A stretch of 22,846 nt of DNA, taken from assembly GCA_037441385.1 (NCBI GenBank), contig JBBISH010000103.1, positions 1-22,846 on the forward strand. Reading direction: 5' to 3'. Positions 1 to 22,846 of the stretch are shown in pieces (the stretch's first letter is position 1; each line of letters opens with the position of its first letter). The notes below the pieces were generated by a model. The model was not told the DNA's origin. It did no database searches and was given only the letters and a program-made list of their open reading frames with translations. Origin of the DNA: Myxococcales bacterium (GTDB lineage Bacteria > Myxococcota_A > UBA9042). The position numbers and the translations under genes are program-made.

Positions 1-153
1 CCCCGTCTGATTCACGCCTGTACGGCTTCTCTGACCCGGTCTGCAACCGGCGAGAATCAGGCGGGGACCCCGGTTCGAGCCCGAAGAATTGCCCGAGTTT
101 TCGATCCGATTCGGACGGAACTGGTATCAGGACCAGGAATCGGCGCGAAAAAG

Positions 154-209
154 TCGAAAGGGCCAACCTCGTTGCAGGATTGCGCCTGCGGCAGAGGTTG
201 ACCCTTCGA
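154..209 (-). terminator. Long hairpin followed by a T-run directly downstream of the tRNA; probable intrinsic terminator of the rplM-rpsI-tRNA unit
   Basis: tcgaaagggccaacctcgttgcagg (154-178) pairs imperfectly with cctgcggcagaggttgacccttcga (185-209); aaaaa at 148-152 gives UUUUU after the stem on the minus strand. Confidence 0.6.
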
Positions 210-213
210 TGGG

Positions 214-287
214 TGGCTGGGGGGGGACTTGAACCCTCGACCTAGCGATTATGAGTCGCTCGCTCTAACCAGCTGAGCTACCCAGCC
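214..287 (-). tRNA. tRNA with CAT anticodon, most likely elongator tRNA-Met (tRNA-Ile2 not excluded)
   Basis: Minus strand reads GGCTGGG TA GCTC AGCTGGTTA GAGC G AGCGA CTCATAA TCGCT AGGTC GAGGG TTCAAGT CCCCC CCCAGCC A, a full cloverleaf. G1-C72 is paired, so it is not an initiator. G2-C71/C3-G70/U4-A69 match Met identity elements. CCA is not encoded (CCC follows). Confidence 0.93.
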
Positions 288-331
288 CCCGCGGCCGTTG
301 ACGGCACGACTGCCGCCAGCGACGGCGTTTT

Positions 332-754
332 TTAGCGCTTGCTGAACTGGAAGCGCGCGCGGGCGGCGGCGCGACCGTACTTCTTGCGCTCCTTGGCGCG
401 CGGGTCACGGGTCAGCATGCCGGCGGCCTTGAGCGGGCTGCGCATGTCGGCGGCGTACAGGGTCAGGGCGCGGGCGATACCGTGGCGGATCGCACCAGCC
501 TGGCCGGCCAGACCGCCACCCATCACCGTGACAGCCACGTCGAACTGGCCCTTGCGCTCGATGATGTCGAAGGGCTCGTTGACGAGCATTTCGAGCGTCG
601 GGCGGCGCAGATATTCGGCGATGGCGCGGTTGTTGACGGTGATCGTGCCGTTGCCCTGCGACAGGTAGACGCGGGCGGTCGCCTCTTTGCGGCGGCCGGT
701 GGCATACCAGCGCTTGGCGACGGCGGAATCAGTAACGCGACGGGTGGTGACCAT
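332..754 (-). CDS. rpsI: 30S ribosomal protein S9
   Basis: Motifs [45 protein letters not shown] and terminal QFSKR; lies downstream of rplM. Confidence 0.99.
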
Positions 755-812
755 GAAGTACCTTAGTGGCGGACGCGCAGGCCCGCGGGAGAAAAGCAGG
801 AAGCGCGGTCGG

Positions 813-1253
813 TTAGACTTCGCGAACGATGGGGTTCTGCGCGGCGTGCGGGTGGTTGGCGCCGTCGTACACCTTCAGCTTGGTGATCAGGCGGCGGCCC
901 AGCGGGCCCTTGGGCAGCATGCCCCACACAGCCAGACGGACGGCCTGCTCGCTGTGGCGCTGCAGGTAGATGCGCGCCGGCTCCGCCTTGATACCACCGG
1001 CAAAGTTGGTGTGGCGGTAGTACATCTTGTTCTCGAGCTTCTTGCCGGTCAGCTTCAGCTGGCCCGCATTGATCACGACGATGTAGTCACCGGTGTCGGC
1101 GTTAGGGGTAAAGGCCGGGCGATCCTTGCCGCGCAGCATGTTGGCGAGTTGCACCGCGGCGCGACCCAGGACCTTGTCCTTCAGGTCGACGATGTACCAC
1201 TGGTGGGGCGCGTCTTGGGTGCGCACGCTGACGGTCTGCTTGGAGAGGCTCAT
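813..1253 (-). CDS. rplM: 50S ribosomal protein L13
   Basis: Motifs [60 protein letters not shown]. Confidence 0.99.
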
Positions 1254-1411
1254 CTTGGATCCTACTGTGCTAGCTGCGGGCGCCGGCCGATCGGGCGGGC
1301 GGGCAGTGTCGATTTTCGAAGTGGCGCGCGCCCCAATATCTGCGTCATTGTTGACGATTTCTGGAGCCCGACCCCGACGCGACCGCTATGCGATGCCACG
1401 CGAGGGCCAAA

Positions 1412-1441
1412 ACTTTACGCGCTTCCAGCCGAGGTTGTCAA
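1412..1441 (-). promoter_or_regulatory. Sigma70-type promoter of rplM-rpsI
   Basis: Minus strand TTGACA (1441-1436), 18-nt spacer, TAAAGT (1417-1412), in the metK-rplM intergenic region. Confidence 0.7.
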
Positions 1442-1477
1442 GGCAAAACCGGCTTGCGCGAAGGACAGGCGCGGCGC

Positions 1478-2641
1478 TTACAGCCCCACGGCGGTGCGCA
1501 GGTCGGCCACGCGGTCGGTGCGCTCCCAGGTGAACTCGGACTCGCTGCGGCCAAAGTGGCCGCCCGACGCGGTCTGCAGGTAGATCGGCCGGAGCAGATC
1601 CAGCTGCGAAATGATGAGTGCCGGGCGGAAATCGAACACGTCGAGCACCGCCTTCTCGATGCGGTCTGCGTCGAGCTTGGCGGTGCCGTGGCAGTCGACT
1701 TTGACGCTGGTGGGGCGAGCGACGCCGATCGCGTAAGACACCTGTACTTCGCATTCGTCGGCAAGGCCGGCTGCGACAATGTTTTTCGCGACGTAGCGGG
1801 CGTAGTACGCCGCCGAACGATCGACCTTGGACGGGTCCTTGCCCGAGAAAGCGCCGCCGCCGTGCCGACCCCAGCCGCCGTAGGTGTCGACGATGATCTT
1901 GCGGCCGGTGACGCCACAGTCGCCGTGCGGGCCGCCGATGACGAACTTGCCGGTGGGGTTGACGTGGAACTTGGTGTCCTTGGTCAGCAGATCCTTGGGC
2001 AGCACTGGCATGACGATGTGCTCGAGGACGCCAGCGCGCAGCTCGTCGTAGCTCAGGGTGTCGCGGTGCATGGTCGAGAGCACGACGGCCTCGATCGCGA
2101 CCGGCTTGCCGCCGACGTAGCGAATCGACACCTGGCTTTTGGCGTCGGGGCGGATCCAGGGCAGCGTACCCTCGCGGAGGACTTGCTCTTGGCGACGCGT
2201 CAGCTTGCTGGCCAAGACGATCGGCAGCGGCATCAGCTCGGGGGTCTGGTTGCAGGCAAAGCCGAACATCAGGCCCTGGTCGCCAGCACCCTGCTCGGGA
2301 TCCAGGCCGCGGCCCACGTCCACGCCCTGGGCGATGTCCGCAGACTGCTTGCCGATCGACACGAGCACGCCGCACGATTCGGACTCGAAACGGTCCTGCG
2401 GGTCGTTGTAGCCAATCTTTTTGATGGTCTCGCGGGCAACCGTGCGGTAGTCGACATTGGCCGAGGTGGTGATCTCGCCAGCGATGACAACAAGGCCAGT
2501 GGTCACCAGGGTTTCGCACGCGACGCGGCCACGCGGGTCCTGGCGCAGAATCGCGTCCAGTACGGCGTCGGAAATCTGGTCGGAGACTTTGTCGGGGTGG
2601 CCTGCGGATACGGACTCGCTGGTAAACGTGAACTCGCGCAT
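1478..2641 (-). CDS. metK: S-adenosylmethionine synthetase
   Basis: [50 protein letters not shown] signatures; RBS GAGGAAG upstream. Confidence 0.99.
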
Positions 2642-2694
2642 ATCGTTGTTCTTCCTCGCGTCCCCGGCCTTGTTGATCCTGCGCGGGGCGCGAA

Positions 2695-2723
2695 AGGATC
2701 TGCGCGGCGGCGATGGATGTCAA
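2695..2723 (-). promoter_or_regulatory. Sigma70-type promoter of metK
   Basis: Minus strand TTGACA (2723-2718), 17-nt spacer, GATCCT (2700-2695), about 55 nt upstream of the start codon. Confidence 0.55.
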
Positions 2724-2785
2724 GTCCGCAGGCGCTGTCTGCGGCCTGCCGCCCCCTGATGCCCAGCGACGGGATGGGCCAAGGA

Positions 2786-2814
2786 TGGAAATGCCTGGAA
2801 AAAGATCGTAAAGT
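2786..2814 (+). promoter_or_regulatory. Possible promoter of the Cys-rich lipoprotein-tatD-tcdA unit
   Basis: TGGAAA (2786-2791), 17-nt spacer, TAAAGT (2809-2814); same -10 hexamer as the rplM candidate. Confidence 0.35.
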
Positions 2815-2852
2815 GGGCAGTTCGGGGCAATCTAGGCCCAACATGGCAGGCC

Positions 2853-5048
2853 ATGGCACGGCGCGCGCAACCGACTGGAGCCGATCACGGCGGATCGCGC
2901 CTTGCGCCGTGGCTGCTGTGCGTGTTGGCTGCGTGCGGCGGTCGGTACGAGTTCGAGCCCTATGCCTACGGTGGCTACGACGCCGCTCCGCCGGTTTTCG
3001 GCACGCCGGGCCAAGACATCGGCTACGGGTCGAACGGCGGGGCCGACGCCAACACCTCGCAAGCGGGCGACGCGGCCGGCAAGGACTCGGCGGGCGACAG
3101 CGGCGGCGGCAAGTCCGATGGATCGGCCAGCGACGGCGTCATGGGCGCGATGGACGGCCAAAGCGACGGCAGCGGCATCTGCGATCACAGCAAGCCCTGC
3201 GGCGTCGACAGCGACTGCCCCAAAACCGCCTGCAACAAGGCCGCTTGCAAGGCTGGCTGCTGTGCGCTGGTCGCAGTGGCAGACGGTACGACGTGCAACG
3301 ACAGCAACTCGTGCACGACCGCCGACACCTGCAAGGCCGGCAGCTGCACCGGCAAAGCCAAAGACTGCAGCGACGCCTACGCCTGCACGGACGACAGCTG
3401 CGACACCAAGACCGGCAAGTGCGTGAACAAGCCGGCCAGCGGCTGGTGCTTCATCGGCAACACCTGCTTCCAAGACACCGAGGCGAATCAAGAAAACCCC
3501 TGCCAAGTCTGCGACGCGGCCAAGAGCCAAAGCGCGTTTTCGTTGGGCACCGGCTGCTGCGTCACGGACAGCGACTGCCCCGGCGGCGGCCCCTGCGACG
3601 TACCGATCTGCGACAAGGCGACGAGCACCTGCAGCTTGGGCAAAGCCGTGGGTTGCTGCACCAGCGACCAGGAATGCAGCGACGGCAACCAGTGCACGCT
3701 GGACAGTTGCGACGTGATGACCGGCAAGTGCTCGTACCAAGCGATCGCCTGCAGCAGCCCCAACCAGTGCCAAGACGGCGTCTGCGACCCGGCCACGGGC
3801 CAGTGCAACGCCAAGACCAAGGGCGGTTGGTGCATGGTCGACGGCGGCTGCTACGCAGAGGGCGAGGCCAACCCCGGAAATAGCTGCAAGATTTGCAGCT
3901 CGCTCACCAGCCAGACCAGCTGGACCGTGATGGCTGGCGGCATCTGCAACGACGGCAACGCCTGCACCTTTGGCGACAGCTGCAACGCCGCGGGAGTCTG
4001 CGCAGGTACGCCCAAAAGCGGCTGCTGCATGGCCGACAGCGACTGCCTGCAGAGCGGCGACCCGTGCGCACCCATGCATTGCGACCAAACCATCGGCACG
4101 TGCGTGCCCGCGCCCTTGGCCGGTTGCTGCACGGCCGGGACCTGTTGCGACGCCGGCTCGCTGGCGATCAAGTCGGCCGGCTCGACCTGTGGCAGCGGCC
4201 CCCTGAGCACGACCTACCAGTGCAACGGCCAGCAAGTGCAAAAGCGCGAGACCTGGGCGGGCTGCAACGGCCAAAGCCCAGACGGCTGCTCGACTTCGGC
4301 CGGCGCGCAAGTCCTTGGGGCATGGCAGACCATCAAGACGTGCGCCGCCAACACCCTGTGCACGCTGGCGTCCGCGGCCGCCGAGCCCACCTGCAAGAGC
4401 ACGCAACCCACCGGCAGCTGTGCCAATTCCTGCGGCGGCAAGTCGACCTCGGGCAGCTGCTACTGCGACTCGGTCTGCAGCGGCCTCGGCGACTGCTGCA
4501 CCGACTTCTTGGCCTTGTGCGGTTGCACCAGCGGCGAGTGCTGCAATGTGCCCCAGAACTTCCCCAAAGCGGCCGGCACCGCCTGCGGCAAGGCGGTGAC
4601 CGAATACTCGTGCACTTCCAAGACGTTGAAATCGCGCAGCGGCCAGCCCAGCTGCGACGGCAAGAACGTCTGCGTCAGCAGCGGCGCGGCCGTGGTGTGG
4701 AGCAGCTGGACCACCGTAAAGACCTGTTCGTCCAGCGAGAATTGCGCCACGGGCGGCGGCACCGCCGGGAGTTGCACGCCCATCCCCGCCGGTACTTGCA
4801 ATGGTCGCTGCGGCAGCCAGGCCGACGAGGGCTGCTGGTGCGACAGTGTGTGCAAGGAGCTGGGCGACTGCTGCGGCGACTACGACGCCAAGAATTGCAG
4901 CAAGTTCCAGACCTGCGGGCAGACCGCCACCGGCACCTGCAACGGCAAGTGCGGCAGCCAGGGCGTGGGCTCTACCTGCTGGTGCGACACCGCCTGCGAC
5001 ACTTTTGGCGACTGCTGCGCGGACAAGGTCATCTGCGGCTGCCTGTAG
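2853..5048 (+). CDS. Cys-rich secreted lipoprotein with Dictyostelium-type CTDC repeats and three C-terminal somatomedin-B-like domains
   Basis: Lipobox LAAC (Cys28) after a hydrophobic stretch; Gly/Asp/Ser linker; repeats such as CNDSNSCTTADTC, CSDGNQCTLDSCD, CNDGNACTFGDSC; three C-x3-CG...C[YW]CD-x2-C-x3-GDCC-x-D units. Confidence 0.85.
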   Translation: MARRAQPTGADHGGSRLAPWLLCVLAACGGRYEFEPYAYGGYDAAPPVFGTPGQDIGYGSNGGADANTSQAGDAAGKDSAGDSGGGKSDGSASDGVMGAMDGQSDGSGICDHSKPCGVDSDCPKTACNKAACKAGCCALVAVADGTTCNDSNSCTTADTCKAGSCTGKAKDCSDAYACTDDSCDTKTGKCVNKPASGWCFIGNTCFQDTEANQENPCQVCDAAKSQSAFSLGTGCCVTDSDCPGGGPCDVPICDKATSTCSLGKAVGCCTSDQECSDGNQCTLDSCDVMTGKCSYQAIACSSPNQCQDGVCDPATGQCNAKTKGGWCMVDGGCYAEGEANPGNSCKICSSLTSQTSWTVMAGGICNDGNACTFGDSCNAAGVCAGTPKSGCCMADSDCLQSGDPCAPMHCDQTIGTCVPAPLAGCCTAGTCCDAGSLAIKSAGSTCGSGPLSTTYQCNGQQVQKRETWAGCNGQSPDGCSTSAGAQVLGAWQTIKTCAANTLCTLASAAAEPTCKSTQPTGSCANSCGGKSTSGSCYCDSVCSGLGDCCTDFLALCGCTSGECCNVPQNFPKAAGTACGKAVTEYSCTSKTLKSRSGQPSCDGKNVCVSSGAAVVWSSWTTVKTCSSSENCATGGGTAGSCTPIPAGTCNGRCGSQADEGCWCDSVCKELGDCCGDYDAKNCSKFQTCGQTATGTCNGKCGSQGVGSTCWCDTACDTFGDCCADKVICGCL

Positions 5049-5056
5049 CCAAGCCC

Positions 5057-5824
5057 ATGTCGGTGCCGTTTTTTGACAGCCACGCCCACCTGGACGACCC
5101 GGATTTTCCGGTAGCCGCCACGCTGCAAGCGCTCGCCGCCCTGCCCCACTGGCGCGGCACGCTGAGCGCCGGCTATGGTCCCGAGCGCTTTGCCGCGAGC
5201 CGCGAGGCCTGCGCGATCGATAGGCGGGTGCGCCGCAGCCTGGGTCTGCATCCTTGGTGGATTGCGGAGCACAATTCCGTAGACCGCGAACAGGGTTGGC
5301 AGCTGCTCCTGGCCGAGTTGGATGAGCACGGGGCGGTCGCGCTGGGCGAGATCGGCGTGGACAAGACCCGCCAAGGGCTGCAGAGCGGCGACGACCAGCA
5401 GGCCTGGTTGGAGCGAGGGCTGCGCTTGGCCAAAGACCGCAAGCTTCCTGTGGTGTTACATGTTGTCGGCTGGCATGGGCGGGCGCTGGCGGCGCTGCGG
5501 GCGGTGGGCGGGCCGTGGCGGGGCGTGGTGCATCGCTACTCGGGCTCGCCGGAGCTGGTCCGCGACTACACTGCGCTGGGGCTGCACGTCAGCCTGGCCC
5601 TAGAGCCGCGCGAAGTCGAGGCCAAGCGCGCCGCGATCGCCCAGGCCGTGCCGCCGCAAAAGCTGTTGATCGAATCGGACTGGCCGTTTGGCGCGCTGGA
5701 CTACCCGCAGGCACTGCTGGCAACGTGGCAACTGGCCGAGCGGGTGGCAACCTGGCGCGGCGAGCCCGTGGAGCAACTGCTGGCGCGCCACAACGAGCAA
5801 ACCCAAAACCTTTTCTTTGGATAA
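5057..5824 (+). CDS. tatD: TatD-family metal-dependent hydrolase/DNase
   Basis: True start is the ATG at 5057 inside the listed 3893 ORF. Motifs DSHAH, GLHPW, GEIGVD, LPVVLH, GVVHRYSG, LLIESDWP. Confidence 0.92.
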   Translation: MSVPFFDSHAHLDDPDFPVAATLQALAALPHWRGTLSAGYGPERFAASREACAIDRRVRRSLGLHPWWIAEHNSVDREQGWQLLLAELDEHGAVALGEIGVDKTRQGLQSGDDQQAWLERGLRLAKDRKLPVVLHVVGWHGRALAALRAVGGPWRGVVHRYSGSPELVRDYTALGLHVSLALEPREVEAKRAAIAQAVPPQKLLIESDWPFGALDYPQALLATWQLAERVATWRGEPVEQLLARHNEQTQNLFFG

Positions 5825-5827
5825 ATC

Positions 5828-6751
5828 ATGATGAACGAGACAACTCCCGTGCGGCTGGGCAAGTCGCGGCCGGCGCAGCGGCGCTTTGATCGTCTGGTGC
5901 GGCTGGTGCGGGTGCAGGGCTTCGAGCGGCTGCAGGACGCCCATGTCACCGTGTTCGGCGTGGGCGGCGTGGGCGGCTATGCGGCCGAAGGGCTGGCGCG
6001 ATCGGGTGTTGGGCGCCTGACCCTGGTCGACTACGACTTAGTGTGCGCCACCAATCTGAATCGGCAGATCCAAGCGCTGGCCGGCAACGTGGGCAAACCC
6101 AAGGCCGAAATGCTGGCCGAGCGCCTGCGCGCCATCAACCCGCAGCTCGACGTGCGCGCGGTCTGTACGTTCTACGAGGCGGCCAAGGCCGACGAACTGC
6201 TGCCACTGGATCCCGCTCCCACGTTTGTCGTCGACGCCATCGATCACGTGACCGCCAAGCTGCACCTGCTGGATCGCTGCCGGTCCAACGGCATCCCGGT
6301 CGTGAGTTCGATGGGCGCGGCTGGCAAGCTGGACCCGACCCAAGTGCGCGTTGCCGATTTGTTCGAGACCCACACCGATCCGCTGGCGCGGGCGGTGCGC
6401 AAGTCGCTGCGTAAGCACTACGGCTGGCCCGAGGCCGGCAAAGGCAAGGACAGACAGGCACTTTCCGGCGTGCAGGTCGTCTACTCGCTGGAGAGCCGCC
6501 GCTACCCGATCCCGCCGGACTGGGACGCTGAAAACGGTTTTCAGTGCGTGTGCCCGCCCAGCGACTCGGGCATCGACATGTGCGCCCACCGCAACCTGAT
6601 CGAGGGATCGGCGGTGTTCGTCACGTCCGTGTTCGGCATGGCGATGGCGAGCGTGGTGGTCCGCGAGCTAGCGGGGGAATTCCTGGCGCCGACGCTACAA
6701 GAAGTCCAAGAGAGCAACGCTGCGGCCGGGCATAGCCACCACTGCGACTAG
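5828..6751 (+). CDS. tcdA: tRNA threonylcarbamoyladenosine dehydratase (ThiF/E1-like family)
   Basis: GVGGVGG, LARSGVGRLTLVDYD, TNLNRQ, VVDAID..AK, SSMGAAGKLDP, DPLARAVRKSLR, GS..FVTSVFG. Confidence 0.9.
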   Translation: MMNETTPVRLGKSRPAQRRFDRLVRLVRVQGFERLQDAHVTVFGVGGVGGYAAEGLARSGVGRLTLVDYDLVCATNLNRQIQALAGNVGKPKAEMLAERLRAINPQLDVRAVCTFYEAAKADELLPLDPAPTFVVDAIDHVTAKLHLLDRCRSNGIPVVSSMGAAGKLDPTQVRVADLFETHTDPLARAVRKSLRKHYGWPEAGKGKDRQALSGVQVVYSLESRRYPIPPDWDAENGFQCVCPPSDSGIDMCAHRNLIEGSAVFVTSVFGMAMASVVVRELAGEFLAPTLQEVQESNAAAGHSHHCD

Positions 6752-6758
6752 GGGCTTT

Positions 6759-6776
6759 GGCTCCGGCTCCGGCTCC
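6759..6776. repeat. (GGCTCC)3 short tandem repeat
   Basis: ggctcc at 6759, 6765 and 6771, in the gap between convergent genes. Confidence 0.8.
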
Positions 6777-6814
6777 GCTGTCCGCAGAAGATGTCAAGTG
6801 TCAATACCTGACAC

Positions 6815-7801
6815 CTAGTAATCACTCATCGACTTCTTGGGCTCGCCCGACTTGACGCCGCCCGGCGTACCTGTGCCGGCAAACGACATCAGCACGTAGA
6901 AGCTGGTCCAAGAGGCCGCCTGCTTGGCCGCACCGCGGACTTTGTCGGGCACGACTTCGCCCTCTTGCCGGCCGCCCTGCCGCCACGCCGCGACGTGATC
7001 GCGAATGGTCTCGATGGCAAAGGTCTGCTCGGACTGGCGCGGCGGAGCCTTGGCGTCGTGGATCGCCAGCCACCGATCGCACAGGTTCATGTCGCCCGCC
7101 GCGAGGCACAAGTAGGCAATCAACTCGGCAAACCCAGGGTCCAGCGGGGCGTCCAGGGGCACCTCCAAGGCGGCGGCGCTGGCGCGGTCAAGCATCCGCG
7201 CCGAAATCAACGAAGCGGCGACAAAGGCCAACCCGTGACCATGACCCAGGATCGCGGCCAGCAAGAACCCCGCGCGGGCGGCCATGGCAAAGTTGCCGAC
7301 CTCGGCCCACTCGGCCATCGCGTCGAGGATCTTGCCGGGCCAAGCCGAGTCGGGCAGCTCGGCCATCGCCATCAGCTCGTCCATCGCGGCGCGGGCGTTG
7401 GGCTGCTTGGCCAGGTAGTTTTCCAGCGCTTGCAGCACCTCGGCGATGGTCGGCGCATGGAAGTTGTCGGCCCACTGCACCGAAAAGTCGGAGTCGATGA
7501 GGTACAGCACCATCCGCGACAAGCGATCCTTGGGCCACTGCGGCAACTTGTAGCGCTCCCACAGCTCGTGGACGCTCATCCACACCAGCGTGCGCGCCGC
7601 TTCGTCGTCGGTGTTGCACTGGCCGAGCCACAGATCCTCGACATCGCTCTGCAATTCCGCCGACGCCGCCTGAGCGGCCAGCGTGTCGCGGTCGGCCTTG
7701 ACGCCGACTTTGGCCAAGGTCTCGAGCAGTTCGCCCTCTGGGCAATTGCGCAGGTTGGCCTGGTTGGGATCCCAATCGCCCAAATCGATAGTGGCACCCA
7801 T
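6815..7801 (-). CDS. Hypothetical helical protein (328 aa)
   Basis: RBS AGGGAG upstream, GC3-rich codons and protein-like composition, 51 nt downstream of bcp on the same strand; no catalytic motif recognised. Confidence 0.8.
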   Translation of the reverse strand: MGATIDLGDWDPNQANLRNCPEGELLETLAKVGVKADRDTLAAQAASAELQSDVEDLWLGQCNTDDEAARTLVWMSVHELWERYKLPQWPKDRLSRMVLYLIDSDFSVQWADNFHAPTIAEVLQALENYLAKQPNARAAMDELMAMAELPDSAWPGKILDAMAEWAEVGNFAMAARAGFLLAAILGHGHGLAFVAASLISARMLDRASAAALEVPLDAPLDPGFAELIAYLCLAAGDMNLCDRWLAIHDAKAPPRQSEQTFAIETIRDHVAAWRQGGRQEGEVVPDKVRGAAKQAASWTSFYVLMSFAGTGTPGGVKSGEPKKSMSDY

Positions 7802-7813
7802 TGTCTACTCCCT

Positions 7814-7861
7814 TGAGTCGTATGCGTTTTACGAAAGTGAGTCGTATGCGTTTTACGAAAG
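7814..7861. repeat. Exact 24-bp tandem duplication spanning the bcp stop codon
   Basis: tgagtcgtatgcgttttacgaaag at 7814-7837 and again at 7838-7861. Confidence 0.95.
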
Positions 7862-8320
7862 CGCGGCCAGCGCCGCCAAGACGGCGTCGGCGTGACCTTT
7901 GACGCTGACCTTCTTCCACGCCGCGGCGATCTTGCCGTCGCGGTCGAGGACGAAGGTCGAGCGGATCACCCCTTCCACCTCTTTGCCGTACATGATCTTC
8001 TTGCCAAAGGCGCCGTACGCGAGCATCACGCTTTTGTCGGCGTCGCTCAGCAGCGGAAAGTTCAGGCCGTACTTCTTCTTGAACCGCTGATGGGCGGCCA
8101 GCGAGTCGCCAGAAATGCCAAGCACGACGGCGTTTTGCGTCGCGGCCAGCTGCGCTTGGCGGTCGCGAAAGTCGCAGGCTTCCGTCGTGCAACCCGGCGT
8201 GTCGTCGCGGGGATAGAAGTAGACCACCACCGGTCGGCCGCGCAGGGCCGACAGGGTCACCGTCGAGCCGTCGTCGGCGGGCAGCGAGAAATCCGGAGCA
8301 AACGAACCAACTTCGATCAT
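7853..8320 (-). CDS. bcp: Peroxiredoxin Bcp/PrxQ (thioredoxin-dependent thiol peroxidase)
   Basis: APDFSL, YFYPRDDTPGCTTEACDFRD (PxxxTxxC plus CxxxxC), FPLLSD, RSTFVLD. Confidence 0.95.
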   Translation of the reverse strand: MIEVGSFAPDFSLPADDGSTVTLSALRGRPVVVYFYPRDDTPGCTTEACDFRDRQAQLAATQNAVVLGISGDSLAAHQRFKKKYGLNFPLLSDADKSVMLAYGAFGKKIMYGKEVEGVIRSTFVLDRDGKIAAAWKKVSVKGHADAVLAALAALS

Positions 8321-8409
8321 GGAAACTCCAGGGCCAAGCGGCCACGTCCAGCGCGGCGGTAAAAGCTCACCGATCTCGCGGCAAATCGCAAGCGCAGCGC
8401 CGCCGCCGA

Positions 8410-8438
8410 TTGATCCGAATCACGAAAGCCCTTATGGT
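8410..8438 (+). promoter_or_regulatory. Sigma70-type promoter of the metallophosphoesterase
   Basis: TTGATC (8410-8415), 17-nt spacer, TATGGT (8433-8438), 35 nt before the ATG. Confidence 0.5.
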
Positions 8439-8473
8439 GCGGATAGGCCGCCGAGCCGCCGTTTGGGGACACC

Positions 8474-9208
8474 ATGCGCATTGCCATCATCAGCGACGTC
8501 CACGCCAACGTGCAGGCCCTGACCAAGGTGCTGGACCGCTGCGAGCGCGAGGACGTGGACGAGATCATCTGCTTGGGCGACGTGGTCGGCTACGGCGCCA
8601 ACCCCAACGAATGCTGCGACTTGCTGCGCGAGTACTGCAGCGTGGTGCTGATGGGCAACCACGACGCCGCGACCGTGGGCGTGATGGACGCGGACTACTA
8701 CTACGAGTCGGCCCGCCGCGTGCTGTACTGGACGCGCAAAGAGCTGACCGAAGAGAACTTCCGCTGGCTGTACTCGCTGCCGTACTCGCACCAGCGCCCG
8801 GACCTGGACGCGGGCTTTTACCACGCCGCGCCGATCCTGCCGTCGGGCTTCTACTACGTGGTGCGCAACGAAGAGGCCGAGGCGCTGACCCGCATGAAAG
8901 AAGGGTTCTTTACCCACAACTTCATCGGCCATTCGCACCTGACCACCGCCTACGAATACAGTGGCAAGAAAGTGCGCGATACGTCGGGCAGCTACACGTA
9001 CAAAGAGGGCAACCGCTACCTGCTCAACGTGGGCTCGGTGGGCCAACCGCGCGATCGCAACCCGCAGGCCTGCTTCGTGATTTTCGATAGCCGCACCAAG
9101 GCGATCCAACACGCCCGCGTCGCCTACGACATTGCCTCAGCGCAGGCGCGGATCCGCGAAGTCGGCCACGACGAGAAGTTTGCGCGCCGCCTGTCCGTGG
9201 GTCAGTAG
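8474..9208 (+). CDS. Calcineurin-like metallophosphoesterase (YfcE/MJ0912-like)
   Basis: All metal-binding motifs present: SDVHAN, GDVVGYG, GNHD, YH, GHSH; also NVGSVGQPRD. Confidence 0.93.
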   Translation: MRIAIISDVHANVQALTKVLDRCEREDVDEIICLGDVVGYGANPNECCDLLREYCSVVLMGNHDAATVGVMDADYYYESARRVLYWTRKELTEENFRWLYSLPYSHQRPDLDAGFYHAAPILPSGFYYVVRNEEAEALTRMKEGFFTHNFIGHSHLTTAYEYSGKKVRDTSGSYTYKEGNRYLLNVGSVGQPRDRNPQACFVIFDSRTKAIQHARVAYDIASAQARIREVGHDEKFARRLSVGQ

Positions 9209-9228
9209 GCCCCCAAACTTCACCGCGA

Positions 9229-11952
9229 TCAGCCGTTGGGGTAGATGCGGGCGCGCAGCCGCCAGCGGCCCAGCTCTTTCTTCTTGCCGGGCGTCTCGGC
9301 CGGGGCGACACGCAACAAGAAGCCCTCGCCACTGCCATTGTTGACCAGGATCTGCCGCGCGGCCGGGTCGCCGATCGGGATCTGTCGCAGGTCGGCCTTG
9401 CTGCCCAAGTCGCGGATGAGCAAGGTGTATTGCCCAGACGGCGCGGCAGCGTCGATGCTCAGTTGCGTCATGCCGGCCTCGCCGCCTTCGACCCGCAGCC
9501 AATCGGTGGCGGCCGAGTCCCCGGTGTCGCCGTTGTGCCACGCGCCCAAAACCATAGGCTGTGCCGAGTCTTCGGTGTTGTTCGGCTCGGTCTCGCCCTG
9601 GTCCACCGCGCTGATGATGCGGTAGCGGAGCGTGTAGGGCACTTCGTCGGGCCGGAGTTCGGCACCCTTGGGGGCGTAGCGCGAAACCACCACCGAATCA
9701 GGCAGTTGCCTAGCCTCGCCCACGAACGACAGCGTGGCCTTGACCTCGCCGGGCTGCAGGCGCCGCGCCGCGAGCGTCCGCCGCGAGCCGTCGAGCAGGG
9801 CCAAGCGCAGCCCGCTTTGCTCTTGACCGGCTGGCAGTTCCACGTCGACCTGCAGCAACTGCGTCTCGGGGCTGCCGGCAATGGCAAAGGCGTCGCGATC
9901 CGACGGACCGTCCAGAATGCCGCTCCAGCGCAGCTCGGGCTGCGACTCGTTGCCGGGCGGCTCGTCGTTGGGCTCGGCTTCGGCGTGGAGCGGCCGCGGC
10001 TGGCGCTGCGTGGTCAATGTGTAGAGGTCCGACAGCGACTCGCCCGGCACCTGCCCCGGCACCTGCGCCTCGCTGATGCACACCACCCGCGCCTGCAAGT
10101 GCGGATTGACCAACCGCAGTCGCTCGCCCTGGCCCTTGCCGCGGTGCGAATGGGTCAGCAGCGGCTTGTCCGCGTCGCGGTGCAGCGTGAACTGCAGGTC
10201 CATGTTCGGCACGCCCTCGGCGTTCAAGATCAGCTCTTCGCCGTCGGCCACGCTGGGCAGAACGAAACAGTCCTGGTCGCCGATCTGCGCCGAACGCCGC
10301 TTGCCGATCACACCCTGCACCTGGTCGCCTGGGCCCAGCGGGTTGGCGTGCGCCACGTCGTCGTTGGGCTCTTGTTCGCGCGGATTGGGGGTGTGACTGA
10401 GCCACGCGGCCACACCAACCGCCGTCGCCAACGCCAGAATCGCACCACCAAATAGCCAGATGCGCTTCTTCTGGGCCGACGGTGCGGCGGCGAGCAGGCG
10501 CTCGGCTTCGTAGATCTCGGACGGACGCTGCGGGGGCGGTACGGCAGCCGGCTGCGCCGCAGGCTGGGTGCGCGTGTCGAGCAACGGAATCACCGCCGAT
10601 GGCCGCCGCGAAGTCCCCGCCGCCACGGCAGGCGCCGCCACGGTCGTCTCGCGGAACTGCGACTTCAGCGCCGTCACTAGCGCCTGCGCCATCTGCTCCA
10701 TGTCGGCAAAGCGCATCTGCGGGTCTTTTTGCAGCGCCTTGGCGACCACGTGCTCCAGCACTTCGGGGATCTGGGCGCCCGGCGCGACGTCGCGCATCTT
10801 GGGCGGCGCCTCCATCAAGTGCGCCTTCAGGATGTCGAAGGTGTTCTTCTGCTGGAACACGTTCTTGCCGGTCAGCATCCGGAACGCCAGCGCGCCCACC
10901 GAGTAGATGTCAGCGCGGCCATCGATCTCGGCGGCGCGGATCTGCTCGGGGCTCATGTAGAACGGCGTGCCAAAGATGTCGCGCTGGCTGTGGATCGTGT
11001 AGGGATCATCCACGCCTTCGACCTTGGCCAGACCAAAATCCAGGATCTTGACAAAATCCGGGTGGGCGGCGTTGTCGACCAGCATCACGTTTTCGGGCTT
11101 CAGGTCGCGGTGGACGATGCCGTGGCGATGAGCCTCGGCCAGCGAGTCGCACATCTGCAGCAGGATCCGCACGGCGCGGTCGGCCGGCAACGGCCCCTCG
11201 CGATCGAGCAGCGAGTCCAGCGCCTCGCCCTCGATGAGCTCCATCACCAAGTAGAACAGCTCGCTGTAGCGACCAAAGTCGTAGACCATCACCGTGTGCG
11301 GGCTGGAAAGCCGCGAGATGGCGCGGGCCTCGCGGGTAAAGCGGGCGATGAGCTGCTTCTTGCTGATCAGATTTTCGTGCAGGAGCTTGATCGCCATCGT
11401 CTTGCGCAGGTGCACCTGCTCGCAACGGTACACCGCGCCCATGCCCCCGCGGCCGATGAGGGCCTGGATCAGATAGCGATCGTCAATCAACTTACCCAGA
11501 TACGCGCTCTGCGGCTCGCCCTCGTCATCATTCATCGAAGTGAGCAACGTCGGCCCTTCCGCCGGTGGCGCGGGCGTCGCCGGCTTGGGGGGCGGTTTCT
11601 GCGCTGGCGACTTGCCCGAAGCCGAACGCGCCGGCATCGCGAGCGCCGGGATCGAACCCGACGGAGCCGTGGCCGGGCTCAGCGGCGCGGCGGCCGGCGG
11701 GGGCAAGGGCGGCGGCGTGCGCTCGTCGATTGCGGCGACCTCGCTGTCAGGCCGCGGCATCGCCGTAACAACGGTGGGCACGGTGCTGGGGTCAGCCAAC
11801 TCTTCTGGAAGTTCGTCCGCGGGTTGCGGGGGCAGTGGCGCTGGCGCGACGGGCACCACAGGGGCAGCCGCGGCCTGCAACGGCGAGCCATCCTCGCGGC
11901 AGAAACGCTCTGCGCCGCTGTAGCTTTTGCCGCACGCAGGACACGTCTTCAT
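9229..11952 (-). CDS. Membrane Hanks-type Ser/Thr protein kinase with N-terminal zinc-ribbon-like motif and extracellular EPND/PPC-like repeats
   Basis: GRGGMGAVY, AIK, HRDLKPEN, DFG, GTPFYMSPE, ADIYSVG; TM helix IWLFGGAILALATAVGVAAWL; EQEPND, EAEPND, ETEPNN repeats; N-terminal CPAC-x10-CRED. Confidence 0.95.
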   Translation of the reverse strand: MKTCPACGKSYSGAERFCREDGSPLQAAAAPVVPVAPAPLPPQPADELPEELADPSTVPTVVTAMPRPDSEVAAIDERTPPPLPPPAAAPLSPATAPSGSIPALAMPARSASGKSPAQKPPPKPATPAPPAEGPTLLTSMNDDEGEPQSAYLGKLIDDRYLIQALIGRGGMGAVYRCEQVHLRKTMAIKLLHENLISKKQLIARFTREARAISRLSSPHTVMVYDFGRYSELFYLVMELIEGEALDSLLDREGPLPADRAVRILLQMCDSLAEAHRHGIVHRDLKPENVMLVDNAAHPDFVKILDFGLAKVEGVDDPYTIHSQRDIFGTPFYMSPEQIRAAEIDGRADIYSVGALAFRMLTGKNVFQQKNTFDILKAHLMEAPPKMRDVAPGAQIPEVLEHVVAKALQKDPQMRFADMEQMAQALVTALKSQFRETTVAAPAVAAGTSRRPSAVIPLLDTRTQPAAQPAAVPPPQRPSEIYEAERLLAAAPSAQKKRIWLFGGAILALATAVGVAAWLSHTPNPREQEPNDDVAHANPLGPGDQVQGVIGKRRSAQIGDQDCFVLPSVADGEELILNAEGVPNMDLQFTLHRDADKPLLTHSHRGKGQGERLRLVNPHLQARVVCISEAQVPGQVPGESLSDLYTLTTQRQPRPLHAEAEPNDEPPGNESQPELRWSGILDGPSDRDAFAIAGSPETQLLQVDVELPAGQEQSGLRLALLDGSRRTLAARRLQPGEVKATLSFVGEARQLPDSVVVSRYAPKGAELRPDEVPYTLRYRIISAVDQGETEPNNTEDSAQPMVLGAWHNGDTGDSAATDWLRVEGGEAGMTQLSIDAAAPSGQYTLLIRDLGSKADLRQIPIGDPAARQILVNNGSGEGFLLRVAPAETPGKKKELGRWRLRARIYPNG

Positions 11953-12018
11953 CTGCCAACTACTCCGCCGCTGTCCTAGTTTATGCCCAGGTCGCCAACG
12001 TGATCAACGGGTTTAGGG

Positions 12019-13533
12019 CTATTGGCCGCCCCAGCGCTTGGGCGCCTTGCCCGCCATGCGTTGCCAAGACGGCGTGTAGTACTGGGCAAAGGGCACGTCG
12101 ATCGGCTCGCGGACCGCGCCGTCGGCGCTGGTGATCCACAGGCGTTGGCCTCTGCCGTCCTCATTCGAGGTGTAGATCAGGCGCTTGCCGCACGGCGACC
12201 AGGTCGGCTCGAGCGAGCGGCGGCCCTGCCCTGGCGTGAGGCGCTGCATCTTGCCTTGCAGCGTCACGGTGAGCACGTCCAAGGCGTTGCCGCGCTGCCC
12301 CGAGTAGGCGATCTTGCCATCGGGCCCCCAGTCGGGATCGGCGTTGTAGTTGCCGGCAAAAGTCAGGCGGCGTTGGCCGCTGCCGTCAAAGCTCATCACG
12401 TAGACCTGCGGCTCGCCGGTGCGGTCCGAGATGAAGGCGATGTAGTCGCCGTCTGGGCTGATCGAGGGCGACAAGTCGTTGCCAGGGTTGTTGGTCAGGT
12501 TGCGCACGGGCTCGCCGGTGTGGTCGAGCAGGTAGATGTCGGCCTGGTCGCCGTCGTTGATGGTGGCGATGATCTCGCCGCGCGGATGTTGGGCACAGCC
12601 GCGAAACTGCAGGTCTTTGCCGGCGGCAAACGGGGTGGGGATCTCTGCGGTGGCTTTGACGGGCGCCGGGCCCTTGGTCTTGACGGACTTGGGCAGTGTG
12701 GGCGTCAGGTCCGAGGTCGCCATCAGCTGGAACGCGTCGAGCTTGAACAAGCTGGGCATGCCCGTGCGGAACGAGGTGTAAGCCAGCCCGCCGTCCTGCA
12801 ATTGCACCGGGAACATGTGAATCCCCGTGTCGCCCACGATGATGCGGCGGTTGGCGCCATCGGCGTCGACCTGCCAGATGCAGCGCTGGCAGCCGGGCCC
12901 CGGCGCGCTGTAGTAGATCACCGTGTCAAAGCTGCCCTCTACGCCGGTCAGCGCACCCTGCACGCCGTTCAGGACGCGGTGGGCCATCGAGCGCAGCGAC
13001 GTTTGCGGCGCATTCTGCAGCGCGTAGTCTTGCAGCGAGTACACGCGACCGTCGTGGGCGCCGACCAAACCGGCCGAAAGCTCGAGGTAGCCGGCCTGCT
13101 TGCTGGGCTTGAGCGCCAGGGCGAGCACGTACGTAGCCCCGGCCCCAGAGGCAGGGCCGGTACGGACCGTGAAATTGGGCAACGGCGTCTTGGTGATCTG
13201 ACCCGCTTGCGCACTGGTTCCGTGCAGCGAGCGCACAAACCCGGACAAACGCGCGTCGTTGGCAACCACCGACTCGACCAGCTCGCAGTCTTTCTTGGCG
13301 GTCGCGCAGACCACCGGCAGCACCAAGAGCGCGTCGAGCGGTCGCTGGGTCGCCTCGACAATGACGTAGAGGCCAGGATCGTCGCCACCCGGTTTGAGTT
13401 CGTCGGCGTGGAGCGGTGCGGCGATCAGGGCAAGCAGGCCGACCAGCACGGTCCGAACACCCAACGCGTAGCGGTGACTCGGCCATGGCCCCGCGCGGCG
13501 GGCCGAGCCCCCGTGGCTTGTTCGCGTTCGCAT
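12019..13533 (-). CDS. tolB: TolB-like periplasmic beta-propeller protein
   Basis: Start taken at ATG 13533 (RBS AAGGGGG). Signal-like segment ending PLHA; TolB_N-like VVANDARLSGF and AHRVLNGVQGALTGVEGSFDT; PD40 repeats PSISPDGDYIAFISDRTG, PDWGPDG, PTWSPCG. Confidence 0.8.
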   Translation of the reverse strand: MRTRTSHGGSARRAGPWPSHRYALGVRTVLVGLLALIAAPLHADELKPGGDDPGLYVIVEATQRPLDALLVLPVVCATAKKDCELVESVVANDARLSGFVRSLHGTSAQAGQITKTPLPNFTVRTGPASGAGATYVLALALKPSKQAGYLELSAGLVGAHDGRVYSLQDYALQNAPQTSLRSMAHRVLNGVQGALTGVEGSFDTVIYYSAPGPGCQRCIWQVDADGANRRIIVGDTGIHMFPVQLQDGGLAYTSFRTGMPSLFKLDAFQLMATSDLTPTLPKSVKTKGPAPVKATAEIPTPFAAGKDLQFRGCAQHPRGEIIATINDGDQADIYLLDHTGEPVRNLTNNPGNDLSPSISPDGDYIAFISDRTGEPQVYVMSFDGSGQRRLTFAGNYNADPDWGPDGKIAYSGQRGNALDVLTVTLQGKMQRLTPGQGRRSLEPTWSPCGKRLIYTSNEDGRGQRLWITSADGAVREPIDVPFAQYYTPSWQRMAGKAPKRWGGQ

Positions 13534-13623
13534 GCGTCCCCCTTCTTTGGCCCGTGGCGGGCAGCGTTCGACCAGCGTCACCGCCTCAAACACGCTCCAC
13601 AATGCGATCGCTAGCCGCCGCGG

Positions 13624-14970
13624 TCAAGCGTCGCCCAGGGGCTCTGCGGCAAACGGCAGTGGCGCTTCCGTCGCGGCCTCGGCGCGCAATTGCACAAGCC
13701 AGGCGCCCACTTGGTCCACGTCGGTGGGATGGACGTACAGGCGCGTCAGCAGCGTATGGTCAGCGTACCGCTCGAAAAGCCGCGTCGCGCGGTCGAGTTC
13801 CAGCCACTTGACCGGGCCAAAGGGCGGTTTTTTGCGGACATAGATGGCGCGACCGCGATCGGCGGCGTGGTACTTGGACAGGGCGCCCTTGCTTGTCACG
13901 AAGAGGTGATCGATGCCCGCAGCCTGCAGACGCTCGACCAGCGGGGCAATCGGTTCAGCGATGCCGGCGGGCGACGACTCGGCCACAAGCCGCAGCGGTC
14001 GGTGGTGCAAGATGCCGGCCGCCCACGGCGAACGCCCCTCGAACTGCCGCAGCGTGCGCCAAAGGGCATGATCGTCAAACTCCAAGTAGGCGTCTGCGCT
14101 AGCTGGTGCCCGCACCGCCGCGCCGGCGTCGGCGTAGAAACGCCGCAGCATCTGGTCATAACAGACGGATTTCTTATGAAAATACACCATCAAAAACATG
14201 TGATGACGCGACAACAGAAAGTCATCGAACGAAAACAGCGCCCGGTCCTCTAGCCCCAGGTGCAGATGGCCGCGCTCGTCTTGGCGATGGCACAGGTGGG
14301 CGATGAGCCACGCCACATCGAATTCGCCATAGGATACGCCGGTGAAGTAGCTGTCGCGGAGCAGATAATCCATGCGGTCGACGTCGAGCTCGCCGGACAC
14401 CAGTGCCGCGAGCAGGTCGCGGAAGTTGCGGCCAGCCACACGGAACACTTCAGGATCACAGGCTACTTCGTCACTGATCAGCGCCGCGACATGCAGGGAG
14501 CGCACCCCAAGCGGCGCCATCGCGGTGTCGATGACGTCGCGCAGCCCAGAGCCCAGCAAGAACAGCAAGGTAAAGTGCTCGTGCGAACCTTGATCGCTTG
14601 GCAGCGGCAGGCGTAGGTCGGGGACGCCCAGCTCGGCGCCGGGCGGGAGGAGCACCTCGGACGAATGCGAGAGCGGCGGGTGGCCCAAATCGTGGCACAG
14701 CGCCGCCAGGCGCAAGGTCTGCCGCAGCCGCGCGCGCTCGCTGCCCGCCAGCCAATCGGCCTCGCGCAGCGCCGCGTCAAAGGCCAGGCCCGCCAGATGC
14801 ATCGCCCCCAGCGAGTGCAAGAACCGGCTGTGGCCGGCGCCGGGAAAGGTCAACTCCGAAAAGCCAAGTTGCTTGATGTTGCGCAAACGCTGCAGCCACG
14901 GCGAGTCGATGATTGCGGCTTCGGCCGGCGTGACAGGGATGGGGCCGTGGATCGGATCGCGAATTTCCAT
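13624..14970 (-). CDS. HD-superfamily phosphohydrolase (SAMHD1/YwfO-like dNTP triphosphohydrolase family)
   Basis: IRDPIHG, LQRLRNIKQLG, HSRFLHSLG, CHDLGHPPLSH, DVDRMDYLLRDS, VYFHK. Confidence 0.92.
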   Translation of the reverse strand: MEIRDPIHGPIPVTPAEAAIIDSPWLQRLRNIKQLGFSELTFPGAGHSRFLHSLGAMHLAGLAFDAALREADWLAGSERARLRQTLRLAALCHDLGHPPLSHSSEVLLPPGAELGVPDLRLPLPSDQGSHEHFTLLFLLGSGLRDVIDTAMAPLGVRSLHVAALISDEVACDPEVFRVAGRNFRDLLAALVSGELDVDRMDYLLRDSYFTGVSYGEFDVAWLIAHLCHRQDERGHLHLGLEDRALFSFDDFLLSRHHMFLMVYFHKKSVCYDQMLRRFYADAGAAVRAPASADAYLEFDDHALWRTLRQFEGRSPWAAGILHHRPLRLVAESSPAGIAEPIAPLVERLQAAGIDHLFVTSKGALSKYHAADRGRAIYVRKKPPFGPVKWLELDRATRLFERYADHTLLTRLYVHPTDVDQVGAWLVQLRAEAATEAPLPFAAEPLGDA

Positions 14971-15000
14971 GGAATCATGCCCTTTGGGGTCGTGGGTCGT

Positions 15001-16899
15001 TCATTTCAGCTGGGGCCAGGCCTGTGCCGCGCGCTGACGAAGTACGGGATCCGTAATACCGGCAAGGACTTGTAGGGCCTGCTGCCGCAGTGGTTCCCAC
15101 TCGGGATGGCGGGCGACGGCCTGCGCCAGGTGCCCCACGGCTTGCTCTGGCAGCCCGCCCAACGCGAGCCCCGCGGCGGTGGCCGAGACCCACTGCGGGT
15201 CCTGGTCCGGATCGGCGACAAAGCGCCGGGCAAACGCAGATCGCGCAGGGTCTTGCGCGGCAACCGCCAACACATAGGCATCCAACGGCGTGCGACCGCG
15301 GAAGGCCCCCGCTGGCAGATCGCGCACCAACGCAAAGGCGCGCTGGTGCTGCTGGCAGCGCATACCCCAGCCAATGCTGGCCAGGCGGGCAGGCACAGCG
15401 CGCTTGGTCGAGCCCTGCACCGCTTGCGCGAACGGCTCGGCGGCCGGGCAGTTGCCTGCGGTCAGCGCGGCATCCAGCCCCGTAGCCCACACCCCCGGAT
15501 CGCCGCGGTCCAGGGCCAAGGCCGCCTGCGCGTGCGGCAGCGCCAGGTCCGGGCGGCGCTGAACCACCAGGACATGCGCCAGGTTGACGCGCATCCGCAG
15601 CGAGTTGGGCTGCAGGCGCACGCCGCGCTCGAACAGCCGCAGCGGTGTGGTCCAATCGTCAGCGACCGCCTGGGTCTGCAGCGTCGCGGGGATCAGCAGA
15701 GCCAACCCCGCCGGCACCGCGGCCCGCATCGACAGCCGATCCGTCGCGAGCGCGATCGCCACTGCCACCCAGAGCGTGGGCGTGGTCAACAGGCGATCGG
15801 CAAACTGCACGGTCGCGGGCGTCAGGATCTGCGAAAGGGGCAGCCAAGCCAGCAGCACGCCCAAGGGCAAGAGCACCACACCCTCGCGGCGCAGTTGCGC
15901 AGACTCGTCGGGCTCGCCTTCACGCGGCAACCGCAGCCAGGACCAGACGGCCAGCGCGACCAACGCCAGCAAACCCAGCATCCCGGCCGTGGCCAATAGC
16001 GACCAGTCGCCCGCTGGCGGCCAGACGGCAAAGGTATAGTCGGGGGCCAAGTCCGCGGGCCAAATCAGGCGAGCCAGGGCGCGGGCGCTCAGCTCAAGTC
16101 CGCTGAAAACGCGAGTGGTAGCGGGTACATGCGCCAGCGGATTGTCGTGGAGCGGCACCTTGGCGGCCAGCAGCGAGCCGATGTTCCAGCGCCGCCAAAC
16201 CAGCCACGCCAACGCCACCGGCGCCAGCCCCAAGACCGCGGGCAACATGCGCTGCCGACACGGCTTGTCTAGCAATGCCCAGGCGCCCCACCAAGCCAGC
16301 ACGGCGACCGAACTCTCTTTGGACAAGAGCGCCAACGCCGTCCACAGCGCCAGACGCAGGCCGTGGCGAGGCAGCGGCGCGCCGGTGCGGATCTGCCACA
16401 ACTCGCGCGTCCCCAGCACCAGCAGCCACAGGGCCTGCAGCTCGGGCCGGTAGGCCACCTGCATCACTGCCTCGGTGTGCAGCGGGTGGGCGGCAAAAAG
16501 GGCCACGGCCAGGCCAGCCGTGCGCTCGGGGTGGCGAAGGCCAGCGGCGCGCAGCCAATCGCGAATCAGTAGATAGCTAGACACGCATATACAAAGCAAA
16601 ATAAGCAGTTGCACGACGTGGCGCGCCAAGGAACTGGTCAACCCCAGCGCGGTTTCCAGGCAAAAGCCCAAGGTCACCGCAGGTCGCGACGGAAAATCGC
16701 CCAGCCGTTCGGCCGGGCCGAAGTACCGCCCCGAAAAAATGCCCGCCAAGTCGGGCGGCCAGGCCACCAGCGGGTTGCCGGTGATCGCCGCCCCGTCGTC
16801 GTGCACGTACTGCGCCTGCAGCGCCGCCGGTCCGTACGCCACCGCGATCAGCAGTGCTGCAGCGGAGATCGCGAGCCATGTCGCGCGGTTACGGGTCAT
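15001..16899 (-). CDS. TMTC-like GT-C membrane glycosyltransferase with C-terminal TPR-like region
   Basis: True start is ATG 16899 (ATGA overlap with the rodA stop). Motifs VHDD..AITGNP, RP, FAAHPLHTEAV..R.EL, LLSKES, DNPL, LIWPADLAPDY, ADRLL, then W..PLRLFERGVRLQPNSLRMRVNLA; many hydrophobic helices. Confidence 0.82.
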   Translation of the reverse strand: MTRNRATWLAISAAALLIAVAYGPAALQAQYVHDDGAAITGNPLVAWPPDLAGIFSGRYFGPAERLGDFPSRPAVTLGFCLETALGLTSSLARHVVQLLILLCICVSSYLLIRDWLRAAGLRHPERTAGLAVALFAAHPLHTEAVMQVAYRPELQALWLLVLGTRELWQIRTGAPLPRHGLRLALWTALALLSKESSVAVLAWWGAWALLDKPCRQRMLPAVLGLAPVALAWLVWRRWNIGSLLAAKVPLHDNPLAHVPATTRVFSGLELSARALARLIWPADLAPDYTFAVWPPAGDWSLLATAGMLGLLALVALAVWSWLRLPREGEPDESAQLRREGVVLLPLGVLLAWLPLSQILTPATVQFADRLLTTPTLWVAVAIALATDRLSMRAAVPAGLALLIPATLQTQAVADDWTTPLRLFERGVRLQPNSLRMRVNLAHVLVVQRRPDLALPHAQAALALDRGDPGVWATGLDAALTAGNCPAAEPFAQAVQGSTKRAVPARLASIGWGMRCQQHQRAFALVRDLPAGAFRGRTPLDAYVLAVAAQDPARSAFARRFVADPDQDPQWVSATAAGLALGGLPEQAVGHLAQAVARHPEWEPLRQQALQVLAGITDPVLRQRAAQAWPQLK

Positions 16900-18014
16900 C
16901 GGCGCCCCTGACCGCGGCGAGAAAGGTTGAGCAGAAAACCGACGGCCACCAGCACGGTCAGCGCACTGGACCCGCCGTACGAAAACAAGGGCAGCGTGAT
17001 CCCCACCACCGGCAGAAGGCCGATGACCATGCCGGCGTTGATGAAGAATTGCCAGAAGACCAGCGCAGCAACCCCGATGGCCAGCAGCGCGTCGAATCGT
17101 TCGGTGGCGCGATTGGCGATGGCGAGACCCCAGCCGACCACGCCCGTGTAGAGCAGGAACAGCACGGTCGCTCCCACCAGCCCAAACCGCGTACACAGGG
17201 GCGCCAAGGCAAAATCGGTATGCACAAAGGGCAAGTGGCGCAACACCGATTGGCGGGCATCGGCGTCGGTCTTGCCCCACAGCCGCCCTGATCCCACCGC
17301 CCACAGCGCCTGCTCGGCCTGGGTGCGTTCGGACGGCGCCCGTGGGCGCTCTTCCTCTTCGACGATGGCTTGGTACCAGGCCTCGGCCCGGCCCTTTTGG
17401 TAGTCGCGGATCAGGCCGGTTTCCCAAGCGACGCTGGCGCCCAACACGACCACGATCATCGCGAGCACCGCCGATCGACCGCGGATGCCTTCGTACAGGA
17501 TCATCGACCCGCCGATGGCCGCCACCACCAGGGACGTGCCCAGGTCGGGCTCGCGGTTGATGAGGATCACGGGCACGGCGACCAAAGCGGCCGGACGGAT
17601 CAAGTCGCGCAGGCGCCAATTTTCGCTGGCGCGGCGCTTGTCGAACCAATCTGCCACGACCAAGATGATCGATAGCTTCATGAATTCACTTGGCTGCAGA
17701 CTCATCGGCCCCAGCTCGATCCAACGCCGGCTGTAATTGATTTCGCGACCTATGACGAGCACCAGCACCAGCAGGATATTCAGGGCAAAGTACACGGACA
17801 TGCCCACGCGGCGCACGTAGACCGGATCGATGGCCGCCACCAGACCCGCGCCGACCAGACCGAGCACGAACCAGATGATCTGGGTGCGATGGTAGGTGGT
17901 CTGCATCAAGCTGTCGGTAAACACCAAATTGTCCACGGCGACCGCGCAGATCGCGATCGTGCACAGCAGGCCGATGACCGTGCTGGGCCGGCGCATGGAG
18001 CTGAAGACGCTCAT
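16896..18014 (-). CDS. rodA: Rod shape-determining SEDS peptidoglycan polymerase RodA
   Basis: Start ATG 18014 overlaps the mrdA stop. RRWI..G..LQPSEFMK, EPDLGT, AVGSG, HTDF, LPVVGITLPLFSYGGSS. Confidence 0.95.
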   Translation of the reverse strand: MSVFSSMRRPSTVIGLLCTIAICAVAVDNLVFTDSLMQTTYHRTQIIWFVLGLVGAGLVAAIDPVYVRRVGMSVYFALNILLVLVLVIGREINYSRRWIELGPMSLQPSEFMKLSIILVVADWFDKRRASENWRLRDLIRPAALVAVPVILINREPDLGTSLVVAAIGGSMILYEGIRGRSAVLAMIVVVLGASVAWETGLIRDYQKGRAEAWYQAIVEEEERPRAPSERTQAEQALWAVGSGRLWGKTDADARQSVLRHLPFVHTDFALAPLCTRFGLVGATVLFLLYTGVVGWGLAIANRATERFDALLAIGVAALVFWQFFINAGMVIGLLPVVGITLPLFSYGGSSALTVLVAVGFLLNLSRRGQGRR

Positions 18015-20344
18015 GGCGCGTCCTCCGGACCAGGCTCGGGCGGCGAAGGATCGGGCTCGACGCTTGGGGTGTCGTTGCCATCGTGCGGCGCACCTTCGTC
18101 GGCGGCGTCGTCGGCCTGTTCGACGGGCAGCGGCTTCTTCTTCTCGCGCACCGGCGCGGGCTCCAGGTCCGGGGGCGCCGGGTGTTTGGCGAACCACGCG
18201 TCGACGATTTGGCGAGCGATCGGCGCCGCGTTGTGGCCACCCGAACCGCCGTGCTCGATGAGCACCGCCACCACCACCTTGGGCGTGCCCCACGGCGCCC
18301 ACCCCACGAACCAGGAGTGATCGTTCTGCAACCACGCGGTCAACCGCGCCAATTGGCCAGGATCGTCCTTGAGTCGCTCGACCATCTCTTTGCGCAAACG
18401 CTGAGGCGCTTGGGCCGTACCCGTCTTGCCGGCCATCACCACCGAGTCCGGCTTGCTGCCAAACGCGGTGCCGCCCTCTTCGTTCACCACCGCGCGGAGC
18501 GCCGCCCGTACCAACTGCAGGTTGGCTTTCTTGACGCCGATGTCGCGACCTGGCAGCCGGTTGGGCGCGATCAGCTTGCCGGCGGCGTCCTCAAATCCCT
18601 CGACGATCGTGAGCGACGGCAGTTGCCCGCCGTTGGCCAGCGCCGCGTAGACCCGAGCAATCTGCAGCGGCGACGCCAACACGTCCTTCTGCCCCACCGC
18701 GGTGGACAGGGCGAACCCGGGGAAATAGCCGCCGGGCACATGCTGCCGGTACCACTCGCGCGACGGAACCCGGCCCACCGACTCGCGGATTTCGATACCG
18801 GTCGGCTCGCCAAAGCCCAGGCGGCGCGACCACTCTTCCAGGCGTTCGATGCCCAGCTCTTCGCCCACGCGGTAGAAGAACACGTCGCAACTGCCGCGCA
18901 AGGCGTCGTGGACGTCGACCTCGCCGTGGCCGCGGCGGTTGTGGCAGTGGAAGCGCCGGCCGCCAAAATCGTAGTGACCGCTGCAGGTGTACTCGCTTTT
19001 GGCGTTGATGATCCCCTCTTGCAGCCCGGCCAGCGCGGCCACCACTTTGTAGGTCGAAGCCGGCGGATAGCCGCGCAGCGCCTTGTTGAGCAAGGGCGCA
19101 TAAGCACTGATTTCGTCAAGTGGTCTGGCCTGCGGCGCGTGCTTGCCGCTCAGCTCGTTGGGGTCAAAGCTGGGCTTGGCATACATCGCCAGGATGTAGC
19201 CGGTCGACGGGTCGATGACCACGGCCGCGCCCGAATAGACATCCTTCATAGCCACTTTGACGGCGCGCTGCAGGTCGACGTCCAAGGTGAGCCGCACGGT
19301 GGCCCCGGCCACGACTTGCCGCGGTTTCAGCGCCGCCACTAGGTCGTCCAGGTCGTGTGCCGCCTCTTCGCCGCTGGGCTTCTTGACGATCAACTGCTCG
19401 CCGTCCAAGCCGCGCAGGGCTTCGTCAAACGCCAGTTCCAGCCCCGAGCGGCCGACGCGGTCCGACATGCCAAAGCGCGGCGTGCCAAACGGCAGCGGCG
19501 GCTCCAGGTCGCGCGGCCCGACGTAGCCCATGTAACCCAGCACATGGCTTGCCAAATACCGGTAGGGGTACTCGCGCTGGATGTCGGCCACCACGCGCGC
19601 CTCGGGCAGCCGGTGCAGGTTGGCGCGCAAGACCGCCACTTCGTCGTTGAAGGTGCGGCGGCACAGCGGGCAGCGCAGGATGTGCGGCTCCATGCGCAAA
19701 GGCTGCCCGTCGTAGGCGCAGTGATCGCCGTCAAGGAATTCGCGATCGCACGCCACGCAGTGCCAGCCACCGTTGCCCGACGCCACCAACCGGCGCTGAT
19801 CGAAAGGACAGGTCTTCTTTTGCGGCACCGCCTCGAAGTGGCGCCCACAGGTCGTGCAGTAGCCGTGCGGCTGCTCGGTGGTCAGCTCCAGCGCACTCGA
19901 GTCGTAGGGGCAGTGGGTCGACACCAGATCGCGCCGCACCGTCAGGGGCCGCCGCTTGCGCGGATCGACCGGCTTCTTGAGCTCATTGATCACGCTGGCG
20001 CGCTCGGCGTCGGTCATGTCGAGCAACTCGGCCAGCGTCGCGGCGATCGGCTCGATCCGCTCGGGCTTGACGCGATTGGTCATGATCTCAAGCGAATGAC
20101 TCTCGATGTTGCGGGCCAGCACCGTGCCGTCGCTCGTCTTGATGAGGCCGCGCGGGGCCTGCGCCCGTACCCGCGACACCCGCTCGATCGCTGCGTATTT
20201 TTGGTAGCGATCGCCGCGCACCACCTGCACCAGCACCAGCCGCGCCACCAGGGCCGCCACAGCCGCCAAAACCAGCACCATCGCCACCCGGAAGTGCGGG
20301 CGATAGCGCTGCGGATCGTGCGATTTGCCGAGCGACAGCCCCAT
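18011..20344 (-). CDS. mrdA: Penicillin-binding protein 2 with a Cys-rich insertion
   Basis: N-terminal TM helix; APRGLI, REYPY..ASHVLGYMG, GRSGLE, LTLDVDLQ; active-site STYK, SCD and KTGTAQ; DHSWFVG; located between mreD and rodA. Confidence 0.96.
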   Translation of the reverse strand: MGLSLGKSHDPQRYRPHFRVAMVLVLAAVAALVARLVLVQVVRGDRYQKYAAIERVSRVRAQAPRGLIKTSDGTVLARNIESHSLEIMTNRVKPERIEPIAATLAELLDMTDAERASVINELKKPVDPRKRRPLTVRRDLVSTHCPYDSSALELTTEQPHGYCTTCGRHFEAVPQKKTCPFDQRRLVASGNGGWHCVACDREFLDGDHCAYDGQPLRMEPHILRCPLCRRTFNDEVAVLRANLHRLPEARVVADIQREYPYRYLASHVLGYMGYVGPRDLEPPLPFGTPRFGMSDRVGRSGLELAFDEALRGLDGEQLIVKKPSGEEAAHDLDDLVAALKPRQVVAGATVRLTLDVDLQRAVKVAMKDVYSGAAVVIDPSTGYILAMYAKPSFDPNELSGKHAPQARPLDEISAYAPLLNKALRGYPPASTYKVVAALAGLQEGIINAKSEYTCSGHYDFGGRRFHCHNRRGHGEVDVHDALRGSCDVFFYRVGEELGIERLEEWSRRLGFGEPTGIEIRESVGRVPSREWYRQHVPGGYFPGFALSTAVGQKDVLASPLQIARVYAALANGGQLPSLTIVEGFEDAAGKLIAPNRLPGRDIGVKKANLQLVRAALRAVVNEEGGTAFGSKPDSVVMAGKTGTAQAPQRLRKEMVERLKDDPGQLARLTAWLQNDHSWFVGWAPWGTPKVVVAVLIEHGGSGGHNAAPIARQIVDAWFAKHPAPPDLEPAPVREKKKPLPVEQADDAADEGAPHDGNDTPSVEPDPSPPEPGPEDAP

Positions 20345-20347
20345 GGT

Positions 20348-20866
20348 CTAGCGCCTCAGCAGCAAGTTGCCGTGGGCATGGCTGTCCAGGCGGCGGCGGA
20401 TGCGCTCCATGAGCCAAAACTGCAGCGGACTCACCAACATCGTCGTGAGCGCCAGCGGCAGCGCCGTGGTCAGCACCTCGGCGTAGGCGTCAAAGGCGCG
20501 GTGGAAGACCGACTCGAAGGCCAAGAACAGGCCGCTGGCCAGCAGCGAGATCGCCGCCGAGCTCGCCATCACCGGCAGCGGACTGACCAAATCGACCCGC
20601 GCCTGCAAAAAGCGCCCGATCAGCGCCACCAGAACCGCAATCTCCGTGTACACGCCCACCGGCGCCGACAGCGAGAATCCGTCTTTGAGCAGGCCGACGA
20701 CAAAGGCCATCGCCACCGCCGGACCAGTCTCTAGGCGGGACCCCAAGTAAAGCGCTGAAATCAACGCCACATCCGGCGCGTACAGCTGCACATCGAGCCG
20801 ACCCAGCAGCGGGCTGAGCAGCGCAAGGAAAAGGTAGGTCAGGGCGACCCAGGCCAAGTACTTCAC
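20348..20866 (-). CDS. mreD: Rod shape-determining protein MreD
   Basis: 172-aa polytopic membrane protein with PDVALI and AFVVGLLKDGFS..PVG, lying between mreC and mrdA; GTGA overlap with the mreC stop. Confidence 0.88.
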   Translation of the reverse strand: MKYLAWVALTYLFLALLSPLLGRLDVQLYAPDVALISALYLGSRLETGPAVAMAFVVGLLKDGFSLSAPVGVYTEIAVLVALIGRFLQARVDLVSPLPVMASSAAISLLASGLFLAFESVFHRAFDAYAEVLTTALPLALTTMLVSPLQFWLMERIRRRLDSHAHGNLLLRR

Positions 20867-21810
20867 GGCGGCGCATCCGGGGTGTTGGCAGGGTCGATGT
20901 TGCGGCGACCGCTGGGTTTGCTGGGTTCACTGGCCGGCTTGCCCTCCGGCTCGGCCATGGCGCCGCGGTAGTTGACGACGATCAACACCTCTTCCAGGGT
21001 GGCGTAGGACACGGCCGGGGCCAAGACGAATTCGTAGTACGGGCCCGAGCGGGTCGGCGTGCCTTCGGCGATGTGGCCGATCTCCAAACCGGCAGGGAAC
21101 ACGCGGTCGTGGCCGGTGGTGTAGACGGCGTCGCCCACGCCCAGGGGCATGCCGCGCTCTGCGTCGTCCAGGTGCACGAATTGCGCCGAAAACTCGTTGC
21201 GTTTGCCGCGACCGCGCACCGAGCCAACCACGCCCTTGCCCGGTACGGTGGCGTGCACCTGCGAGCGCGCGTCGGTGACCAGCATCACGTCGGCCCAGTT
21301 CCCGCTCAGTTTCTCGATGCGGCCGACCACGCCGTCGTGGGTGATCACCGCCTGACCCTCGCGCGCACTCGCCGCGCCCTCTACGTCCAAACGCAAGCGA
21401 ACCACTTGAAAGAACTGCGACACGTCGCGACCCACCACGCGGGCCGGCACGGTCTCGAACTCTTTGGCCCGCTCGCGAAAACCGCACAGCTGCTTGATAC
21501 GCGCCAGTTCGGCGGCCTGCGTGCGCGATCGCAGCGCTTCGCCCAGCAGGATCTTGTTCTCGCGCTCCAGCTCGCGGTTGCGCTCTTCCACCCGCGTGAG
21601 CACCACATACGCCGACAACAGATCACCCACGCCGGCCACCACATCGTGGCTCACGCGCGTCACCGGCGAGGTCACCGCCAACAGACCGCGCTCGATGACC
21701 GACGTCTCTTTGCGCGCCTTGCCGTGAAAGTACATCGACGCCACCGGCGCCACCAAGACGACGATCAGCAGCAGGGTCTGTCGATATCGCGTCAGCAGAT
21801 CGCGCCACAT
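20863..21810 (-). CDS. mreC: Rod shape-determining protein MreC
   Basis: N-terminal TM helix, coiled coil (ERNRELERENK), PARVVGRD, AVIT..GVVGRI, GDAVYTTGHDRVFPAGLEIG, LEEVLIV. Confidence 0.95.
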   Translation of the reverse strand: MWRDLLTRYRQTLLLIVVLVAPVASMYFHGKARKETSVIERGLLAVTSPVTRVSHDVVAGVGDLLSAYVVLTRVEERNRELERENKILLGEALRSRTQAAELARIKQLCGFRERAKEFETVPARVVGRDVSQFFQVVRLRLDVEGAASAREGQAVITHDGVVGRIEKLSGNWADVMLVTDARSQVHATVPGKGVVGSVRGRGKRNEFSAQFVHLDDAERGMPLGVGDAVYTTGHDRVFPAGLEIGHIAEGTPTRSGPYYEFVLAPAVSYATLEEVLIVVNYRGAMAEPEGKPASEPSKPSGRRNIDPANTPDAPP

Positions 21811-21844
21811 GGTCGTCCGCGCCCGCGGCAGCCGGGGCCGGGCG

Positions 21845-21873
21845 AGTGTACCGCGAGCGCGGTTGGGCGGCTA
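21845..21873 (-). promoter_or_regulatory. Possible promoter of the mreC operon
   Basis: Minus strand TAGCCG (21873-21868), 17-nt spacer, TACACT (21850-21845); the palindrome accgcg-ag-cgcggt (21850-21863) lies essentially in the spacer. Confidence 0.4.
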
Positions 21874-22311
21874 TCCTTGCGTATCCATCGATTGTCGCAA
21901 CGCAATCTGCCGATCGTGTCGCACCGACGTGACCAAGTGGACCACGAGCCACAACGATGCCGCCACCAGCAGCGCCACCGGCACCCAGAACCACGGCGTG
22001 GCGCCCGCCGCGGTGCCGATCAGCGGCGACACCGCCCGATCGATCAGCAAATTGCCCCAGACGCTGGTGGTCGCCAGCGCGAGCACGGTCAGGACGACGC
22101 GGCGCACCAGTCCGGCGTTCTGCCGCCAACGCATGAAATTGCCAGCCAGAATGTTGGTCGCCACTCCCATCGCCAGGTAGACCAGCCAGTCGCCCAGATC
22201 GATGTAGAGCGCCACCAGAGCCGTGGCCAAGGTGCTCAGAAGGTGCGCCGCCATGGCCAGCCGCAGCCACCGCGGCGAGTGACGCAGCTCTTGGACGGGC
22301 GCCAGCGTCAC
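21871..22311 (-). CDS. Small membrane protein of unknown function (about 4 TM helices)
   Basis: Four hydrophobic segments in the 3' part of the 21871-22593 ORF; start uncertain (GTG 22311 chosen) because the upstream part looks non-coding. Confidence 0.65.
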   Translation of the reverse strand: MTLAPVQELRHSPRWLRLAMAAHLLSTLATALVALYIDLGDWLVYLAMGVATNILAGNFMRWRQNAGLVRRVVLTVLALATTSVWGNLLIDRAVSPLIGTAAGATPWFWVPVALLVAASLWLVVHLVTSVRHDRQIALRQSMDTQG

Positions 22312-22522
22312 GTCGGCCAGCGTTTCTAGCGTTGAGTGGTGAGCCGAAGGCGCGCTCGCCACCTGCACCGGCGGATCGCCAGGCGGACGACCGGGCGCGG
22401 TGGTCTGCGGGTCCGCATTTGGCGGGGTCGCTGGCGGTGGGGAATGCGACTGCACGCCGCGACGTTGGCAGGATGCGCCGCGACTTGCAAGGTCGGTCCG
22501 GCGATTTTCCGCGCGCCAGATC

Positions 22523-22550
22523 TTGCGCGGTGGCGGTGCTGGCCTATCCT
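22523..22550 (+). promoter_or_regulatory. Possible sigma70-type promoter of the last gene
   Basis: TTGCGC (22523-22528), 16-nt spacer, TATCCT (22545-22550). Confidence 0.35.
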
Positions 22551-22640
22551 TTTGGGCCGCATCGCCAGCCGAACGGGTTGGACCGCGCCGCACCGCAGGA
22601 GAAGGAACCGCTGCGACAGGGACGGGGGCTTGAGGAGAAC

Positions 22641-22846
22641 ATGAAGAAGGAACAGATCATCTTGGTGCTGATCGCCGTGTTCATCGGCGGTTACATTGTC
22701 GGCCGCGTCACCCACAAGGGCAGCGGTGCGCCCGCGGCGGCCCCCAGTCAGACCGCGATGGCGCCGGCATCGGTGGAACCGCCTGCCGCCGCCCCGCCTT
22801 CTGCGCCCGCGCCGTCGCCCAGCCCGGCCCCGTCGCCCTCGCCCAG
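22641..22846 (+). CDS. 5' part of a membrane-anchored/exported protein with a Pro/Ala/Ser linker (runs off the window)
   Basis: RBS GAGGAG, ATG 22641, translation MKKEQIILVLIAVFIGGYIVGRVTHKGSGAPAAAPSQTAMAPASVEPPAAAPPSAPAPSPSPAPSPSP with no stop; absent from the ORF track because it is truncated. Confidence 0.8.
   Translation, partial: MKKEQIILVLIAVFIGGYIVGRVTHKGSGAPAAAPSQTAMAPASVEPPAAAPPSAPAPSPSPAPSPSP

Follow-up and report, generated by a model that had tools for sequence, protein, structure and literature searches.

PBP2 and its head subdomain are a control point at which MreC turns on side-wall synthesis. The window analysed here (the whole stretch of DNA, 22,846 nucleotides) encodes a PBP2 with a cysteine-rich stretch of 89 residues inside this head, and raises the questions of whether the insert is a genuine part of the protein, what it folds into and what it might do there. 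The original prediction from the letters alone knew of no described PBP2 with such a module, and our literature searches likewise found no description of one.

The gene encodes the housekeeping PBP2

The protein is the housekeeping elongasome transpeptidase PBP2, the true mrdA product, as predicted. It scored 515.5 bits against NCBIfam TIGR03423 (pbp2_mrdA; cut-off 455), matched in two stretches, and contains the Pfam domains PBP_dimer (PF03717, residues 62-326, 82.1 bits) and Transpeptidase (PF00905, residues 372-714, 204.9 bits). An N-terminal membrane helix spans residues ~20-42, and the catalytic motifs STYK, SCD, and KTGT are found at positions 430, 485, and 640, respectively. The source genome (91% complete) has a single match to this PBP2. 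The gene order around it is mreC, probable mreD, mrdA, rodA, with MreC and RodA assigned by Pfam and MreD by position:

20863..21810, minus strand: mreC (315 aa), upstream of mrdA in the same orientation; Pfam MreC, 91.6 bits
20348..20866, minus strand: probable mreD (172 aa), from its position between mreC and mrdA and its hydrophobic sequence only
18011..20344, minus strand: mrdA (PBP2, penicillin-binding protein 2; 777 aa), from TIGR03423, Pfam domains and catalytic motifs
16896..18335, minus strand: rodA ORF; Pfam FTSW_RODA_SPOVE, 268.5 bits, starting at ORF residue 127

The probable MreD matched no Pfam family at E<=1e-4. The real start of rodA probably lies downstream of the listed ORF start, close to the mrdA stop codon.

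The insert is an excursion from the head subdomain

Translation of the minus strand of 19649-19915 reproduced the predicted 89-residue sequence, its flanks and the strict alternation of CxxD and CxxC knuckles:

19649..19915, minus strand: 89-aa insert, PBP2 residues 144-232, with six knuckles (K1-K6) read as three putative Cys3Asp zinc sites
19901..19912, minus strand: K1, CPYD (C145, D148)
19847..19858, minus strand: K2, CTTC (C163, C166)
19799..19810, minus strand: K3, CPFD (C179, D182)
19748..19759, minus strand: K4, CVAC (C196, C199)
19709..19720, minus strand: K5, CAYD (C209, D212)
19661..19672, minus strand: K6, CPLC (C225, C228)

The knuckles follow each other in the order CPxD, CxxC, CPxD, CxxC, CxxD, CPxC and contribute nine cysteines (positions 145, 163, 166, 179, 196, 199, 209, 225, and 228) and three motif aspartates.

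Profile and structure alignments agreed with the claim that the periplasmic pedestal contains a true insertion here and placed its boundaries specifically in the MreC-docking head subdomain. The second TIGR03423 stretch aligned PBP2 residues 229-719 with profile positions 118-592. Alignment to a solved PBP2 (7kis_A) paired residues 14-128 with 17-129 and residues 231-721 with 139-610, so that about 100 residues are present here in place of about 9. The pedestal model superposed on A. baumannii PBP2 over 76 aligned residues (model 42..213 on 85..160; rmsd 2.0 A, Z 10.2), indicating that the head fold is intact and that the insert is an excursion from it. By structure comparison the excursion sits inside the head subdomain, after a short strand of the head and ahead of its last helix.

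All 12 cysteines of PBP2 belong either to the insert or to a separate zinc motif of a known type in the transpeptidase domain:

18887..18985, minus strand: motif C454, C467, H473, C486, from alignment to A. baumannii PBP2

These four residues are invariant in 30/30 homologues and align, with matching spacing, with D..D..H..C of the A. baumannii chains 7zg8/8zpc. The zinc ligands given for A. baumannii PBP2 are D350, D365, H371, and C384 (PMC9974482), and those for C. difficile PBP2 are D515/D528/H538/C551, with Cys variants in PBP3 and SpoVD (PMC9974482, PMC9334274). According to the same two sources, zinc sites with Cys ligands are already known in extracytoplasmic PBPs. Judged by its sequence, the transpeptidase domain belongs with the zinc-binding PBPs that have the D/C-D/C-H-C motif, in a Cys-Cys-His-Cys form; this membership concerns the transpeptidase domain only, and the head insert is separate and not a member.

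The insert is genuine and common in one class

The possibility of an assembly artefact, raised with the original prediction, was dismissed by independent Logan contigs and by the presence of the insert in 14 families. A 20.7-kb Logan contig from run X1, possibly the source sample itself, was identical over 19300-20300, and a 151-nt contig from X2, a second sample of the same study, was identical within the insert (19741-19891). Conservation of the reading frame and the ligands across the 14 families led us to reject a frameshifted reading and the insertion of a mobile element along with an assembly artefact.

A search with a profile of the insert alone matched 57 of the 78 genomes sampled from the class, comprising 56 relatives from the 14 families and the source genome. 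Elsewhere in the phylum, 323 genomes lacked the insert except for five weak matches; the two of these five that were examined were not PBPs. Each of 30 PBP2 loci (29 relatives and the source genome) carries an insert of 88-100 aa, at full-length identities down to 39%. A search with the whole PBP2 protein returned 12 loci, two of them from Bdellovibrionota and 10 from MAG records of close relatives, of which seven are labelled Myxococcota, Myxococcales or Deltaproteobacteria and three Enterobacteriaceae or Klebsiella pneumoniae. Against 1.84 billion representatives the insert profile gave 810 matches at E<=1e-3. Among the best 150 of these 810, which were examined, proteins matched in many stretches were set aside as motif look-alikes; those scanned were eukaryote-type C2H2 arrays (5/5) and double-zinc-ribbon proteins (3/3). 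The ESM Atlas gave no usable match. Protein searches for a carrier in culture brought up only MAG or unnamed proteins.

The Cys/Asp pattern expected for three Cys3Asp sites proved to be conserved in orthologues, with some Asp-to-His exchanges. The exact order C-D-C-C-C-D-C-C-C-D-C-C is found in 64 of 71 unique inserts, and 78 of 90 retain the full set of six knuckles when His is allowed for Asp. His occupies an Asp ligand position in 8/90 unique inserts; it replaces the K3 Asp in three and the K5 Asp in four, and K2 is CxxD in all four of the latter. The Cys and Asp of K1 are invariant in 71/71 unique inserts; among 20 more distant inserts added later, the K1 Asp position is G, Q or H in four. 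The ligands and several non-ligand residues are conserved at 33-39% identity.

Simpler forms occur at the same site. In the sister families f7 and f15, PBP2 of all 14 examined f7 genomes and of the one f15 genome has a single ribbon of ~25 residues, in which a CPxD knuckle precedes a CxxC knuckle and the flanking sequences show homology to K1 and K6. PBP2 of f5, represented by one genome of the same class, has no ribbon, and 18/18 examined genomes from nine other families of the phylum have a PBP2 without the module. In a quick tree of PBP2, built after deleting the insert columns, the class was unresolved at its base and the one-ribbon and no-ribbon rows lay on long branches, so the tree leaves undecided the order of gain and loss and whether the single ribbon is ancestral or reduced.

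The knuckles resemble zinc ribbons

The six knuckles probably form three zinc sites, each bound by one Asp (or, in some lineages, His) and three Cys. None of the zinc-ribbon models in Pfam or NCBIfam scored above its cut-off on the insert (best Zn_ribbon_6, 16.7 bits against 25) in a comparison that included Pfam Zn_ribbon_6, DZR_2, and Zn_ribbon_11 and the NCBIfam YgiT finger and others, the NCBIfam matches all being below their cut-offs. The sole model above cut-off was zf-C2H2_jaz (23.0 bits against 22.6), without a single matched stretch.

We considered that the module might instead be a disulfide-rich knot without metal, its cysteines oxidised in the periplasm. The module is indeed periplasmic, the compartment is oxidising, and the genome has 24 DSBA-domain and two VKOR matches; moreover, the decayed inserts L081 and L082 keep one Cys each in K1, K3, K4, and K6, a pattern compatible with two disulfides. 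However, the canonical form has an odd number of cysteines and a near-invariant Asp, exchanged in some inserts for His, as the fourth ligand, and metal sites therefore fit better than disulfides. The knuckle motifs are of the zinc-ribbon type, the inner unit could be superposed on Cys4 ribbons, and we regard a metal-free knot as very unlikely.

The predicted structure favours fully nested sites

AlphaFold2 modelled the insert alone with a pLDDT of 93.3 and a pTM of 0.76 (28 sequences), and within the pedestal model the insert had a pLDDT of 83-94 per 10-residue block. K3+K4 (model residues 32-63) superposed on the Cys4 ribbons of Rpb9 and NrdR over 30-32 aa (rmsd 1.8-2.5 A, Z 2.0-2.7), and on solved ribbons overall in >15 rows (30-32 aa, rmsd 1.3-2.5 A), with weak Z. 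Foldseek against the PDB returned no match to the insert at E<=1e-3, VIA, another fold search, gave weak results (best Z 3.0), and insert residues 1-30 or 62-89 by themselves were covered by no fold match. DSSP of the pedestal model assigned insert residues 10-19 and 74-81 to single long strands, not hairpins.

From the aligned ranges, DSSP and ligand co-variation, we infer that the pairing is probably fully nested, with K1+K6, K2+K5, and K3+K4 each sharing a site. The K5-K6 spacer is 12 residues in 90/90 unique inserts and the K4-K5 spacer nine in 86/90, while K3-K4 varies from 12 to 23 residues; as the sole variable spacer, it behaves as expected of a tip loop. K2 has changed jointly with K5 in f2, f3, and part of f9. 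By our own count over four discriminating variant lineages (f2, f3, P0041, and f4), which are few and may not be independent as f2 and part of f9 share replacement residues, full nesting fits 12/12 knuckle pair states. L084 was left out of this count because its K5 is ambiguous, and neither L081/L082 nor the single-knuckle variants distinguish between the schemes.

The same evidence bears on two other pairings, both of which the original prediction had offered. Tandem ribbons (K1+K2, K3+K4, K5+K6) could have arisen if one ancestral CPxD-x14-CxxC ribbon had been triplicated: the three units look like one another (CPxD-x3-L ... CxxC-x-R-x-F) and like the single ribbon of f7/f15 at the same site, and the pairing of K3 with K4 is common to this scheme and full nesting. 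Yet f2 has lost the Cys of K2 and K5 and kept those of K1 and K6, K2+K5 is the only intact pair in f4, and tandem pairing fits only 6/12 pair states. In addition, the model has the long strands described above, not hairpins, for the K1-K2 and K5-K6 spacers, the terminal parts of the insert have no fold match of their own, and the supposed linkers K2-K3 and K4-K5 are almost fixed in length. We consider a tandem arrangement quite improbable. An outer ribbon K1+K6 around two sequential ribbons, K2+K3 and K4+K5, is suggested by these inner segments, whose motif (CxxC-x-R-x-F ... CPxD-x3-L) and spacing of 9-13 residues are those of free-standing ribbons such as occur in the Ser/Thr kinase of the window (11890-11943) and in non-PBP arrays with weak matches to the insert profile; the variable K3-K4 segment would then be a possible linker. 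Against it, the AlphaFold2 model has K3 and K4 in one canonical ribbon, the unit that superposed on solved ribbons, and co-variation fits in just 4/12 pair states, which makes this scheme unlikely as well. What stood of the original pairing is the closure of the first CPYD onto the last CPLC, while superposition, DSSP and co-variation favour full nesting over both the tandem order and the two inner CxxC-CxxD ribbons.

A possible extension of the MreC-docking surface

MreC docks onto the head subdomain of PBP2 according to PMC5626683 and PMC10449877, an assignment that also draws on PMC9974482. Just past the insert lies the following feature:

19622..19642, minus strand: head helix, PBP2 residues 235-241 (DSSP helix 195-201 of the pedestal model)

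This helix is probably the equivalent of the H. pylori PBP2 MreC-zipper helix (Tyr127'/Tyr134'), as placed by linear offset and PMC5626683 and not by residue-level alignment. With nested pairing, the module would take the form of a long finger of two strands fastened together by three metals: K1+K6 would form its base, K2+K5 its middle and K3+K4 its tip, where the variable loop lies, and both ends would meet at the entry to the head. The base of this finger would lie a few residues ahead of the probable MreC-contact helix, and on account of this closeness we tentatively propose partner docking as the likeliest role: through a rigid, zinc-dependent extension, the head surface might offer a docking site to MreC or to some other elongasome partner in the periplasm. 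The head fold would, as a side effect, come to depend on zinc supply and thiol redox state. The original prediction had likewise conjectured metal or redox sensitivity or an added interaction surface. The tip is the least conserved part of the insert, and it is thus unlikely to reach a distant partner. A nested three-zinc finger is our best explanation overall, with a probability of roughly 0.6; the docking role proposed for it is less likely than that.

MreC is co-linear across 16 triple-insert, three single-ribbon and one no-ribbon genomes of the class and two outgroup genomes, and in these genomes no domain-level difference tracks the insert state. Complex prediction with the insert, MreC residues 112-285 and three Zn gave an ipSAE of 0.00 in both runs, which speaks neither for nor against binding. 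The unchanged MreC would suit a tolerated structural decoration with no elongasome role of its own, as would the f5 genome and the 18 examined genomes of nine other families that manage without the module, and the decay of one or two sites in some lineages. A mere decoration would hardly be expected to be kept in 57/78 genomes of the class and in 14 families, with ligands and several other residues conserved down to 33-39% identity, or to adjoin the probable MreC-contact helix of an essential enzyme, and we therefore think this reading unlikely. It is improbable that the module is a true zinc or redox switch, in which zinc loss or oxidation of the nine thiols would unfold or re-lock the head next to the MreC-contact helix. 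If it were, periplasmic zinc supply or oxidative stress would gate the activation of RodA-PBP2 by MreC, and hence elongation, in this class, and decayed lineages with a single Cys in paired knuckles would be disulfide-fixed versions.

To our knowledge, PBPs were not recognised as zinc-dependent until 2022-2023, and then only with respect to a site next to the active site. Most of one Myxococcota class has a candidate three-metal module built into the regulatory surface of PBP2. If zinc is bound, this PBP2 would carry four ions in all, and periplasmic metal or redox conditions could influence cell shape. The series of no, one and three ribbons at one loop provides natural variants for probing the role of the head surface, and for structural biology three nested ribbons would make an unusual architecture in a small domain.

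Comparison with known systems

Like the zinc sites known from the PBPs of A. baumannii and C. difficile, the candidate sites of the finger are in an extracytoplasmic class B PBP and would hold structural zinc partly through Cys. The known site, however, is a single ion beside the active site, bound by residues already in the fold, whereas here an 89-residue module with three sites has been added to the non-catalytic head. The N-terminal ribbon of Rpb9/C11, NrdR and the Cys-rich region of PriA share with the model of the insert the two knuckles and small beta sheet, and K3+K4 superposes on such ribbons, although with a Z of only 2-3; these are Cys4, cytoplasmic and nucleic-acid-related, while the PBP2 insert is periplasmic, has an Asp or His per site and is apparently nested.

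The cysteine-rich domain of DnaJ has two zinc sites, formed by repeats 1+4 and 2+3, in a hairpin inserted in another domain, and so follows the nested logic proposed for the PBP2 insert. It differs in its CxxCxGxG motif, in having two sites and not three, and in being cytoplasmic; DnaJ_CXXCXGXG (PF00684) gave no match to the insert at E<=1, and the knuckles of the insert are without the GxG part. Free-standing Cys3Asp ribbons (CxxC-x9-12-CPxDGxxL) in Myxococcota kinases and membrane proteins have the same knuckle motifs and match the insert profile weakly, but they are sequential units with long linkers, in non-PBP proteins and not set into an enzyme domain; in L048, at least, the sequence suggests that they face the cytoplasm, on that side of a membrane helix. 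In PBP2 of f7/f15 the insertion point is that of the triple form, yet only one ribbon of ~25 residues is present.

An insertion in the head subdomain of PBP2

Translation of the minus strand yields a 777-aa ORF that encodes the insert as residues 144-232, and translating 19649-19915 (-) reproduces the 89-residue stretch of the original prediction. The protein was correctly named as PBP2: it matches NCBIfam TIGR03423 with 515.5 bits (cut-off 455), contains the Pfam domains PBP_dimer (62-326) and Transpeptidase (372-714) and has all of the catalytic motifs STYK, SCD and KTGT. It is the sole PBP2 found in this genome. The gene, mrdA, is preceded by mreC, with a probable mreD between them, and followed by rodA; mreB does not adjoin mreC within the window. 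As listed, the rodA ORF extends back into the final part of mrdA, and the two genes are probably contiguous.

Features of the PBP2 gene and its neighbourhood
18011-20344 (-): mrdA, encoding PBP2
19649-19915 (-): the insert
18887-18985 (-): transpeptidase-domain zinc motif, PBP2 residues 454-486, from alignment to the A. baumannii PBP2 ligands
18011-18180 (-): Pro/Glu/Asp-rich tail past the transpeptidase domain, PBP2 residues ~722-777
21871-22593 (-): 240-aa ORF upstream of mreC, no Pfam family at E<=1e-4
13624-17649 (-): two large ORFs (882 and 448 aa) downstream of rodA, no Pfam family at E<=1e-4

The match to TIGR03423 is split into two stretches, the second beginning at residue 229 (profile position 118), and solved PBP2 chains match residues 14-128 and then 231-721, bridging the gap with about 9 residues of their own. 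About 90 residues are therefore extra, and the stretch is a true insertion, as had been proposed. The insert is not an assembly artefact: the stretch recurs without any difference in an independent 20.7-kb Logan contig of run X1, possibly the source sample itself, and another sample from that study yielded an identical 151-nt contig inside the insert.

AlphaFold2 predicted the insert alone with a pLDDT of 93.3 and a pTM of 0.76. In a model of residues 41-345, 10-residue blocks of the insert had pLDDT values of 83-94; the prediction was poor for parts of the anchor and linker. The best structural match of this pedestal model was A. baumannii PBP2 (76 residues, rmsd 2.0 A, Z 10.2), whose residues 85..160 are spread over model residues 42..213. 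Because PMC9974482 places the head subdomain of that protein at residues 78-165, the head fold is intact in the model with the insert as an excursion, which narrows the pedestal location first proposed to the head. In the model, the insert leaves the head fold after the short strand and ahead of the last helix. The head is the main docking site of MreC, with Tyr127' and Tyr134' of H. pylori PBP2 forming part of a hydrophobic zipper (PMC5626683). Judged from a linear alignment offset rather than a residue-level alignment, their equivalents would lie in the helix starting about 3 residues after the insert.

Distribution of the insert

A whole-protein search covered 40 relatives, and 30 PBP2 loci were fetched, one being the window's own. 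All 30 have the insert, at 88-100 aa and down to 39% full-length identity. The distribution of the insert alone, which the original prediction had left to be mapped, was obtained with a profile of 28 inserts (alignment A1) run on 401 genomes of the phylum. Within the organism's class, 57 of 78 genomes matched, namely the window's genome and all 56 relatives in 14 families, with no match in 19 genomes of family f7 or in the single genomes of f15 and f5. From the remaining 323 genomes came no more than 5 weak matches, with E values of 6e-10 to 6e-6 and in open frames 306-529 aa long, and the two that were read are both non-PBP membrane proteins. Against 1.84 billion representative proteins the same profile gave 810 matches at E<=1e-3. 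Among the best 150 of these 810, 13 match once, around residues 135-244 (one is N-terminally truncated), and all 11 of the 13 that were scanned are PBP_dimer plus Transpeptidase proteins. The scanned proteins that match in many stretches are C2H2 arrays or double-zinc-ribbon proteins and were rejected as carriers of the same module.

We read the same head loop in 36 further genomes. A single ribbon sits at exactly the insert site in all 14 examined f7 genomes and in the one f15 genome; it consists of a CPxD knuckle, 12-14 residues and a C[PS]xC knuckle, and its flanks show homology to the triple form's outermost knuckles, the first and the last. A short Cys-free loop was present in the one f5 genome, in 18 genomes elsewhere in the phylum, which cover 9 other families (a convenience sample from the 34 non-class genomes matching an N-terminal query at E<=1e-8), and in two Bdellovibrionota. 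A quick PBP2 tree built without the insert columns did not resolve the base of the class and so gave no order for the states with none, one or three ribbons.

Predicted metal sites

The insert has six knuckles, K1 to K6 (CPYD, CTTC, CPFD, CVAC, CAYD and CPLC). Among 71 unique inserts, 64 read C-D-C-C-C-D-C-C-C-D-C-C at the twelve ligand positions. When 20 more distant inserts were added afterwards (90 unique inserts), all six knuckles were intact in 78, counting His as equivalent to Asp, and His occupied an Asp position in 8. The Cys and Asp residues singled out by the original prediction are thus conserved in relatives. Cys3Asp/His metal sites would predict both the odd Cys count and a carboxylate or imidazole kept as the fourth ligand of each presumed site; a disulfide knot predicts neither. 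An oxidising system counts against these putative sites, and the window's genome (91% complete) has 24 DSBA-domain and 2 VKOR matches, with no match for DsbB. The DSBA matches lie on contigs C15, C17, C65, C92, C106 and others of this genome (G000), several stacked 3-4 per open frame, and on C65 a VKOR and a DSBA match share one 851-aa frame. Two f9 loci, L081 (G032) and L082 (G039), keep the insert length with only four Cys, one each in K1, K3, K4 and K6; they may have two disulfides in place of zinc sites.

Outside the insert the only Cys are C454, C467 and C486. Together with H473 they align, with the same spacing, to the zinc ligands (D-D-H-C) that PMC9974482 gives for A. baumannii PBP2, and all four are invariant in 30/30 class homologues; C486 is the middle residue of the S-x-D motif. 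The transpeptidase domain probably binds a fourth zinc, of known type. At these ligand positions, Cys is reportedly used by C. difficile PBP3 and SpoVD (PMC9334274), so that a partly Cys-held zinc outside the cytoplasm has precedent in the enzyme family.

Pairing of the knuckles

Three pairing schemes were weighed: tandem (K1+K2, K3+K4, K5+K6), the nested scheme of the original prediction (K1+K6, K2+K3, K4+K5) and a fully nested one (K1+K6, K2+K5, K3+K4). We favour the last, with a probability of about 0.6, on the indirect evidence of model alignment ranges, DSSP, spacers and ligand co-change. Two VIA searches matched model residues 32-63 or 34-63 to canonical ribbons in more than 15 rows (30-32 aa, rmsd 1.3-2.5 A, weak Z of 2-3); these ribbons belong to Rpb9/C11, NrdR, PriA and a Rieske-type subunit, and the range ends fit K3+K4 on the two knuckles. 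Neither search has a row confined to residues 1-30 or to 62-89; several rows reach across 12..81 or 14..78 but align no more than 32-41 residues (Z 2-3). DSSP in context assigns one long strand to insert residues 10-19 and another to 74-81, with the K3-K4 segment as the only hairpin. The K5-K6 spacer is 12 in 90/90 inserts and the K4-K5 spacer 9 in 86/90, and the K3-K4 spacer varies from 12 to 23.

Ligand changes also bear on the pairing. In lineage f2 (P0021, L085) the Cys of K2 and K5 are gone, with the remaining four knuckles retained; in f3 (4 unique inserts) K2 is CxxD together with K5 as CxxH; P0041 lacks one K3 ligand and one K4 ligand; and in L083 (f4) K2 and K5 are the only intact knuckles. 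By hand count over these four lineages, concordant pair states number 12/12 for the fully nested scheme. The count left out L084, whose state is ambiguous because of an insertion inside K5, and draws on few lineages, of which f2 and part of f9 share replacement residues and so may represent one event; L081, L082 and the single-knuckle variants fit all three schemes equally. Tandem pairing has in its favour that the three CPxD..CxxC units are alike and also resemble the f7 ribbon, yet it reaches only 6/12. The nested pairing first proposed draws on the likeness of K2-K3 and K4-K5 to the phylum's free-standing CxxC-x9-12-CPxDG ribbons; however, it accounts for 4/12, and of its pairs only K1+K6 is retained in the fully nested arrangement.

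Sequential ribbons also occur elsewhere. A 907-aa Ser/Thr kinase (ORF 9229-11952 (-)) opens with a CxxC-x9-CxxDG ribbon at 11890-11943 (-), which shares the Cys3Asp composition of the PBP2 knuckles but has the sequential order. Arrays of 3-6 CxxC-x9-12-CPxDGxxL ribbons, arranged sequentially with long linkers between them, occur in non-PBP proteins of the phylum, in several cases after a membrane helix; these proteins (L047 on G043:C163, L048 on G046:C12, P0056, P0075, P0119, P0134 and P0144) are the insert profile's weak non-PBP matches.

Proposed role and comparison with known systems

The head of PBP2 holds a conserved, confidently predicted, Cys3Asp-patterned module. Three structural zinc ions would staple a two-stranded finger whose ends meet at the insertion point and whose tip would be the variable loop. 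Conservation is highest in the base knuckles and in the segment leading into the next helix, and the base is the part that f7 has; we therefore expect the module to work at the head surface or close to it, and not by way of its tip. Its most likely role, which we put forward tentatively, is to extend or stiffen a docking surface for MreC or another periplasmic partner. That the module is a tolerated decoration seems less likely, and the bolder reading as a zinc or redox switch less likely still.

None of the curated zinc-ribbon families in Pfam and NCBIfam reaches its cut-off on the insert. In line with the original prediction, full-text searches of articles outside subscription journals and supplements found no description of such a PBP2 module; by term count, the words zinc, cysteine and Myxococc- are absent from a survey of bPBP architectures published in 2025. 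Among known features, the nearest are the single zinc site in the transpeptidase domain of some PBP2s, classical zinc ribbons, the free-standing Myxococcota Cys3Asp ribbons and the cysteine-rich domain of DnaJ, a nested two-zinc hairpin.
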